From a virus: a DNA stretch of 64,000 nt. Numbering within the stretch: the first letter of the stretch is position 1; each line of letters opens with the position of its first letter. A model generated the notes under the pieces. That model had not been told where the DNA came from. It saw only the letters and a list, made by a program, of their open reading frames with translations, and searched no databases. Positions 1 to 64,000 of this stretch are shown here, one piece after another. Both the position numbers and the translations under genes were made by a program. Where the stretch lies: the IMG/VR virus record IMGVR_UViG_3300045988_142974, positions 1 to 64,000 of that record; one strand, given 5' to 3'.

Positions 1-101
1 ACATTCCATGATAGAATGTAATCAGAGTGCTTGAAAACGCCGAAAATACAGTGTTTATGCGACTTTGAGATAATATCAAGTTATCGTAACTTATCATAAT
101 T

Positions 102-158
102 TGGTGTAAAATCTTAATTAATTGGTGTAGTAAATGGTGTACTAAATGGTGTAGTAAC
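102..158. repeat. TGGTGTA iteron-like repeats: three tandem 12-bp units (123-134 tggtgtagtaaa, 135-146 tggtgtactaaa, 147-158 tggtgtagtaac) plus a solitary copy at 102-108
   Basis: Read directly; exact 12-bp phasing of TGGTGTA in a non-coding stretch. Confidence 0.8.
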
Positions 159-185
159 AGGAAAGAACACAAAGATATTAAAATA

Positions 186-225
186 GGGTATATGTCTAAA
201 ATAAAATTGACATATACCCTATTTT
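186..225 (+). terminator. Rho-independent terminator-like hairpin (gggtatatgtc / gacatataccc) followed by tatttt
   Basis: 11-bp perfect stem, 12-nt loop, T-rich tail. Confidence 0.5.
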
Positions 226-295
226 ACTGTATAATAAGAATATTAAATGACAAAATAAAATACAAATAATAACGAGAAACGAGGTAAAAAGTAAT

Positions 296-493
296 ATGAA
301 ATCTGTGTTTCCTTCTAAGGAAGCTTTTTTCTATTTTTCCCAAAATAAAAACCAAAGATACAAACCTCTTGACAAGGAAAGTAGTAATAAACCATATATG
401 ACATTAGGATGGGAGAATAATATTGTATTCATAAAAGACAGTAATGATAATTATTTTTATATTAAAAGTAAAGCGAGTGATGAAAATGCCTAA
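296..493 (+). CDS. hypothetical small protein (65 aa)
   Basis: ORF track; acgagg RBS-like sequence upstream of the ATG. Confidence 0.4.
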   Translation: MKSVFPSKEAFFYFSQNKNQRYKPLDKESSNKPYMTLGWENNIVFIKDSNDNYFYIKSKASDENA

Positions 494-821
494 AATGAAG
501 AAGTGTACCGTATGTAATAAGATGTTTCTAAGCCACAATGGAATAGAGGTGTGTTCAACTACATGTGCTATTGAACGCAAACACCGACAAGACGAAAAAG
601 GAAATGAACGTAGACGATATGGATTATCTAATTCTAATTTTGAAAAAATTTGTCCTATTTGCGGAAAAGCATTTGAAACAATTCATTCAAAATACTGTTC
701 TGAAAAATGTTCAGCGATTGCCAGGAATAAAAATATTTCTGAAAATAATAAGCAATATTACAATCTACATCGTAGTAACATTATTGAAAAATCTAAGAAT
801 AATCGAAAACGTAAAAAATAG
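480..821 (+). CDS. Cys-rich zinc-ribbon protein with basic tail (two CxxC...C...C units)
   Basis: ORF 444..821; start moved to the MKMPKMKKC methionine, which overlaps the stop of the preceding ORF; CTVCNK and CPICGK motifs. Confidence 0.45.
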   Translation: MKMPKMKKCTVCNKMFLSHNGIEVCSTTCAIERKHRQDEKGNERRRYGLSNSNFEKICPICGKAFETIHSKYCSEKCSAIARNKNISENNKQYYNLHRSNIIEKSKNNRKRKK

Positions 822-848
822 GCATACAGACTTTTATTTCTGTATGCC
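821..848. terminator. Hairpin between convergent genes (ggcataca / tgtatgcc), likely bidirectional terminator
   Basis: 8-bp perfect stem between the plus-strand ORF ending 821 and the minus-strand ORF ending 856. Confidence 0.5.
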
Positions 849-855
849 TAAAATG

Positions 856-1611
856 TTATTTTGATTTTCGTTCAAGATTTATCATGTGTACTTTGTCCAT
901 TAGCGGCGTTTTAATTTTATTACTTTTACAAGAGACTAACAACGCAGGGATATCTTTGTTCAAACAATGTGAATCATAATAGGGCTGCTCTGGATATACA
1001 TAAGTATGTGATGGATTAACTCGTTCATCAGCAACAAAGCACTGTCTTAGACGTTCATATTGAATTCCAAAAGCCTTGGCAATATCAGCAAATTCATTAC
1101 AAAACGTTACCTTAGTTGCGATCCAACAATTTTCCATATATTTTGCTAATTCCGCAGTTTTCCAGTCAACAAAAATGTAATTAAAAGTCCCATCTTTGAC
1201 CCTTGAATATAGTTGAGCGACTTTGCAACAATAATCTTCATTTCCACCAAGAATAACAAAATTAGGTGATTCTAAGCTATGCTGTGTTGTGCCGTAATAC
1301 TCAGGAGAGATTACAATGTTATCCTTACAAAGTGACTCGCAAGTTCCTACAGGCACGGCAGACTTGATTATAATAACATCTGCATCAATTTTATTACAAA
1401 TCCATTTGACCTCAGAAGTATCACATTCTCCATTTCCCTTCATTTCGGTAGGAACGCAAACAAAAGCAAAATCGTAATGTTCATTTAATAATTCAGTCGA
1501 ATTATATCTGCCTATATACTTATCGTATATTTTAAAAGAATCAGATATTAACGCAAACTCCTTTAAAATATGTTTTCCAATATTACCATAACCGCAAATT
1601 AAATTTTTCAT
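856..1611 (-). CDS. UDP-glucose/GDP-mannose dehydrogenase-family protein, short form without the C-terminal domain
   Basis: N-terminal Rossmann GYGNIGK; SPEYYG..PNFVILGG resembles the PEFLREG..RIVIG motif; AELAKYMENCWIATKVTFCNEFADIA central helix; HCLNKD resembles the catalytic Cys motif GGxCxxKD. Confidence 0.6.
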   Translation of the reverse strand: MKNLICGYGNIGKHILKEFALISDSFKIYDKYIGRYNSTELLNEHYDFAFVCVPTEMKGNGECDTSEVKWICNKIDADVIIIKSAVPVGTCESLCKDNIVISPEYYGTTQHSLESPNFVILGGNEDYCCKVAQLYSRVKDGTFNYIFVDWKTAELAKYMENCWIATKVTFCNEFADIAKAFGIQYERLRQCFVADERVNPSHTYVYPEQPYYDSHCLNKDIPALLVSCKSNKIKTPLMDKVHMINLERKSK

Positions 1612-1633
1612 TTTTTGAATTATCCTCCATAGA

Positions 1634-2350
1634 CTATATTAATTGTACTATATTATTATTCTCTTTTATAATCGTATCGTATTGATGAACAATTCTAAAA
1701 AGTTTAAGCTCGTTATCAATTCCTGTCAAAGAAGGATTTTTTTCTTTTGCCAATCGAATGATATATTGTTCGGACGAGTTATTGTAGATTTTATCATTAA
1801 TTATTTTTGCTTGTTTGTAAAATTCGACCAATGCCTCTTTTACTCCTACACATATACCCGCATTTAAAAATTTATGAGTACCAGAGATTTTTAGCAGTTC
1901 CTGTAATGGTTCTACGACTGCATTTGGATATGGGATAGGAGTAGCATTATATACTACAGAAACTTTATACGAAAGATATTTTTCGATAAATGTAGCATCT
2001 AAATCATTAACAATTAAAGTGTCTCGTCCGTCTAAAATTAAAACATAATCGGTTTTTATCTGTTCCAAACATTCTAAAATATGATTAATTTTCATGCAGT
2101 TATTCCATTTCTGTTCATTAATTGCCGTATTGAAGATAGGAATATTATTATATGTACATTGCTTAACAATGAATGATTTATCATAACAGCTCTGATTCAT
2201 AACAGAAATAATGGACAGATTGCTATCCATTTGAATAGGTCTGTCCAAATTTTCTCTGATAATATTTTCATGTCCTATAATTCCCGTACCGGGGAAGTGA
2301 AGCACGTAAAGGTCTTCATTGTTTTTATTCTGATATTTTTTGTGCTTCAT
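1634..2350 (-). CDS. hypothetical protein, possibly glycosyltransferase-like
   Basis: ORF track, start moved to MKHKKY; only weak motif resemblance (LDGRDT, FLNAGICVG); paired with the dehydrogenase-like gene. Confidence 0.25.
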   Translation of the reverse strand: MKHKKYQNKNNEDLYVLHFPGTGIIGHENIIRENLDRPIQMDSNLSIISVMNQSCYDKSFIVKQCTYNNIPIFNTAINEQKWNNCMKINHILECLEQIKTDYVLILDGRDTLIVNDLDATFIEKYLSYKVSVVYNATPIPYPNAVVEPLQELLKISGTHKFLNAGICVGVKEALVEFYKQAKIINDKIYNNSSEQYIIRLAKEKNPSLTGIDNELKLFRIVHQYDTIIKENNNIVQLI

Positions 2351-2990
2351 AATATTTTTCAACCTCACTTGTAATATAATCATTAGTATACCCATATTCT
2401 ACGATATCTTTATTGTTATACATTTCTTCTGTATAATTATCTAATATCCATTTACATAACACCTGACAATAAATAAGGTTATAAGTTTTATTGTTAAGTA
2501 AAGTTATATATATATGTTTAATATCGAGATACGTATATTCCTCAAAAGATTCATTGCTTGCGTGATAAAGAACGACATCTTTTTCAGAATACATTTCATA
2601 CATATTTTTAAGATTAATCTGATCTTCAATTTTAAATGTAAACAGCTTAGATTTGCCTGACGACAGTTCAATATTTAGTCCATTAGTAATAAACTCTTGA
2701 CATTTATTTTTGATTAAAGAGACAAGATTCTCTTTGACTATTTCCATGTTAATAGATATTGGAGTTTCAAACAAAAAATATTTTTCTTCATCAAGACATT
2801 CAATATCATCAGAGATAAGCTTTACATTTACGGTAAATTTTTGTTGTGAATTGATTAAAAAATAATGTATTTCATCTGATACTTCGTGATAATCCAAAGA
2901 AGTATTGTCATTGATAATTTGTTGAGCGTACTCATCAGAATCTTGGAAGCCATAAAATTGTCCATTTTTGTCATAAAGTATATAAAACAC
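2325..2990 (-). CDS. hypothetical protein just downstream of the tail fibre (possible fibre assembly/accessory protein)
   Basis: ORF track; start abuts the tail fibre stop. Confidence 0.35.
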   Translation of the reverse strand: MFYILYDKNGQFYGFQDSDEYAQQIINDNTSLDYHEVSDEIHYFLINSQQKFTVNVKLISDDIECLDEEKYFLFETPISINMEIVKENLVSLIKNKCQEFITNGLNIELSSGKSKLFTFKIEDQINLKNMYEMYSEKDVVLYHASNESFEEYTYLDIKHIYITLLNNKTYNLIYCQVLCKWILDNYTEEMYNNKDIVEYGYTNDYITSEVEKYYEAQKISE

Positions 2991-5963
2991 CTATTTCCAC
3001 CTCCCTACAAAAAACATCGAAAAGTAATCTGCTGCTTCATTATACCCATATGGGTAATGACGAACATCAATCGAAGAAGTATTTTTTTCACTGAAACTAA
3101 CCAAATTATTACCGGAAGCATCAGAAGATATATTCTGTTTGCCAAAAGCAAAATATTTATTATTTACAAATGACACGGGAAAAGATATTGTTTTCTTACC
3201 ACTGCCTTGAGACACATTCTGACGGCTATTGTCATTATGTATCTCGATGAAAATCATTTGAATGCCATTGGTATATCGAATATAGTAATAATTAGTACCA
3301 GAGCCTGAACCATAACAATCTGAAAATACATAATTATCGCTTGAACCATAGCTCTCTATACCACTTGTTGCAAAATCATCCATATTATAACTATGACCAG
3401 AAGTTCCAGCAAGTCTCATCCACCAATTCGGTTCTGTACCATTCCCCCCTGCGAAAGTTACGCGTGGGAAATTGTACCTACAACTTATTACAGCATGGGT
3501 ATCTGCGCCGCCGAAAGCAATACCAGAAGCATAATCGCCTTCAAACCACCCCGGAGCAGTATATTGTCCTCTGATGGTTTTTAAGAAAAATCCTGTTGTA
3601 GCTCCGTTGTCATGCAAAGCCGAAAATCCTGCGGATGTATTATCTGTTAAAAAACACGTAAAATTGGGGTCTGCTGTGCCATGATTATGATTGGACGGTG
3701 GATATGAACTTGGTCTTCCAGTAATATTGTCCCATGCTACACTACTAGAACTACTTCCACCAAATTCGTACCATTCTCCCCATGTACTGCTTGAATAGGT
3801 ACGCTTGTACATATTATATGTATAATCTGGCATAAAAATTTGATATGGCGTCCCTACATTAAAATCTACAAGTAACGTTGCATTACAGGATAATGGATTG
3901 TTTGTGAGAGTACCAGAGAGGTGGTATATACCGCTTGTTGTAACATTATTCAAATCTATATCGCTGAGGCTTTCGGCTTTTAATGCATAATTAGTATAGT
4001 TACTATTATCTAATACACGCTTCCATGGTTTACCTGAAATTCCGCTACTAGAATTAGTAGTCCTATAATACAAACCGTCTTGATGTTCTGTTCCAATAGC
4101 CAGTTGACTTGTCCAAGTGGTTGCATTGTCGACCCAGCCCATGTTTAATGCATGAAACCAACCACTTCCTATAGGACTATCTTCGGTTGCAGCAATCATA
4201 CCCGTAGCGAAACCTTGGCTGGCTAAATCATTAACTGTGACAGAATTAGAATCTCCGATTTCTCCTGAATTATATACTTTAATATATTTTTTTGATTCAG
4301 TTTCGGTTGCAGGAGTATATCCCAAAATATCACATACTCCTTGTTTCGTCATTACCGAAGTATAGTTCTTACTATCCAATACTTTATTTCCAATCTGATA
4401 AAAATATCCTTCGGAATCAATATAACTTTTCCCTGATTTGCCTAAGTATATATTGTTGTCTGTTCCGTATTGCAAATATAAATCTCCATCACTTCCCTGT
4501 CCATCTGAACCTACAATCCCTCTAGCTCTGATTGGATTGTCAATTGCGTTACCTTGCACAGTAAGACTTCCTGTAAGTATTCCTCCTGACAATGGAAGAG
4601 CGTTGATTGCCTTATCGTATGCTGTATTCCATTTTGTTCTTTCGCTAGGAGTAATATGTTTAACAGTATCTGTAATATGTTGTACTGCATTATTCCAAGC
4701 CGTAATCAGAGCAGAAGTAATTCCATCTAACACAGATTTATTTGTATGAGTGTGTTTTTTATTGTTTGCATCATCGTAATTAATTTTATCTTCTTTAGAC
4801 AGTAAACCATCAAGCGTTTGTGTAGCTTTTGGAATGGCATTAGCAGAAATTGCAACCCATTTTGAACCACTATAACGATATGTATAATCAGTATCCTTTA
4901 CATTTACAGTCCAGCCATCTTCAGGATTAGGATAGGTTTTTGTAATATCCGCAAAAGTATTTACAGATTCTTTCCAATCAATATTGCTTTCTAAAGTAGA
5001 AAATTTATTGTCGATTTCATTTTTGGTATATTTATCATTCCAATTATTTTTATTTGAATTTATGGTATTTTCAACGGATACTGCTTTATCATAGGCTGTT
5101 TTTACAGCATTGGCAGTAGGAGCATGAGTGGTAGAAGTAGAAGAAACACTGTTTTCAAGCTCATTTGTAAGAACAAAATGATGATTATCTAATTTATTTT
5201 GTAAATCATTTGCTTTGTCATTTGCGTTCTTTGCCGCTTCGTTTGCTTTTTCTATGGCGATAGCAGTGTCAGACTCTCTTTTATCCTCTTGTGTTTCTCT
5301 TATGGCTTCATTTTGCTGTCTAGTATTTTCATTTGCAATACGAGTATTTTCGTTTTTAACACGCTCATCTTCAGAATCAATACGTTTGTTTTCATTGTTT
5401 ATACGAGTATTTTCGGAATTAATTCGTTTAGATTCATTTGATTCACGTTTAATCTCATTAGTCTTACGACTGTCCTCATTTTTTTCTCGAATATTTTCAT
5501 GTTCCGTTACAGTTTTATCGAGTTCTTCAACCTTATCGTTTAATCGCTTAAATTCATTATGCAATGAATTGTATTCATCCGAGCTTAAAATTGTATCATC
5601 TGATACAGCACTCGCTTCGATAATCGCATTAAAACTTGTAGATGAAAGAACCTGATTTGTATTAATGTCATAGAGTGAAAGAGTAGCTTTGGCTACACCA
5701 GAGGCAATTAACATTTGTTCTGTTAAATCAATTGTAACAGTGTTGTCTGAATTGATTACACAGTCATTAAAAACCGCTTTTTTATCAGGTTTTAACCATT
5801 TGACCCTAGCTTTAACAGAATCACCAGCAATTTTATATTCTTCACCCTTGAATGTAAGCGACACGGTAATATAACGAGAATTTTTATCATACTCTTTTGT
5901 ATCAATTGTCTTTTCTTCGTTGTAATATAAATCTAACGAAAGATTATGATTTAATTTAATCAT
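2991..5963 (-). CDS. tail fibre / receptor-binding protein with BppU-like N-terminal domain, coiled-coil repeats and HxH motifs
   Basis: N-terminus resembles the baseplate upper protein (BppU) Ig-like domain; imperfect repeats KRESNESKRINSENTRINNENKRIDSEDERVKNENTRIANENTR; HTHTNKSVLD and HNHGT motifs typical of fibres. Confidence 0.75.
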   Translation of the reverse strand: MIKLNHNLSLDLYYNEEKTIDTKEYDKNSRYITVSLTFKGEEYKIAGDSVKARVKWLKPDKKAVFNDCVINSDNTVTIDLTEQMLIASGVAKATLSLYDINTNQVLSSTSFNAIIEASAVSDDTILSSDEYNSLHNEFKRLNDKVEELDKTVTEHENIREKNEDSRKTNEIKRESNESKRINSENTRINNENKRIDSEDERVKNENTRIANENTRQQNEAIRETQEDKRESDTAIAIEKANEAAKNANDKANDLQNKLDNHHFVLTNELENSVSSTSTTHAPTANAVKTAYDKAVSVENTINSNKNNWNDKYTKNEIDNKFSTLESNIDWKESVNTFADITKTYPNPEDGWTVNVKDTDYTYRYSGSKWVAISANAIPKATQTLDGLLSKEDKINYDDANNKKHTHTNKSVLDGITSALITAWNNAVQHITDTVKHITPSERTKWNTAYDKAINALPLSGGILTGSLTVQGNAIDNPIRARGIVGSDGQGSDGDLYLQYGTDNNIYLGKSGKSYIDSEGYFYQIGNKVLDSKNYTSVMTKQGVCDILGYTPATETESKKYIKVYNSGEIGDSNSVTVNDLASQGFATGMIAATEDSPIGSGWFHALNMGWVDNATTWTSQLAIGTEHQDGLYYRTTNSSSGISGKPWKRVLDNSNYTNYALKAESLSDIDLNNVTTSGIYHLSGTLTNNPLSCNATLLVDFNVGTPYQIFMPDYTYNMYKRTYSSSTWGEWYEFGGSSSSSVAWDNITGRPSSYPPSNHNHGTADPNFTCFLTDNTSAGFSALHDNGATTGFFLKTIRGQYTAPGWFEGDYASGIAFGGADTHAVISCRYNFPRVTFAGGNGTEPNWWMRLAGTSGHSYNMDDFATSGIESYGSSDNYVFSDCYGSGSGTNYYYIRYTNGIQMIFIEIHNDNSRQNVSQGSGKKTISFPVSFVNNKYFAFGKQNISSDASGNNLVSFSEKNTSSIDVRHYPYGYNEAADYFSMFFVGRWK

Positions 5964-5992
5964 TCTGCCACATTCCTCCTTTTCTAATTTTC

Positions 5993-6027
5993 AAAAAAAA
6001 TAAAAGGACTGCTTTTACACAGTCCTT
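5993..6027 (-). terminator. Rho-independent terminator after the Tal gene
   Basis: aaggactg / cagtcctt stem followed on the minus strand by a T run. Confidence 0.6.
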
Positions 6028-6041
6028 AAAATGTCAATATA

Positions 6042-9000
6042 TTAATCTTCGATATCTCCCCATGGGGTACTCCAATCACCGCCCAAGGCTATTACACCTT
6101 CGTTGCAGTCGATTGAAATGCTACGACTTTGACTGTCGTTCTGCATATATATCTGTCCAACATAAGCGTGCAAGTTTGCTCCTTCTTTTCGACTTAGCAG
6201 AAACTCGGTAGGAGTCAAATAGGCTTGTTCGTTTTCATCGGCGACATATCTTAGATTTCCGTCTACAATATGCCAATTGCCAATTCTACCTGAATTTGCT
6301 GTGATGTTACCTACAATATTTGCATTTTCCGCATATAATGCGCCATCCAATCCTACGCAAAAAATGTGTCTATCTGTTCCTGCAACCATATCACCGGCAT
6401 ATACCCCCCAACCGGCGGTAGTATTAATACCTACTTTGTTGTCCGCTGAATTAATACCCGTGGTACTTATCACAAAACCACCAATATTACCGCTTGTGGC
6501 AGTAATATTACCTTGTATAGTAGCTTTGGTAGCAATTAAAGAACCGTCATGATAAACCTTAAACTCGGCATTTTGTCCACCGTTTCCAATGCCGCCTGCA
6601 CCTGCCCAAAAAGCAGAACCATGTCCAAATTTTTGCATACCGCAACCAACATTATCGGTTACATTAAACAATCCATTTTCATCAACAATGAATCCGCCAA
6701 TATTACCGCCTGTTGCAATAATATTTTTAGTTGTAACATCGCCTGCGAATGTGCCGTTTCCAGAAGTGTCAACACCCATAACAACGTCTCCGCTTTTATT
6801 ATATATGGCAAAAATATGAGATTGCTGAACCAATCCGAGTGGATCAATAATGACCTTACCAGTATTATCACTGGAAATTTGAAGATACCCGCCGCCAATA
6901 AAAGGAGAAATAACATAATTACTAGAAATTTCTGTTGTAAAACCAAGACATTTTTGTAATGTATTTCCTAGATTCTTTGCGCTTTCAGCAAGTTCATATG
7001 CAGAATTCGCTTTTGTGTCATCTGTATATCGAACTTTTTCAATCCAGTCAGAAGCACTATATCTAGTATTATCCTTTGTAGAAACAAGAATAGTTCCTTG
7101 TTTGTATCGTGGATAAGTACCATTTTTGCCATCTGCATTGTCAACATCAAGTATCCACAAATCTTTTGCTTTATAATTGTTTGGTTTTGACACGTAAATA
7201 GAAGCTTTACCATCAATTGTGTCAAACACTTCTTTAGATACTTCCATTTCTTTCCAGGCATATGATGAAGTATAAACAAAAGTTTGCTTTGAAGTAGAAG
7301 ATATGTTATACCATAGATCTCCAATATGCTCCTTTTTTGTATCATCATCTTTCCAATCAGCGGCTGGATCATCTGCTTGATACCATGTTTGTGTTTTCTT
7401 ATCTAACTGATTTTTGGTATCTTCAATGTATTCTTTATAATCTCCAGAAATAAAACTGTTCAAACTGGAATCATCGGTATATTTGGAGGCAACTTCCCAA
7501 TCTGCATCAACATAATTACCAGTCATACGAGTTTGTTTGCACTTTAAAATATCTCCATTCTGACCTTGTACCCATAGATCTCCAATATAATACGGTGGTT
7601 TTGGTGTAATAGTAAAAATTTGTGCTTTAGATTTTGCTAATTCGGAAAGTTCGCTATCTGTAGTAGCTTCCCATTTTTCGCCTGTCCATCTTCGAGTAAC
7701 CGAATTTTTGGTATCAAACCAAATATCTCCGATGTGTTCTTTTTTAAGTGAAGGAGTAGTCCAGTCTAATGAAGGGTCATTTTCCTGAGAAAAAGTCTGA
7801 ATACGACCATCTAACTGTTCAAGATAACCGTCCAATCCAGCAATATCTGTAATTTCAGGGCTATTTACATTTTCCCATTTAATTTTCGCACTGCCAGCAA
7901 GAGTAACGTTTCCATTTTCATCTATGTATAACTGCTTTTCATATACATTACCAGTTGCCTTAGTATATTGTTTTTGGATTGTGAAAGCATTACTGTTTTT
8001 AGCATCATCGCCATTAGTTGTAATAAACAAACCGTTGTCTGAAAATTCCATAGTATTGTTAGCATTGTAGATTCCAAACCTGTCTTCGCCTAAGATTTGT
8101 TTGCCTATGATTTTTTTAGCAATAATACCATATTCTTGAATTTCTTCTTTTGTAGAAGGGTCAACATAAACGAACTCGCCGACACCAACTTCAAGTGTCT
8201 TCCAGTTGTTTTTTGTGAGATAAAACCCGTTGTTTTGAAATTTGGCTTGACAAGGACTAAATGTACAAGTAATATCATCATACATTCGCATCCATAAACC
8301 ATGCTCATCCACAACCATGTTTTGATTGTCTGCCGCACTTACAATTTTCAAATTAGTAAGGTTTAGACCGTTTTCTACCCAACTCGGAGCAAGAGCGGCA
8401 TTTTCAGTATTTTTATTCATTTGATTAACAACAGAGGGGAAGCTTGAACTAATTGATTTTGCTTGATCAAGAATTTGTTTAATTACTAATGCATTATTTT
8501 TTGCATTAATAACATCTGAAAATTCAACATTAATAGTTTGAATATTGTCTTCAGAAAAGGTGATTTCATAACTTAACAATCTCATTTTATAGATTGTTTC
8601 ATCAATCTGCATTCTAATATAATTACCCACTTCAAAATAATTTATAATCGGTTCAAACTCTTTTAATGCGAGTAAATTACTAAGAGTAGCAGTAATTGTA
8701 TATTTCATTTCAGCAGATTTCTTAAGCTCTTTCAATGCTTTTTCACGAAGCTGTTTTGCCTGTTCAATAACTTCTTCGTTGGTTAATCCGTCTGAAATAT
8801 AATTGCTGTTTTCATATTTATCTTCTCGAAGATAAGTAAGGTAGGACAAATAATCTGACTCACCGAGATAGGTACGTAGATTTAGCATTTTTTGAATAGT
8901 TTGCTTTTCCCATTCAAGATTATCAATGTTAGTCGCAATAGCTTCAATCTGCTTTGCACGTTCATTATATTCGTCTTCAATATAATTTCTTCTATTATAA

Positions 9001-10583
9001 TAAGGAAGATATAACTTTTCGTAAAAAGGCGAATTAGACATGCCACAATTTGCTTCATTAAGAACTTGCAAACATGTGTCATAAGCAGCCAAAAAGGACT
9101 CTAAGCGTTTCAAACAATACAAATTCAGAGTTGATTTAAATTTATCATCATCCTCTATTTTAAATAAATCTGATAAGTCATCAGAACCTTCTTTTTGTAT
9201 ACTTCGTTTTACTTTTTGCTCAATATAAGTCTGTAAATCATCATTAACCATAACCGCTATTTCATTGCTTGTAGCGGTATCTTTTGGATTTCCATCGTCA
9301 TCTTTTACATAACTTGCAATCGTAAATCGTCCATGCCATGTTTGATTTCTCAATGTTGATCCGTCTTCAATCGTAAGTTTAAAATTCGTTGTATCTACCA
9401 AGCATTTTGCCATGCCGAGTACGGCATTGGTCACTGTGTACACAGAAGTTATAGACACATCTTTAACAGCAACGGGAGAAAGTGTTGCAGAAGTTAATTT
9501 TGCGATTTGATCAGCAGCCGTGCCAACTTCATGAGAAATGTCTGGCATCATCGTAGATGTTAAATAAGCTTTGTTATCATAAGCATTATATAAATCCGTT
9601 AAAATTTGAGTATATTGTTTTTCATTGTCTTTTAACGTCCTATCATAACCATGAAGTTTTTTGGATAATCCACCATACATATTTTCATAATCTTGTTCAG
9701 AAAAATATGTAATATATTCGCTTCCGTTAGGAGAGACGTCTTTGACAGCAGAACTCATCACATCATCACCTGCAATGATTTTAAAACAATTCTTGACTTC
9801 GCTTTCGTTTGAGTCTAATGTCATTTCTTGACCAAGATTATCTCGACCAACAAAAATAGTAGTGTCTTGACCATACCCTTTGATTAATTGTGCATTTCCA
9901 CAATCAGGACAAACATCGTCTTCGATTCGTTTATTACATTTAGGGCAGTAATTTAACAAATCATATACAGATATACTTCTATCCGCGGAGTCAAACTTGA
10001 ATAAACAGTCAAATTCCGTAGATACATCATTGGTGAGAAAATCATAAACAGATGTTCCGTCTGTGCTTACAGTTCTTTTTTCGCTTTTTAATGTATTGTC
10101 TACATGTTTGATGGTATAATGTGGAATTTTTGATAAAATTCGATGAAGTAAAGAAATAGAGGTGTTGTCAGGATTGAAAAAAGATGTTCTTTCATAATTA
10201 TTATATTTAATATCATCATCACTGTTAATATCTAGATTGTATAAATTAATCTGCGCCAACTCAAACTCACACAAAGCTGTACCAGTAACATTTTTAACAA
10301 TCTCATCTGTTTCGTTGATACTTACTGTAATTTTGAAATATTCATTAAATTCAGGTATCCAAACGGTTTTAAAATCAACAATCTTATTCCATAGGTTACA
10401 CAATTCATTGTTATCTCGGTATTTATGCACCGTAAAAGATAGTGTGTTTGCTGCGTTCATATTGTCTTTGTATACAATATTTGTCACAGAATTAAGATTG
10501 CCTAGCTTTTTATAATTATTTTCACACGGAACAATAGTAGGTTGTTCAACTTGATTATTAATATCAAACTGCAATTTCCCCAA
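6042..10583 (-). CDS. tail-associated lysin-like / phage minor structural protein (Tal, 1513 aa)
   Basis: N-terminus typical of the prophage tail endopeptidase / minor structural protein family; lies directly after Dit; C-terminal repeated SGNIGGF-type units. Confidence 0.75.
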   Translation of the reverse strand: MGKLQFDINNQVEQPTIVPCENNYKKLGNLNSVTNIVYKDNMNAANTLSFTVHKYRDNNELCNLWNKIVDFKTVWIPEFNEYFKITVSINETDEIVKNVTGTALCEFELAQINLYNLDINSDDDIKYNNYERTSFFNPDNTSISLLHRILSKIPHYTIKHVDNTLKSEKRTVSTDGTSVYDFLTNDVSTEFDCLFKFDSADRSISVYDLLNYCPKCNKRIEDDVCPDCGNAQLIKGYGQDTTIFVGRDNLGQEMTLDSNESEVKNCFKIIAGDDVMSSAVKDVSPNGSEYITYFSEQDYENMYGGLSKKLHGYDRTLKDNEKQYTQILTDLYNAYDNKAYLTSTMMPDISHEVGTAADQIAKLTSATLSPVAVKDVSITSVYTVTNAVLGMAKCLVDTTNFKLTIEDGSTLRNQTWHGRFTIASYVKDDDGNPKDTATSNEIAVMVNDDLQTYIEQKVKRSIQKEGSDDLSDLFKIEDDDKFKSTLNLYCLKRLESFLAAYDTCLQVLNEANCGMSNSPFYEKLYLPYYNRRNYIEDEYNERAKQIEAIATNIDNLEWEKQTIQKMLNLRTYLGESDYLSYLTYLREDKYENSNYISDGLTNEEVIEQAKQLREKALKELKKSAEMKYTITATLSNLLALKEFEPIINYFEVGNYIRMQIDETIYKMRLLSYEITFSEDNIQTINVEFSDVINAKNNALVIKQILDQAKSISSSFPSVVNQMNKNTENAALAPSWVENGLNLTNLKIVSAADNQNMVVDEHGLWMRMYDDITCTFSPCQAKFQNNGFYLTKNNWKTLEVGVGEFVYVDPSTKEEIQEYGIIAKKIIGKQILGEDRFGIYNANNTMEFSDNGLFITTNGDDAKNSNAFTIQKQYTKATGNVYEKQLYIDENGNVTLAGSAKIKWENVNSPEITDIAGLDGYLEQLDGRIQTFSQENDPSLDWTTPSLKKEHIGDIWFDTKNSVTRRWTGEKWEATTDSELSELAKSKAQIFTITPKPPYYIGDLWVQGQNGDILKCKQTRMTGNYVDADWEVASKYTDDSSLNSFISGDYKEYIEDTKNQLDKKTQTWYQADDPAADWKDDDTKKEHIGDLWYNISSTSKQTFVYTSSYAWKEMEVSKEVFDTIDGKASIYVSKPNNYKAKDLWILDVDNADGKNGTYPRYKQGTILVSTKDNTRYSASDWIEKVRYTDDTKANSAYELAESAKNLGNTLQKCLGFTTEISSNYVISPFIGGGYLQISSDNTGKVIIDPLGLVQQSHIFAIYNKSGDVVMGVDTSGNGTFAGDVTTKNIIATGGNIGGFIVDENGLFNVTDNVGCGMQKFGHGSAFWAGAGGIGNGGQNAEFKVYHDGSLIATKATIQGNITATSGNIGGFVISTTGINSADNKVGINTTAGWGVYAGDMVAGTDRHIFCVGLDGALYAENANIVGNITANSGRIGNWHIVDGNLRYVADENEQAYLTPTEFLLSRKEGANLHAYVGQIYMQNDSQSRSISIDCNEGVIALGGDWSTPWGDIED

Positions 10584-10622
10584 TTTATCACCTCCATTTA
10601 CTTATATTTATTTTTTTATATT

Positions 10623-11006
10623 TTACACTTCAATTACACTACATAATCCAATCATATAATCTACAGGCAGATTTTTATCAAACACATCTTGCGCTTTTAA
10701 TTTGTCTACGGGAAGTGTAATTTCGGTAGACAATAATTGTTCCATAGAGTCATTAAATTTTTTAATAGCTTCCGCATCTTCAGCGGGAATATATGAATTT
10801 TCCTGCCCATTTTCGTCTTTTGTTTTTGTACCCAGCTCCATAATTTTTTGATTTCTAAGCATATCGAAATTCTGTTCCATTGGTTGCAAAGCATTTGCCA
10901 ATAAAAGCAACTTAAACTTAAATGTCGTGTCATTTAATTCAGTATTTTCAAGCATTTCTCTAATAATCTTATTTGCTTTTAAAGCTTCACCTAATTTAAT
11001 TTTCAT
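10623..11006 (-). CDS. hypothetical protein between Dit and Tal
   Basis: ORF track; start moved to the second ATG, 9 nt after GGAGG. Confidence 0.4.
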   Translation of the reverse strand: MKIKLGEALKANKIIREMLENTELNDTTFKFKLLLLANALQPMEQNFDMLRNQKIMELGTKTKDENGQENSYIPAEDAEAIKKFNDSMEQLLSTEITLPVDKLKAQDVFDKNLPVDYMIGLCSVIEV

Positions 11007-11031
11007 TATATTTTCCTCCATTTATTCCTAT

Positions 11032-11850
11032 CTAAATTCCAACTTTTCGAATAGGAGAGTATGTAAGAGTACACTCTATAGGAATCGAAAAAGTCAGAAC
11101 ATTATTTTTATTTTCATATGTATTGCAAATTCTTGGAAATTTAAAATTGAAATCATCGTAGATATTATGCGAAGATCGGTTAGATTCGATAATTTGTTCT
11201 TCTCCATGTAACGTTATAATTTCGCCATTTTCAACATTGGCGAGATAAAAGTTTCTATTGTCCTCTATAGAATTTTGTATTTTGAGATTTCCAGATTCAA
11301 GACATCGAATTGTCATGTCAGGATATATATATCCAATTTCATCACTTTGGTCATACAGAGAAATAATCTCATTTTTATTAGTTGTATTTATAGAATATGT
11401 TACTGGCTCTAAGAACCCATATGGTCTATTGGTTGTCAAGGTCAATTCTAAACCATAACATTTTCCACCAATATTAATCTGATTAATATTAAAACTCCCC
11501 TCAAAATAAATATCAATATAGTCATCTTGTAGCACTTTAAATTTACAAAATTGCTTCCTGTTAAGCCACCTATTTAATTCAGATATATCATGTGCGGTTA
11601 ATTCTAATTCTTCTTGAGAAGATGCTTTACATGGATTTTTACAAATTTGAAAAGGATTGCTTGTAAGATATTCCGAGTAAGAGGACGAATAATTATTCCA
11701 TTTATTTTGCCCCAACGGTTTTACCAGATTAAAAGTTAATTGCGACCCCGCCGAAACACTTTCTGCTCCTGATTTTCCATCAAAGTCACAAATAATCATG
11801 CCGAAATCAGACAAACAGTGTTTATCATACATAAAGTCAGTAGCATACAT
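11032..11850 (-). CDS. distal tail protein (Dit)-like
   Basis: Position between tape measure and Tal, size 272 aa, N-terminus MYATDFMYDKHCLSDFGMIICDFDG typical of siphovirus tail-component proteins. Confidence 0.6.
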   Translation of the reverse strand: MYATDFMYDKHCLSDFGMIICDFDGKSGAESVSAGSQLTFNLVKPLGQNKWNNYSSSYSEYLTSNPFQICKNPCKASSQEELELTAHDISELNRWLNRKQFCKFKVLQDDYIDIYFEGSFNINQINIGGKCYGLELTLTTNRPYGFLEPVTYSINTTNKNEIISLYDQSDEIGYIYPDMTIRCLESGNLKIQNSIEDNRNFYLANVENGEIITLHGEEQIIESNRSSHNIYDDFNFKFPRICNTYENKNNVLTFSIPIECTLTYSPIRKVGI

Positions 11851-12119
11851 TAGCCAACACCACCTTTTTGAATTTTAACGGTTAAATCACCAATCAGTTG
11901 CAGCAGTTCAGCACGTCCACGTCTAAGTTCATTAATGATTTCAGCTTGAACTTTTTTCTGTTTCTTTAAATCGTCAATTAGTTTTAAAACATTGGAGTCA
12001 CTGTAATTTTCTAACTGTTTTTGTAATACGGCTTCTCGTTTTTCAAGAATTTCAATAGTTTCATTTCGTCTTTTTAATAATTTGATTAATTCTGTTCTTG
12101 ACATATTATCATATTTCAT
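11850..12119 (-). CDS. small coiled-coil protein
   Basis: ORF track; heptad-rich, charged sequence. Confidence 0.35.
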   Translation of the reverse strand: MKYDNMSRTELIKLLKRRNETIEILEKREAVLQKQLENYSDSNVLKLIDDLKKQKKVQAEIINELRRGRAELLQLIGDLTVKIQKGGVG

Positions 12120-12140
12120 ATTTTTTCACCACCTTATATG

Positions 12141-12181
12141 TAAAACAAAAGAGCAGGTAGATTGTTAGTCTACTTGCTCTC
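12141..12181 (-). terminator. Rho-independent terminator
   Basis: 12-bp stem agagcaggtaga / tctacttgctct followed on the minus strand by a U-rich tail. Confidence 0.6.
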
Positions 12182-12286
12182 GGAAATATTATTCAAAATA
12201 TGGTCCCATTGAAAAAATGCCTATTTTAAGCCATTTTCATAACTTTATTAATAAAAAAATAGACTATTTTTAACAATTTAGTCCCA

Positions 12287-13150
12287 TTAAATTTTTTCAT
12301 CATCTGGAACATTAAATGCCTTCCTAAATACTGGTTCAAATTCGTCCCATGTATCAAACCCTTTCATCATTGTTGTAACAGTAGAAATCTGTTGTGTTAA
12401 ATGCTGATACCCATATTCTTTTGTAAGTCCCTGATGAAGCCTATGCCTTCTGTAACCATTTTTATTTAAAACTGGATTTAATCTCTTCAATTCATCGAGA
12501 ACTTCTTTGGGGAGTCGATTATATACAAGAAAATTAGTAAGCTGTCCAGCATAAGGTGTTTTTAATCTACCCTTATAATCCCAACCTCGAAGCCTAAACA
12601 TTTGAATATAAAATTCATCATCAAATGTTTTTACCCATGGTAAAAATTCTTTTGCAATATATTGAGACAATAATTCTTGTAAAGCTCTAGCATCTCTTTC
12701 ATATTGATACCCCGTTGCTTCATCAATTAATGCAACAATTCCAACTTTAGCCAAAGAACGCATGAGAATATCACTTGCAGTTGCTAACGGTTTTTGATTT
12801 TCTGTCAAAACATCATCATCTCTTGCTGATAAATATATATCACAAATTCTAGGCAATATTTCAGCTTCATAACCAGTAAAAATTCTACCGTTTCTACTGT
12901 ACTCAACAGAAAAATCATTATCTTCAAATTCTCTTTTTATGTATGGTTTTAAATTATTTGCTGTAATAAATGCAGGTACATTTTTTAAACGATATTCTTC
13001 TGAGGGTTTCCCTTTTCGTGGTCTATCAAAAGCTTGAAATATTGCGGTATTTGTCAATATTCTTGTTCCGTTATCTAACACAGCACAAGATAATTCTTTA
13101 TTGCCTATATTTACTTTTCCTGAATATAATACTTTGGGCAATTCGCTCAT
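12287..13150 (-). CDS. P63C-domain-like protein (moron between tape measure and Dit)
   Basis: N-terminus KVLYSGKVNIGNKELSCAVLDNGTRILT matches my memory of P63C-domain proteins; start moved to the ATG 9 nt after GGAGG. Confidence 0.5.
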   Translation of the reverse strand: MSELPKVLYSGKVNIGNKELSCAVLDNGTRILTNTAIFQAFDRPRKGKPSEEYRLKNVPAFITANNLKPYIKREFEDNDFSVEYSRNGRIFTGYEAEILPRICDIYLSARDDDVLTENQKPLATASDILMRSLAKVGIVALIDEATGYQYERDARALQELLSQYIAKEFLPWVKTFDDEFYIQMFRLRGWDYKGRLKTPYAGQLTNFLVYNRLPKEVLDELKRLNPVLNKNGYRRHRLHQGLTKEYGYQHLTQQISTVTTMMKGFDTWDEFEPVFRKAFNVPDDEKI

Positions 13151-13288
13151 ATGTAATACCTCCACTAATCATTAGTATTTAATACTACCATTATATACCA
13201 ATAATCAACAATAATCCACAAGAACATATGTTTACATTGATTTAACATATGGGAAGCCATAAAACCTCCCACATGTTGAATATTTTCA

Positions 13289-16200
13289 TCATTTGTACTT
13301 ATTTGCAGCAAGTTCATTATGTCCTAATGCAACACCCAACGTAGCTTCACTCATGTAGCTTTTAAATCCACGATCATTCATAAGCTGCGTTTTAAACTCT
13401 GTATAATTCGTTACATTTGGCAGACTAATTTCAATCGTGTCCACATTACTTGTAACATTATTTGGAATTGATGCAGGTTTGACGTTAGGAAGTGGCATAT
13501 GAGAAGATAGATACTGTGTTGGGTCAACACTAAAATCAGCAATGTTTTTAGCCATATCCGCTGTAAAGATAGTATCTTCCGTACCAACTTCACGCAATGC
13601 ACCATTGGTAATCATGAATTCATTTCCTTCTTCGCCTACTAAATGATATCCAGTTGAATATTCTCCACGTTTTTTACCTTTGGCATAACCATGTTCTTTT
13701 AACCAATCTAACATTCGAATATTTTGATAATCAGAACCGGTATAGTCTTCATCCCCAAAAATACCTTCATAGTAATCAGCACGTCTATCCCAAGAAGCAT
13801 CAATATCATTGAATTTTAATCTATCTACAACTGAATGTTCAGTGTCAAGTGGTTGTGGATAATAATACTTGTACACAAACAAGTCATCATAATTTCCGGC
13901 ATCGCCAGAATCTGAATCGTCTGATTCGTCATAAGAATATGATGGTTCAGGATCAGGTTCATAAGATGGGGTAGGAGCAGGAGTAGAGTTATTCGGATTA
14001 TAACTTCCATCGTCATAATTATTAATTTCCGAATCCAGATTACCACGCATAATAGCAATTAAATCATTAAGTCGTGTAATAATGTCATTAATTGCAAGTG
14101 TAATACCGCTCACTGTAGAACCAATTCCTTGCACAGTTGTGTTCAAATCTACAACAGGCGTAGCAGAATTCCATACATCTCGCATAGCTTTTGTTAATGG
14201 CAATTCTGTGTCTTGACTTAAATTTTCAAGTGTAGAGCGAATTGCATCTCTGTTTAAATTTACAGCGTCAGCAACATCACCAAGTTCCTTATCAATATTA
14301 TCAATTCTATCGTTAATAAGGTCTTCATATTCGGTCTGCAAATCATCAAGAAGCTTTTCTTGGTCAGAGATATACTTATCATATTCAGTTTCAGCCAAAT
14401 CTTCCTGCGCATCTTTTAGATTAACTTCAATTTGCTGTACCTGCTTTTTAGCCTCTTCGGACGTATCATTTGCATATGCGGCTTTCTGCTTTTCAAGTTC
14501 GGTCACTTTATCAGATTTTTCCTGAATACTTTTCTGATAATCATGCAAATCTTTTTCTGCTTCAAGAGCCTCTTTACGCTTGTCAATTAGCTTGCTTAAT
14601 GCGTCAGACGCTTTATCGTAGCCATCTTTGATTAAGTCTATAATAGCATTCTTCTCATCGTAAGCAGCTAAAACAGATTCACGTTGAGCTTCAATGTATT
14701 CCTGTTTTTTGTCAATAAGAGTTGTATTGGCAGGATCGTTTGCAAGCTCGGCTTCGATTGCAGAAATTTCTTTTGCGTAAAAATCAGCCTGTTTCAAGTA
14801 TGCAGCATAGTTTTCACTGTGAATGCCCTGTACAGTCAGACCTTCATTAGTAATTTTTCCGTCATCATCATATAAATCCTTATTCATCTTATCGAGTAAG
14901 TCAATATAGAATTGACCCTCACTGACAAGATTGGAAATATCATCTTGACCACGCTCAAATATCGTAAAGTTTAAATCACGTAATGAATTACCGACTTCTT
15001 GAATATTGATAACAGTATCAACAATTTCTTCATTTACAGATTGAATCTGTTGCAACATGTCATTCCATGTTTTTGAGCCTTCTTCAACCAAACCGCTTTG
15101 AACAGATTCTTGAAGCTTTGATTGTAATGTATCTCTTTCACTTGTGAGAGTATTAAGAGTATTATTGTACTGTTCAAGTTGTTTTTGATATAATTCAGGT
15201 GACGCATAATATCCATGTTTGTCGGCAAGGTCAATATATTTGTCAAGCATAGTAACTGCATGAGAAATAGAAGACGAGATATCCTCAAATTGAGACACTA
15301 CATTGTCAAATTTAGTCTTTTGTAATTCCTTCAGATTTTGATTAAGGTCTCTGATTTTATCATTACAATCTTGCGCCTTATCATAAAAATCCTGAAACTT
15401 GTCAATCTGGTCTTGCAGACTTTCATCGTCAACAGTGATAACATCTATTGCTCCGTTCTTGATAAGGTCTTCGTAATATCCATCTAGACCAACAGAATCG
15501 GCTAAGTCCATATACTTTTCATATGCCTGTTGCTGTAATGAAATCTCATCAGAAACAGATGACAATTCATCTGCTAGTGCCGAATTACGATTTCCCCATG
15601 AAGCATAAGTGTCTGATACGGCGGTATCAAGTGCTGAAATAGCCGATTCCAGCTTTTTAATTTTTCTTTCAATGAGGTCGTAATCTTTGGAATTGTCTTT
15701 ATCTGATGAGTCTGAATCTGAACCTGAACCAGAAGATGATGAAGAATCGCTACCTAAGTCATCCCATGATAAATCAATAGAAGATGATATGTAATCATAA
15801 GCTGCGTTACCCAAAAAATTTTTTGCATTTTCTGCATCAGCCAATACTTTATCAATATTATCTAATAATTCAGAATATTCAGGATTTTGTTCGGAAGCAA
15901 CTGTATCAAATTTTTTCTTATCATACAACTTCCCAAAAATATTTGTCGCAGAATGTTCAGGAGTGCCACCCAATGTATTTTTATTAACATCAATTGCATA
16001 CTCAACACCATTATCTACACCCATAGCCTGATAAAAGTTTTTATATAACTGTGCTATTTTTTGAAGAGTTTGAGCTGAAATATTCAACTTTGCTTGTTCT
16101 AGGTTGTTCCAATTTTGAACATCATATCCATACATTGTCCCTAATGTATCAAACAAACTTCGATTGTTTGTTTTTACCGCTTCAAAGAATTCTTCATCTT

Positions 16201-18178
16201 TTTCATTTTTAGCAATTAATGATTTAATATATTGCTCTTTATCATCCTCATAAACTTGTTTGAATTTATTAAATAACTCTTCTTCTGAGATTAAACCAGA
16301 CATATAATCAGCAAGTGCAGCCTTCGCTTCAGGATACTGCTTGATTATTTTCTGCATAGAGTCAACGCCAATAGTGCCTGTTTCAGACATCTCCTTCTGA
16401 ATAGAAGATAACAAATCTGCTTCTGATTGAAGGTCTGCTAATGTTGCAGTTTGAGATTTGTCTTCCGATTCAGTGAGAAGAGAAGTTGGATCATCAAATT
16501 CTACAGAAGTTTCGACAGGATTCTTATCAGCTTCTTCTTGGGCTTTCTTAATCGCTTCTCGTACTGATTCGACAGTTGCATTTTCGTCAATATAAGGTAA
16601 AATATCTAGTTCAGAAGCTTTTTTAATTTCATCATCCGATAATTGACTTTTAATTTCATTTGCCGCATCCTCAGATATACCATTTTCTTGTAAATGCTTT
16701 ACAAAAGTATCAGAATACATTTCACCTTGATTATATTCGTCATAATTACCATATAACGCTTTAAGGCGATTAACTAAATCTTCTTGACCAACAATAACAT
16801 TACCATTAGAATCATATAAAGCATCATCTTCGTTCATAAGAGCTTTAATATATGTGGCAGCTTGTTCCTCAACCGTCTTAATGTAAGCCTTTTTACTTTC
16901 TATGTTCTTTTCATTTTGTTTCCATTCTTTATCGTCTTTAAATTGAGAAGCATCATTGTTAAATTTATCCTCAATTTCCTTACGCTTAGAATATAAATCT
17001 TCCAATTCCTTATTATTTTGGATTGCTTGCTCTATATTCCATTGTGCAGCATCAATTCTATCACCAGTATCAAAAGAAGTTCCGTTATCACTATAACTAA
17101 GATTATACTTTTCAGATTTCTTAGTAATTGCGGCATTGGTATCATTGGCAGATTTTTGACCTTGAGTTTGTGCAATTGCTTCTTTTATTCGCAATTCACG
17201 TTCTAATTCATCATTAGTTTTCTTTAATTTTTCTAATTCATCTTCTTCTGAAAAAGTAAGTGAATCTTTGTTTTGTAACTCACTAATTCTATCTTTTGTA
17301 GTTTTTAATTCGTCATTAAGAGATTTTATTTCAGAAATAGTACTATCATAAGCGGATTTAGAATCCTGTGCCGTTTCTTGTAAATCTTTTAATGACTTGG
17401 TATGTTTTGCGATTGCTACAGTTGTACCAACTATTGCAATAGTAGCCAATGTAGCCCAACCAGCAGGAGTAGTTGCAAGCCATGTTAATGTTGCTGTAAT
17501 ATTCTCCCAAATTGCTTTAGCACTTAATTTTAATGTTGCTATCCATTTAGGAAGAGTAGAAGAAGCTTGTTCCTTAACAGCCATATCCACACCAAGCATA
17601 CTTGCAAGTTGTAATGCCTGTTCTTGGGTTAATTTACCACTAGCAACAGCAGCTTCAATATTTTTCTTTGTAAGTTTAGCAACTGAATTACCTTGTGCAT
17701 CAGTAGCAACTTTCAATTCCATTGCACTCATTGTCGCTTGTACATCGGCATCAGAACCTAAAACAGTTTGAAGAGTTTCTTCAATTTGTGCAGTAGTAAG
17801 TTTTTGCTTAGAACTTAACAAACCAGCTTCAAGCATTGCCTGATACTGCAATTCAGGTGTTAATTTCTGTGTAGATAATACCTGTTCAATCTGAGCATTT
17901 GACAATCCCTGTGTACTTAATAAAAGTGCAGCTTGTTTTGGTTCAAGGTCAGAAAGAGCGTTAGCATATTCTTGAATCTTAGGCGCATCAAATGCACCAT
18001 AGTCAGCATTAGATATTGATTGAATTTCTTCCGTAAGAGATTTTAACTGTGATTCTTTTACATCTTTAAAGGATATTAATTGTCCAACATTAAAACTTTT
18101 TCCATCTATGTTTAATTTGCTGAATTTATCTAATACACCATTTGCAATTTTTATATCGTTTATAAAATCCTTGATTTT
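13289..18178 (-). CDS. tape measure protein, C-terminal part (exon 2)
   Basis: My translation shows the frame of ORF 13289..17905 stays open upstream to 18178, where TAG at 18179-18181 closes it. The first annotated codon is only a TTG. Hydrophobic segment, long coiled coils and S/D-rich linkers fit a tape measure. Confidence 0.7.
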   Translation of the reverse strand, partial: KIKDFINDIKIANGVLDKFSKLNIDGKSFNVGQLISFKDVKESQLKSLTEEIQSISNADYGAFDAPKIQEYANALSDLEPKQAALLLSTQGLSNAQIEQVLSTQKLTPELQYQAMLEAGLLSSKQKLTTAQIEETLQTVLGSDADVQATMSAMELKVATDAQGNSVAKLTKKNIEAAVASGKLTQEQALQLASMLGVDMAVKEQASSTLPKWIATLKLSAKAIWENITATLTWLATTPAGWATLATIAIVGTTVAIAKHTKSLKDLQETAQDSKSAYDSTISEIKSLNDELKTTKDRISELQNKDSLTFSEEDELEKLKKTNDELERELRIKEAIAQTQGQKSANDTNAAITKKSEKYNLSYSDNGTSFDTGDRIDAAQWNIEQAIQNNKELEDLYSKRKEIEDKFNNDASQFKDDKEWKQNEKNIESKKAYIKTVEEQAATYIKALMNEDDALYDSNGNVIVGQEDLVNRLKALYGNYDEYNQGEMYSDTFVKHLQENGISEDAANEIKSQLSDDEIKKASELDILPYIDENATVESVREAIKKAQEEADKNPVETSVEFDDPTSLLTESEDKSQTATLADLQSEADLLSSIQKEMSETGTIGVDSMQKIIKQYPEAKAALADYMSGLISEEELFNKFKQVYEDDKEQYIKSLIAKNEKDEEFFEAVKTNNRSLFDTLGTMYGYDVQNWNNLEQAKLNISAQTLQKIAQLYKNFYQAMGVDNGVEYAIDVNKNTLGGTPEHSATNIFGKLYDKKKFDTVASEQNPEYSELLDNIDKVLADAENAKNFLGNAAYDYISSSIDLSWDDLGSDSSSSSGSGSDSDSSDKDNSKDYDLIERKIKKLESAISALDTAVSDTYASWGNRNSALADELSSVSDEISLQQQAYEKYMDLADSVGLDGYYEDLIKNGAIDVITVDDESLQDQIDKFQDFYDKAQDCNDKIRDLNQNLKELQKTKFDNVVSQFEDISSSISHAVTMLDKYIDLADKHGYYASPELYQKQLEQYNNTLNTLTSERDTLQSKLQESVQSGLVEEGSKTWNDMLQQIQSVNEEIVDTVINIQEVGNSLRDLNFTIFERGQDDISNLVSEGQFYIDLLDKMNKDLYDDDGKITNEGLTVQGIHSENYAAYLKQADFYAKEISAIEAELANDPANTTLIDKKQEYIEAQRESVLAAYDEKNAIIDLIKDGYDKASDALSKLIDKRKEALEAEKDLHDYQKSIQEKSDKVTELEKQKAAYANDTSEEAKKQVQQIEVNLKDAQEDLAETEYDKYISDQEKLLDDLQTEYEDLINDRIDNIDKELGDVADAVNLNRDAIRSTLENLSQDTELPLTKAMRDVWNSATPVVDLNTTVQGIGSTVSGITLAINDIITRLNDLIAIMRGNLDSEINNYDDGSYNPNNSTPAPTPSYEPDPEPSYSYDESDDSDSGDAGNYDDLFVYKYYYPQPLDTEHSVVDRLKFNDIDASWDRRADYYEGIFGDEDYTGSDYQNIRMLDWLKEHGYAKGKKRGEYSTGYHLVGEEGNEFMITNGALREVGTEDTIFTADMAKNIADFSVDPTQYLSSHMPLPNVKPASIPNNVTSNVDTIEISLPNVTNYTEFKTQLMNDRGFKSYMSEATLGVALGHNELAANKYK

Positions 18179-18185
18179 CTATTTA

Positions 18186-18215
18186 TGAATATTGAATATA
18201 ATTAATTAATTTGAT
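18186..18215. repeat. left arm of perfect 30-bp inverted repeat TGAATATTGAATATAATTAATTAATTTGAT
   Basis: Exact reverse complement of 22281..22310, checked base by base. Confidence 0.95.
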
Positions 18216-18220
18216 ATTAT
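18192..18220 (+). promoter_or_regulatory. sigma-A-like promoter inside the left repeat arm (TTGAAT - 17 nt - TATTAT)
   Basis: Hexamers and 17-nt spacer read directly; about 28 nt upstream of the ORF starting 18248. Confidence 0.45.
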
Positions 18221-18247
18221 AAGAATATAATTTCAGGAGGGTCATAT

Positions 18248-18571
18248 ATGTCTAAAATAAATATTGTACTAGAGGGTAAATATAAAGATGAAAAAATCTT
18301 ATATAGTAAAGATATGCTTATATGTGATGGTGGTCTTATCCCACGCTATATTTCTTCCTACACAGTAATTGACGAATCCAACAAAGACCAGTATTCGTTC
18401 TGGAAAGGTGCTTTAGGCGTAGCACTATTTGGTGGATTAGGTGCAATCGCAGGAGTCAATGGCAAAAAGAAAAAAGAATACCTTATTGCCGTAGAGTGGA
18501 AAGATGGTGAGAAAAGTCTTATCAGCTTAGATGATGAGTATTATAAGGTTTTTGTTAAGAGTAATTTTTAG
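18248..18571 (+). CDS. hypothetical 107-aa protein with a glycine-rich hydrophobic segment (cargo gene)
   Basis: ORF track; AGGAGG RBS 7 nt upstream; GALGVALFGGLGAIAGV segment. Confidence 0.55.
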   Translation: MSKINIVLEGKYKDEKILYSKDMLICDGGLIPRYISSYTVIDESNKDQYSFWKGALGVALFGGLGAIAGVNGKKKKEYLIAVEWKDGEKSLISLDDEYYKVFVKSNF

Positions 18572-18673
18572 AAATGTTTGGTGATATTCTACAAAACTGA
18601 TGTTCCGACTATAAATCCTTTGCATATAATACTATAATATAATTATAAAATTATATGCAAAGGAGGTTTTATT

Positions 18674-18880
18674 ATGGGATTTACTATCAAAGCCCCAGAG
18701 GGATGTAAGACGGAAGATATTAAAATTGAGACAAAAATGTTAAAAAACACTATTGAAACAACCGTTACATATCCGAATGGCTTTTTTGTTAAAGCAATTA
18801 TTGATGGAGATAAGAACACCCTTATTCCTAGTGGAGAACTTATTGATTTAGGAAATGGAGATTTCCAGATTCCAAATTAA
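18674..18880 (+). CDS. hypothetical 68-aa protein (cargo gene)
   Basis: ORF track; AAGGAGG RBS; leader carries a 14-bp inverted repeat (cctttgcatataat / attatatgcaaagg) overlapping the RBS. Confidence 0.5.
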   Translation: MGFTIKAPEGCKTEDIKIETKMLKNTIETTVTYPNGFFVKAIIDGDKNTLIPSGELIDLGNGDFQIPN

Positions 18881-18914
18881 TAACTATGTTCCCGTTCTTG
18901 TCAATTTTTAATGA

Positions 18915-18958
18915 GATACTGTCGGTTATAATTTCAAAACTGACAGTATCTTTCTTTT
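18915..18958 (+). terminator. Rho-independent terminator
   Basis: gatactgtc / gacagtatc stem followed by tttctttt. Confidence 0.6.
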
Positions 18959-19088
18959 CACTATTATTTAAATTTCTCATTATTTTTCACCTCATTTCGT
19001 AGTAGTTCAAATAATATTTTTAATAATCTTAGTAAGACTTGGAAATGCAATAACTGTGGTAGTAAGTTTTAATAAGATATGGGATAGA

Positions 19089-19122
19089 AGAGTAGCGAGA
19101 AATTACTACTCTTTTTATTTTT
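19089..19122 (+). terminator. Rho-independent terminator-like hairpin
   Basis: agagtag / ctactct stem followed by ttttattttt. Confidence 0.45.
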
Positions 19123-19130
19123 GCTACACA

Positions 19131-19160
19131 ACAAAAAAGACCAGCTTACCTGCCAGTCTT
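19131..19160 (-). terminator. Strand-specific terminator downstream of the MazF-like gene
   Basis: On the minus strand AAGACUGGC / GCUGGUCUU pairs using G-U wobbles and is followed by UUUUUU. The plus-strand version has C-A mismatches. Confidence 0.5.
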
Positions 19161-19361
19161 TAAGTGATTTGTGTTTTGTTACAAATATTACAGAACTTAA
19201 ACCTCGTGAAAGATCTTTGTGAGATTATAATACTATTGTTATTATAGTAGAATAGCCACGCACGTATGCATGGCTACCTAATTGATCTGTTCATTATAAT
19301 AGACTCAGTTGCACGTATGCAATTTGTCCGTATTGAGTATTTCTTTTGTAAGATGAATATA

Positions 19362-19973
19362 TCACTCTATAGGAAAGTTGTCAATACTAAAATTAAAGAA
19401 TTCATTGATTTTCTTATAAATTCTCAATATATTATATTTTCCAACATTATATGTTTTCTGATAAGAAACCTTTTCTATTCTACGATAGTGAATCATTCTC
19501 ATCTGATCAAATCTAAGATATGATATTTTCTCAGGATTTCGTTCTTTATTAGGAACTCCTAATTTAATTGGAAGCTCCATAATCCTCAATGGTTCACTTG
19601 AACATGGGATAATAAAGTACATATTCGCCTTCATTTCTGACATAATTATTCCATAATGACCATCAGATAATTCGCTACAATATCCATAACCGAAATTTAT
19701 ATGAACAATATCGCCTATCTCAATTTTTGTTGGATAATTTGAAGGCAAAAATTTCTTTTTCTCTTCAATTAATTCTTTTCGTTTTTCTATATCCTTTTCT
19801 AATCTAATTTTGGATAGCAGAGATTTCTCTTTCTTATCCTTTCTGGTATCCAATGCTAATTTACGACACCATGAGAAAAATAAATCCCAATCTTCGCTAT
19901 TGACATTACTAATAATTGTGCCTTTTAACGATCCAATAAGGGAAGACATTTTTCTATTTTCTTCTTCTGTCAT
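19362..19973 (-). CDS. MazF/PemK-like toxin-fold protein with an ~85-aa N-terminal charged helical extension
   Basis: GDIVHINFGYGYCSELSDGHYGIIMS ... IIPCSS ... SYLRFDQMRMIHYRRI follows the MazF/PemK pattern (GDI..v.f..G.E..g.RP.vv ... P.TS ... dQir.id..R). Start moved to the ATG 9 nt after GGAGG. Confidence 0.6.
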   Translation of the reverse strand: MTEEENRKMSSLIGSLKGTIISNVNSEDWDLFFSWCRKLALDTRKDKKEKSLLSKIRLEKDIEKRKELIEEKKKFLPSNYPTKIEIGDIVHINFGYGYCSELSDGHYGIIMSEMKANMYFIIPCSSEPLRIMELPIKLGVPNKERNPEKISYLRFDQMRMIHYRRIEKVSYQKTYNVGKYNILRIYKKINEFFNFSIDNFPIE

Positions 19974-20008
19974 ATAATATGCCTCCATTTCAGAATTTGT
20001 TACACATA

Positions 20009-20037
20009 ATTATATGACAGAATTTACCATATATCAA
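20009..20037 (-). promoter_or_regulatory. near-consensus sigma-A promoter (TTGATA - 17 nt - TATAAT) for the MazF-like gene
   Basis: Hexamers at 20037-20032 and 20014-20009 on the minus strand, spacer counted as 17. Confidence 0.6.
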
Positions 20038-20040
20038 TAT

Positions 20041-20070
20041 GAAAGAAGAGTAGCCAACCGACTACTCTTC
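20041..20070 (-). terminator. Terminator after the DUF262 gene
   Basis: gaagagtag / ctactcttc 9-bp stem followed on the minus strand by TTTC. Confidence 0.5.
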
Positions 20071-20076
20071 CAATAT

Positions 20077-21075
20077 TTACTGTAATGTTTTTACAATTCC
20101 ACGCCAATAATCGAAACGTCCTTTGACATTCTCTTTGCTACCAGTTCCATTTAGAACAAACTGTTTATATTCTTCATTAGAATCATAAGTAACGATAAAT
20201 TCAATAATTTTTTCTACAAGACGTGAGAATGATTTCTTATCTTTCTGAATGCGATATCCTGCATATAAAATTTGTGGAATACTTGTGGATGGAATTTTTA
20301 TATCCTTTTCAAATGATTCATTGAATTTATCCATAGCTCCCTTTAACACATTGACTCTATCAAGATATTGATCTGCATAATCAGATACATAAGCATCAAT
20401 ATCCTTTGTCCTGAAAGATGTAAATTCTTTTTCTTGATTGGATGATATAAGCATCATTGCTTGAATAATTATATCCCTATCAGTTCCATTTTTACGCTGT
20501 GCCTTTGACATAATTTTATCCATAAATGGATGATTAGCGAGAGAGTAAACCATTTCGCTGAACTCATCTGATTCATGTACTACACGAAGCAATTTACCAT
20601 TCAGAGGTTTCCCTGAATTCTGACGGGCAAACATGATTTTTACTTCTTCATCTGTATAATCAGACAATGTGCAAAATTCTAATGTACAAGCAAGAAGTGT
20701 TTCTTTTACTTCATCATCAAGTTTCTTAAACTTCTTTCCTGCAATTTCATATTCCTTAATGACCTGTTCTCCGTTTTCTTTCACAGATATGAATACATTT
20801 GGAGTATCTTTACTTAATGAAAATACATCATTAATATAATCAATACAAGTTGATGTTCTCTGAGAGCCATCTAGCGGATAGATTACATTTTCTTCCTCTA
20901 CAACATAAATTGGATTCACTGGAATGCCACTTAATAAGCTATGGATCAAAAGACTCTTCATTCGAGTAGACCACTGTCCAGTCGGTCGCTGTAAACGATG
21001 TTTGAATGATATATTACCCTTTTTATTTTGATTGTTTATCCATTGCAAAGTTCGTTCTTTACTAGAATTCTTCAT
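20077..21075 (-). CDS. DUF262 (ParB/Srx-like) domain protein, no recognisable DUF1524/HNH partner domain
   Basis: LQRPTGQWS...LIHSLLSGIP and LDGSQRTST match the DUF262 FQR...W and DGQQR motifs; GGAGG RBS. Confidence 0.6.
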   Translation of the reverse strand: MKNSSKERTLQWINNQNKKGNISFKHRLQRPTGQWSTRMKSLLIHSLLSGIPVNPIYVVEEENVIYPLDGSQRTSTCIDYINDVFSLSKDTPNVFISVKENGEQVIKEYEIAGKKFKKLDDEVKETLLACTLEFCTLSDYTDEEVKIMFARQNSGKPLNGKLLRVVHESDEFSEMVYSLANHPFMDKIMSKAQRKNGTDRDIIIQAMMLISSNQEKEFTSFRTKDIDAYVSDYADQYLDRVNVLKGAMDKFNESFEKDIKIPSTSIPQILYAGYRIQKDKKSFSRLVEKIIEFIVTYDSNEEYKQFVLNGTGSKENVKGRFDYWRGIVKTLQ

Positions 21076-21109
21076 CGCGCTACCTCCTTCAAAAAATTGA
21101 AAATTTTTA

Positions 21110-21124
21110 CTATCTTGAAGATAG
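21110..21124. promoter_or_regulatory. 15-bp palindrome CTATCTTGAAGATAG in the DUF262 leader (candidate operator)
   Basis: Perfect dyad read directly, about 35 nt upstream of the DUF262 start. Confidence 0.4.
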
Positions 21125-21190
21125 CACAGATACCATTTTTTGTAAATATTTTACATAAAATTTGAATCATTTTTAATATTTAAAATTCGA

Positions 21191-21237
21191 CAAAACTAAT
21201 GTTCTGGATTGTATTTAATTTAATACAATATTAAAAT
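21191..21237 (+). promoter_or_regulatory. promoter P2: conserved box CAAAACTAATGTTCTGGA + TTGTAT - 17 nt - TAAAAT
   Basis: Hexamers and spacer counted; box repeated at 21698 and 18590. Confidence 0.5.
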
Positions 21238-21398
21238 ATAGATATTGGTAAGTAGTATAGAAATGTGCCATATCATTCTATAATCCGAAGGCTACTCTAA
21301 TATCTATATCATATGGCATTCGGAAAAATGAATCTGCCCTTTCTGGGCGCATATTTCCCTAATTTATATTTCTATTCTATAGAGAAGGGAGGCGAGAC

Positions 21399-21545
21399 AT
21401 GTTAAACTTTTTAACAAGTATTATCGGAAGTGGCAAGTATAATTTACGCTCCGTTTTAGGAAAAGTCATTGTCACAAGCATGATTTGTAAACATACTGAA
21501 CTTTCCGATAGTAAAGTAAAAGACATCACTAATATGATGTTATAA
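21399..21545 (+). CDS. small ORF (48 aa, MLNFLTSIIGSGKYNL...)
   Basis: GAAGGGAGG RBS 6 nt upstream, hand translated, followed by a terminator; below the ORF-track size cut-off. Confidence 0.45.
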   Translation: MLNFLTSIIGSGKYNLRSVLGKVIVTSMICKHTELSDSKVKDITNMML

Positions 21546-21593
21546 TATCTTCTTGCATATGCTGTATTCATATTTCCTTTTATTCCATTGGTA

Positions 21594-21625
21594 GGGCTGT
21601 CTCACGACAGTCCTATTATTTTTTT
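21594..21625 (+). terminator. Rho-independent terminator
   Basis: gggctgtc / gacagtcc stem, tcac loop, T-rich tail. Confidence 0.65.
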
Positions 21626-21697
21626 GATTAAACACCAACAATCTTATAAGCAATGTTAATATGCATAAAAAACCTCCTTTATATTGGGTATTTTCTT

Positions 21698-21744
21698 CAA
21701 AACTTATGTTCTGAATTGTATTTATTTAAGTACAATGGTAAAAT
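21698..21744 (+). promoter_or_regulatory. promoter P3: conserved box CAAAACTTATGTTCTGAA + TTGTAT - 17 nt - (TG)GTAAAAT
   Basis: Same architecture as P2; hexamers and spacer counted. Confidence 0.5.
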
Positions 21745-21933
21745 ATGGTTATACATAAGAGGGCTATGAACGCACCGTAGCCTGTGCGTATCTTATGTGG
21801 TAACTTATTAATTTTCACGTTTCCTTTTTATTAAGGAAGAAAGTGAGTACAACGCTCTTGGAAGAAAAACATCTAGTGGGTTCTCCACATCATATTCCCA
21901 ACCGTTATCAACATCACGGAAAGGAGGTGAAAG

Positions 21934-22089
21934 ATGGTAGAACTAATGCTTACATATTGTCTGAAATTCGGCGAACTTGGATTAGGTTTTTATCTGGTAC
22001 ATAAAATGTTTTCCAAGAAAACTAAAAACTTTCATTTTTCTGCTGACCAGAGTAGAATAGAAGTTGATAGTTCATTCTATGAGGAGTAA
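21934..22089 (+). CDS. small ORF (51 aa, MVELMLTYCLKFGELGLGFYLVHK...)
   Basis: AAGGAGGTGA RBS, hand translated, terminator downstream. Confidence 0.45.
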   Translation: MVELMLTYCLKFGELGLGFYLVHKMFSKKTKNFHFSADQSRIEVDSSFYEE

Positions 22090-22153
22090 GAGTTCTTCAT
22101 TTTCATTTTTCATATCCTTTTTGTGAAATTGATAAAGAGTGTCATTCTTATCT

Positions 22154-22190
22154 GAGTCCGCAGTTTATGCTGCGGACTTCTTAATATTAT
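22154..22190 (+). terminator. Rho-independent terminator
   Basis: gagtccgcag / ctgcggactt stem followed by a T-rich tail. Confidence 0.6.
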
Positions 22191-22280
22191 ATTCTCTTTT
22201 TATAAGTTATTTTTTGGAATTTTCTAGTTGAGTGAAACACACACTCAAATACATTACTGAATTCCGAAATCGCAATGTAA

Positions 22281-22310
22281 ATCAAATTAATTAATTATAT
22301 TCAATATTCA
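22281..22310. repeat. right arm of the perfect 30-bp inverted repeat
   Basis: Exact reverse complement of 18186..18215. Confidence 0.95.
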
Positions 22311-22725
22311 CTCTATACTACTTCTTTAGCTGGTCTGATTACCAGCGAGCATAGACTATTGTATAAATACAATAGAAACCAGACTGTACTTCCATATCTC
22401 ATAGAGATATCGTGCCTTCCAGTCGTTGAACCTTCGTCCTCTCAAAAGAGTAGGAGGGGAATTTTCCATATTCCTTTCGCTTGGCTGCGAATATGTAATC
22501 TTGTATAATAATGCCTAATTTTTATTATACCGTTCACTTAGCGTTATTGGTTAGCTTATGAACAAACATCAACTTTTCCTGTTTTTCAACTCTATCATAT
22601 ATAATGTTCTCTATTATATACTTTTGCATGATGTTAATTATACAATCCTCGACAATATATTTTGACACCCATCTTTATTTTACTTGGCGATTGCAATATG
22701 GCATCACTACCATACAGGGCAAAAT
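22311..22725 (-). ncRNA. group I intron catalytic core (5' part of the tape-measure intervening sequence)
   Basis: Minus strand carries AUUCGCAGCC (Q-like), GUUCAACGACU (exact R core) and AAGUACAGUCUGG (S-like) in canonical order, then hairpins ctattgta/tacaatag and ctggt/accag. Confidence 0.6.
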
Positions 22726-25700
22726 CGTTGTGTTGATTTACCTTTGCCAAGAATAGCTGCAATTGGTGCAAGAATAGTTGGTAACAATCCAACTGTATCT
22801 ACAAAATCAGTAGCACCTTTAAGCAGAGTGGATAATAAACCAATACCATTCTTAATAGTTTCGGAGTCTATCACCTTAAACCAGAACTCCTGCGCACGAT
22901 TTTCTAATTGTGCCATTTTGCCATCAATACTATCAAGATAAGAGTTTAATTCTTTTTCTGCTGATCCCAATGCTTCTTCTGAAGATTTCTTAACAGCTTC
23001 AAGCTGTGTCGGATCTTGCAGTATCGCTGAAGCAATATTCGATCGGTTTTTGCCCGCTAACTCTTCAATTAAAGCTGTGGCGTGATTTGTTCCCAGCTTT
23101 TTATCTTGTTCCTGAATTTCTTTGTAAACCTTGGCAATTCCAAGAAGAATTTCGTAAGTATTTTTATAATTTCCATTACTATCAAGAATATCAAAACCTT
23201 GATAATTGTTAGAAGCTACGGCAGTATAATCTTTGATTATCTGTTGTTTTTTTGAATTTGTTGCTTTTACGAAAGCATCCACTTCCTCGTTCATTGCAGA
23301 AAGTTCTTCTTCGGCTTCTTCCGTACCAACCAATCTAAGAGAAATTGTACGTAAACCTGCTGAAACACTATCTGCGTCCTGAATCGTTGCATTCGCTGTA
23401 GTGACTAAACTAGCAGCCTCATCAATTGTGTTCCCCATAAGTGAGAGAGTAGCTGCTGATTTTTGAAGGGCGGTGGCTAATTCATCTGTTGATATTGCAT
23501 AATTATTACCTACTTCATTAAGCTTATCAACGATAGTCATTTTATCTAAGTCTTTATATGCTTGCCCCATAGCAACAAGTGACTTAGTTGCATCCTCAAT
23601 ATTATCAAATTCAGATACATTCAATAGGACATTTGCTGTTTTCGCACTTTCGGCAGCTTTATCAAGCGACTCACCCAATCGCATGTAATCGGCAGTGCTT
23701 GTCTGTATTTGTTTTGCAGTTGTGCCAACTGCGTCTGCCGTATCAAAAGTTGTATTTTGATAATTTTTTAAGCTTTGTAAAGATTCATCAGATACTTTTC
23801 GCATTTCTGTAAGGGCAGTATTAAGTTCTCTTACGACACTTAAACCTTCTTTACCCAGATTAATAACATCATAAAATCCAAACATTCCTGCCATCTGAGC
23901 AGCTAATTGATGGAATCCGCTATTCTTTAAAGTGTCCCACAATGTTCTGCCAGCACGACCAGCTTCAACTTCGGCATTGTAAATCTTTAAGATTTCACCA
24001 TGAATCTTATCAAGACTCATGCTAGGATTGCCACTTTCAATTTCAGCATAGTAAGCCTTAATTTTAGCTTTTGCTTCAGAAGACATCTTACTATTTTCAT
24101 TGAGAAGTTTGTGAATCTTGTCTAATTCTTTCTGACCAGAAACAAAGTTATATCCCTTTTCAGAAGCCGACATATTAGTAACAGTAGCGATAGTATCTTT
24201 GATTTTCTTTTCATACTTGTCCAATTTAGAAATATCATCGCTTGTCACCAAACTAGCATCTTTACCCTTTAATTCATTAAGCAGAGTTTCATACTCATGA
24301 ACAGCATTCTTGACAGCCTGTACGTTTTCTAAATATGTACTACTTGTCCAACCACCATCATTAAATCTATCAATGGTTGTCTTGTATTTATCGATCTTAC
24401 CATTATAAGAATCCAAACGTTTATCATACTTATTAAGGTTTACATTGGCATTCTGTTCTTTGGCTTGTGTATTTTCCTTAACTTTCTGAGTGTTCTGTTC
24501 TAATACATTATTCTCTTCTTTGATGGAATTAGTAGCAGACTCTACAGAAGCAGAAACATCCTTATCAGAAAATGCGTCTTTCTTTTGCTCTGTAGAAGCA
24601 GTAGTAGATTCCTTAACAGCTTGAGCAGTTTTCTCTGCTTGTTTCTGAGTTTCCTTTAATTCAGATTGAAGCTTTTCTTGAGATTGAACTGTATTATCAA
24701 CTGAAGAATTGTTGGAATCTAAATTCATTTTTTCATCCAACTTATCTAAATCTGTATAGAGATCATTTATCTCGTTTTGGATTTTTTCTTTTTCCTCAAC
24801 AAATTTTGACGCTATAGAAAAATTATTATCTTCATATCCAAAAAATGATTCAGCCCCACCGATACGAGATAAACCTCTTGTTGTATATTCATCAAGTGCT
24901 TTTTGATCATTTGCCTTAATTAAATCATCATACTCTTCAAGACTATATTTTACTTCAGATAACCATTCGTTTCTGTCTTGTATAAGTTTGTCAACATTAA
25001 AGATATTATTAGTACCAGTTAATTGTTTAATTCTCTTATCTGCTTCACGAATTTCTTCCTCTGTAGGTAATTGGTCTGCAAAATATCTGTCATTACCATG
25101 GAAATCTTCATGAACAGTTAATTTCTCTTGTAACTGTTGAAGCTCTCTGATAATATTCTCTCTTTTTTCAATTTCAGCATTCAACTCTAATTCAGATTTG
25201 ATTTGCTGTTCAACAGTAGAATCAGAAGTCAAGGAAATATTCGTTTTCTGTCCAATCTTACTCTGTGCGTCAGCCAACTTCTCAGCTTCTTTAGCAGCAT
25301 CTTGATATGCATTACTAATATTCTCCACTTGTTTGACAGCACCACTCGTATTACCGCCCATATTACTCATATTTTTATTAACATTGAGAATATTCTGACT
25401 CAATTCAGAAAGTGACTTGTCAATATTCTGGATAGAAGAGAGTAGTGTCTTCGTACCAGAATCATCTACTTTACCAAAAGCTTTGCTAAAATCTTTAACA
25501 TCAGATGTAATGCTTTCTAACTGTTTTGATAAATTCTCAAACTGTTTAAAATCACCTGTTCCTTTACCAAGAGAGTCAAGCATCTTATCAAGTTTTTGAA
25601 TGGCACTTTCCAATGTCTTTGTATCAATATCGAGATTGATTTTATAATCTTTTCTTTCGAGTTTGTCTACTCGATCTTGCGTTTCTTTCAGTTCTTCTAG

Positions 25701-25754
25701 GACTTTTTCTATATTAGTCCTAAGTTCGACTTGAGTGATATAACGTCCAGCCAT
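22707..25754 (-). CDS. tape measure protein, N-terminal part (exon 1; the last ~6-15 codons of the ORF are probably intron read-through)
   Basis: TP901-type tape-measure core (NNYAISTDELATALQKSAATLSLMGNTIDEAASLVTTANATIQDADSVSAGLRTISLRL), long coiled coils, hydrophobic end LLPTILAPIAAILG. Confidence 0.8.
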   Translation of the reverse strand: MAGRYITQVELRTNIEKVLEELKETQDRVDKLERKDYKINLDIDTKTLESAIQKLDKMLDSLGKGTGDFKQFENLSKQLESITSDVKDFSKAFGKVDDSGTKTLLSSIQNIDKSLSELSQNILNVNKNMSNMGGNTSGAVKQVENISNAYQDAAKEAEKLADAQSKIGQKTNISLTSDSTVEQQIKSELELNAEIEKRENIIRELQQLQEKLTVHEDFHGNDRYFADQLPTEEEIREADKRIKQLTGTNNIFNVDKLIQDRNEWLSEVKYSLEEYDDLIKANDQKALDEYTTRGLSRIGGAESFFGYEDNNFSIASKFVEEKEKIQNEINDLYTDLDKLDEKMNLDSNNSSVDNTVQSQEKLQSELKETQKQAEKTAQAVKESTTASTEQKKDAFSDKDVSASVESATNSIKEENNVLEQNTQKVKENTQAKEQNANVNLNKYDKRLDSYNGKIDKYKTTIDRFNDGGWTSSTYLENVQAVKNAVHEYETLLNELKGKDASLVTSDDISKLDKYEKKIKDTIATVTNMSASEKGYNFVSGQKELDKIHKLLNENSKMSSEAKAKIKAYYAEIESGNPSMSLDKIHGEILKIYNAEVEAGRAGRTLWDTLKNSGFHQLAAQMAGMFGFYDVINLGKEGLSVVRELNTALTEMRKVSDESLQSLKNYQNTTFDTADAVGTTAKQIQTSTADYMRLGESLDKAAESAKTANVLLNVSEFDNIEDATKSLVAMGQAYKDLDKMTIVDKLNEVGNNYAISTDELATALQKSAATLSLMGNTIDEAASLVTTANATIQDADSVSAGLRTISLRLVGTEEAEEELSAMNEEVDAFVKATNSKKQQIIKDYTAVASNNYQGFDILDSNGNYKNTYEILLGIAKVYKEIQEQDKKLGTNHATALIEELAGKNRSNIASAILQDPTQLEAVKKSSEEALGSAEKELNSYLDSIDGKMAQLENRAQEFWFKVIDSETIKNGIGLLSTLLKGATDFVDTVGLLPTILAPIAAILGKGKSTQRFCPVW

Positions 25755-25763
25755 GTATTAACC

Positions 25764-26249
25764 TCACTTTCTTAAAATTTCTTCAACTCTATCATTTACA
25801 AGTTTGTCTAATCGTCCATTCCAACCAGTCATAATATCTCTATCTACATACATATATGGTGGAATAGAACGGTGCATCATCCAACGACCATGACCATGCT
25901 CACCATTCATGAACATATAATCAAAAGCTGTTCCTGTATTTAGTGGTTGTTTTTCATATCCTTTATATGGAGGCTCATCAAAACCCTGATATGGATTCAT
26001 TGCACTTGAATCAACAGATAAAGTTAGAATATTTCCTTTTCCACTTGTTCTTGTACTGTCTAAAATTTTCATAAAATTATATGTTCGTTTATACATATTT
26101 GGCTCATAATCGTTGTACCAATCAATAAGGGAATATCTTACTGATTCTTTTAATAATTCATTTACCTGTGGTGCAACTTCCTCAGCCATATGGTTTTGAA
26201 TTCTGTCTAATTTCTTCTTGAAATCACCATAGAGATTATTCTTCGCCAA
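25764..26249 (-). CDS. hypothetical protein upstream of the tape measure
   Basis: ORF 25764..26342; start moved to the TTG 9 nt after GGAGG. Confidence 0.4.
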   Translation of the reverse strand: MAKNNLYGDFKKKLDRIQNHMAEEVAPQVNELLKESVRYSLIDWYNDYEPNMYKRTYNFMKILDSTRTSGKGNILTLSVDSSAMNPYQGFDEPPYKGYEKQPLNTGTAFDYMFMNGEHGHGRWMMHRSIPPYMYVDRDIMTGWNGRLDKLVNDRVEEILRK

Positions 26250-26382
26250 TCTAATCACCTCCAAAAATTTCACTATTTTTACACTAAAATAGAAGAGCAG
26301 TATAACCACTCTCCATAAGAAAAACCCTATACACTTTGACATGTATAGAGCCTGTTTATTTCACAAGAAATTTGAATTTCAA

Positions 26383-26724
26383 TTATTTATCCCAATCTCT
26401 ATGTCCATAATATTCTTCTAAAGATTTACTTGTCATAGTAGCCATTTCACATTTTGTACCCAATAATTCCTCAAGTACAAATGGAAGCTCATCAATTAAA
26501 ACATGTTCTGGTTTCTTATCAATTTTATCGCACCAAAAATCATCATCTAAAAATTCTGCAACTGTATAAACAGTTATTTTCTTATTTGTGATTTTTTCTG
26601 CACGTCTTTCAATATCTCTCTTCATAGTTCTACACAACGTAATAATTGGATAACCTGTTTTAACAGCTTCAATAATAATATTTGTTGTCTTACCACAACC
26701 TCTTGGTAAATTCATAATTTCCAT
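26383..26724 (-). CDS. small P-loop protein (113 aa)
   Basis: Walker A-like PRGCGKTT and Walker B-like HVLIDEL. Confidence 0.4.
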   Translation of the reverse strand: MEIMNLPRGCGKTTNIIIEAVKTGYPIITLCRTMKRDIERRAEKITNKKITVYTVAEFLDDDFWCDKIDKKPEHVLIDELPFVLEELLGTKCEMATMTSKSLEEYYGHRDWDK

Positions 26725-26726
26725 AC

Positions 26727-27356
26727 TTATACCTCTTTAAAATTTGCGGTACTGCTAAGTTTATAATTATCAAGAATCTTTCTCAACTCATCATTGGGTA
26801 AACTATCAATTTTCTTACTTACAACATCCATGAGTGGTGTGAGAGTAGCATTTGCCAAATCAGAGATTCTTCTAATCTGTTTGCTAATAAACGCCTGAGC
26901 GGTTGTCTCATTAAACTGAGTGTCTGACTGTTTCATTGTTAAAATGGTCTTGAACTCATTTAATTCACTCATAGGGATAAGAGGATAATCCTTATCAGAG
27001 CCAACCATTAAAATATCAAGCAAACCAGAAGATTTGAGTGCATCATATCCATTAATAAAACCTTTATCGTTCTCATCAATCTCAAGGTCGGTGTATAATT
27101 CAATCACGGCACGACAAAACTGTACATACTGAGCAACAGAATTTACTCTAATCTTATCTGTTTTACGATACTTTGTTTTACCATTATCATCATATGCTTC
27201 CTGCTCAAATGTTGTTTTATCTACGATTAACTGAGCATAAGCATCTTTCTTGATGATTGATACATATTGAGTGATTTTGATTTTACTTAATAACTGTTCC
27301 TTTAATGTGTTATTTGTCATGTTGTTATACTTTTCTACAAACTCTAAAAGTTTCAT
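26727..27356 (-). CDS. hypothetical protein, possibly a tail assembly chaperone
   Basis: ORF track, start moved to MKLLEF; position upstream of the tape measure; acidic helical protein. Confidence 0.3.
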   Translation of the reverse strand: MKLLEFVEKYNNMTNNTLKEQLLSKIKITQYVSIIKKDAYAQLIVDKTTFEQEAYDDNGKTKYRKTDKIRVNSVAQYVQFCRAVIELYTDLEIDENDKGFINGYDALKSSGLLDILMVGSDKDYPLIPMSELNEFKTILTMKQSDTQFNETTAQAFISKQIRRISDLANATLTPLMDVVSKKIDSLPNDELRKILDNYKLSSTANFKEV

Positions 27357-27372
27357 ATTCCTTCTATCTCCT

Positions 27373-27963
27373 TTAATCATTTATTGGCGAGAATTTTTCA
27401 CATTCTCCATTATGTATTTCTTTTTGAATTCGACCTTCTATAGCTTTCTTTAGAAGACTACAGTTTCGTTTGTATCTTTTACATCCGATGCAGTGAGATT
27501 TAAAATCATCAAACTGTGAAGCATTGTCAAAAACTCCAATGTAGTCAACAGGTCGTATTGTAATTTCTATTCGTGGATTTTCTGAATCATAATAAATCCC
27601 TTGTACACGTTCACATAACTGAGTGTCATCAATCCACACGGATTCGCTGTCTGTAATCGCATCGGCAAGACACTTGAAACTATTATTGGCATCTTTGTCT
27701 ACTCTGTCAAAATAGAATATACAATCCATATAATAGTGCTGTGATTTGTTATCCGATTTAATCCAGTTTTGTTTTTTTGCTTCTGTCTTTACATATTTCG
27801 CAAATTCTTTCTGATATTTAATTGCTTCTTGTTTTTTATATCCTACCGCCATTGGTTTCCCATTTTTTAAAATAGCTCTCCAACCTAAATAGTGGTTAAC
27901 TGAAGGTGCGATAGGAGATGTTAATTTTAATTCTTGTATATTATTTTCTCCTTTACATAACAA
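27373..27963 (-). CDS. RusA-like Holliday junction resolvase with C-terminal Cys cluster
   Basis: PSVNHY...MDCIFYFDRVDKDANNSFKCLADAITDSESVWIDDTQL fits the RusA D..DN..K...D....DD pattern. Confidence 0.55.
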   Translation of the reverse strand: MLCKGENNIQELKLTSPIAPSVNHYLGWRAILKNGKPMAVGYKKQEAIKYQKEFAKYVKTEAKKQNWIKSDNKSQHYYMDCIFYFDRVDKDANNSFKCLADAITDSESVWIDDTQLCERVQGIYYDSENPRIEITIRPVDYIGVFDNASQFDDFKSHCIGCKRYKRNCSLLKKAIEGRIQKEIHNGECEKFSPIND

Positions 27964-28211
27964 AAGAGCAGCTTCCGAAGAAACCGCTCTTTCTTTTAAT
28001 AATATTTAATTGTTATTTTAATTGTGCTTATACTACTAATTGCATAGGATATAGTTCCCACTTACTATTAGGATATTTGTCAGCATTATCAGTTACTATC
28101 TTGTGAACCTCTTCAAGATTTGCAACATTAGTGTCAATATGTATAACCTTACCGCCAGTTATACATAACTCCTCACAAATTAAATTAAAATATGTCATAA
28201 ACATTCCTCAA

Positions 28212-28415
28212 TTATTTCTGTATACAGAATAATTCATATAGATTTACTTTAAGTACACGAGATAAGGTGATTGCATGACTTAATAAAATATCATTTGTTT
28301 GATTATTTACAATTTTTGAAAGAGTGGTTCTTGAAATACCTGTTCTTTCTGATAATTGCTGTAATGTCATATTTTGTTTACAACGATATTCATCAACTTT
28401 GTTCTTCATATACAT
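28212..28415 (-). CDS. XRE/Cro-type helix-turn-helix regulator
   Basis: MTLQQLSERTGISRTTLSKIVNN is a typical HTH_3 motif. Confidence 0.7.
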   Translation of the reverse strand: MYMKNKVDEYRCKQNMTLQQLSERTGISRTTLSKIVNNQTNDILLSHAITLSRVLKVNLYELFCIQK

Positions 28416-28502
28416 AAAGTATTTCCAATAATTTATTTTATATTAGTATTATACATAAATATATGTTAAGCAAAGTTTACCAAATATGTGATATTATAAA
28501 AT

Positions 28503-28976
28503 TTAATCTTCTTTAATTGGCAAAGCCATTACTTCAGGAATTATCTTTCCTTTAATTGAGTGATTACCACCACAAGCAATATATGTATCTGCTAATAATT
28601 GAAATGTTTCTAATCCTGCTCTTGTAATATATTTTTGTGCCATAAATTTACTATGTAGATTATAAAGTTCAGCACCATATTGCACAATAATTCTCTGATT
28701 AGTTTCTTTTTCATTTATATCTAAAGACTTTTTAATATCATCTATACCTTTAGATATTTTCAAAATTTCCTGATACTGCCAATTATCGTGTTTTTCAAGC
28801 GTTTTAATACGATTTTCTATTGTCTCTTTATCTTCGTCAATACCTGTTTTTAGTCTAAGTTTCTTTTTAAAATAACCAAATATTTCGATAACTTCCTTAG
28901 CAGCAAACAAAATGGCGAATAAACCAAGTATAACAAGCACATAATTAATTTGCGCTAAATTCTGTATCTCCTGCAC
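28503..28976 (-). CDS. membrane-anchored coiled-coil protein
   Basis: N-terminal hydrophobic helix INYVLVILGLFAILFAA followed by a charged helical region. Confidence 0.4.
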   Translation of the reverse strand: MQEIQNLAQINYVLVILGLFAILFAAKEVIEIFGYFKKKLRLKTGIDEDKETIENRIKTLEKHDNWQYQEILKISKGIDDIKKSLDINEKETNQRIIVQYGAELYNLHSKFMAQKYITRAGLETFQLLADTYIACGGNHSIKGKIIPEVMALPIKED

Positions 28977-28996
28977 TCATACATACCATCCATTCT

Positions 28997-29257
28997 TTAC
29001 TTTTTTAAAAAATTCTTGAAGGCTTCATACAAACCAGTAGAAGCAAGACCAGATACAAGTCCACCAAGTAAAATTTCAGGTGTGAAGCTCATATTCATCC
29101 ATGTATTTAATGTAACACCAAGCACTGCCATAATCAGTGGAATATACTTATTAACCACATCCGTTGTAACAATATTTTTTAATACATATCCTACGCATAA
29201 GCAAATCCCAACAATAATCGGTACTGTAAAATTTGTTAAAAATGATAAATCTGTCAT
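28997..29257 (-). CDS. holin (86 aa, multi-TM)
   Basis: Start at the ATG 9 nt after GGAGG; TM segments PIIVGICLCVGYVL, IPLIMAVLGVTL, LLGGLVSGLASTGL; basic C-terminus KNFLKK. Confidence 0.6.
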   Translation of the reverse strand: MTDLSFLTNFTVPIIVGICLCVGYVLKNIVTTDVVNKYIPLIMAVLGVTLNTWMNMSFTPEILLGGLVSGLASTGLYEAFKNFLKK

Positions 29258-29261
29258 AATT

Positions 29262-29495
29262 TTAATCCTCCTTATAAGTACAATTGCACCATAATTTATA
29301 TAACTCATTCATTTCCTTAGATTTCTTCCAAACAAAAACAACTCGTCTATTCTGACCTGGAATAATATCTACAAGTTGCCCTTTTGATAAAGACGAGTTT
29401 AAATACATATAATTTTGAGCCATATTTGGAATAAATCTTACATCTTCTGTTTCATATTCCCAATTGAATACATCACTATATTCTTTAATTTCCAT
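29262..29495 (-). CDS. hypothetical protein
   Basis: ORF track. Confidence 0.35.
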   Translation of the reverse strand: MEIKEYSDVFNWEYETEDVRFIPNMAQNYMYLNSSLSKGQLVDIIPGQNRRVVFVWKKSKEMNELYKLWCNCTYKED

Positions 29496-29587
29496 TCACT
29501 CCATTCTTGTCTATCACGTAAGCGTAAAAAATAGGCTATACTGAATACTGAATAGTAAACGGTATAGCCTACAATTTTACAAACTTA

Positions 29588-29932
29588 CTATTCATTATCA
29601 TTATTTTTTACCACTTTATTTGTTTTTGTGGATTGAGATTTTGTTTTACTTGTTTCAGCAATTTTATCCTCTGCCATAATTTCTTCTATAATTTTTTTAA
29701 CATCTTTGTCGAAATTATTTAACTCTGTCAAATCACATTCCGACAGTTCTGCTTTTGCTTTTACTTTATCTTTTGTTAAATTGTAATTGTAAATCGCAAG
29801 ATAAATTATGTAATGCGGAAGAGTGTCCGTAATTGTACGCCACGGCAAGAAAGATTTAATATTTTGACAAGTATGACAAACTCTGTACGGTTTTCCACAA
29901 ATCGCACAAACTGCATTGTTTTCTAATGCCAT
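29588..29932 (-). CDS. hypothetical Cys4 protein
   Basis: CAICGKPYRVCHTC motif at the N-terminus. Confidence 0.4.
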   Translation of the reverse strand: MALENNAVCAICGKPYRVCHTCQNIKSFLPWRTITDTLPHYIIYLAIYNYNLTKDKVKAKAELSECDLTELNNFDKDVKKIIEEIMAEDKIAETSKTKSQSTKTNKVVKNNDNE

Positions 29933-29952
29933 ATATTGTTCCTCCTAAGAAT

Positions 29953-29980
29953 AAAACCCCCGCTTGGTAACAGGGGTTTT
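29953..29980 (-). terminator. Rho-independent terminator after the putative major tail gene
   Basis: aaaaccccc / ggggtttt stem with a U tail on the minus strand. Confidence 0.65.
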
Positions 29981-29988
29981 ATATTAAA

Positions 29989-30786
29989 TTAATCTTCAGA
30001 TACTAAAATATCAAATAAGTTGCCATCTGCACCGCAATATTCTTTGTTTAAAACGTATGAGGCTGGATGTTTACCATCAGATTTAAGAGAGAGTTCTACA
30101 CTTGATGGATCAATCTGCGCTCTTGGACAACGGATAATACCTGCATATACTAAGTTTTTATTACATGGATCGTGGAAGATTGCATGAATAAGAAGCGTCT
30201 TAACTTCAGGTACACCATCAGTTCTCTTAACAACTTGAACCGCAGTAGTTGTTTCCTTTTCGTAGTTTACAAATACACGACCTGTTGTCCCTTCTGGAAG
30301 GGTAATCGTTCTATTCTGTGCATCAATCGTGAACTTACCATCGCCCTTTGTAGCAGAAACCACATAAGTATCACCGAAGGTATTATTATCGTTGATAACT
30401 TTCACGTATTTAACTTCTGCACCCTTTGTACCAACTGGAACGTATTTAAGTTCAACTGTAGCACCTGCACCAATTGAAATTACTTCAGACACAGGCATCT
30501 TAATTTTACTTGTTGAACTTGCAACAGTCTTTGTTGAACCAAACTGAGATGCAGCAAGGTCAAGAGAGAAGAGTGAGTTAGTAAACTCAAATGTAGCCTT
30601 CTGAGCAGTATAAAATGTTTGAATCGGTGTACCCATGGCATCTGTAACATCAGTACTATCAGCACTTGTTTTAAGAGATGGATCTTCGACCTGTGTATAT
30701 CTACCAGTAAGTTCCATTGTTGCAGGATCATATTCTTCTACGGATCTAATTCTTTCAAGAATTAATTCATTTGGATTAAAAGCCAT
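29989..30786 (-). CDS. putative major tail (tube) protein
   Basis: 265 aa, beta-rich T/S/V composition, followed by a strong terminator; assignment by position only. Confidence 0.4.
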   Translation of the reverse strand: MAFNPNELILERIRSVEEYDPATMELTGRYTQVEDPSLKTSADSTDVTDAMGTPIQTFYTAQKATFEFTNSLFSLDLAASQFGSTKTVASSTSKIKMPVSEVISIGAGATVELKYVPVGTKGAEVKYVKVINDNNTFGDTYVVSATKGDGKFTIDAQNRTITLPEGTTGRVFVNYEKETTTAVQVVKRTDGVPEVKTLLIHAIFHDPCNKNLVYAGIIRCPRAQIDPSSVELSLKSDGKHPASYVLNKEYCGADGNLFDILVSED

Positions 30787-30821
30787 TTGTTTTTCCTCCT
30801 TTTATTTGATTTTTTGGCAAA

Positions 30822-30849
30822 TAAAAAAGAACTCGATTAATCGAGTTCT
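30822..30849 (-). terminator. Terminator hairpin overlapping the stop of the upstream gene
   Basis: agaactcga / tcgagttct stem followed on the minus strand by TTTTTTATTT. Confidence 0.55.
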
Positions 30850-31604
30850 CCTATCCAATCTAATTGATTTTTGTCTACTTCTTTTAAATTAACTCCGTAA
30901 CCAGAGTATCCAGATTGAAGTAATAAATCTGAATTTTTTATTTTAGAAATCCTTTTTACAGAATCTATGAATGCATTAATTTTCATATCCCAAACTTGAG
31001 AGTGATTGTATTTAAAACCTTCGCTATTGACCATTGCAGAAATAAGGTTCTTAAGTTTGGAATGATATTCTTTACTTCTATTTCTATCTAATTCTTCTTT
31101 TGCATCTTCAATAAGTATCATTTTCGTAGAATCATTCGCGGGAATTTGCAAATCACGCTCAATAAAATGAGATCTACATAAATAATCAATAATTAATCCG
31201 TAAGTATATTCATCAAGCAAAACTAATTCCTTATTAATTATTTGGCATAGCACAATAGAATTATCTTTCCTTTTTTTAAGAGTAAATTTAGAAAAGTCTA
31301 AATCACCAAATAAAATCTTTGTTCTATCTTTTGGGAATAACTTAAATAATAATGAATAAAATAATTGATATGGGGTTATTGTCGTGTAATCAAATTGATT
31401 AAAACTATACCATAATTGCGCTTTCATAGATTGAGGTGTAGCAGTAAAGTTATACAACATAGACCAATAACTCTGTTCTCCATAATCGCATATTTCCCCC
31501 AATGTTGGTTGATGTATTTTTATATATTTTGAAACAACAAAATCTTCTCCTCTGTAAATTTTTAATTCGTCATTCTCAAAATATTCTTCTTTTCCTACTG
31601 CCAA
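30837..31604 (-). CDS. hypothetical virion-module protein
   Basis: ORF track. Confidence 0.4.
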   Translation of the reverse strand: MAVGKEEYFENDELKIYRGEDFVVSKYIKIHQPTLGEICDYGEQSYWSMLYNFTATPQSMKAQLWYSFNQFDYTTITPYQLFYSLLFKLFPKDRTKILFGDLDFSKFTLKKRKDNSIVLCQIINKELVLLDEYTYGLIIDYLCRSHFIERDLQIPANDSTKMILIEDAKEELDRNRSKEYHSKLKNLISAMVNSEGFKYNHSQVWDMKINAFIDSVKRISKIKNSDLLLQSGYSGYGVNLKEVDKNQLDWIGELD

Positions 31605-32248
31605 TAATCATTATTCCTTATATAAGAATCTTCTTTATAAGGTGTATAAACTATGCTATTAGAATCATAAATTTGAAATACTAATGTCCTTACAACATAA
31701 TTACTATCAATCGTTGATTCCTTTGAGGAGACTAGCTTTGTTTGTAGACCAAATATACTTGACCAATTAAATCGTTCTCTTATAATAGAGGCAATTAAAT
31801 CGTGACGTTGTAAACCAGTAAGTTTGTCTACCCTATCTGATCCATGCACAAATATTGTGAAAGTAATTTCAGTATACTTGTACATTGGGGAATATCGCGG
31901 CAATTCATCAAACCCTACTTGATAACAAAGATAATGCTTAACTTCTGTTTGCGTATCTGGAATAAATAAAGAAGGGCGAATATTGGAATTTTCACCAAAG
32001 AATCTATCCCATTCGCCTAAAGGTTCATACTCTTTTGTTTCTTCATTCCACTCCCAATTTATATTCCCATTTTTATCGAACAATTCAGATTCAAGTTCTT
32101 TTTCATTTAATGCGAATAATAAACATGGATTTGACAATAAAGCATTCTTGATTTTTTGCTTATATACAATGTTATCATCATCAGGAGTAGTTCTATATGC
32201 ACGAAGTTTATTTAACAAATCATTTTTTGTAATTAATTTTTCTGCCAT
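31595..32248 (-). CDS. hypothetical virion-module protein
   Basis: ORF track. Confidence 0.4.
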   Translation of the reverse strand: MAEKLITKNDLLNKLRAYRTTPDDDNIVYKQKIKNALLSNPCLLFALNEKELESELFDKNGNINWEWNEETKEYEPLGEWDRFFGENSNIRPSLFIPDTQTEVKHYLCYQVGFDELPRYSPMYKYTEITFTIFVHGSDRVDKLTGLQRHDLIASIIRERFNWSSIFGLQTKLVSSKESTIDSNYVVRTLVFQIYDSNSIVYTPYKEDSYIRNNDYWQ

Positions 32249-32258
32249 AAAACACCTC

Positions 32259-32930
32259 CTATTCAGTTAATTCTAACGACAAAATTTCAGATTCAATCGG
32301 CAAGTTATCCTTAACAATTTCACACTTAACAGACAATATTTTGCCGATAACAGAAGTATCATTAGGAAACTTTACTTTCTTTTGGTTGTACTCTGTACCA
32401 GCTCGCCATGTAACTTTATCAGTCCAATCTTTATTATCAATAGAGCAAGTCCATGTATATGTTGCGTCAGCATACTCAGTTGTAATATCTTCATTGGAAT
32501 CGCTAAATAGATTTACTGTAAGATTTTTATAAGAGCCACCAACTTTGATCGTTGAAGTAGATGCTAAAATTCTTGCTGTGATAGAAGATGGTGGAGTGGT
32601 TGGGGTAGTCGGATCTGTTGGGGCGATTTCTGAATCGAAATAATTCGCATACATTTCGCCTGTTTCAAGATTGACATAATCGGTATGCTCATTAAAGAAA
32701 CCACTATAAATAGTTAATTTCTGTATCCCGAATGGCTGAACATTTTCACATTTTGTCACAGTCCACGCTGATGGGTGATCAGATAATGTACTTACCAATA
32801 ATCGCATGTTCTTGGAGTCCTCAGATGTGTACCAAAATTTACTGGTAATATCATTCATCGGCAACCAAATTTTATCCTGATTATCGACATGCGTTATGTA
32901 TCGGTCAGTGTAAGTACCAATCGTATCAAT
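32259..32930 (-). CDS. structural protein with C-terminal Ig-like domain, exon 2 (5' boundary approximate)
   Basis: The frame of ORF 32259..32864 stays open upstream to about 32930 (HIDTIGTYTDRYITHVDNQDKIWLP), where a TAA closes it. Confidence 0.55.
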   Translation of the reverse strand: MDTIGTYTDRYITHVDNQDKIWLPMNDITSKFWYTSEDSKNMRLLVSTLSDHPSAWTVTKCENVQPFGIQKLTIYSGFFNEHTDYVNLETGEMYANYFDSEIAPTDPTTPTTPPSSITARILASTSTIKVGGSYKNLTVNLFSDSNEDITTEYADATYTWTCSIDNKDWTDKVTWRAGTEYNQKKVKFPNDTSVIGKILSVKCEIVKDNLPIESEILSLELTE

Positions 32931-34290
32931 ATGTTACTTTATTGGTTCGTTAGTCCAATAAAGATAAAATTATAAATTTATGCTACAGTATATTCTATGT
33001 ATCTATCATATTTTCTTTGAAGATACAAATCTGCATCTTTATACATCAAATTCATAAGTTTAACGGCAGAAGTGCCACTTAAACTCGCAACTTTTGTTAT
33101 TCCATTATGACAAGATGCATCATATATACCACAGTAAATACCAAGTTCTTTTTCAACTATTTCTTTAACTCTTTTACAAAATTTTTCAGTAGAAGTAATT
33201 GTTAATGTAATATGTTTATTATTTTCATTTTTTATATAACGATAAACACTGCCGTCACCGTCATAATAACCACGCAAGAAGTGAGAATATAATTCTTCTG
33301 ATATATCGGGAAATTCTAAAACAAGACTTTTATTTCTTACAGCACCTAACTTCTCTAAAGAGCTACATAAATGTCTACTATTCATATTTAATGTACACAT
33401 ATTATTATATGAATAATTCTTTTCGCTTTTTCGATTAGATTGGTCTATTATTTTCAAAGGGTTATTACTTTCAATTTCTTTGTTTATATCTTCTAATAAT
33501 TTCCTATCGCTTTCTTGCAAAGAAATACAAACAGTTCCTTTTGGTGGAAAATTACAGCCATCCGCAAAAAATAAACCTAATACATATGCCTTATTTGGGG
33601 TGTCGATATGGTCAAAATATTCTTCATTTAAATGATATTTTCTTTGACCATTATTAACACGTTTAATTCCAAACTCATCTAAGATATGACAAATCTTATT
33701 ATAATTACATCCCATAATTTCACCTATCTTAGTTGTCGATAATTTATCTTCTACATATAATCTAGCAATTTCTTCTTTTTGTTCTTTTGTAAAAACTATT
33801 TCATTATAATTTGGTATTCCGTTTTTCATTGCTTATTCCTCCTAAAAATTGCAATATAAAAAGACGGTAATCTACTTATTAGGAGTAAGTAGAAGTGGTT
33901 TGCAACCCACTGTCCCGTCTAATTAACTATTCTCTGTTTATAATTTTATTTTCTCTATGTCTCCATAGAAGTTCAGAGCACATCAACGCCATATCCATAA
34001 TGGACTTAGGCGGTTTCCATTAACCCACTTGGGTACATGCTCGTTGAGCGTTGTCCTGTTCGGACTTTCGCTGCTGATTATTACTTGTCAACAACACTTA
34101 GCACATCAATATGATGCTTTTATTTCAGCATATGTCATCCAATTACTTTTTTCTGTCTTTCGACCACATTCACGCCTAACTATATTTCATGTTTACGTTG
34201 TAGTGTAATTGGCTTTGTAAACTTCCAGCATAAGGAAACTTTCGACACGCTGTTTCCAGTATGAAGCGCATAATCTACGATGATTGCATT
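32931..34290 (-). mobile_element. group I intron carrying a LAGLIDADG homing endonuclease (boundaries approximate)
   Basis: Minus strand has AAUCAGCAGC (Q, 34070-34079) and GCUCAACGAGCAUG (R-like, 34036-34049). It lies between two halves of one frame, and the ORF follows the core. Confidence 0.6.
32978..33829 (-). CDS. LAGLIDADG homing endonuclease (double motif)
   Basis: YVLGLFFADGC and FLRGYYDGDGSV motifs; N-terminal HTH-like region; GGAGG RBS. Confidence 0.8.
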   Translation of the reverse strand: MKNGIPNYNEIVFTKEQKEEIARLYVEDKLSTTKIGEIMGCNYNKICHILDEFGIKRVNNGQRKYHLNEEYFDHIDTPNKAYVLGLFFADGCNFPPKGTVCISLQESDRKLLEDINKEIESNNPLKIIDQSNRKSEKNYSYNNMCTLNMNSRHLCSSLEKLGAVRNKSLVLEFPDISEELYSHFLRGYYDGDGSVYRYIKNENNKHITLTITSTEKFCKRVKEIVEKELGIYCGIYDASCHNGITKVASLSGTSAVKLMNLMYKDADLYLQRKYDRYIEYTVA

Positions 34291-34880
34291 CTTAACACAG
34301 ACCACATACGTCTTTTAATTCTTTGAGTTCCATTTTTCTCAACCCACATTAATTCATAATTTGCCGGCAAGACAAGATATTTTGGAAACTGATTTGCATT
34401 TTCTTTTCTACAGATTAACCATTTATGATAAACACCTCTATCGTCAGGAATATCACACCACATCCCGATCGGAAATTCGCTATTATAACGAGCATGAATT
34501 TTCTCGAAATAAAACAAGTTATCACCATCTTCAAATGACAATTTCTGACTTGGTTTAAATTGGATATAATGTTCTACTTCATCTTTGTCCATTGACTGAT
34601 AAGATTTGATAATAAACTTTGCATCAATCTTTGTCTTGTTGGTATTTTCATAAGTCATACCTTCAGCAAGTGAACGTGTAATTCCATGTTCATCTGTGAA
34701 GAAGTCATCGTGAAAATGGTCGTAAATAAAACACTGTTTACTCTGAATATCCCCGTCCCACGTAAGATTCATAAGCATATCTGAATCAGATTTTAGCTTT
34801 TCCCCCAATGTAGGATAGCTCTTTCCAGTAGAACAAGTGTTGACTTTCATTTTTCTTTGATAAAAATCATATACAGACAT
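34275..34880 (-). CDS. structural protein, exon 1 (the last few codons are probably intron read-through)
   Basis: ORF track; continues in exon 2 after the intron. Confidence 0.55.
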   Translation of the reverse strand: MSVYDFYQRKMKVNTCSTGKSYPTLGEKLKSDSDMLMNLTWDGDIQSKQCFIYDHFHDDFFTDEHGITRSLAEGMTYENTNKTKIDAKFIIKSYQSMDKDEVEHYIQFKPSQKLSFEDGDNLFYFEKIHARYNSEFPIGMWCDIPDDRGVYHKWLICRKENANQFPKYLVLPANYELMWVEKNGTQRIKRRMWSVLRMQSS

Positions 34881-35248
34881 TACTCATCACCAACTTTCAT
34901 CCTCTGAAGCAAAGCTCCTGCATCAAATACAAGTTTTTTATATTGATTGAAATTAAAGTTATCTGACTGTAATACAGATAATGCACATTCAAGACTGTTA
35001 ATAATTTCTACAAAATCCTTTGGATAGAGTAGTAACTTATTACAATTAGAAATTTCAAATAATAGATTTTTATGATATTTTACAACATCTATATTTTTAA
35101 AATCTTCTTTGGTGTTTTTATCTGTATACAAAACAAGCCAAAATATTTTTTTTCGTAATTTCTGCTTATAGTAGTCAATTTGAGAAATTTTAAATTCTCC
35201 ATATTTATGTGGAACTAAATTATCCATTAGATCCACCATACTCACCAA
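34880..35248 (-). CDS. hypothetical virion-module protein
   Basis: ORF track. Confidence 0.4.
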   Translation of the reverse strand: MVSMVDLMDNLVPHKYGEFKISQIDYYKQKLRKKIFWLVLYTDKNTKEDFKNIDVVKYHKNLLFEISNCNKLLLYPKDFVEIINSLECALSVLQSDNFNFNQYKKLVFDAGALLQRMKVGDE

Positions 35249-35678
35249 AATAATAAGTGTGACGAGACAACTCTAGCTCCCATTCACGCTTTAACTGTGT
35301 GAGCCTTTCCATATTTTTTGAATAATTATCTATAAGCTTTCTTTCTTCCTTGCCACCAATCATGGTTGCTAAATTCTTTGTATTCTCTAATTTTGATGGG
35401 AAATAATTAATTATAATTCCTTTTGCTAAAATGGTTTTAACAAATTCAGAATCATAGAAATCGTCTACGCTGTTTAATAGTGTAAATTTTACATCTTCTG
35501 AAACATCATCAAAAGAATACGAAGTGAATTTCTTCCTGAGAAGTGGAGTAGAAGAGGTTGTATGCAACCATTCACGAAGAGTGTCATAAAAATCTTCCTC
35601 TGTATAAGTTGCAAATTCAAGGTCATTAATCATTGTTAATGCTCTTTTGTATATATCTTCGTATTTAAGAGAAGGCAT
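35220..35678 (-). CDS. hypothetical virion-module protein (possible head-tail connector)
   Basis: ORF track; position after the capsid gene. Confidence 0.35.
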   Translation of the reverse strand: MPSLKYEDIYKRALTMINDLEFATYTEEDFYDTLREWLHTTSSTPLLRKKFTSYSFDDVSEDVKFTLLNSVDDFYDSEFVKTILAKGIIINYFPSKLENTKNLATMIGGKEERKLIDNYSKNMERLTQLKREWELELSRHTYYFGEYGGSNG

Positions 35679-35689
35679 AAGCTACCTCC

Positions 35690-36364
35690 TTAAATGAATT
35701 CTTTAATACAAGTTCCTAACATATCATCAATAATTCTGATTTTCTTAATAGACGGATAATTCTCAGCACGAATCATAGTCATTGCTGTTACCTTTACAAT
35801 TTCACCAAGCCATTCTGGTGCTGATTTAATCATATCTTCAAACTCATCATCATCCATATCAAAATATTCTTCTGGATAATCAATTGATTTAAAATATTTA
35901 TATCTATCACCAAGTTCTCGTTTCCATTGTTCTACAAGATCTTCATCCATGATAATAAAACTAGGTTTTGTTACATATTCAGTTCTTCTAAGTGCCTGTA
36001 AATCACGATATTTAATATATTCAATATCCCCAAAATATTCCCAATGATATACAGTGTTTTTATCTACTCCAACAGCAGTTAATTTCCACGGAGTAACACT
36101 TTTACATGGAATCTCATCATTAGGGTTAAATGTTTTATGTATTTTTACAGGCTGTGATTTTGCAGACTCATTTTCTGATGTTACTACAACTTTGTCATCC
36201 GTAGTTGTGTTGTTAGCTTTTACAAAATTATTGTTTGTAAAATCAATAGCATCATCATCAAGTTTCTGCATATGACTAGATACTTTATATCCATTTTCTC
36301 TTAAAAAAGAAATTAATTCTTTTGGAGTAATATCTAGTTCTTTTGCTAATTCATATACTTTCAT
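35690..36364 (-). CDS. hypothetical protein with IF2-N-like N-terminal helical motif
   Basis: MKVYELAKELDITPKELISFLRENGYKVSSHMQKLDDD resembles the IF-2 N-terminal motif. Confidence 0.4.
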   Translation of the reverse strand: MKVYELAKELDITPKELISFLRENGYKVSSHMQKLDDDAIDFTNNNFVKANNTTTDDKVVVTSENESAKSQPVKIHKTFNPNDEIPCKSVTPWKLTAVGVDKNTVYHWEYFGDIEYIKYRDLQALRRTEYVTKPSFIIMDEDLVEQWKRELGDRYKYFKSIDYPEEYFDMDDDEFEDMIKSAPEWLGEIVKVTAMTMIRAENYPSIKKIRIIDDMLGTCIKEFI

Positions 36365-36378
36365 CCATTTTCTCCTTT

Positions 36379-36411
36379 AAAAATAGGAGAGTAGAATATT
36401 TTCCACTCTCC
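36379..36411 (-). terminator. Terminator after the major capsid gene (GGAGAGT / ACTCTCC stem)
   Basis: 7-bp stem with T-rich flanks on both strands. Confidence 0.6.
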
Positions 36412-36432
36412 ATATTTTATACTAATCTAATA

Positions 36433-37125
36433 TTAGGCAATAATTTTAATCTCTCCGAAGAGTTCATTAATTACGACACCAATACCTTCCTGATATACTA
36501 CCTCTGCATCAACAGTCATATCTTTCTTTAGACCATCCATGCCTGTCTCGTAGTACATAACATCTCCTTCGTTTACTCTCTTAATTGGCTTAAACTCTGG
36601 ATCTACAGGAAGAATGAAAATCTTCTTCTGGTCTTCGGCAGAGAATACATTCTCTCTTGTGCCAGCTTTATTAACACGAGCAAGAGGTAAGCATTCATAA
36701 CCTTCCCAGTTACCAAGAATACCATTCTGGTTTCTCTCGTCTTTCATTGAATCAGAAAACATGTTGTAATTTACAGTACCCTGAAGCTTCTGAATGGCTG
36801 GTCTAGTACCAACAAGAATAACATCCTTACCTGTAACAGCGGCAACTGCTTCAATCTGAGCAATTATAGAATCCTTTGTAGACTCAGAAACTGCTGTCTG
36901 AAGAATCATATCTGTTGGGAGAGAAGCGTCCATTCCCATGAATGCTGTGTAAAGAGCAGCATATCTGTTCTCCTCGATAGACTTATACATCTTATCTACA
37001 AGAGCAGCGAAATCAACTTTACCTGTCTGAAAAAGTACAAAATCTGTGTAAACCTTTACACCGTAGAATGATGTATCAATAGAGAATGCCTTTCCAGGTT
37101 TTACTGAAGCACGTACACTAAATGT
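36433..37125 (-). CDS. major capsid protein, exon 2 (5' boundary approximate)
   Basis: The frame of ORF 36433..36990 stays open upstream to about 37128 (TFSVRASVKPGKAFSIDTSFYGVKVY...), where a TAA closes it. Confidence 0.65.
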   Translation of the reverse strand, partial: TFSVRASVKPGKAFSIDTSFYGVKVYTDFVLFQTGKVDFAALVDKMYKSIEENRYAALYTAFMGMDASLPTDMILQTAVSESTKDSIIAQIEAVAAVTGKDVILVGTRPAIQKLQGTVNYNMFSDSMKDERNQNGILGNWEGYECLPLARVNKAGTRENVFSAEDQKKIFILPVDPEFKPIKRVNEGDVMYYETGMDGLKKDMTVDAEVVYQEGIGVVINELFGEIKIIA

Positions 37126-38285
37126 TTAACTTATTTTATTTTCCTTAATCGTTAATAAATTTCCAATGATAACCATAGCTTGTTTTAAATTCTCCACGAC
37201 ACGCTTTTAAAATACCAGAAGAGTCGTATCCTAATTTATTTTTTACATCGGTTGCATCATCGTATTTAATATTTGTTTCAATACAAAGGATAGGAGTAGT
37301 ATTTCTTCTCCAACTTTTTCTTCCTTTGGAATGTTCACTTATTTTTCTTTTACTTTCTTCGGAATGATGCTTTCCATACATTCCATTATTTTTACCAAGT
37401 ATTTTTTCTTTTATTATTGGATTTGCCCATTGTTCTAGGGCATTAAGACTTCGTGTTTTGCGAAGATTAGAATTGTTATAAGAATTTTTTACTGATATAC
37501 TCATTTTTTCTTTTGTCTCATCAGACATTACTGAACTGCCATTTTGTCCACCAGTTTTGAGATTGTAACCAAAATCACGATCCATCGTATTGTAAAAATC
37601 AATCCAATATTGTTCTCTATTATCAAGATTTTCAATTGAACAATATTCAATAATTTTAAATACAAAATTATTTTCACCATATTTATTCCATGATTTTTGC
37701 AAATAATCATTGTGATGTTTATTCTTATTTAATTCACTAATATGTCTACGCCATCTATCTTTAATATTATTTGATTGTCCAATATATTTTTTATTATTGA
37801 TTTGATTCTCAATATAATAAATACCAGATTTTATATCAGATATAAAAAATCATCTCTTTTCATTTTGTATTTAAGGAAAATAAATTTATAGGGGCGTTAC
37901 TCCCTGTTGAGCTTAAACTCCACATATTCTTATATGTGAACAGACTATATCTTCATCCTTTTAGGATGCACACCATTTCCATTTAAGGGATTTTCACCCA
38001 CTCACTTGAGCCGTACTCCTATTGCTATATTTTTTATAGCCGATGGGATAGTCGTTGAAGTTTTTCCTATTCGGAACTTACCTGCTGATTTTCCATTAAA
38101 AAAGAACAGGGGATTTAACCTCGTTCTCATACAATTAATTTTTTCTACTTTCGTAACCTTCACGATTAGGCTTATTTCATCCTTGCGTTGTGGTTTAATT
38201 GTCTTTAGGACTTTCCAGCAATTAAATGTGTATTTTTTCACACAGTTTTCACTATGCGGACACTGTTTTGCGAATGTCATGGTGA
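37126..38285 (-). mobile_element. group I intron carrying a GIY-YIG homing endonuclease (boundaries approximate)
   Basis: Minus strand has AAAAUCAGCAGG (Q, 38081-38092), CUUCAACGACUAUC (R, 38047-38060) and AAGAUAUAGUCUG (S, 37941-37953) in canonical order. Confidence 0.8.
37145..37853 (-). CDS. GIY-YIG homing endonuclease with NUMOD3/IENR1-like C-terminus; the only nearby ATG is out of frame by one T in a T6 run
   Basis: In-frame upstream extension reads SGIYYIENQINNKKYIGQSNNIKDRWRRH (GIY...YIG). ATG at 37853-37851 reads ATG ATT TTT TAT ATC TGA; removing one T gives MIFISDIKSGIYY. Confidence 0.7.
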
Positions 38286-38692
38286 TTTCCTGCGAACTTA
38301 GAAACTGTCAGAAGAGAGTTATCTTCTACGAAGAACTCATTTGCATCTCCTTCAGCAATATTTCTCTCGTCAACATACTCCATGAAACGAGCATTAGCTG
38401 TGTTCCAACCAGAGTTCATCTTGTCAGCAATTACATCCTCGATAAGAGTAGCAATTTCCTTATTGTGATCTCTCCAAGCCTGTCTACGCTTCATGGAATT
38501 AGCCTCTTTGAAGTTAAGACCAAGAATCTTATTAAACTGCTTTCTAAGAATTGTCTGTGTATCCTCTTTAGAATACTTCTCATATACGCTATTGCTTGCG
38601 TCCATCATAAGTGAGTTGAACTCAAGCATGTTGTCATATTTATTGTCGAACTGTGCTAAAACGTTAGCACTGAAACATGTAATATCTTTCAT
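38252..38692 (-). CDS. major capsid protein, exon 1 (the last ~5-10 codons are probably intron read-through)
   Basis: Position after the scaffold-like genes; continues in exon 2; assignment by position and size. Confidence 0.6.
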   Translation of the reverse strand: MKDITCFSANVLAQFDNKYDNMLEFNSLMMDASNSVYEKYSKEDTQTILRKQFNKILGLNFKEANSMKRRQAWRDHNKEIATLIEDVIADKMNSGWNTANARFMEYVDERNIAEGDANEFFVEDNSLLTVSKFAGNHHDIRKTVSA

Positions 38693-38712
38693 CTATTTAA
38701 TCCTCCCTTCTC

Positions 38713-39297
38713 TTACGCAATATCCTTGTTCTGAAGAACCTGAATACGAACAATTGTGTAATATGTACCTACTGAAAGACTGTGAACCTTTCCAACAAAA
38801 CCATTAGTACCCTGAAGAGTAGCAAGTTCAGAAGCCTCAGAAGCTATCCATGCACCCTTACCATCAACAGTTACAAGATTTCCAGCCTTAACTTTTTCTG
38901 CACTATCATCTGTGAACTGGTAAGAAGCAATACCAAAAATATCTGTATGTACAGATGGATCTGCAATCTGATATGTCTTTACTGGCTTACCTGCTGGGTT
39001 TGTGTAGTTATAAGCCTGTCCCTGTTCAGTTGTAAGTGCTGTCTTAACCTCTGCTGGTGCGCCTGTTACAGCAATCTTATCTGTAATCTTTGCGATAGTT
39101 GCATATCTTTCCTCAAGACCATTACCTGTGTAGTCTCCGATCTTTAAAGCAACACCATTGTCTACCGAGATAGGTTTTTCACTTTCGTCTCTTACAAGTG
39201 CATCGTAGATGTTTCCTACGTCTGTTGCTAAAAGCGCTGATGACTCAAATAAACCGTGCATATTTTTTTCACGGCTTGCTAAATTTGTATAAATCAT
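38713..39297 (-). CDS. putative head scaffold/decoration protein
   Basis: Directly upstream of the capsid gene; 194 aa. Confidence 0.3.
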   Translation of the reverse strand: MIYTNLASREKNMHGLFESSALLATDVGNIYDALVRDESEKPISVDNGVALKIGDYTGNGLEERYATIAKITDKIAVTGAPAEVKTALTTEQGQAYNYTNPAGKPVKTYQIADPSVHTDIFGIASYQFTDDSAEKVKAGNLVTVDGKGAWIASEASELATLQGTNGFVGKVHSLSVGTYYTIVRIQVLQNKDIA

Positions 39298-39331
39298 TTA
39301 AATTTCCTCCTTGTTTAATAATTTTTTGCAA

Positions 39332-39355
39332 TAAAAAAGAACGTCTATTGACGCT
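39332..39355 (-). terminator. Terminator-like hairpin
   Basis: agcgtc / gacgtt stem followed on the minus strand by CTTTTTTATT. Confidence 0.45.
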
Positions 39356-39385
39356 CCGATTGATTTGTTAATATTCATTTTTTAA

Positions 39386-41086
39386 CTATTTCTTAAGTAA
39401 TCCATCTAAGAATGATGATTCATGCTCAGTTCTAGCAAATGCGAAGAAAGAAGGCTTTGTCTCCTTATGTGATTCCTCTGCATTCATAGAAAATGTCTTT
39501 GTAGTTTTTACTACCTTACCAAGAGCAGCATCTGCTTTCTCAACTAACTCATCCTTTGTGAATTTCTTTACATTTTCAACATCCATGAGTTTCTTGAACT
39601 CATCTGTCTCAAGATACTTGCTATATGCCTGATCTTCAAAAACAGTCATCTTATCTGCGATTTCCTCTGCCTCTTCATATCTAGTAAGCTTTTCAGAAAT
39701 AGAAGAGTAGTTAGCTCTCATATCCTCTAACTCAGCTTTCTCATCAGCAGTTACAAACTCAGCAAACACTTCCTGACGTTCGCCATCAAAAGCAATAGCA
39801 TCATTCTCTTTTGTATAAGCCTGTTTGTAGTAATTTCCACAGCAAGACTCATAAATGAAATAATCATCATATACGGACATAATCCAGTAATACTCATTTA
39901 ATGTCTCCTCGATTGGAGCTAAGAGCTGATATAATGCAGAACGTACATCTTCATGTGATAACTCAAAAATCTTAGAATATGTATCTTTGTCCTTATCATC
40001 ATCTGCGTTATCAGTGTCGTCTGGCTCATCTGTAGTACTATCGTCCGTGTCGTCATCAGTATCATCATCTGACTTATCTGACTCTGTTAAAACTGTGTCA
40101 GGCGTAGGCTCTGATTCACCAAAAGTAGTAGAGAATACTTTTTCAAGATCCTCATCAGATAAACCTTCATACTCGAAAGTAATATCTTCTACAGTTTTAT
40201 TGTATTTTTTCAGTAATTCTTCAAATTTTGTCATGTTAATTTCTGTATTTCCTCCTTTCTCAAATTTTTCAACTGTTGGATTAGTTTTTGAATTTATATT
40301 GAGACTGGATAAAGTTTTATTAAGATTATCCAGAGTTTCAATTAATTTAGAGTGTTCATCTTCTGAAATAGAAGAGAATAAAGAATTGTTTTCTTCAGAA
40401 AAATCAAGTAAATCAACTCTTGCATTTTTCATGCCTTCTTCAACATTGTTTAATGTGACAGAATTTTTTCCTAAAAGAGTTGCACCAGTAATTGTTACAT
40501 CTGTAAGTTCAAGAACATTTGAACTAGCATTATATTGCATTTCATTAATTCCAAGTTCTACACTAATTTTTGTACCACCTTTTCTTTCAATAATAGAAGC
40601 AGCGGCTGTGTAATCACGAGGAATAGCACAATAACCATATAAGAAATTATGACCAGTTTCTTCTTCAACTTCAAGAAATGCATCGTCAGACGTAAAACAA
40701 CCAACTTGTTTTTCTATATAGACAATATTATTATCATCATCTAATTCCATATCATGCGAGGTGAAATCTTTTAATGTTTCACCTGACTGTTCATCAGTAT
40801 ATTCCATAAAATTTGCTAAAACAGGTTTGTAAGCTAAAGTTTTAGAAGCCTTTATTAATGCATTATCGGTAACACTAGAATGATTTCTGTTTTCACCAGA
40901 ATGCATTAACTTAACCTTACAGAATAGAAGAGAATCATCATTATTTTCTTTCATGACTTCAAACTGTGCAGGAACTTGTACTGCTAACTGGTATCCTGTT
41001 CTTTCTGAATTAAAACTATAATTCGCTTTATCTTTGGAGATTAAATTATATAAATCCTCTAATGAATAAATTTTTCTTTTTGACAT
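39386..41086 (-). CDS. putative scaffolding / prohead maturation protein with acidic D/T-rich linker
   Basis: Position between portal and capsid; DDTDDDTDDSTTDEPDDTDNADDDKDKD tract; start moved to MSKRKIY. Confidence 0.35.
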   Translation of the reverse strand: MSKRKIYSLEDLYNLISKDKANYSFNSERTGYQLAVQVPAQFEVMKENNDDSLLFCKVKLMHSGENRNHSSVTDNALIKASKTLAYKPVLANFMEYTDEQSGETLKDFTSHDMELDDDNNIVYIEKQVGCFTSDDAFLEVEEETGHNFLYGYCAIPRDYTAAASIIERKGGTKISVELGINEMQYNASSNVLELTDVTITGATLLGKNSVTLNNVEEGMKNARVDLLDFSEENNSLFSSISEDEHSKLIETLDNLNKTLSSLNINSKTNPTVEKFEKGGNTEINMTKFEELLKKYNKTVEDITFEYEGLSDEDLEKVFSTTFGESEPTPDTVLTESDKSDDDTDDDTDDSTTDEPDDTDNADDDKDKDTYSKIFELSHEDVRSALYQLLAPIEETLNEYYWIMSVYDDYFIYESCCGNYYKQAYTKENDAIAFDGERQEVFAEFVTADEKAELEDMRANYSSISEKLTRYEEAEEIADKMTVFEDQAYSKYLETDEFKKLMDVENVKKFTKDELVEKADAALGKVVKTTKTFSMNAEESHKETKPSFFAFARTEHESSFLDGLLKK

Positions 41087-41141
41087 TATATCGTTTTTCG
41101 ACCTCCTTTCTAAAATGATAATAACCACTCAAGAAAGTGGC

Positions 41142-41327
41142 TTAAAACATCAACTTATTTGTAAATCCAATTTTATCTATTGGGATAGTGTCATCGAATT
41201 TTAAAGTTGAATCATTAATAAATATAAAAAAAGAACCCCCAGATGGAATTTCTGAGAATCCTAATTTTGTTAGGTTATTTTTTGTTACCTCATCCGAGGT
41301 GAATAGAAATTGAGAATTGTTTTTCAT
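41142..41327 (-). CDS. small hypothetical protein (61 aa)
   Basis: ORF 41142..41435 overlaps the portal 3' end; start moved to the ATG after AGAGGTGA. Confidence 0.35.
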   Translation of the reverse strand: MKNNSQFLFTSDEVTKNNLTKLGFSEIPSGGSFFIFINDSTLKFDDTIPIDKIGFTNKLMF

Positions 41328-41343
41328 GTATGTCACCTCTTGA

Positions 41344-42918
41344 TTAATTATTTGCTGAAGTGCCAGCATTTTTGTCACCATCTCTAGTCTGAATTGCACT
41401 ATCTGATAAATCATCATCATTTTTGGTTTGTCCACCAGAATCCTTTTTATTTGACTGAGTAAATGAAGTCTGAAGTGGAATCATTAAATTCTTAATTCCA
41501 ATTGCATTTTCAAATATTAATTTACAATAAGCTTCATAAGGATTTCCCATAAGACTTGTGAGATAATCAAGTGCTGAACCTCCAAGAGTAGCAGCATCTT
41601 TCATTGTAGACTGATATTCTTCTTGGTTATACCAAGTAATTTTATGTATCTTAAACGAATATCCATCAGATAGAACATTTTCGATATAATGATTATACCA
41701 AGATTCGATTTTATTAACTAAAACCCAACATGTACTTGTATCATTTTGGATAGCATGTTTAAGTCCAACCGAATTTGTACTTGAACCACCACTAATAACA
41801 AGCTGAGAAGCACCTGCATTTGCAAAAATATTCTGAACAGACTGTGCTAATTCATTATTTGCTTCTGTTGTATTTGACTTAGGGAATGTAATCATCTCCA
41901 AATCCATCGGACTGTATGCAGTGCCGACCAATTCAGGCACAACTTCATCAATAAGAGCCTGCATTTGCTGAACAAGTTCAAGACTTAATGAGAAATCATC
42001 GACATTTTCAGAATTAGGAACGGTTGGGATTTTACTTACAAGAAGTACATAATTTTCAAGTGCTGTACGATTATTAATAAGTTCCTGTAAATCAATATCA
42101 TCAAGTATCAACTCAAATAAAGGTAGAAAGAATGGAAGAGGAGCATAAAACTCATCATCTGGACACGCAGTTAGACAAAATACAGAATTAGGATCTAATC
42201 TATACCATTCATAGTCACGACCATTGTTTTTGTAGTCTTCATATCCTTTAATATGCTGTTCAGACCATGTACCAACTCCATCATTATTTACACCATAGAT
42301 ATAGTTTTTATTGTCATTCTTATCAAAATAAGCGGCATCAAAATAAACAATCCACTGGTTATCTTGTGTCTTACCATAAATACGACAATACTGAACATCT
42401 AATGGCATCCATATTTTCCCATCTTCATCAGAATCATATAGTTCCCAAACAGTAAATCCATCTCTTAAAGCCATATACATCTGCGAATATGAATCTTTAG
42501 CAAGTTCAAACTTGGAGAAGTTCTTCAATAAGTTCTGATAATTTTTAATGGATTTAGTTGGATCAATTTCTTTTGTGAAATCATTTAACTGGGTAATATT
42601 ATAATAGAAAAGAGGCATTGACGGATAATACATAAGAAGTTTCTTATAAAGCATTGAATATCTACACAAGAATCGTGATATTTCTCTGAGATTATCCTGA
42701 CTGTTATTGGGCGAACTAATATAATTTCGCAGTAATTCTTTGGTATATGTAGTGAATGTTTTTGTAAAAGTTTTGCCTACATTCCTCTGCAATAATTCCT
42801 GAAACTTTGTAAAATTTATTTTTTGTGCTCGTTTACGTTCTACTTCATAGCCAGACTCATCAGTTTTTGTATAAACCTTTTGTACTATAGGTTGCTTTGT
42901 ATTTTTTGTATTACTCAA
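41344..42918 (-). CDS. portal protein
   Basis: 524 aa, directly downstream of the large terminase. Confidence 0.55.
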   Translation of the reverse strand: MSNTKNTKQPIVQKVYTKTDESGYEVERKRAQKINFTKFQELLQRNVGKTFTKTFTTYTKELLRNYISSPNNSQDNLREISRFLCRYSMLYKKLLMYYPSMPLFYYNITQLNDFTKEIDPTKSIKNYQNLLKNFSKFELAKDSYSQMYMALRDGFTVWELYDSDEDGKIWMPLDVQYCRIYGKTQDNQWIVYFDAAYFDKNDNKNYIYGVNNDGVGTWSEQHIKGYEDYKNNGRDYEWYRLDPNSVFCLTACPDDEFYAPLPFFLPLFELILDDIDLQELINNRTALENYVLLVSKIPTVPNSENVDDFSLSLELVQQMQALIDEVVPELVGTAYSPMDLEMITFPKSNTTEANNELAQSVQNIFANAGASQLVISGGSSTNSVGLKHAIQNDTSTCWVLVNKIESWYNHYIENVLSDGYSFKIHKITWYNQEEYQSTMKDAATLGGSALDYLTSLMGNPYEAYCKLIFENAIGIKNLMIPLQTSFTQSNKKDSGGQTKNDDDLSDSAIQTRDGDKNAGTSANN

Positions 42919-42940
42919 ATTGTGTGATATACCTCCTTTC

Positions 42941-44860
42941 TTAAAATCTTGTCACTTTTTTTGGCGCTCTTATTGAGAAGAGCTTTGTTATGTCGGATGG
43001 GGATTGGGTGTGCTTTTTCTGACGTACAGTATCTTGACTTCTAAGTTCAAATAAACAGTGTCCCATTAAAGCCATGCAGTAGCTTCTATCATCGTGCAAA
43101 ATATTTTCAAAACCAGGAGCAAGATCGTATCTTACTTTTTCATTTGATGATTTATACTTGTACATATGGGTTAATTCTTCTTTCATAGCATCAAGCTGCT
43201 TTAATCCCAATTCCTCTTCAAAAGATAATTTATAATTCTTTTCAATAACTTCCCCATTTTCTTCTTCAAGCATAGTTAAGCTGCCATGATAATCATATTC
43301 TGCTGTAAAACTAATCAAATCCTGATCAATCATTTCACATAACTGTGAATACATAATTGCTTTATATTTAGAAGGCTCACGCATACGAATTACATCTATA
43401 GCATCTGGATACCTTTTTACATATGGAATAGCATAATCATAGCTTGCATCAATTAATCCATGATGTTCATAATCTTTTTCACCTTTATGATTTTTCTCAT
43501 AAAAATTATCAAAAAGTAAATCACATATTTGCGTAGCTCCACCACCAGAACCAGCATCAATATATATACCATGAATGTTTTTATAATCAGGAACACCATA
43601 TCCGTTATATCTAACCATAATATCTTGGAGCATTGTCACCTGTTCAGGAGTAGTAAGTGGTTTTTGTGTTTCTTTATCAATCAGGTTGATACCATTTACA
43701 ACATCTAATAGCCAACCACGTTTATCATCTCTATGTAATTTACCAACAAGCACAAAGCTGTTATCTCTTTTTTTGGCGGGATCGAAGCAGATGACCATAA
43801 GAGAATTATCATCATTAACAAGCATTGGCGGTCTGACAACACTATTTCTAAGAACTTGCGATTTCTTAACTGCAATATCATCACCAAGGTCTGAATCAAA
43901 TTTATTCATATACTCACGGGTAGCTTTAGTTGGATTCATCTTCATTTCTGAATCAATCTTTGCTTGAGTAAGTAGTGGAACAGGATATACTTTTCCATTA
44001 TAAGTAGCATGAAGAATTACTTCACAATCTATATCTGCACAAAAATAATTCTTATCACCTGCCATAGAGTGCATCGCAGCTTCTTTATATCTTTTATAGA
44101 AAACATCATCCATCGAACCTGCTGAACTTGCACATACAACTTGATTTGGGAAATTTGGTGGAAGTAATGTTACATCAACATCACCACCAAGAGCGAAGTC
44201 ACTGTTCTGAGTGACGAATGGAAGAGTAGCAGCGAACATATCTTCAGATACATATGATGCCTCATCATAGAAATTAAGTCGGCTTCTTCGACCACGAGAT
44301 CCATCAAAATTTGAGTTGACCGTAGCCAAACTCGATCCTGAATAAAGTTTAAAGGAGTAAGATGCTGGATCGTGCCGAAAGCCCTCGCTGTTTGAACTTT
44401 TTACAAGTTCGTTTAGAAATACATCTGTCAGACCAGTAAAAGAAGCGATTTCTTTTTTAGCAATAGACTCGATCTTCTTCATCATACCTATACTTTGCGA
44501 ACCTGTGCTTGATAAAATGTAGCCTTCAAATTTGGGCAGTAACATTGTTTTAGCCATCAGGAATGGGCTACCCAATGTAGTTTTACCAGCATTACGACTC
44601 ATACACCAAACAACATTTGGAGTAATCCATGACATCATAAATACATATTTCTGATAATCAAGAAATTCAATGCCGAAAAATCTTTCGCAGAATTTTACCG
44701 GGTTTCTGCGCCCCCATTGAATTATTTCAGAGAATTTTTTCAAACCCTCTAATTTTAATTCAGACATATCATAATAAGTAGGTTTTTTGAAAAAAGTAAA
44801 ATTTTTTGGAGTAAATTCATTTATAGAATCACCCATCAGGACAATTTTATCATCAGCCAT
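42941..44860 (-). CDS. terL: terminase large subunit
   Basis: Walker A MSRNAGKTT, Walker B LNFYDEA, C-terminal RNaseH-like nuclease region (VICFDPA...), 639 aa. Confidence 0.85.
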   Translation of the reverse strand: MADDKIVLMGDSINEFTPKNFTFFKKPTYYDMSELKLEGLKKFSEIIQWGRRNPVKFCERFFGIEFLDYQKYVFMMSWITPNVVWCMSRNAGKTTLGSPFLMAKTMLLPKFEGYILSSTGSQSIGMMKKIESIAKKEIASFTGLTDVFLNELVKSSNSEGFRHDPASYSFKLYSGSSLATVNSNFDGSRGRRSRLNFYDEASYVSEDMFAATLPFVTQNSDFALGGDVDVTLLPPNFPNQVVCASSAGSMDDVFYKRYKEAAMHSMAGDKNYFCADIDCEVILHATYNGKVYPVPLLTQAKIDSEMKMNPTKATREYMNKFDSDLGDDIAVKKSQVLRNSVVRPPMLVNDDNSLMVICFDPAKKRDNSFVLVGKLHRDDKRGWLLDVVNGINLIDKETQKPLTTPEQVTMLQDIMVRYNGYGVPDYKNIHGIYIDAGSGGGATQICDLLFDNFYEKNHKGEKDYEHHGLIDASYDYAIPYVKRYPDAIDVIRMREPSKYKAIMYSQLCEMIDQDLISFTAEYDYHGSLTMLEEENGEVIEKNYKLSFEEELGLKQLDAMKEELTHMYKYKSSNEKVRYDLAPGFENILHDDRSYCMALMGHCLFELRSQDTVRQKKHTQSPSDITKLFSIRAPKKVTRF

Positions 44861-46076
44861 CTTCGATTACTTGCCCTTTCTCATCTATAAGACCTTTTTC
44901 AAATAAGAAATCTTTAAGGTCTTTATTTTCCTTTTTCAACAACCTACTAAATTCAACAGCATTATCTCTTTCTTTTTGAAGATTAAATAATAATCCTTTC
45001 TGATGAATAACTTCTTTTTCCCAATCGTTTTCATCAGGATTTAACTGCTTTAATTGATTCTGATGATTTCTTGTCATAATATCTTCGATTGCCATATTTG
45101 TTTCATAATCGAATGTATTTACCTCAGAACCATCTAAATCCATTTCTTGTAATTCTTTTATGATACCAGTAAGAGTACCAGCACCTTTGCTTTTTCTGTT
45201 GTTATTGTTTTCAGATATACCGTTGTCCTTTGCTAATGCAAGGGCAGAGGAAAGCATATCTTTTTTTGTCTGTGTGAGAGATTTTACAGTAGCGATCATT
45301 TCTGGATGAGTTTGTAGTTGTTTTGTATATTGAGCCAATGTGTCATTTATATGTTTTACATCTTTAAATGACTGTACTATTTCAATTACAGCTTCCAATT
45401 TAAAACCATCATCTTTTAATGAATCATCAAAATAATTTACCAACTTACTATATAAAAGAGGTTTGTCTTCTTCCTCTTCGTATATAAAAGGATCATAACC
45501 AAGCATTCTAAGAACACTTCGTTTATTTTTAATATACATATCTTCAACATCTTCAGATACTTGCTGTGGTTTCTTTTCAAAATTTTCGGCAACATCAGTT
45601 GTCACATCATTGACATTTTGTTCACCAAAATCAGATTGGTCAAACGTCATTCCAAAATATTGAGGTAAACTCTGTAAACATGTAATCATTTGACTATATC
45701 CAGTGCCACGTTTCTTACCACTTACCTCATTTGTGATAGCACTACAAGAGTTATCATATAAGTCTTCTAAAAATGGTAAATCAGCTTTTTTCATTGCCTC
45801 AATCACAGTTTCTCTTGTTTCATGTGTTTCTTTAGTTTTTTCATCATATCCTGTTCCTATTTTATAAAGACATTCTTTACAAACAGGAATAAGACCTGAT
45901 GCAGTTTTTGGACTCTTATAAAATTTATCACGCCCTTTGAATTTTCCACATTCATGACAATAAGCACCATTTTTTATTTTTTGATACTCATTGACCAATT
46001 TTTTATAAGCAGAGCGACATTGTGTAACAGTCATCTTACTTATATCTTCGATTTCATATTCTTTGACTCTTGGCAC
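44853..46076 (-). CDS. hypothetical protein with Zn-ribbon, possibly small terminase / DNA-recognition subunit
   Basis: Overlaps the terL start by 8 nt; CHECGKF...CKEC motif. Confidence 0.3.
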   Translation of the reverse strand: MPRVKEYEIEDISKMTVTQCRSAYKKLVNEYQKIKNGAYCHECGKFKGRDKFYKSPKTASGLIPVCKECLYKIGTGYDEKTKETHETRETVIEAMKKADLPFLEDLYDNSCSAITNEVSGKKRGTGYSQMITCLQSLPQYFGMTFDQSDFGEQNVNDVTTDVAENFEKKPQQVSEDVEDMYIKNKRSVLRMLGYDPFIYEEEEDKPLLYSKLVNYFDDSLKDDGFKLEAVIEIVQSFKDVKHINDTLAQYTKQLQTHPEMIATVKSLTQTKKDMLSSALALAKDNGISENNNNRKSKGAGTLTGIIKELQEMDLDGSEVNTFDYETNMAIEDIMTRNHQNQLKQLNPDENDWEKEVIHQKGLLFNLQKERDNAVEFSRLLKKENKDLKDFLFEKGLIDEKGQVIEDG

Positions 46077-46123
46077 AAAGTCACTTCCTTTCCTTTTTAT
46101 TCCAATAAAATAGAAGAGTAAGT

Positions 46124-47404
46124 TTAAGCAACCGACTCTTCCTTAAAATATTTCCATATAAAATTATGACTCGTGGCAGTTCTTCCTTTACAATTATTAA
46201 TAATTGTGCCTCTATCATAACCTAATTCATTATGTATATCAGTTATTGAATTCCATATTCTTATAACATTCATATCTAAATCATATTGAATAATTTTTTT
46301 CTTAATATGAGACATTTGTTTTTCTCTTTTTAATAAACCTTCTTTTTCTCCGTTTTCATACAAATATGCTTTGTTTTTATACTTAAATATAAAATTATGT
46401 ATAGATCTTCTTTCACCAATACAACATAGATATATATCATATGTTCTAAGATTTGATATTAATGATTCATCATAAATACTTTTAGAGGAACGAATATAAT
46501 TACCATCTGAATCAAACACATCAACAGGTTCACAATATATATTTGCTTTACTTTTATATTTAGGCAATATTTCATTTAACTTATCAACATCTTTCTCGTA
46601 TAACCATATACTATTTTCGTAATAATCTTTTTGAAAATCACAACACTTGAAAATGGTATTGTTTCTATAATTTGATGCATTTAATTCATCAAATGTCCAT
46701 ATTTTCAGTAAATCTCCTTTAAAATTATATTGATGATATTTTGCATATTTGTGATAAACGTCAGAATTTAATGAATAAGAAGATGTTTCTAAATGTTTAT
46801 AGTCTTCTTCATAAAACCATAAACTATCATAAGCAAAATGACTTTCTGAATTTAGAGCAGTATATATTCCTGCAATAGAAAGATTTAAAGTTTTACCTGC
46901 CTTATTCTTGGAATCCCAATTTACAATTGAATTGTCTAACAAACTAATTTGAACAAGCGGTCTTTTTAAAGCATTGTGTGCCTGAGATAATTTTTCTCTT
47001 GCTTTAGGATTCTTCATTCTCTCTTTTTGGAGCTTGCTCATTTTTTCAATATTTTCTTCTGTATGAGTATATCCCAAACCACCAGTTCCACCTTCGTTCA
47101 TATTGTATCCGTTTTTAAATGAATCATAGTATCTTACCCAATAGCGTTCTCTTTGGTATGCTGTATCATCATTTTTGCATTTTTCTACAATTTCAAATAT
47201 AAAATTTTCTTCACCATATTTGTTCCATGCTCTTTGAAGATGTTTATTGTGATGAACACCTTTATTTAAATCTTTTCTATGTTCATCCCATCTAACATAA
47301 ATATTATCAGATTTTCCAATATATTTTTTATTATTCAATTTGTTGGTTATTGAATAAACTCCACATATTATCTCGTAATCTTTAGGTGTAAATCTTTTAC
47401 TCAT
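46124..47404 (-). CDS. free-standing GIY-YIG homing endonuclease (426 aa) with NUMOD3/IENR1-like repeats
   Basis: GVYSITNKLNNKKYIGKSDNIYVRWDEHR...NKYGEENF; LGYTHTEENIEKMSK repeats. Confidence 0.8.
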   Translation of the reverse strand: MSKRFTPKDYEIICGVYSITNKLNNKKYIGKSDNIYVRWDEHRKDLNKGVHHNKHLQRAWNKYGEENFIFEIVEKCKNDDTAYQRERYWVRYYDSFKNGYNMNEGGTGGLGYTHTEENIEKMSKLQKERMKNPKAREKLSQAHNALKRPLVQISLLDNSIVNWDSKNKAGKTLNLSIAGIYTALNSESHFAYDSLWFYEEDYKHLETSSYSLNSDVYHKYAKYHQYNFKGDLLKIWTFDELNASNYRNNTIFKCCDFQKDYYENSIWLYEKDVDKLNEILPKYKSKANIYCEPVDVFDSDGNYIRSSKSIYDESLISNLRTYDIYLCCIGERRSIHNFIFKYKNKAYLYENGEKEGLLKREKQMSHIKKKIIQYDLDMNVIRIWNSITDIHNELGYDRGTIINNCKGRTATSHNFIWKYFKEESVA

Positions 47405-47613
47405 AATTTATTTCTCGCTTTCCACTCGCAAAACCAATTAAAATAGAGTGAGAGAGTAGTGCGAGTATCTACTATACCTGTGATGATCAGTCAAAGGTTT
47501 CTCACTCCATAAATCCAACCACCTGCAATCGAAACAGTAACAATCCTCTCATAGTTGGCTATATATTTATTCTCTTTTTTTATAACAAAAATTTAAAAAT
47601 AAATTCTTTATAA

Positions 47614-47642
47614 TTGTATTTTGCTTATTTATGTATTAAAAT
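47614..47642 (+). promoter_or_regulatory. sigma-A-like promoter TTGTAT - 17 nt - TAAAAT overlapped by the dyad tttatgtatt/aatacataaa
   Basis: Hexamers and spacer counted; same hexamers as P2/P3 in the tape-measure cargo. Confidence 0.5.
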
Positions 47643-47677
47643 AAATACATAAATTACTAATTAGGAGGGAGAAAATT

Positions 47678-48709
47678 ATGGATAACTCAAGAATAAAATT
47701 ATTATTAAAAATTATTAAAAGTTTAGCGATAATAATTATTCCAGCTATATTAACAGGAATTATTACAAATTACTTTACAGAAGGAGAGATTATGGATTCA
47801 ATAACAACTCGCTTTGATTTTGTCGACAAAGAAATGTCATACAAACAAGCACTTGAAGCTATTTATCAAGAAAGAAAAGAAGACAAAGACGAAATAGAGT
47901 CTTTAAATGAAGAAATAAGCAAATATGAAGCTTTAATCAATCAACAAAATTCAACAGATGAGATAAATAAGATTATCCAAAATGCTACCCAATATTGGAA
48001 TGAAGCTAACTATCAGCAATGTTTAACACTTTTAAAAAATTCAAAATCACGTTCGACAGATATTGATAATTTATATACGAAATATTCAGCTCAGTATGTT
48101 TTAATTTTATTGTCAAATGCAGATTCGTTTATTTCTCAAAGAAAATATAATGAAGCTATTGAATTATTAAACGATGGCATAACTCTTGTTGATAATGATA
48201 AAATGTTAAGCGATAAAATAGATGAAATAAACAATAATCAGCCGATTAAATTATCAGATCTTAAAATATCCGCTTCAAGATTTTTTACTCAAAATCAGGA
48301 TAAACCATTGGAAGATACGGTTGGAAATAAGTATTCTACTACAAATTCATTTATTACATATGCAGAAGGAAAATCAAGTTATGGATATGCTACTTTTTAT
48401 TTGGGTAAAAAATATACTGCTTTAAATGGTATTATTGCTATTTCTGATGAAAGTGAAAATAGAAGTGATACTCAATTAAAGGGGTGGATTGAAATAGGAA
48501 CTAAAAGTAATGATACTGAATTTAATTCTTTATGGTCTTCATCAACACTTAGTCGAACAACAAGTCAAATAGAGATTCCTGAAATTAATATTAAGGATTC
48601 AGAGTGGCTTGAAATAAGATATTATAATAATGGAGAATATTTTAGTTTGGGAGGAGGTTATCACAGTCTTCGTGTAATTATATCAGACGTAACATTGTAT
48701 GTCGATTAA
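47678..48709 (+). CDS. membrane-anchored protein (N-terminal TM helix, helical repeats, beta-rich C-terminal domain)
   Basis: ORF track; AGGAGGGAG RBS; one of the few plus-strand genes. Confidence 0.55.
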   Translation: MDNSRIKLLLKIIKSLAIIIIPAILTGIITNYFTEGEIMDSITTRFDFVDKEMSYKQALEAIYQERKEDKDEIESLNEEISKYEALINQQNSTDEINKIIQNATQYWNEANYQQCLTLLKNSKSRSTDIDNLYTKYSAQYVLILLSNADSFISQRKYNEAIELLNDGITLVDNDKMLSDKIDEINNNQPIKLSDLKISASRFFTQNQDKPLEDTVGNKYSTTNSFITYAEGKSSYGYATFYLGKKYTALNGIIAISDESENRSDTQLKGWIEIGTKSNDTEFNSLWSSSTLSRTTSQIEIPEINIKDSEWLEIRYYNNGEYFSLGGGYHSLRVIISDVTLYVD

Positions 48710-48724
48710 TTATAATTAAATTAA

Positions 48725-48796
48725 GCATACCTTAAAGGAATTGAACCCCTTACATAACGTTTTGGAGACGTTTGTTCTACCATTAAACTAAAGGTG
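48725..48796 (-). tRNA. tRNA-Trp (anticodon CCA), one C-A mismatch in the acceptor stem
   Basis: Hand fold: TAGTTTAATGGTAGAAC D arm, AACGT-CUCCAAA-ACGTT anticodon arm, GGTTCAATTCC T arm. Confidence 0.6.
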
Positions 48797-48862
48797 CATA
48801 AATAGTAGGAGAGTAGTAGCAACCACTCTCCTTAAAAATGAGCATAAAAATAACAGCTATGA

Positions 48863-49654
48863 TTAAGCTGTTTTATCAATCTTCTTAATAAACCTATCTT
48901 TAAGCATTTGTTCAATTTGTTTGTATGTAAAATCCATACTAATCAAACCAGTAACAATAGTTTCTACTTCCTCAACTTTTTTCAATTCATCTTCTGTAAA
49001 ACTATCTCTTAAAGCATCGTTCGTTTTTACATTTCGATCTAATCTAAGTGATTTTGCGTCACATCCCAAAATTACTTTATAAATCATATTAGTATAATTC
49101 GGATAAGCAAATTTCTTATGCTTACTTTCAGGAATATATCTTGAAATAGCAGAAGTCATTCTCTTTCTTTCAATAATTCCAACTTCACGCTGAATAGCCC
49201 ATGATTTTCTATCAATCTCTGTTTTCTCTTCAATATTAAGAAGATAATTTCTAATCTTTGTTGCTAACAAATTACTTGTCATTAGCATACCGATTCTAAG
49301 TAAAGATCTTTTTGTTAAAATAGTAAGACTTGAAGCATATGATAGGCTAGGTTCATTTGAACCTACCCCTAGTTCTTCCTTAAATTTCTTTAATTCTTGC
49401 CCTTTTAAAACAACCATACCATCTTCTTCGAATTCATCACGATTTCTTTTAATTAAGGTTTTGATTGTATCCATACTGCACTCATAATAATTTGCTGCTT
49501 GTTGAACTGTAACAACCATATCATCTGTCAGATATGGAATAACCTTCATTTTGTCAAGAAAGTCATAAGATACATTATCCAATGTTTCATTTCTCAATGT
49601 TTTACTTTCCGTATAAATTAGTTCTTTGTCATTTTGATTTTTCATATTTTTCAT
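48863..49654 (-). CDS. antirepressor-like protein (ORF6N/ORF6C- or Bro-like)
   Basis: General resemblance to phage antirepressors; start moved to the ATG 9 nt after GGAGG. Confidence 0.4.
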   Translation of the reverse strand: MKNMKNQNDKELIYTESKTLRNETLDNVSYDFLDKMKVIPYLTDDMVVTVQQAANYYECSMDTIKTLIKRNRDEFEEDGMVVLKGQELKKFKEELGVGSNEPSLSYASSLTILTKRSLLRIGMLMTSNLLATKIRNYLLNIEEKTEIDRKSWAIQREVGIIERKRMTSAISRYIPESKHKKFAYPNYTNMIYKVILGCDAKSLRLDRNVKTNDALRDSFTEDELKKVEEVETIVTGLISMDFTYKQIEQMLKDRFIKKIDKTA

Positions 49655-49772
49655 GAAAGAATCCTCCTTTATTTTTTTTGATATAATAAAAAGAAGCCAC
49701 TTCATACGAAATGACTTCTCAAAAAAATTTCAATATTAAATTTCCAATGAAAGTGCAATTTACTTCACTTAG

Positions 49773-49840
49773 CACACCCACTGCGCATCGAACACAGGTT
49801 AGAAGTTTTGGAGACTTCATTCTTGCCAAAAGATAGGTGC
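49773..49840 (-). tRNA. tRNA-Trp-like sequence (anticodon CCA) with irregular D arm; possibly degenerate
   Basis: GAAGT-CUCCAAA-ACTTC anticodon arm, CTGTG-TTCGATG-CGCAG T arm, acceptor GCACCTA/TGGGTGT with G-U pairs; the D arm does not fold canonically. Confidence 0.35.
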
Positions 49841-49920
49841 ATATAACAAAAGAGTCGTCTCAAACGAAACAACTCTTTTAATAACAAATATAAAATTAAA
49901 AGTATAAAAAGAAAAATTAA

Positions 49921-50109
49921 TTATCTTTGAAGTTTAACAAGAGCTTCATAAGTTGCCTTATCAACCTCTTGTTCCATACCATCACAGTATACGAGATATT
50001 CTGTAACCTCACCAGTTACAATATCTCTTCTTGTATCAAATGATAATTCATCCGCACTATTAAACGGAATATTTGCTTCATAGACATTTTTAAATGATAA
50101 TAATGCCAT
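49921..50109 (-). CDS. hypothetical small protein
   Basis: ORF track. Confidence 0.35.
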   Translation of the reverse strand: MALLSFKNVYEANIPFNSADELSFDTRRDIVTGEVTEYLVYCDGMEQEVDKATYEALVKLQR

Positions 50110-50291
50110 AATATATTCACCCCGCTTTATTATTTGATGAAAATATTATATACCAATATTAACTAAAAGTAAACAAAATATTTTATTGTCTTTCTCATTA
50201 TCTCCTCAAACTCCGAGCTTTCATCTAAGCTGCATAGAACGCATCCTATTATTACAACAGTGCCAGTCCGAAGACCGCAATGGACATAAAA

Positions 50292-50364
50292 TGACCTGTA
50301 TGGAATTTGAACCCCTGTTTACCGCCGTGAAATGGCGGTGTCCTTGCCTTTAGACCACAGAGCC
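50292..50364 (-). tRNA. tRNA-Glu-like (anticodon UUC) with mismatched acceptor and T stems
   Basis: Close to remembered Bacillus tRNA-Glu (GGTCTAAAGGC..GGACACCGCC-AUUUCAC-GGCGG), but acceptor GGCTCTG / ACAGGTC pairs only if one base bulges. Confidence 0.45.
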
Positions 50365-50397
50365 ATATTTAGGGTGGAAGAGTACCACCCATTATTT

Positions 50398-50871
50398 TCA
50401 CAGAGTATATTCTGTAGTTCCTTCAAAAGTATTATTCAATGCACGAATTTCAGCTAACTTCTCAGTAACAGCTTCCTTAACTTTCGTAGCAAATAATACA
50501 CACTGAGCCTGTGCATACAGTTCCTTCTTATCAAGAACAGTATTTAATACTGTATCAGGATATTTTGTTACATCTCTTTCAAAATGAAATGCCAAATCTT
50601 CATTGATAAGTTTTCTCTCATTTGTTACATCCGTAATCTCCAATTCAACAATAGTAGAATCGTCTTTTGGATCTGTTGTTACTTCTGGAACACCATTATT
50701 AAGCTTGATATTTCCCTTGAACTGAATTTTACTATACTCGATATATTTATTATAGTTTGCTAATAATTCCTTTTCCTGCTCGCTAGTTAAATCCGCAGTT
50801 CCCAAACTTGTAACTGCAATATCTACACTTGCAATATCATTTTCTACTTTAAACACCTGATCTAATTTCAT
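50398..50871 (-). CDS. hypothetical protein
   Basis: ORF track. Confidence 0.4.
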   Translation of the reverse strand: MKLDQVFKVENDIASVDIAVTSLGTADLTSEQEKELLANYNKYIEYSKIQFKGNIKLNNGVPEVTTDPKDDSTIVELEITDVTNERKLINEDLAFHFERDVTKYPDTVLNTVLDKKELYAQAQCVLFATKVKEAVTEKLAEIRALNNTFEGTTEYTL

Positions 50872-51161
50872 GAATTTGTACCCTCACTTTCGTTTGCAAT
50901 TATTTGGTTGTATGCATCTTTAAAACTGATTACTAAGTCCCTTAAAGTCTCTTTATCAATAGTACAGTCCAAATTACTCATATCAATATTCGGATTTGAT
51001 ACCGTAAATTCCAATGTATTTCCATTTGGCGCAAATAAAACTTCCACAGATTCATTAAGCAGAAGAGTAATAGAATCAATTTTATTTCCATTATTCGATG
51101 TTACTCGTTTTACTTGCCCGACTTTTAATCTATCATTTTCAATAGATAATCTACTTGCCAT
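50868..51161 (-). CDS. hypothetical protein
   Basis: ORF track; start moved to the ATG after AAGGAG. Confidence 0.4.
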   Translation of the reverse strand: MASRLSIENDRLKVGQVKRVTSNNGNKIDSITLLLNESVEVLFAPNGNTLEFTVSNPNIDMSNLDCTIDKETLRDLVISFKDAYNQIIANESEGTNS

Positions 51162-51208
51162 TATATGTACACTCCTTTCTTTTATTTTCGTTTTCCTTTT
51201 AATCATTA

Positions 51209-51282
51209 GGTGTTAGGTGGGATTTGAACCCACGATATTCAGAACCACAATCTGACGCTTTAACCTACTAAGCTACTAACAC
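51209..51282 (-). tRNA. tRNA-His (anticodon GUG)
   Basis: Perfect acceptor GTGTTAG/CTAACAC, TCAGA-UUGUGGU-TCTGA anticodon arm, GTGGG-TTCAAAT-CCCAC T arm. Confidence 0.85.
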
Positions 51283-51284
51283 AG

Positions 51285-51355
51285 CGACTCTATTGGGAAT
51301 CGAACCAAATCTTCCGATAGACAGTCGGATGTAATTACCTTTATACCATAGAGCC
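51285..51355 (-). tRNA. tRNA-Asp (anticodon GUC)
   Basis: Acceptor GGCTCTA/TAGAGTC, TCCGA-CUGUCUA-TCGGA anticodon arm, TTCGATT T loop. Confidence 0.75.
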
Positions 51356-51359
51356 ATAG

Positions 51360-51431
51360 CTGACTCGGTGGGGCTTGAACCCACAACGCCTCGATTAACA
51401 ATCGAGTGCTCTACCATTGAGCTACGAGTCA
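51360..51431 (-). tRNA. tRNA-Asn (anticodon GUU)
   Basis: Acceptor TGACTCG/CGAGTCA, GCTCAATGGTAGAGC D arm, CTCGA-UUGUUAA-TCGAG anticodon arm, GTGGG-TTCAAGC-CCCAC T arm. Confidence 0.85.
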
Positions 51432-52110
51432 ATATTAAAGCATAGTAGGAGAAGTGATGAAGTTCTCTCCATATTAGTCATCAGCTAAAAATGTTTAAAA
51501 CTACTATGCTACAATAAAATCAGCATAAAGCACTAACTAGCTGATATTGGACTGTACACATCCAGTTTTTTAGAATATGGTCGCTTATCCGCAACCTAAT
51601 TCATGCTTGCCTAATTATTCTCATTCCTAACTCGTGTATCTTACACGTCAAATGCATAATATGTGTATGAGCAACCGTTTATTTTAAGGGTTCTCATTAA
51701 CGTAGAGAAGCACGAACATCTTCTCGTTTCTGAAGGCTGAGAGAAACCGATGATCCGAGATGTCGGTAGGAAAGAAGTAGGTCTTACAATGCTACATGAA
51801 TAGTAAATGCCAAGATATGTTAATCGTCTACTAAGGCAAGACCTCTCCATAACACCGCCAATGAGCAGTAGCAGTGGGAAGTTTTAGACCATTCCAAAGG
51901 TCAATAATTTCGCAAACCGACCTTTATATTTATGTCACATATCGGTCAGTGACAGCTCACTTGTAAAAATCTATCAACGGATTGACAGACCGCCCTCACT
52001 TCTTTTGGATGTGAGCAGCTTGTTATGTCTATTTATTCTCTACATTGTCGTCACCTCTCGGCTCAAATATCACATTACTATGCTTTCTTGTTAAGATTGA
52101 GTTGTTGATG
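51432..52110 (-). ncRNA. ORF-poor, less AT-rich ~0.68 kb region between the tRNA cluster and the recombinase gene: candidate structured RNA and/or attachment region (strand assumed)
   Basis: Only short overlapping ORFs with odd composition; several long-range complementary segments (aggtctta/caagacct, ccgacc/tcggtc, ctcac/gtgag). Confidence 0.3.
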
Positions 52111-53145
52111 TTAGACGAAAGCTTCATCGGCATCTTCTGTGTCCTCACGGATGACATACATCTGAGTTGTTTCGGAAGATTCGTGTCCCAAAAGTTTCTG
52201 TGCAGTTTCCAATGCACGATGGTCATAACATACCAGATTGGTTGCACGACTTCTCCGGAAATTATGTGGAGTCGTTCTCCTGCCAACAATTTCAGAAAAT
52301 TCATTTATGCACCAATCATTGAATGCACTATATCCAATCTGTCGTACCTTTGAACCATCTTTAGTTTTTACGACAAACATATAAGGGCAATCATCATCGC
52401 CACGCACTTCAAGCCATTTCTTTAATGCGTCCATTACATCTTGTCCAAACTGCAATTTTCTAACCTTACCAACGGCACTACGTCCCTTGCAACGAATCTC
52501 ATGTGTTTTGTAAGAAACAGATTCTACTTCTTGTTCTTTACCATCTTCATCGACAATTGTTACAATTTTCCTCTTAGGCTCATAATTAACAACCTCTTTG
52601 AGCAACTGTAAACTCTCTGCATGTCTGCATCCTGTAGAATATGTAAACTTTACATATGCTAATTTTTGCCATTCTTCACGTTCAGCCAATACAGAACATA
52701 AGTTATCCATTTCATCAGGCGTTAATGGTTCTTTTGCAAAAACCTTACCTGTTTTTGGCACTTGCATCTCAGCAGTTACATAATTACGGAACGTAGGATA
52801 GTCCTCATCGTAGAAATTCTCGATGAATTTATTCAATGCACTGACAGAAGACTTTTTAAATTTAATTGCAGCTTCAGATAGCCCACGATTAGCAAGAAAA
52901 TTCATATAGCGAAGAAATTCTTTCTTTCTAATTTCTATGCAGTTTTTGTTATTTAGGTTATTTTTAACCCATACGAAAAATATCTTTAATGCAGACCTAT
53001 AAGCATGTAAACTATGCGGTGAAAGATGAGTCTGATTACTGAGGTAATCTTCAACCATATTTCTATTAAACTCATTAACCTCTGCCCATTCCTCATCTGT
53101 AACTGGATCTAATTTATCTGCTATTTTACCATTCAATAATCTCAC
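52111..53145 (-). CDS. tyrosine recombinase / integrase (XerC/D-like)
   Basis: N-terminal SAM-like domain; C-terminal TGCRHAESL, HNFRRSRATNLV, LLGHESSETTQMY (R...H..R...Y pattern). Confidence 0.8.
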   Translation of the reverse strand: MRLLNGKIADKLDPVTDEEWAEVNEFNRNMVEDYLSNQTHLSPHSLHAYRSALKIFFVWVKNNLNNKNCIEIRKKEFLRYMNFLANRGLSEAAIKFKKSSVSALNKFIENFYDEDYPTFRNYVTAEMQVPKTGKVFAKEPLTPDEMDNLCSVLAEREEWQKLAYVKFTYSTGCRHAESLQLLKEVVNYEPKRKIVTIVDEDGKEQEVESVSYKTHEIRCKGRSAVGKVRKLQFGQDVMDALKKWLEVRGDDDCPYMFVVKTKDGSKVRQIGYSAFNDWCINEFSEIVGRRTTPHNFRRSRATNLVCYDHRALETAQKLLGHESSETTQMYVIREDTEDADEAFV

Positions 53146-53157
53146 TTCCTTTCATAT

Positions 53158-53197
53158 ATAAAAAAGAAGTAGGATAGTGGTAAACTAAGCTACTTCT
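53158..53197 (-). terminator. Terminator after the HNH gene
   Basis: agaagtag / ctacttct stem followed on the minus strand by TTTTTT. Confidence 0.55.
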
Positions 53198-53198
53198 T

Positions 53199-54080
53199 TC
53201 AAATATTTATCCATTCTTCTTCTGTATATTTTTGTATTTCTGATACTTTTCTTGGTAAATTATATTTATCACACCATTTTCGTATTGTATTGTCACTAAC
53301 ATTATACATATCGCCAATTTGAGTAAACGAGGTAGATCTTATCAATTCTTTTAAATTATCTCGTGAAATTATATTATATAATTTTTCTATTCTCTTTTTG
53401 TTATAACAAGATTCACACATTGTAGATGTTGAATTCATTAAATTTGTTTTACAACATGGACAAATAATTTTAACTCTATTAATATATTTTGTTTTTGCAT
53501 TTTCCCTCTTATGCTTGTGTGAGCAAGAAACACATAGTCCACTTTTGCTATGACTGCTAATTTTTATACCACATTCGCTACATACTAATGTTGGCTCTTT
53601 TGCTCTTTTGGAATTATATACACCAAAATTATCTGTCATACTATGACAATTGGGACATAATATTTGCAAGTTTGATAATTCGTTATTATCATGATTGCCA
53701 TCAATATGATGCAATTGTAATTTAACAGGTTTTCCTAGCCATTCGGATATACCACATAATTCGCATTTACTTTCTTTGTAACCGAATTCAATCAATTTAT
53801 TTCTTAATTTATGACTATTTGTTTTTGTATTTCTATGTAATTTCGATTCAATATTATATTCTGAACATAAAGACATTTTTGCCATTTGTTGTTTATATAA
53901 TTTTCTGTTTTCTTCAAATTTAGAAGTATCTAATTTATATTCTTTTATGATTCTTTTTAACGTATTTGTACTACTTGATGAATTTATACCTGCGACTCTA
54001 AGAATTTCTGTATATGTATTTCTTGAATCTAGCAAGCTTTGTAATTGTTCAGGTGAAAAATTATATAATTTACTCGCCAT
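53199..54080 (-). CDS. HNH homing-type endonuclease with extra Cys4 clusters and a C-terminal HTH-like region
   Basis: CELCG...LQLHHIDGNHDNNELSNLQILCPNCHS. Confidence 0.8.
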   Translation of the reverse strand: MASKLYNFSPEQLQSLLDSRNTYTEILRVAGINSSSSTNTLKRIIKEYKLDTSKFEENRKLYKQQMAKMSLCSEYNIESKLHRNTKTNSHKLRNKLIEFGYKESKCELCGISEWLGKPVKLQLHHIDGNHDNNELSNLQILCPNCHSMTDNFGVYNSKRAKEPTLVCSECGIKISSHSKSGLCVSCSHKHKRENAKTKYINRVKIICPCCKTNLMNSTSTMCESCYNKKRIEKLYNIISRDNLKELIRSTSFTQIGDMYNVSDNTIRKWCDKYNLPRKVSEIQKYTEEEWINI

Positions 54081-54250
54081 TATATTCCTCCAATCTATTA
54101 ATTTATTGAAGGTAGAGATAAACTTTATGTTTATAATTCTCTTTATTAATCAAACAGATTAACCTAGTCCTCCCACTTGGTAATGCTCCAAGCCGATCCG
54201 AAGATGACAGTTTTACAGACTGCCCCACATCTTTAGTGGTCTATGAGAGG

Positions 54251-54286
54251 ATAATAAAAGAGTGTGCAGCACACACCACACACTCT
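54251..54286 (-). terminator. Rho-independent terminator
   Basis: agagtgtg / cacactct stem followed on the minus strand by TTTATTAT. Confidence 0.55.
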
Positions 54287-54297
54287 AAATAATTCAT

Positions 54298-54903
54298 TCA
54301 CCGATTAAGTAACATGGAATACTCATTCATTTCATTGCAAATTCCCCAATATTCAATTGATTTTTTAAATTTTTCTAAATATTTTTTCTGAATATCTTCG
54401 ATATACTTTTCATAAGTTTCCTTGTCTACATATCTACCATTAATCTTATAGGTAGAAGTAGTATCTACATTATAACAATCACAATTCTCACAATCGCCAT
54501 CACAGTTATCATACTCATAACCAATTTCTACTTCATATACCTCATCAGCTTCAATCTTCGGAATAATCTTAGAATTACAATCATCAAAAATATATACGAC
54601 ATCGGCTTCAACAAAGATATACTTGTCATCTCTCTTTACAGGTTCGCACCAAATTTCGTCATCTAATAAGCTGATAACGAAAGCGTCATCATAACCATCC
54701 CATTCAGGATCTGCTAATTCATTGATAAATGCAATACCATATCCGATTCCAACAAGTTCACGAATAATCTCTTTTGCATCTTCATATTTAGCAACAACAT
54801 CTACTGAATTATATTCATCATCAGATTTTACTCTGTCGTATACGTCTGAAACAGCACAAGCAAAATCTTCATAGTCTTCAAAATGTAATGTTTTTATAAT
54901 AAT
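54298..54903 (-). CDS. 201-codon open frame with no ATG/GTG/TTG start; likely ATT (or ATA) initiation; acidic Cys-rich protein
   Basis: Hand translation IIIKTLHFEDYEDFACAVSDVYDRV...CDGDCENCDCYN...LLNR. GAAAGG lies 6 nt upstream of ATT at 54903-54901. Missing from the ORF track because it has no canonical start. Confidence 0.55.
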   Translation of the reverse strand: MIIKTLHFEDYEDFACAVSDVYDRVKSDDEYNSVDVVAKYEDAKEIIRELVGIGYGIAFINELADPEWDGYDDAFVISLLDDEIWCEPVKRDDKYIFVEADVVYIFDDCNSKIIPKIEADEVYEVEIGYEYDNCDGDCENCDCYNVDTTSTYKINGRYVDKETYEKYIEDIQKKYLEKFKKSIEYWGICNEMNEYSMLLNR

Positions 54904-54918
54904 TCACGACCTTTCAGA

Positions 54919-55203
54919 TTAGAGCTGCTTTGCCGACTTGCTCATTTTAAATGTGATTTCCTGATGAGCAGGAGTTACGTATGTTTCACCAGCTCTTTCA
55001 CCTAACATAATCTTACCTGTTCTTTCAGGAACTGTCTTAACCTTAAACTTACCAAGTTTACCAACAGGAACTGACTCTGTAGTATCAGCCTTTAATGTAT
55101 CTGTAATAACATCTGCAAATGTATCAAGGACAACAGCGATGTCACCTTTCTTAGCTCCTTCAATTCTTTCTGCAATCGCATTAATTAATTCTGTCTTAAC
55201 CAT
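54919..55203 (-). CDS. HU/IHF-family DNA-binding protein
   Basis: MVKTELINAIAE...GKFKVKTVPERTGKIMLGE...PAHQEITFKMSK is the typical HU fold signature. Confidence 0.85.
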   Translation of the reverse strand: MVKTELINAIAERIEGAKKGDIAVVLDTFADVITDTLKADTTESVPVGKLGKFKVKTVPERTGKIMLGERAGETYVTPAHQEITFKMSKSAKQL

Positions 55204-55270
55204 TTTAAAAATCTCCTTTTAATCATTATTAATATTTCTAACACTTTTCAATAATAGTGTCGATTTAATC

Positions 55271-55308
55271 TAAAAGAGGGTAGTAGCCCCAATTTGGTCT
55301 ACTCCCTC
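55271..55308 (-). terminator. Terminator after the endolysin gene
   Basis: GAGGGAGTAG / CTACTACCCTC stem followed by TTTT on the minus strand. Confidence 0.6.
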
Positions 55309-55316
55309 ATAAATTT

Positions 55317-56369
55317 TTATTCAACCCAAAGCTGAACCTTATCAATATATCTGCCAAAACAACCAGCATATCCGTCCTGTCCATTTACAGTCTGATCATC
55401 TATCTGAACAGGATAATACCCTTCCATACCCTGTGAAGATACCTGTATATATAAACACTGATATTCATAACCATCGGGTGTATAGAATACTGCTTTTAAT
55501 GCATCAATAGGTGTTCTACCGTTACCTGCGTAACCATTTTCGTCATCGTCAATGTCATAACCATCAACTTCTGGAAGCCAACCACCATTAAGTAAGTGAA
55601 CCTGATATCTTACATAACCTTCACTAACACCAATAGCGATACCGGTAATTGCTTGATCGTCACCGGCGCCAGCCCAATCATCTCTATCATGAACTTCATC
55701 CCACCAACAATTTGTCTTAGCTCTGTAATAAACATCAACATGACCTAAATAATTAGTTCTGCCGCCTGTAGCTTCATTGTTATCTGTACTATCATTGTCA
55801 GAACAATCTTCATCAGAATTGTCGAATACTACTTCGCCTGTTAAAGCTTCAACTATGGCATCAGCACAAGTTTCCGCATTCCATCTGTTCGCGTCATCTC
55901 TGTCATCCACGAAGCAACATTCAATTAAAATAGCAGGAGAATGTGTGCTTCTAAGAACATAAAGTCCCTGATTGACCTTAAATCCTCTGTTTCTAATATT
56001 AAGTTTTTCTGAAATTGCTTCACAAATCTTCGAACCAATTTCTTCTGTTCCAGTATCATATCCATAAACTTCTGTACCACCAGTAGAATCATCACCTTCA
56101 TAATCGTCTCTACCAGAATTGAGATGTATAGATATGTCTAAATCAACATTATGTGAATTACACTTACTAACAATTGTTGCTAAACAACCATTCTGCGATG
56201 TATTTTCATCACATGTACAATCATATACAGTATGTCCAAGAGCTTCTAACTTGGCAATTACAGCATTCTTAACAATTCTGTCCTCAACTGATTCTTGTAG
56301 AATACCAACTGCACCATAAGCACCCTGATCCTGTGGACAGTGACCTGCATGTACATTATATGTAGCCAT
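55317..56369 (-). CDS. N-acetylmuramoyl-L-alanine amidase endolysin (Amidase_3-like N-terminus, acidic linker, C-terminal wall-binding-like domain)
   Basis: VHAGH...DISIHLNSG...GTEVY...ILIECCFVD pattern of zinc amidases. Confidence 0.75.
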   Translation of the reverse strand: MATYNVHAGHCPQDQGAYGAVGILQESVEDRIVKNAVIAKLEALGHTVYDCTCDENTSQNGCLATIVSKCNSHNVDLDISIHLNSGRDDYEGDDSTGGTEVYGYDTGTEEIGSKICEAISEKLNIRNRGFKVNQGLYVLRSTHSPAILIECCFVDDRDDANRWNAETCADAIVEALTGEVVFDNSDEDCSDNDSTDNNEATGGRTNYLGHVDVYYRAKTNCWWDEVHDRDDWAGAGDDQAITGIAIGVSEGYVRYQVHLLNGGWLPEVDGYDIDDDENGYAGNGRTPIDALKAVFYTPDGYEYQCLYIQVSSQGMEGYYPVQIDDQTVNGQDGYAGCFGRYIDKVQLWVE

Positions 56370-56446
56370 TTTATATTCCTCCTATACAAAATAAATAAAA
56401 ATAAAAGAGGGTAGTATAAAACCATCCTCATAAGAACAAAATATAA

Positions 56447-57682
56447 TTAACTAAGCTGAATATCCTTTATCATTTCAACTTCGTTATCTTTTAAAATTGC
56501 TATTGTTTGAGATGCTACACTGCTACAATAAAAATTTTTCGAATAATCATTATAACCACTAAGGCAACCCGTAGAAATAGCATATCTACCATGATTTTCT
56601 GATTCAATTGAAAAGTTGTGGAGATGTCCACTAAAGATTAAATCATAGAATTTATTATCACTAGATATAATTTTTGAAAGATTATGTTTTCCATTTTTAT
56701 ACCTATCACCATGAATAAATTTACAAGATAAACCACAAACAGTAATATTTATTTCAGAATCATTATAGTTTGTATTTAATATAGAAATGCGTTCACAACC
56801 ACTTACATCAACTAAATCTTTAATATGTTCAGTAATAAGTACATTTGCATTGTCACCTTCATAACTCTTTTTCTTGTCTCCAGACATACGATCATGATTT
56901 CCAGCAATTCCACCAAATATAACATTACAATCTTCAGCTAAAGCAACTAATAGTCTATATATCAATTTAGTAGCCTTATGTATTTGCATAGATTGTAAAA
57001 ATTCACAATTATGTGCTTGTGTTTCTCTCATATATGAATTCTCAATCATATCACCTGTTGATATAATTAGAACCTGACGGATATTATATAATTCAATATA
57101 CTTCTTACATTCAGAAATATATTTGTTTATTCTTTCATTTGCAATTTCCCAATTAAAATTATTACCATTACAATTGTTGATTATATAACCAATATGCCAA
57201 TCGGTAATATGACATATCATAGTATAATCAGATTCTTCTTCAACAGAAAAGTACATATATTTAGGAATTTCCATTGAGAAATTATTATCTTTCATATACT
57301 GCTTCAATTCATCTGCAACTGTAATACAAGGAACTAAATCTCTTTTTAACTTATTGAGCTTCAATCTATCATTATGTATTTGCTGTTTAACAATATATTG
57401 TTCACCTAATACTTCTTTAGCATCATCAAGAGTAGTACTTTTTTCTGTTATGTTTTTAGCTTTTAAATATTCTCTAACAAAATAATTGCCAAATATGGTC
57501 TGACTAGCCTTTCTGACGCTATCATAATGACATTTTATATCATATTTATCTACAATTTCTTTCCAATCTATATCTGAAATACCAGACATTTTATTAGAAA
57601 TTTCTTGTAAAACCTGTTCATAAGTTGATGGGGTTAGCCCATATTTTTTTAATTCTTCTTCGAAATTATAAATATAGTTCAC
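56447..57682 (-). CDS. calcineurin-like metallophosphoesterase
   Basis: DWHIGY, GDMIEN, GNHD and GHLH motifs in order. Confidence 0.7.
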   Translation of the reverse strand: MNYIYNFEEELKKYGLTPSTYEQVLQEISNKMSGISDIDWKEIVDKYDIKCHYDSVRKASQTIFGNYFVREYLKAKNITEKSTTLDDAKEVLGEQYIVKQQIHNDRLKLNKLKRDLVPCITVADELKQYMKDNNFSMEIPKYMYFSVEEESDYTMICHITDWHIGYIINNCNGNNFNWEIANERINKYISECKKYIELYNIRQVLIISTGDMIENSYMRETQAHNCEFLQSMQIHKATKLIYRLLVALAEDCNVIFGGIAGNHDRMSGDKKKSYEGDNANVLITEHIKDLVDVSGCERISILNTNYNDSEINITVCGLSCKFIHGDRYKNGKHNLSKIISSDNKFYDLIFSGHLHNFSIESENHGRYAISTGCLSGYNDYSKNFYCSSVASQTIAILKDNEVEMIKDIQLS

Positions 57683-57689
57683 CTACTCT

Positions 57690-57890
57690 CTATTCTTCAT
57701 TAGATTCAGTAGGCTCATCGAGTTCACTTTCCTCTTTTACCTTCACATTTATTTCAACACTTCCACCGTTAAATACTGATAGAAGAGTAGCAAGTTTCTT
57801 TTCTTCGCCATCTACTTCAACAGTCATATTATCTGTATCAATAATACCTGCAGAAGTCTGCTTAATTTCCTTAAAAACAAAATTTGCCAT
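57690..57890 (-). CDS. small acidic protein
   Basis: ORF track. Confidence 0.4.
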   Translation of the reverse strand: MANFVFKEIKQTSAGIIDTDNMTVEVDGEEKKLATLLSVFNGGSVEINVKVKEESELDEPTESNEE

Positions 57891-57913
57891 AATCCTTTAA
57901 ATCCTCCATAAAA

Positions 57914-58225
57914 TTAAAAATTCCCACCAGAACGCTTTCTGCCAGGATTAAAATACATTTGCTTACTTTTATTCTGTTTTACACCAATATACTCACGAAT
58001 CTTTCTGATATAATCTTCATCATAACTTAAACGAATATGTGACTCCAAATAATAACATCCACAATGAGTAGGAATTTTATTTGATAATACATTGTCAATA
58101 AGTTTGTATGATGGATTAAGATTCGAGAGATGAGTATGCTTTTCTGTATCTTCTTTTCTACAGATACGATAGCCATTTTCGGTCTTGTCAATATAAAATC
58201 CTTTATACTCAATTCTATTTTTCAT
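57914..58225 (-). CDS. hypothetical protein
   Basis: ORF track. Confidence 0.4.
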   Translation of the reverse strand: MKNRIEYKGFYIDKTENGYRICRKEDTEKHTHLSNLNPSYKLIDNVLSNKIPTHCGCYYLESHIRLSYDEDYIRKIREYIGVKQNKSKQMYFNPGRKRSGGNF

Positions 58226-58234
58226 AGACAGAAC

Positions 58235-58399
58235 CTACTTGACATATTTATCTTCAATGTAACGCTTTCCACCACAAGTTTTATAATATCCAATATGTTC
58301 ACCATTCCGATCTACATATCCTCGTCTTGTGTTTCTAATTACACCTTCAGATAATAATTTTTCAATTTCATTTTTTGAAATGTACTTAATAATTTTCAC
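58235..58399 (-). CDS. small ORF (54 aa, GTG start: MKIIKYISKNEIEKLLSEGVIRNTRRGYVDRNGEHIGYYKTCGGKRYIEDKYVK)
   Basis: Hand translated; below the track size cut-off; fills the gap before tRNA-Pro. Confidence 0.4.
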   Translation of the reverse strand: MKIIKYISKNEIEKLLSEGVIRNTRRGYVDRNGEHIGYYKTCGGKRYIEDKYVK

Positions 58400-58438
58400 T
58401 TCTTTCTTGATTTATTTCCTGCATAAGCAGGATAGTAG

Positions 58439-58513
58439 TTGGAAATGTAGGATTTGAACCCACGACCTCCTGAACCCAAATCAGGCGTTCTAACCAAACT
58501 GAACTAATTCCCA
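58439..58513 (-). tRNA. tRNA-Pro (anticodon UGG)
   Basis: Acceptor TGGGAAT/ATTTCCA, GTTC..GAAC D stem, CCTGA-UUUGGGU-TCAGG anticodon arm, GTGGG-TTCAAAT-CCTAC T arm. Confidence 0.8.
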
Positions 58514-59410
58514 AAATAAAAAATCCCATACCGAAGTATGAGATTCTTACCTAATATGAGCTGAGATATTTGACTCAATACACTAACATCTACTGTGGTT
58601 GGACACAGTTTATCACACAAGCGATTAACTTGTAGTTAGCAACAACACCGATTTTGACATAATCGGCAAACTCTTACCACAAAGTATTATAGATTTTCTT
58701 TCTGCACATTCTTCCTTGCGAGATTCATAGGTTGCAGCCTATTAGAATTGTACGTACTTGTACTTTCTCATATAGTACCTTGCGAGTGCTATATGTCACC
58801 ATATTACAGATGAATAAGTTGTTTGCCTCTTTGCGGTCATACACACTTTTGCTTGTTCTTTAATCAGTTTACCTTTTAATATAAATATGCATTATATTTG
58901 ATTTATTCTTTCAAGAGTATGTTGTAATTAATATTTGCATAAAAATGAACGATGAGGTGTACATTTGATCATCTGTACCTTTTGAGTACAGCCCAATCAT
59001 CACCATTCTGTTCGTCTTGCTATTGACTTACTTCGTTATTCTGTTCCTTGCTTTCGCATTAAGAAACGTTGCAACAATCAATATTAGCACTTTTTCTTGC
59101 GGAAATCGCACCAATAAGACAGTAATCATACCCATGTTTCCATGTTAATACAGCGCATTTCTCATTACGCCTACCAAATCAACTTATCTAAGAATTATCA
59201 AGCTTATCAGAGCTATCAAATCTACAAAGATTCATAAATAGTCATTAGCAGTTGCCCTCTGACCTTAGACTTGGTATAGATTATCTGTGTTTTCCGTCAA
59301 ACTGCCATACGCAGTCGCAGTGTCTTATGCAAACTAAAGACATTCCTGCTTTATCCTTATTGCTAAGTTTATTTAACGACACGAAACCTGCCGCCTACAA
59401 GTAGGAGAGT
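58514..59410 (-). ncRNA. ~0.9 kb region without ORFs, bracketed by tRNA-Pro and tRNA-Met: candidate large structured ncRNA (strand assumed from the flanking tRNAs and tetraloop motifs)
   Basis: No track ORF of 60 aa or more begins between 58130 and 59679. On the minus strand there are three CGCAAG (GNRA) motifs and one GCGAAAGC hairpin motif. Confidence 0.35.
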
Positions 59411-59482
59411 TGCAGAAACAGGACTCGAACCTGCATACTCTTGGTTATGAGCCAAGTGAGCTTCCATTGCTCGTCATTCCGC
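59411..59482 (-). tRNA. tRNA-Met/Ile2-type (anticodon CAU)
   Basis: Acceptor GCGGAA/TTCTGC, CTTGG-CUCAUAA-CCAAG anticodon arm, GCAGG-TTCGAGT-CCTGT T arm. Confidence 0.7.
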
Positions 59483-59678
59483 TATAATATTTAAGAATTA
59501 TCAGTGACCATACTACAAAAACTGTAGTACAGTCACCGATTATAGAAGGTAAGGTACAATGAATATGTACTTGATGTTTACATTTTATTATTCTCTGTTT
59601 TATTAGTCAAGAAAAGCTGATTTCATTGTTTTCCATATGTGATATATAACACCATAAAAACAGCTGTAAATCCTTATT

Positions 59679-60554
59679 TTACAAGGAAAACTCCGATTTT
59701 CTATTTGTGGTTATACGCTTTTTATTATATTTTTTATATCTTTTCAAGTCATTTTGTTTTCTACAATCATCGCAGTATAATCGTTTATTAGCTGTTTTTT
59801 CAATAATTCCACCACATCGTTTACAACGAGAATATTTATTATTGTGTCCACGCTTAACAGAGTAATAGTCTTTTTGGTAGTTTTGAAAATACGCATTTAA
59901 CGATCTATTGATGTACTTAACATAAAAATTATCTTCAGTAATAAAATCATAGTTATTTACAATCTGAGTCTTATCTTCATATTCTCCAATCAGTTTGCAA
60001 TTATCAAAACATTTTCTCAAAAATCCTTCAACAACCTTTTTATATTCATTCCAAGATAATATCATTTTCTCCTTTTGAAAACGTTGTTTGAGTTTTTCGG
60101 CTTCATCAATTACATCGTCAATAATACCAGTGGTTGTATTTGCATCCATCTCAGTTCCAGATAACCAATTGAAGTACATTAGCTTTGGTTTCTTTAATAA
60201 ATCCATGTACTCCTTATTGAGAATTACTTCTTTATCAAAATATCTTGTATAAATATTATTGATTTTCTGTCTGATAATAGCGCACCAATTTTCATCTTTA
60301 GTCATTGACTTGTAATATCTGTATTCAATTCCTGACCATGTATCAAATATTCGTCCAAGTTCTGTATCAAGTAAATCCTTTCTGACTTTAAAATGAATTG
60401 TTTTAATATATGTACGCCTTTTATTATCAGAAGCCCATATTGAGGAGCAGAACGAGTTGAATATCTCGTCCTTTACCTTATTATTCTCTGCTTCTTTGTA
60501 ATCTTCTATAATTTCATATAGAAATGTTTCATTACAGTCGTAAATATGTATCAC
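59679..60554 (-). CDS. hypothetical protein with C-terminal Zn-ribbon and basic tail, overlapping the end of the RNA polymerase gene
   Basis: CKRCGG...CDDC motif; 23-nt overlap with the upstream gene. Confidence 0.45.
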   Translation of the reverse strand: MIHIYDCNETFLYEIIEDYKEAENNKVKDEIFNSFCSSIWASDNKRRTYIKTIHFKVRKDLLDTELGRIFDTWSGIEYRYYKSMTKDENWCAIIRQKINNIYTRYFDKEVILNKEYMDLLKKPKLMYFNWLSGTEMDANTTTGIIDDVIDEAEKLKQRFQKEKMILSWNEYKKVVEGFLRKCFDNCKLIGEYEDKTQIVNNYDFITEDNFYVKYINRSLNAYFQNYQKDYYSVKRGHNNKYSRCKRCGGIIEKTANKRLYCDDCRKQNDLKRYKKYNKKRITTNRKSEFSL

Positions 60555-63165
60555 CTACCTCAAATTCATAGTATTTTCCAAGATATTCATATGAATTGTC
60601 CGTCTTATAAGGAACTTCTCTTATTGATATATTTCTTTTTGGATTCGTGTTATTCTTGAGATTTTCAATGATATAATCGCCATAAGCTGACCATGCAAGA
60701 GATTTGCTAATAGAAACAGAAGAGTAAGAAGCTTTAATAACATAGTTTGCTATAATATTTTCAGGCAATTCAATCTCATTTATGAGTTTCGTTTTATACT
60801 CATTTACGACTTCATCCATATTGAATTTATGGTCTTCATCATCCGACTTATCTCTATGTAGATTCAGATGCTGCTTAATATCAACCGCATACATATTTAT
60901 AAACTTCCTGCATTTCTTTAAGACTTTTCTATCAAACAAATCCAAATCATTATCAATAATTAAACATCTAGTATCAACCAAATCAATTTTATTATCCCAT
61001 AAGATATTTTTCTTTTCCCAAGTTTCAATATAATCACACAACTCATTCATAGGAGAAGGAGAGTGATATGCATTAAGATATTCTTTGTCCTCGTCAGAAG
61101 TATCTCTATTCTTTTTGATTATATTCATATAGGATTTCATTTTTTTAGGATAGTTATGAAGTAAGAAATATGGAAGCTGTTTAAGATGCTTTCTAAGACC
61201 TGAATTCATATGCCATCTGAATCCCGTTTTAAGGAAGTCAATTTCTTTGCCCTGAAAAATTCTTAGAAGAGAAGAGTAATCAGAATATAATTTTTGAATA
61301 TCTGGATTGGTCGTATATTTATTCTCTATACTTGTGGCAACATTAGTAATTTCACCAATACGATTATCTCTTGTCATTACTTCATACTCAATAAGATTCT
61401 CTTTTGTATATGGTTTTGATTGAGCGGTTACTTTGTCTTCAATATCAAGTATGATATGCTTATCTACCTTTGAATCAATAATGATAGGATCGTTGCTTAA
61501 ATAGAAAATATCACCATCAAAATCTGCGCCGCCTTGCTGTGGAGCTGATACATCATACATATTAAACATTACTACATCTTGGTCTTTAAAATAATCAAAC
61601 CATTTTGTAAGAATGTCATTTCGTACAATCTTAATCTTATTTACCTCTGATGGATCAACAAGCGGAGAACGGAATGAACAACAATATCCTGGTTCAAAAT
61701 TTGCTGTATATAATTCTCTTTCTCCAAGACAACCAACTGGTTCTTCACCAACGGCATACTGAAGATAACCAATCATATCACCAACACCTGTATGATAAAA
61801 CCCTGAACAATAAATTTTACCAACTTTTGCTTCATCAATAGACTTTTTGAGTTTTCTATAAATGAATTGCTTAACAGCAGGATCTTTTAACATAACATCA
61901 TTTACCAATGCAGCTTCAAGATATTTACTTTCTGGCTCATAATCTTCTGTATCAGTAATTCCCATGAATTTATATGTATAAAATTTATCACCTTTAATGA
62001 TTTTTTCATACATATTAGTGGTATATTTTGCAAGCTTAATGATTTTTCCATCATTCTTAGAATCTAATATGTCATAGTCCTTTTTTGTTTTATCTGTATA
62101 ACATTTGACATATTTATCATTCCAAAGATCCAGACATTGTAAATACTGAAAATTCATTCGTGTATATTTATTTAAATGCTTAATATGATGACTATATTTA
62201 CTGATACCAAGTTTGAATTCATACTTCCTAACAGTATTCATATATTCAATCCATGCGTTTTCACCATAAGTTGATTTAAAAATCTTATGCCCTTTAAACA
62301 TCGAAATATTCCAAATGCAATCTACATCATCAATATTATGAACATGCCCATAAATGTCAGTAATAGTGGTGTAACCCCATTCTTTAAGAATTTGTTTAAA
62401 TGGTACATATACAGAATATCCTTTAATAAATGGTAAACGTACCTGTGTTCCAATAACTTTGTAGTCTAATCCAAGTTGCTCACTCACAGTATTCATAAAG
62501 TTTTCTTCATGACAGCCACATCCGTCAAAAGGTGATAATCCAATATCTTTTAATCCTTCTTCAATTTCTCTGGTTTTATATTTCTTTTTCTTACCAGTAT
62601 TTTCATCAACAAATTCTTTTTCTCTTTCAACTACGTATTTAATAAGCTGATTTTTCAACGTTTTTTCATATTCACCTATAATTACAATATTAGGCATATA
62701 ATCTTTGATAAGAGTACATGAACTGAATGGTAAACATCTCTGAGCTTCGTACTTGGAAATAACACATTCATCAATTTTAATATCCATTTGAGTAATCAAA
62801 TATAACTCATCAAAAATTTCATCACATACAAATGCAGTAATTCCATCTTTACCTTGTGAAGCTGATTTGCCAAAACGAGAATAGTGAATTCCATTATATG
62901 TAAATCCATCATTTAGAATCTTTCTAAGTGATTCCTCTTGCTTTGGATTCTTCTTTGCAACAACCAACATAAGTTCACTTATATGAGATGATGATTCACC
63001 ACGAAGTCTCTGAATCTGATCAAATAAAGGAGAATCACCTTGCTTGATAAGATATTCTTTTTTGATTTCTGTATCTCTATTAATCTGAATATTAAAATCT
63101 CCATCAATAAGTTCTCTTATTGGGATTTTTACTAATGTATACTGTACCTTTTTTATAATTATCAC
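60532..63165 (-). CDS. YonO-like single-subunit double-psi-beta-barrel RNA polymerase (877 aa)
   Basis: PQQGGADFDGDIFY matches the NADFDGD metal-binding motif of the beta-prime / cellular RdRP / YonO lineage; size close to SPbeta YonO. Confidence 0.65.
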   Translation of the reverse strand: MIIIKKVQYTLVKIPIRELIDGDFNIQINRDTEIKKEYLIKQGDSPLFDQIQRLRGESSSHISELMLVVAKKNPKQEESLRKILNDGFTYNGIHYSRFGKSASQGKDGITAFVCDEIFDELYLITQMDIKIDECVISKYEAQRCLPFSSCTLIKDYMPNIVIIGEYEKTLKNQLIKYVVEREKEFVDENTGKKKKYKTREIEEGLKDIGLSPFDGCGCHEENFMNTVSEQLGLDYKVIGTQVRLPFIKGYSVYVPFKQILKEWGYTTITDIYGHVHNIDDVDCIWNISMFKGHKIFKSTYGENAWIEYMNTVRKYEFKLGISKYSHHIKHLNKYTRMNFQYLQCLDLWNDKYVKCYTDKTKKDYDILDSKNDGKIIKLAKYTTNMYEKIIKGDKFYTYKFMGITDTEDYEPESKYLEAALVNDVMLKDPAVKQFIYRKLKKSIDEAKVGKIYCSGFYHTGVGDMIGYLQYAVGEEPVGCLGERELYTANFEPGYCCSFRSPLVDPSEVNKIKIVRNDILTKWFDYFKDQDVVMFNMYDVSAPQQGGADFDGDIFYLSNDPIIIDSKVDKHIILDIEDKVTAQSKPYTKENLIEYEVMTRDNRIGEITNVATSIENKYTTNPDIQKLYSDYSSLLRIFQGKEIDFLKTGFRWHMNSGLRKHLKQLPYFLLHNYPKKMKSYMNIIKKNRDTSDEDKEYLNAYHSPSPMNELCDYIETWEKKNILWDNKIDLVDTRCLIIDNDLDLFDRKVLKKCRKFINMYAVDIKQHLNLHRDKSDDEDHKFNMDEVVNEYKTKLINEIELPENIIANYVIKASYSSVSISKSLAWSAYGDYIIENLKNNTNPKRNISIREVPYKTDNSYEYLGKYYEFEVGDTYLRL

Positions 63166-63168
63166 CTC

Positions 63169-63597
63169 TTATTCATAAAATTCTGGAAATGTTTTTCTAA
63201 AATAATTATCAGACATTCTAAAATATTTATCATAGCCATCAAAATAATTATATTTCTGCTGCATTTTAAACTCTTTGAACATAGGAAAGAAGTGATTTAA
63301 CATAGAGTCAGAATATATATCTGTTTTAAAAATTCTTCGACACATAACTTCACCTGGATTTACATTTAACCTACCAGACATAACCATTTGGTCAGACAAA
63401 AATTGCTTATACACAATATCTAAACTGATATTATATCCATCTTTCTTAGAAATACCATACTTAATAACGTGGCGATTACCATCTTCTTCATCAAATACAG
63501 TTGTATGACAGTCAGGACAGATAGATGTCACATAATTCATATCATCTATTTTAATTAATTTGTGTCCACAAATAGGACAGATAGTTGTTTTGTTCAT
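63169..63597 (-). CDS. Zn-ribbon protein
   Basis: CPICGH...CPDCH; start moved to the ATG 8 nt after GGAGG. Confidence 0.45.
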   Translation of the reverse strand: MNKTTICPICGHKLIKIDDMNYVTSICPDCHTTVFDEEDGNRHVIKYGISKKDGYNISLDIVYKQFLSDQMVMSGRLNVNPGEVMCRRIFKTDIYSDSMLNHFFPMFKEFKMQQKYNYFDGYDKYFRMSDNYFRKTFPEFYE

Positions 63598-63706
63598 ATA
63601 AAATCCTCCTAAAATAATTCTTATACTTTTATATTCTCTTTTCATTTCATAGAAATCTATTTATTTATCATGAAAACAAATGAAATGAAATTTCTAATTC
63701 TTATTT

Positions 63707-63946
63707 TCAATCAAAACAATTACTGTTTTCCATTTCTTTGACTTCATAACCAAGCCAATCAATTACGAAATCAATACCTGGAATACAGTCTCTATGTATA
63801 TATTGCCCTTCATAATTACACAAAAATTCTTCGCCATCGTAAATACCTTCTTTGCAGTAACAACAACTGAAATTAGTTTTCGGTGGCACAAAATTTGGGC
63901 AACCAGTTTCATGTCCATTAATTCTTCCACAATATTCACAACCCAT
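63707..63946 (-). CDS. small Cys-rich protein
   Basis: CEYCG...C...CCYC...C...C pattern; GGAG RBS. Confidence 0.45.
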   Translation of the reverse strand: MGCEYCGRINGHETGCPNFVPPKTNFSCCYCKEGIYDGEEFLCNYEGQYIHRDCIPGIDFVIDWLGYEVKEMENSNCFD

Positions 63947-64000
63947 TTAAAAAATCTCCTTCTTTATATCTTATAATTCTTCATATGCATATCCATCATT

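Follow-up and report, generated by a model that had tools for sequence, protein, structure and literature searches.

The locus described here raises the question of whether an interval of phage DNA that lies between two tRNA genes and is devoid of sizeable open reading frames (ORFs) represents the gene of a large structured RNA and, if so, to which class this RNA belongs. The window, i.e., the whole stretch of 64,000 nucleotides of viral DNA that was analyzed (IMG/VR record IMGVR_UViG_3300045988_142974), carries portal, terminase, tape measure, and endolysin genes as well as eight tRNAs, placing the interval in a phage genome, next to tRNA genes and in the company of structural and lysis functions; its carrier is a tailed gut Clostridia phage of ~150 kb. 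The initial annotation had proposed that the interval, bracketed by tRNA-Pro and tRNA-Met, specifies on the strand of both tRNAs a member of the GOLLD or ROOL class or a new large phage noncoding RNA. The bracketing was confirmed by ARAGORN and by Rfam tRNA matches, and the span from tRNA-Met to tRNA-Pro amounts to 895 nt (58514-59408, minus strand):

59409-59483, minus strand: tRNA-Met (CAU), detected by ARAGORN (Rfam tRNA, 45.2 bits), directly 5' of the GOLLD RNA.
58438-58513, minus strand: tRNA-Pro (UGG), detected by ARAGORN (Rfam tRNA, 65.6 bits), directly 3' of the GOLLD unit.

As had been noted, no ORF of at least 60 amino acids starts within positions 58355 to 59678, the longest internal ORFs being 31 to 50 amino acids in length, and the region is less AT-rich than its surroundings, with a GC content of 0.33 to 0.40 (58450-59500) versus 0.25 to 0.30 in the flanks. 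The three CGCAAG motifs reported for the minus strand were located at 58715-58720, 58779-58784, and 59096-59101, the first two being contained within copies of CUCGCAAGG, while the single GCGAAAGC motif, at 59050-59057 on the same strand, is the sole copy in the window. CGCAAG occurs only 13 times on both strands of the entire 64 kb, and its presence three times within ~390 nt of one strand represents a local enrichment of ~30-fold. We share the earlier reservation that the absence of ORFs is in itself weak evidence, and the assignment made below is founded instead on a covariance-model match and on compensatory base changes, which are decisive.

Rfam covariance models, applied to both strands as the initial annotation had suggested, yielded a match to GOLLD (RF02032), the other large-RNA families remaining silent. 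This match extends from position 59008 to 58558 of the minus strand and covers model positions 1 to 416 of 416, with a score of 83 bits, an E value of 1.3e-21, and a bias term of 21.5 bits. The Rfam gathering score for GOLLD is 150 bits, an operational annotation cutoff rather than a structural feature, and no GOLLD match was reported in the window at this threshold (83 versus 150 bits); default Rfam annotation would, therefore, miss it. For the published GOLLD census, the threshold was E < 1e-5 (PMC12286853, Methods). All eight tested members of the clade to which the window RNA belongs scored between 82 and 99 bits, and a search of 61 kb gave five relatives scores of 82.5 to 99 bits, with E values between 1e-20 and 1e-25. 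Because four known phage GOLLDs, at 151 to 216 bits (150.7 to 216.4), outscore the whole tested gut clade, the latter is regarded as an outlier. Of the 97 model base pairs, 92 were mapped to the window sequence, 86 of these 92 being standard pairs, and the hallmarks of the family, namely, L14 UCAAAAG, AAGCAAAAGU, CUCGCAAGG (L20), the GAUA junction, and UCUCAGC (L27), occur at their model positions and are all conserved across the clade.

A score below the gathering cutoff and a bias term of this size could alternatively indicate a new class of large phage noncoding RNA unrelated to GOLLD, the match arising from shared GNRA loops, A-rich junctions, and AT-rich sequence, and the lack of a link between the clade and the marine GOLLD env-38 by nhmmer (see below) would be in keeping with such an explanation. 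It is, however, strongly disfavored, and we consider it very improbable, given an E value of the order of 1e-21 across the complete model, the number of model pairs that were placed and standard, the compensatory changes that independently back most helices in the clade (see below), and the collinearity of motif order over the full 800+ nt. ROOL, another cage-forming large phage RNA, occurs in a similar setting, i.e., in Firmicutes phages beside tRNAs; this identity was refuted, since neither ROOL nor any other large-RNA family produced a match at E values of up to 10 across 58300-59750 on both strands with permissive filters, compared to 1e-21 for GOLLD, and its probability is negligible. The window RNA, therefore, almost certainly belongs to the GOLLD family, and positions 59408 to 58519 (minus strand) very probably constitute a full-length, two-domain GOLLD RNA gene of ~850 to 890 nt. 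It is a new member, from a divergent gut-phage branch, of the known GOLLD class, the understanding of which is unchanged. The absence of a model match, of homologs, and of compensatory changes had been named beforehand as grounds for rejecting a large RNA, and each is contradicted by the data found.

At least 131 full-length copies (at least 90 distinct sequences) were recovered, mostly from IMG/VR phage contigs of 80 to 180 kb. The proposed Firmicutes phage context is borne out by the occurrence of this RNA clade in bacterial assemblies as well: contig NZ_JACOOZ010000003.1 of the Eubacterium segne BX4 isolate assembly and a Ruminococcus MAG contig each harbor one full-length copy, and a Lachnospira MAG contig harbors a partial one. 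Since a pattern containing AGCAAAAGUGUGU served to retrieve loci L041 to L162, the invariance of this motif can be judged without bias only in the 23 sequences which were found via a neighboring protein. A set of 51 representatives with a mutual identity of no more than 98% was employed for further comparison, and total RNA length across the clade ranges from 802 to 912 nt. Among cultured phages, a blastn search of the 1.1-kb region against 50,697 GenBank phage records matched only the tRNAs. Some related phages lack the GOLLD element altogether, and an Rfam scan of these relatives for other large RNAs at the gathering score returned tRNAs only. As the clade falls below the Rfam gathering score, counts of GOLLD in gut viromes are probably too low.

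The portion matched by the Rfam model comprises the 3' domain and the linker, which were compared with env-38, a GOLLD from a marine metagenome that forms a 14-mer nanocage solved by cryo-EM (PDB 9MEE; Kretsch et al. 2025, PMC12286853):

58947-59008, minus strand: first hairpin P13/P14 with loop L14 CUCAAAAGG (Rfam model positions 1-62).
58855-58946, minus strand: AU-rich linker J13/15 of 92 nt, unpaired in the Rfam model and with a 39-nt insertion in the window.
58558-58854, minus strand: GOLLD 3' core (Rfam GOLLD model positions ~117-416).
58854-58845, minus strand: AAGCAAAAGU, the J13/15 end, at the start of the 3' core.
58837-58829 with 58684-58676, minus strand: long-range helix of the 3' core.
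58786-58778, minus strand: L20 CUCGCAAGG.
58736-58733, minus strand: L21a UGCA.
58722-58714, minus strand: L21b CUCGCAAGG.
3' end of the core (to 58558), minus strand: GAUAA, followed by the L27 hairpin with AUCUCAGC.

When the Rfam consensus structure was mapped on 23 homologs, 92.8% of cells were paired, versus 32 to 46% when the partners were slid, and double changes were observed in 34 of the 92 mapped pairs, versus 2 to 6 in the slid controls; none of 500 shuffles reached the observed values. Compensatory changes were evident in 12 of the 14 helices, with 83 to 100% of cells paired, the two poorly fitting Rfam helices being paired in 59% and 65% of cells. All 51 representatives have a P13/P14 element of 62 nt, with 90% identity. 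The proportion of paired cells is 98.5% for its helix 1 and 91.2% for its helix 2, seven pairs display compensatory changes, and its L14 loop reads UCAAAAG in 49 of the 51. The first two adenosines of this loop in env-38, A447 and A448, form the inter-subunit A-minor contact B6 (PMC12286853, Supplementary Table 2). The 3' core is likewise well conserved, with 86% identity and a length of 296 to 304 nt.

The two CUCGCAAGG copies that had been singled out by the initial annotation align with loops of env-38 that make contacts between subunits (PMC12286853), the copy at 58778-58786 with L20 and that at 58714-58722 with L21b. Complementarity between L20 and J13/15 constitutes bridge B7 of the cage and was first predicted by covariation (PMC12286853). 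By alignment to the Rfam consensus, U617-C618 of env-38 L20 pair with A547 and G546, and the corresponding dinucleotides are GC/GC in the window versus UC/GA in env-38; judging from the sequences, and with approximate env-38 numbering, the complementarity of bridge B7 is kept by compensatory changes on both sides. In env-38, the L14 adenosines dock at the base of the L21b hairpin, the sequence of which is different in the window. An all-against-all search of the 51-sequence alignment for extra Watson-Crick covariation (pseudoknots and kissing loops) was swamped by phylogenetic background, and the sole signal to stand out, an adjacent AU-to-GC switch at 58840/58839, was indistinguishable from a single inherited change.

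The linker, which connects the two domains, corresponds to that of env-38, which is disordered and located inside the cage. Its length across the clade varies from 54 to 117 nt with an A+U content of 83%, and it contains a conserved block, ACAUACU(C/U)UUG, at 58928-58917 (minus strand). Identity across the clade is 86 to 90% for the 3' domain, 75% (mean pairwise) for the 5' domain, and 64% for the linker, a regional conservation profile which is typical of GOLLD. For the RNA as a whole, 186 pairs were defined on the 51 sequences, with 99.1% of cells paired and double changes in 102 of the 186 pairs, versus 11 to 20 when slid. It could be argued that the region is a nonfunctional spacer, the remnant of a tRNA array, or a stretch coding for several small proteins, as AT-rich DNA is frequently ORF-free by chance, several ORFs of 31 to 50 amino acids are present, and the element is missing from some related phages. 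The extent of pairing and of double changes, the retention of helix lengths with variable loops, and the absence of any internal tRNA-like element, as assessed by ARAGORN and Rfam covariance search, render this explanation extremely improbable.

The remainder of the RNA, between tRNA-Met and P13/P14, is made up of the 5' domain, the delineation of which is based on RNAalifold of 23 sequences and on motif collinearity with env-38:

59009-59408, minus strand: GOLLD 5' domain of 400 nt.
Within the 5' domain, minus strand: P1-like hairpin, AAAUAAA, GNRA hairpin GCAA (~59367-59356), and GAUAAAG.
Also within the 5' domain, minus strand: GCAG...CUGC stem, GAGGGCAAC, and AGAUAAGUUGA.
~59243-59185, minus strand: optional hairpin module of 51 to 59 nt.
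59096-59101, minus strand: CCGCAAG hairpin.
59050-59057, minus strand: GCGAAAGC hairpin.

RNAalifold returned 90 pairs in this domain, with 97.4% of cells paired versus 32 to 43% when slid, and compensatory changes in 46 of the 90 pairs versus 4 to 11. The domain is modular, the 51- to 59-nt hairpin being present in 11 of the 51 representatives and the hairpin after P1 missing in 13 of them. Comparison with env-38 made use of a sequence obtained from a machine-read PDF (816 of 833 nt, with ~17 nt absent) and of a best-fit numbering offset which reproduces 129 of 140 published residue identities, residue-level mapping being approximate. Eleven motif anchors were found in the same order as in env-38 and with spacing similar to that of the cryo-EM construct, and the first four hairpins of the window RNA have one-for-one counterparts, whereas the distal half of the domain is alignable in part only. 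The conserved GAAA loop L11a probably has its equivalent in the GCGAAAGC hairpin. With a clade sequence profile (51 sequences, nhmmer), nothing above shuffled controls was detected in env-38, the link to which is visible solely via the covariance model and the order of motifs and folds. Covariance model R1, built from the initial 135 nt of the clade sequences, gave a best E value of 0.7 against the GOLLD loci of phages DSS3P8, phiCbK, PG07, and PegLeg; given this blank in four other loci, the putative homology of the 5' domain is founded on the collinearity of motifs and folds with one reference, env-38.

Beyond the RNA itself, three candidate signals were identified:

59582-59610, minus strand: weak sigma-70-like promoter candidate TTGACT-17-TAAAAT, in front of the tRNA-Met/GOLLD unit (10 of 12 matches in a consensus scan).
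59500-59540, minus strand: leader hairpin, located 16 nt upstream of tRNA-Met and formed by a perfect stem of 18 bp (RNAfold, -25.6 kcal/mol).
58519-58548, minus strand: terminator-like 3' hairpin of 13 pairs with a UUCG loop, followed by a U-rich tract (terminator scan).

The -10 region of the promoter candidate is kept within the tRNA-Met subgroup of relatives, but the call stays weak because the -35 hexamer is not conserved (TTGGCT and TTAACT variants occur); the consensus scan found promoter-like sites in the region to be no more numerous than expected from shuffling. The leader hairpin may represent an RNase III-type processing site, and a long hairpin is located at the equivalent place in L001, L017, L025, L005, L029, and L021, relatives in which its sequence differs. 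The terminator-like unit ends 5 nt before tRNA-Pro, and its stem exhibits compensatory changes in relatives (alignment A1, columns 924-933 with 939-948); where tRNA-Thr forms the flank, the hairpin is kept and the U-run is absent. With a U-rich terminator separating GOLLD from tRNA-Pro, cotranscription with the 3' tRNA is unlikely to be obligatory. Both flanks are occupied by tRNAs in the window and, among the 22 relatives that were retrieved via the protein and carry GOLLD, in 21; in L028, only a 3' tRNA was detected beside GOLLD. The 5' flank of relatives consists of tRNA-Met, for which no CCA is encoded in the window, or of tRNA-Asn, and the position of tRNA-Pro is taken by tRNA-Thr, tRNA-Lys, or further tRNA bodies which are unrelated to it. 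That the tRNA on the 3' side had merely switched its anticodon was rejected, as the Pro, Thr, and Lys tRNAs have unrelated acceptor stems; whole tRNA cassettes were, therefore, exchanged.

We envisage that tRNA-Met and the GOLLD RNA would be transcribed jointly from an upstream promoter, the 5' end of the RNA being generated by RNase Z cleavage after tRNA-Met and the 3' end by the terminator-like hairpin or, upon read-through, by RNase P at tRNA-Pro. The 5' and 3' domains would fold independently, and copies of the RNA would self-assemble, free of protein, into a closed cage of dihedral symmetry, for which 12 to 14 copies may be expected by analogy with the solved Streptococcus agalactiae GOLLD and env-38. 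Predicted contacts of such a cage are the L14 adenosines, the GC/GC kissing pair of L20 and J13/15, and the GC-containing loops L21a and L21b, with the AU-rich linker presumably pointing inwards. Cage assembly by the window RNA is considered probable.

It is rather unlikely, though worth weighing, that the window encodes a GOLLD homolog which does not form a closed 14-mer of the env-38 type and adopts another stoichiometry or an open form, is bound to protein or the ribosome, or serves as a scaffold for pre-tRNA processing. Stoichiometry is reported to be set by peripheral helices, the 3' domain alone forming a decamer, the S. agalactiae RNA a dodecamer, and env-38 a tetradecamer (PMC12990946), and the gain and loss of 5' modules within the clade, the differing base of the L21b hairpin, and the low Rfam score would be compatible with this alternative. 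Against it, the env-38 contact loops L14, L20/J13/15, L21a, L21b, and GAUAA are all present and conserved, L21a and L21b occur together as in env-38, and the 5' domain runs collinear with its env-38 counterpart. Protein-free cage assembly remains the preferred reading. With regard to function, GOLLD expression rises during phage lytic growth (literature cited in PMC12286853), and our best guess is a role at this stage tied to the phage tRNA and translation program; a tRNA- or translation-linked role as such is suggested only tentatively. More speculative, and in our view improbable, is a reading in which the clade is a distinct and abundant gut-phage GOLLD subfamily whose peripheral 5'-cap modules are gained and lost to retune subunit number. 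The modules in question would be the 51- to 59-nt hairpin (~59243-59185) and the hairpin after P1, which vary between closely related phages, and, just as speculatively, the conserved linker block ACAUACUUUUG, the sequence of which complements both the L14 loop and the J13/15 flank, would function as a tether or assembly switch. Members varying by whole 5' modules and in linker length represent natural tests of how peripheral helices set stoichiometry, and the E. segne BX4 copy offers a cultured host handle; if the reading were true, this isolate copy would make GOLLD cage function directly testable.

Very few natural RNAs, among them GOLLD, are known to build protein-free cages larger than the ribosome. 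Published GOLLDs are found in phages and prophages beside tRNAs, env-38 being located downstream of tRNA-Met (PMC12286853), and the window RNA likewise lies directly downstream of tRNA-Met. The two RNAs are similar in size (833 nt for env-38 versus ~850 to 890 nt), consist of two domains with an internal AU-rich linker, possess both L21a and L21b, and display ~45% identity in a crude alignment. Their motif order is alike, running from AAAUAAA, a GNRA hairpin, GAUAAAG, and a GUGG/GCAG...CUGC stem to GAGGGNAAC, AGAUNAGUUGA, a GAAA hairpin, L14 UCAAAAG, AAGNAAAAGUGU, CUCNCAAGG, and UCUCAGC. The window RNA differs from env-38 in an additional hairpin that separates the tRNA from P1, a linker of 92 rather than ~42 nt, a terminator-like 3' hairpin, and a distal 5'-domain half that is ~60 nt shorter; the P2 loop is GCAA, GCGA, or GUGA in the window clade and GAAA in env-38, and the carrier is a gut Clostridia phage, whereas env-38 is of marine origin.

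The GOLLDs of Mycobacterium phage PegLeg, Vibrio phage PG07, Caulobacter phage phiCbK, and Roseobacter phage DSS3P8, which reach the Rfam gathering score, resemble the window RNA in matching the 3'-domain model end to end and in being adjacent to tRNAs: in PegLeg, the order is tRNA-Asn, GOLLD, and tRNA-Gln, in DSS3P8, tRNA-Met lies upstream, and in phiCbK, a tRNA is located inside the linker, a feature that the window RNA lacks. ROOL, an Rfam family which assembles into nanocages of 6 to 8 copies, is also a large ornate RNA of phages and prophages that is found near tRNA islands and forms RNA-only cages, yet it is unrelated to the window RNA in sequence and fold. The GOLLD of S. agalactiae, a 700-nt RNA forming a dodecamer (PDB 9L0R; review PMC12990946), shares with the window RNA a Firmicutes host and a 3' domain with L14, L20, and L21 contacts but is devoid of P9, P11a-c, and P21b (PMC12990946), whereas the window RNA has an L21b counterpart and a GAAA hairpin like L11a. 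Compared with the S. agalactiae GOLLD by description only, the window RNA, therefore, looks more like env-38.

The window is a tailed-phage genome whose products include a portal protein, a large terminase, a tape measure, an endolysin and an exonuclease; of the ORFs with at least 120 aa, almost all are located on the minus strand. The portal protein shares only 24 to 28% identity with its counterparts in large siphoviruses of Bacillus, Brevibacillus and Lactococcus. Eight tRNAs are also encoded, together with homing endonucleases of the HNH and GIY-YIG types. Homing-endonuclease-like genes (GIY-YIG/HNH, endonuclease VII-like and HNH) are clustered at 44853-47404 and 53199-54080 (both minus strand), beside the large-terminase gene and close to the tRNA region, and a tyrosine-recombinase-like gene is present at 52111-53145. 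Two tRNA-Trp(CCA) genes were predicted by ARAGORN approximately 1 kb apart (48725-48797 and 49772-49840, minus strand), the second of which (69 nt) scores below the Rfam tRNA gathering score, while a tRNA-Glu at 50292-50363 is borderline (29.1 bits).

The RNA gene described here occupies the gap between two further tRNA genes, with the following associated features.

Features at and around the RNA gene
59610-59582, minus strand: sigma-70-like promoter candidate (weak; -35 hexamer not conserved)
59409-59483, minus strand: tRNA-Met(CAU) (ARAGORN, confirmed by Rfam)
58548-58519, minus strand: terminator-like 3' hairpin (terminator scan)
58438-58513, minus strand: tRNA-Pro(UGG) (ARAGORN, confirmed by Rfam)

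As described in the initial annotation, this gap is devoid of ORFs of 60 aa or more (the longest inside being 31 to 50 aa), is less AT-rich than its surroundings (GC content of 0.33 to 0.40 versus 0.25 to 0.30 in the flanks), and carries three CGCAAG motifs on the minus strand (58715, 58779 and 59096; 13 in total across both strands of the window) and one GCGAAAGC at 59050-59057. A scan against Rfam at gathering thresholds returned tRNAs only. With E-value reporting across 58300-59750, GOLLD (RF02032) matched 59008-58558 (minus strand) over the entire model (positions 1 to 416 of 416; 83 bits; E 1.3e-21), whereas ROOL and all other large-RNA families yielded no match on this interval even at E up to 10. 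The earlier proposal of GOLLD, ROOL or a new large noncoding RNA is thus upheld for GOLLD and set aside for ROOL. Through the model alignment, 92 of 97 model pairs of the consensus structure could be placed on the window, six of which are nonstandard.

Five relatives run against Rfam likewise gave end-to-end GOLLD matches (82.5 to 99 bits). The gut clade, including the Eubacterium segne and Ruminococcus copies, scores 82 to 99 bits compared to 150.7 to 216.4 bits for the phage GOLLDs of DSS3P8, phiCbK, PG07 and PegLeg with the same tool, which indicates a coherent, divergent branch that is missed by gathering-score annotation. In Mycobacterium phage PegLeg (L166), PEGLEG_94 ("hypothetical protein," 785-928) follows a tRNA-Asn and immediately precedes the GOLLD 3'-domain match (947-1360), probably representing a spurious ORF call within the GOLLD 5' domain.

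A blastn search against GenBank phages matched the flanking tRNAs only and not the RNA. Relatives were sought in IMG/VR via the 291-aa protein encoded just upstream of it. This search retrieved 40 related loci (29 on contigs of 80 to 218 kb, the remainder on shorter ones), 22 of which carry a homologous RNA of 800 to 920 nt. Two tRNAs bracket the RNA in 21 of these 22 loci, only the 3' tRNA being detected in L028; the upstream tRNA is Met or Asn, and the downstream one Pro, Thr, Lys or others. Other loci harbor a tRNA alone, or nothing, at the RNA site, and the GOLLD element is therefore considered accessory. The downstream tRNA varies even among close relatives (Pro, Thr, Lys or unassigned in L010, L015, L021, L028, L002, L012 and L040), and the unrelated acceptor stems show that whole tRNA cassettes were exchanged at the RNA 3' end. 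The "tRNA-Phe(AAA)" of L002 resembles a mutated copy of the Lys(UUU) tRNA, and an unusually long tRNA-model match of 101 nt (10310-10410 in L009; 9591-9691 in L022, L024 and L027) may represent a tRNA that has a long variable arm or carries an insertion.

A clade-specific DNA pattern identified at least 119 further viral contigs, in addition to bacterial assemblies of the isolate Eubacterium segne BX4 and of Ruminococcus sp. and Lachnospira sp. (both MAGs). A profile search over all loci found at least 131 full-length copies, comprising at least 90 unique sequences, from which 51 representatives (at most 98% mutual identity, reaching down to 69%) were selected. The clade is numerous in metagenome-derived phage contigs and goes unreported at the Rfam gathering score. 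In E. segne BX4 (NZ_JACOOZ010000003.1), the clade GOLLD (347-1157; 97.5 bits) is bracketed by two tRNAs on a contig of 340 kb, and two proteins of the window, the exonuclease and the 66-aa protein, have homologues downstream of it; this locus is probably a related prophage, providing a cultured-host handle. The Ruminococcus contig (JAZQFT010000033.1; 1825 nt) presents, in minus-strand order, a skipping-rope RNA (RF02924), tRNA-Asn, GOLLD, tRNA-Ala and the beginning of a 23S rRNA gene, reflecting either a GOLLD beside an rRNA operon or a chimeric contig.

The Rfam-derived 3'-domain structure, which is independent of the aligned sequences, was placed on a 23-sequence homologue alignment, where 92.8% of cells were paired, versus 32 to 46% in controls with slid 3' partners, and both sides had changed in 34 of 92 pairs (2 to 6 in slid controls); none of 500 shuffles reached the observed values. 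Twelve of the 14 Rfam helices had 83 to 100% of cells paired; helices 6 and 9 were weak, RNAalifold favoring for helix 9 a register shifted by a few nucleotides. RNAalifold predicted 204 pairs on the same alignment, 90 with compensatory changes, across both halves. For the 5' domain alone (90 pairs), 97.4% of cells were paired and 46 pairs displayed double changes (4 to 11 when slid), and for the 51 representatives (186 consensus pairs) 99.1% were paired (34 to 44% when slid) with double changes in 102 pairs (11 to 20 when slid); these two structures derive from the sequences on which they were tested, which flatters their scores, although the margin over the slid controls is very large. Conserved homologues with compensatory changes were thus found for both domains. 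The window RNA is accordingly a divergent GOLLD-family RNA gene, being conserved, highly structured, noncoding and composed of two domains, and the initial annotation, whose coordinates are exact, is substantiated by the covariance-model match and compensatory changes.

Features peculiar to the window RNA and its clade include a small hairpin that separates P1 from the tRNA, a linker that is longer and holds one conserved block, the terminator-like 3' hairpin at 58548-58519, and the gain or loss of two 5' modules. A 5'-domain hairpin module of 51 to 59 nt (approximately 59185-59243, minus strand) is present in the window and in 11 of the 51 representatives overall, while a hairpin of approximately 15 nt after P1 is missing from the window and from 13 of the 51 overall; these two modules are natural variants of peripheral GOLLD helices. 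Within the otherwise variable AU-rich linker, the conserved block ACAUACU(C/U)UUG (58917-58928, minus strand) is complementary to AGUGUGU just 3' of AAGCAAAAGU (58848-58842) and, via CUUUUGA, to the L14 loop UCAAAAG in most clade members; because both partners are invariant, the pairing offers no testable covariation. The adjacent positions 58839-58840 (minus strand) switch jointly, 35 sequences having AU and 14 having GC, each of which is self-complementary. Such joint switches were used to infer symmetric inter-subunit contacts (Kretsch et al. 2025, PMC12286853), but this one could equally be explained as one inherited change.

Upstream, a block of approximately 70 nt (59610-59678, minus strand), directly after the stop of the 291-aa ORF, is nearly invariant in ten relatives, unlike the adjoining sigma-70-like -35 hexamer, and might serve as a phage-specific promoter or as a regulatory site. 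A perfect 18-bp hairpin (59500-59540, minus strand) lies 16 nt upstream of tRNA-Met, and relatives of quite different sequence retain a long hairpin at this position; its role may be that of a processing site of the RNase III type, or of an attenuator, which separates the tRNA/GOLLD unit from upstream mRNA. The RNA would be transcribed together with tRNA-Met, perhaps from the weak candidate promoter at 59610-59582, with tRNA 3' processing defining its 5' end, and either the terminal hairpin or RNase P at tRNA-Pro defining its 3' end. Each of the two domains is presumed to fold independently and, by analogy with env-38 and the Streptococcus agalactiae GOLLD, copies would probably self-assemble into a cage of 12 to 14 subunits with the AU-rich linker inside.

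We know of no GOLLD member with an established function, and the family is topical; the clade supplies natural variants of its modules as well as a cultured host. Among the roles considered, a tRNA- or translation-linked one during lytic growth is the likeliest, though it is put forward tentatively. Published suggestions comprise tRNA encapsulation or storage and ribosome interaction, and peripheral helices set the stoichiometry of env-38 (a 14-mer) and the S. agalactiae GOLLD (a 12-mer) (PMC12286853, PMC12990946).

For comparison, the sequence of env-38, an 833-nt construct solved by cryo-EM and situated downstream of tRNA-Met, was taken from the supplementary material of Kretsch et al. 2025 (PMC12286853). 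Of its 833 nt, 816 were recovered since the machine-read PDF drops letters; with a best-fit offset, 129 of 140 published residue identities are reproduced. Eleven motifs are collinear and similarly spaced.

Collinear motifs (position in env-38; position in window RNA)
AAAUAAA: 21; 35
GAUAAAG: 39; 54
CUGCG: 69; 89
UUGA: 97; 109
GAGGGNAAC: 136; 150
AGAUNAGUUGA: 182; 220
GAAA hairpin: 302; 352
UCAAAAG: 440; 424
AAGNAAAAGUGU: 534; 555
CUCNCAAGG: 603; 623
UCUCAGC: 808; 843

Sequence-only clade profiles did not detect env-38, and a covariance model built on the first 135 nt of the clade found no match in four other GOLLD loci, a result which is consistent with the variability known for the 5' domain and leaves 5' homology to be argued from env-38 alone. 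The first four env-38 hairpins fold identically in the window RNA. The AAAUAAA and GAUAAAG adenosines A22, A23, A26, A44 and A45 are tertiary-contact residues in env-38 (PMC12286853); AUAAAG of the latter motif is kept in 23 of 23 aligned sequences, whereas AAAUAAA has just four strictly invariant positions. Among the inter-subunit bridges, the L14 loop UCAAAAG of B6 is kept in 49 of 51 clade representatives, and counterparts exist for the GC-containing L21a (UGCA) and L21b (CGCAA) of B8 and B9 and for the GAUAA junction of B10. Bridge B7 pairs UC (L20) with GA (J13/15) in env-38, whereas both aligned dinucleotides are GC in the window, a compensatory difference. Finally, identity within the clade is 86 to 90% across the 3' domain, 75% across the 5' domain and 64% across the linker (54 to 117 nt in length), a profile which matches the published GOLLD hallmark, in which the 3' domain is conserved, the 5' domain less so and the linker variable.
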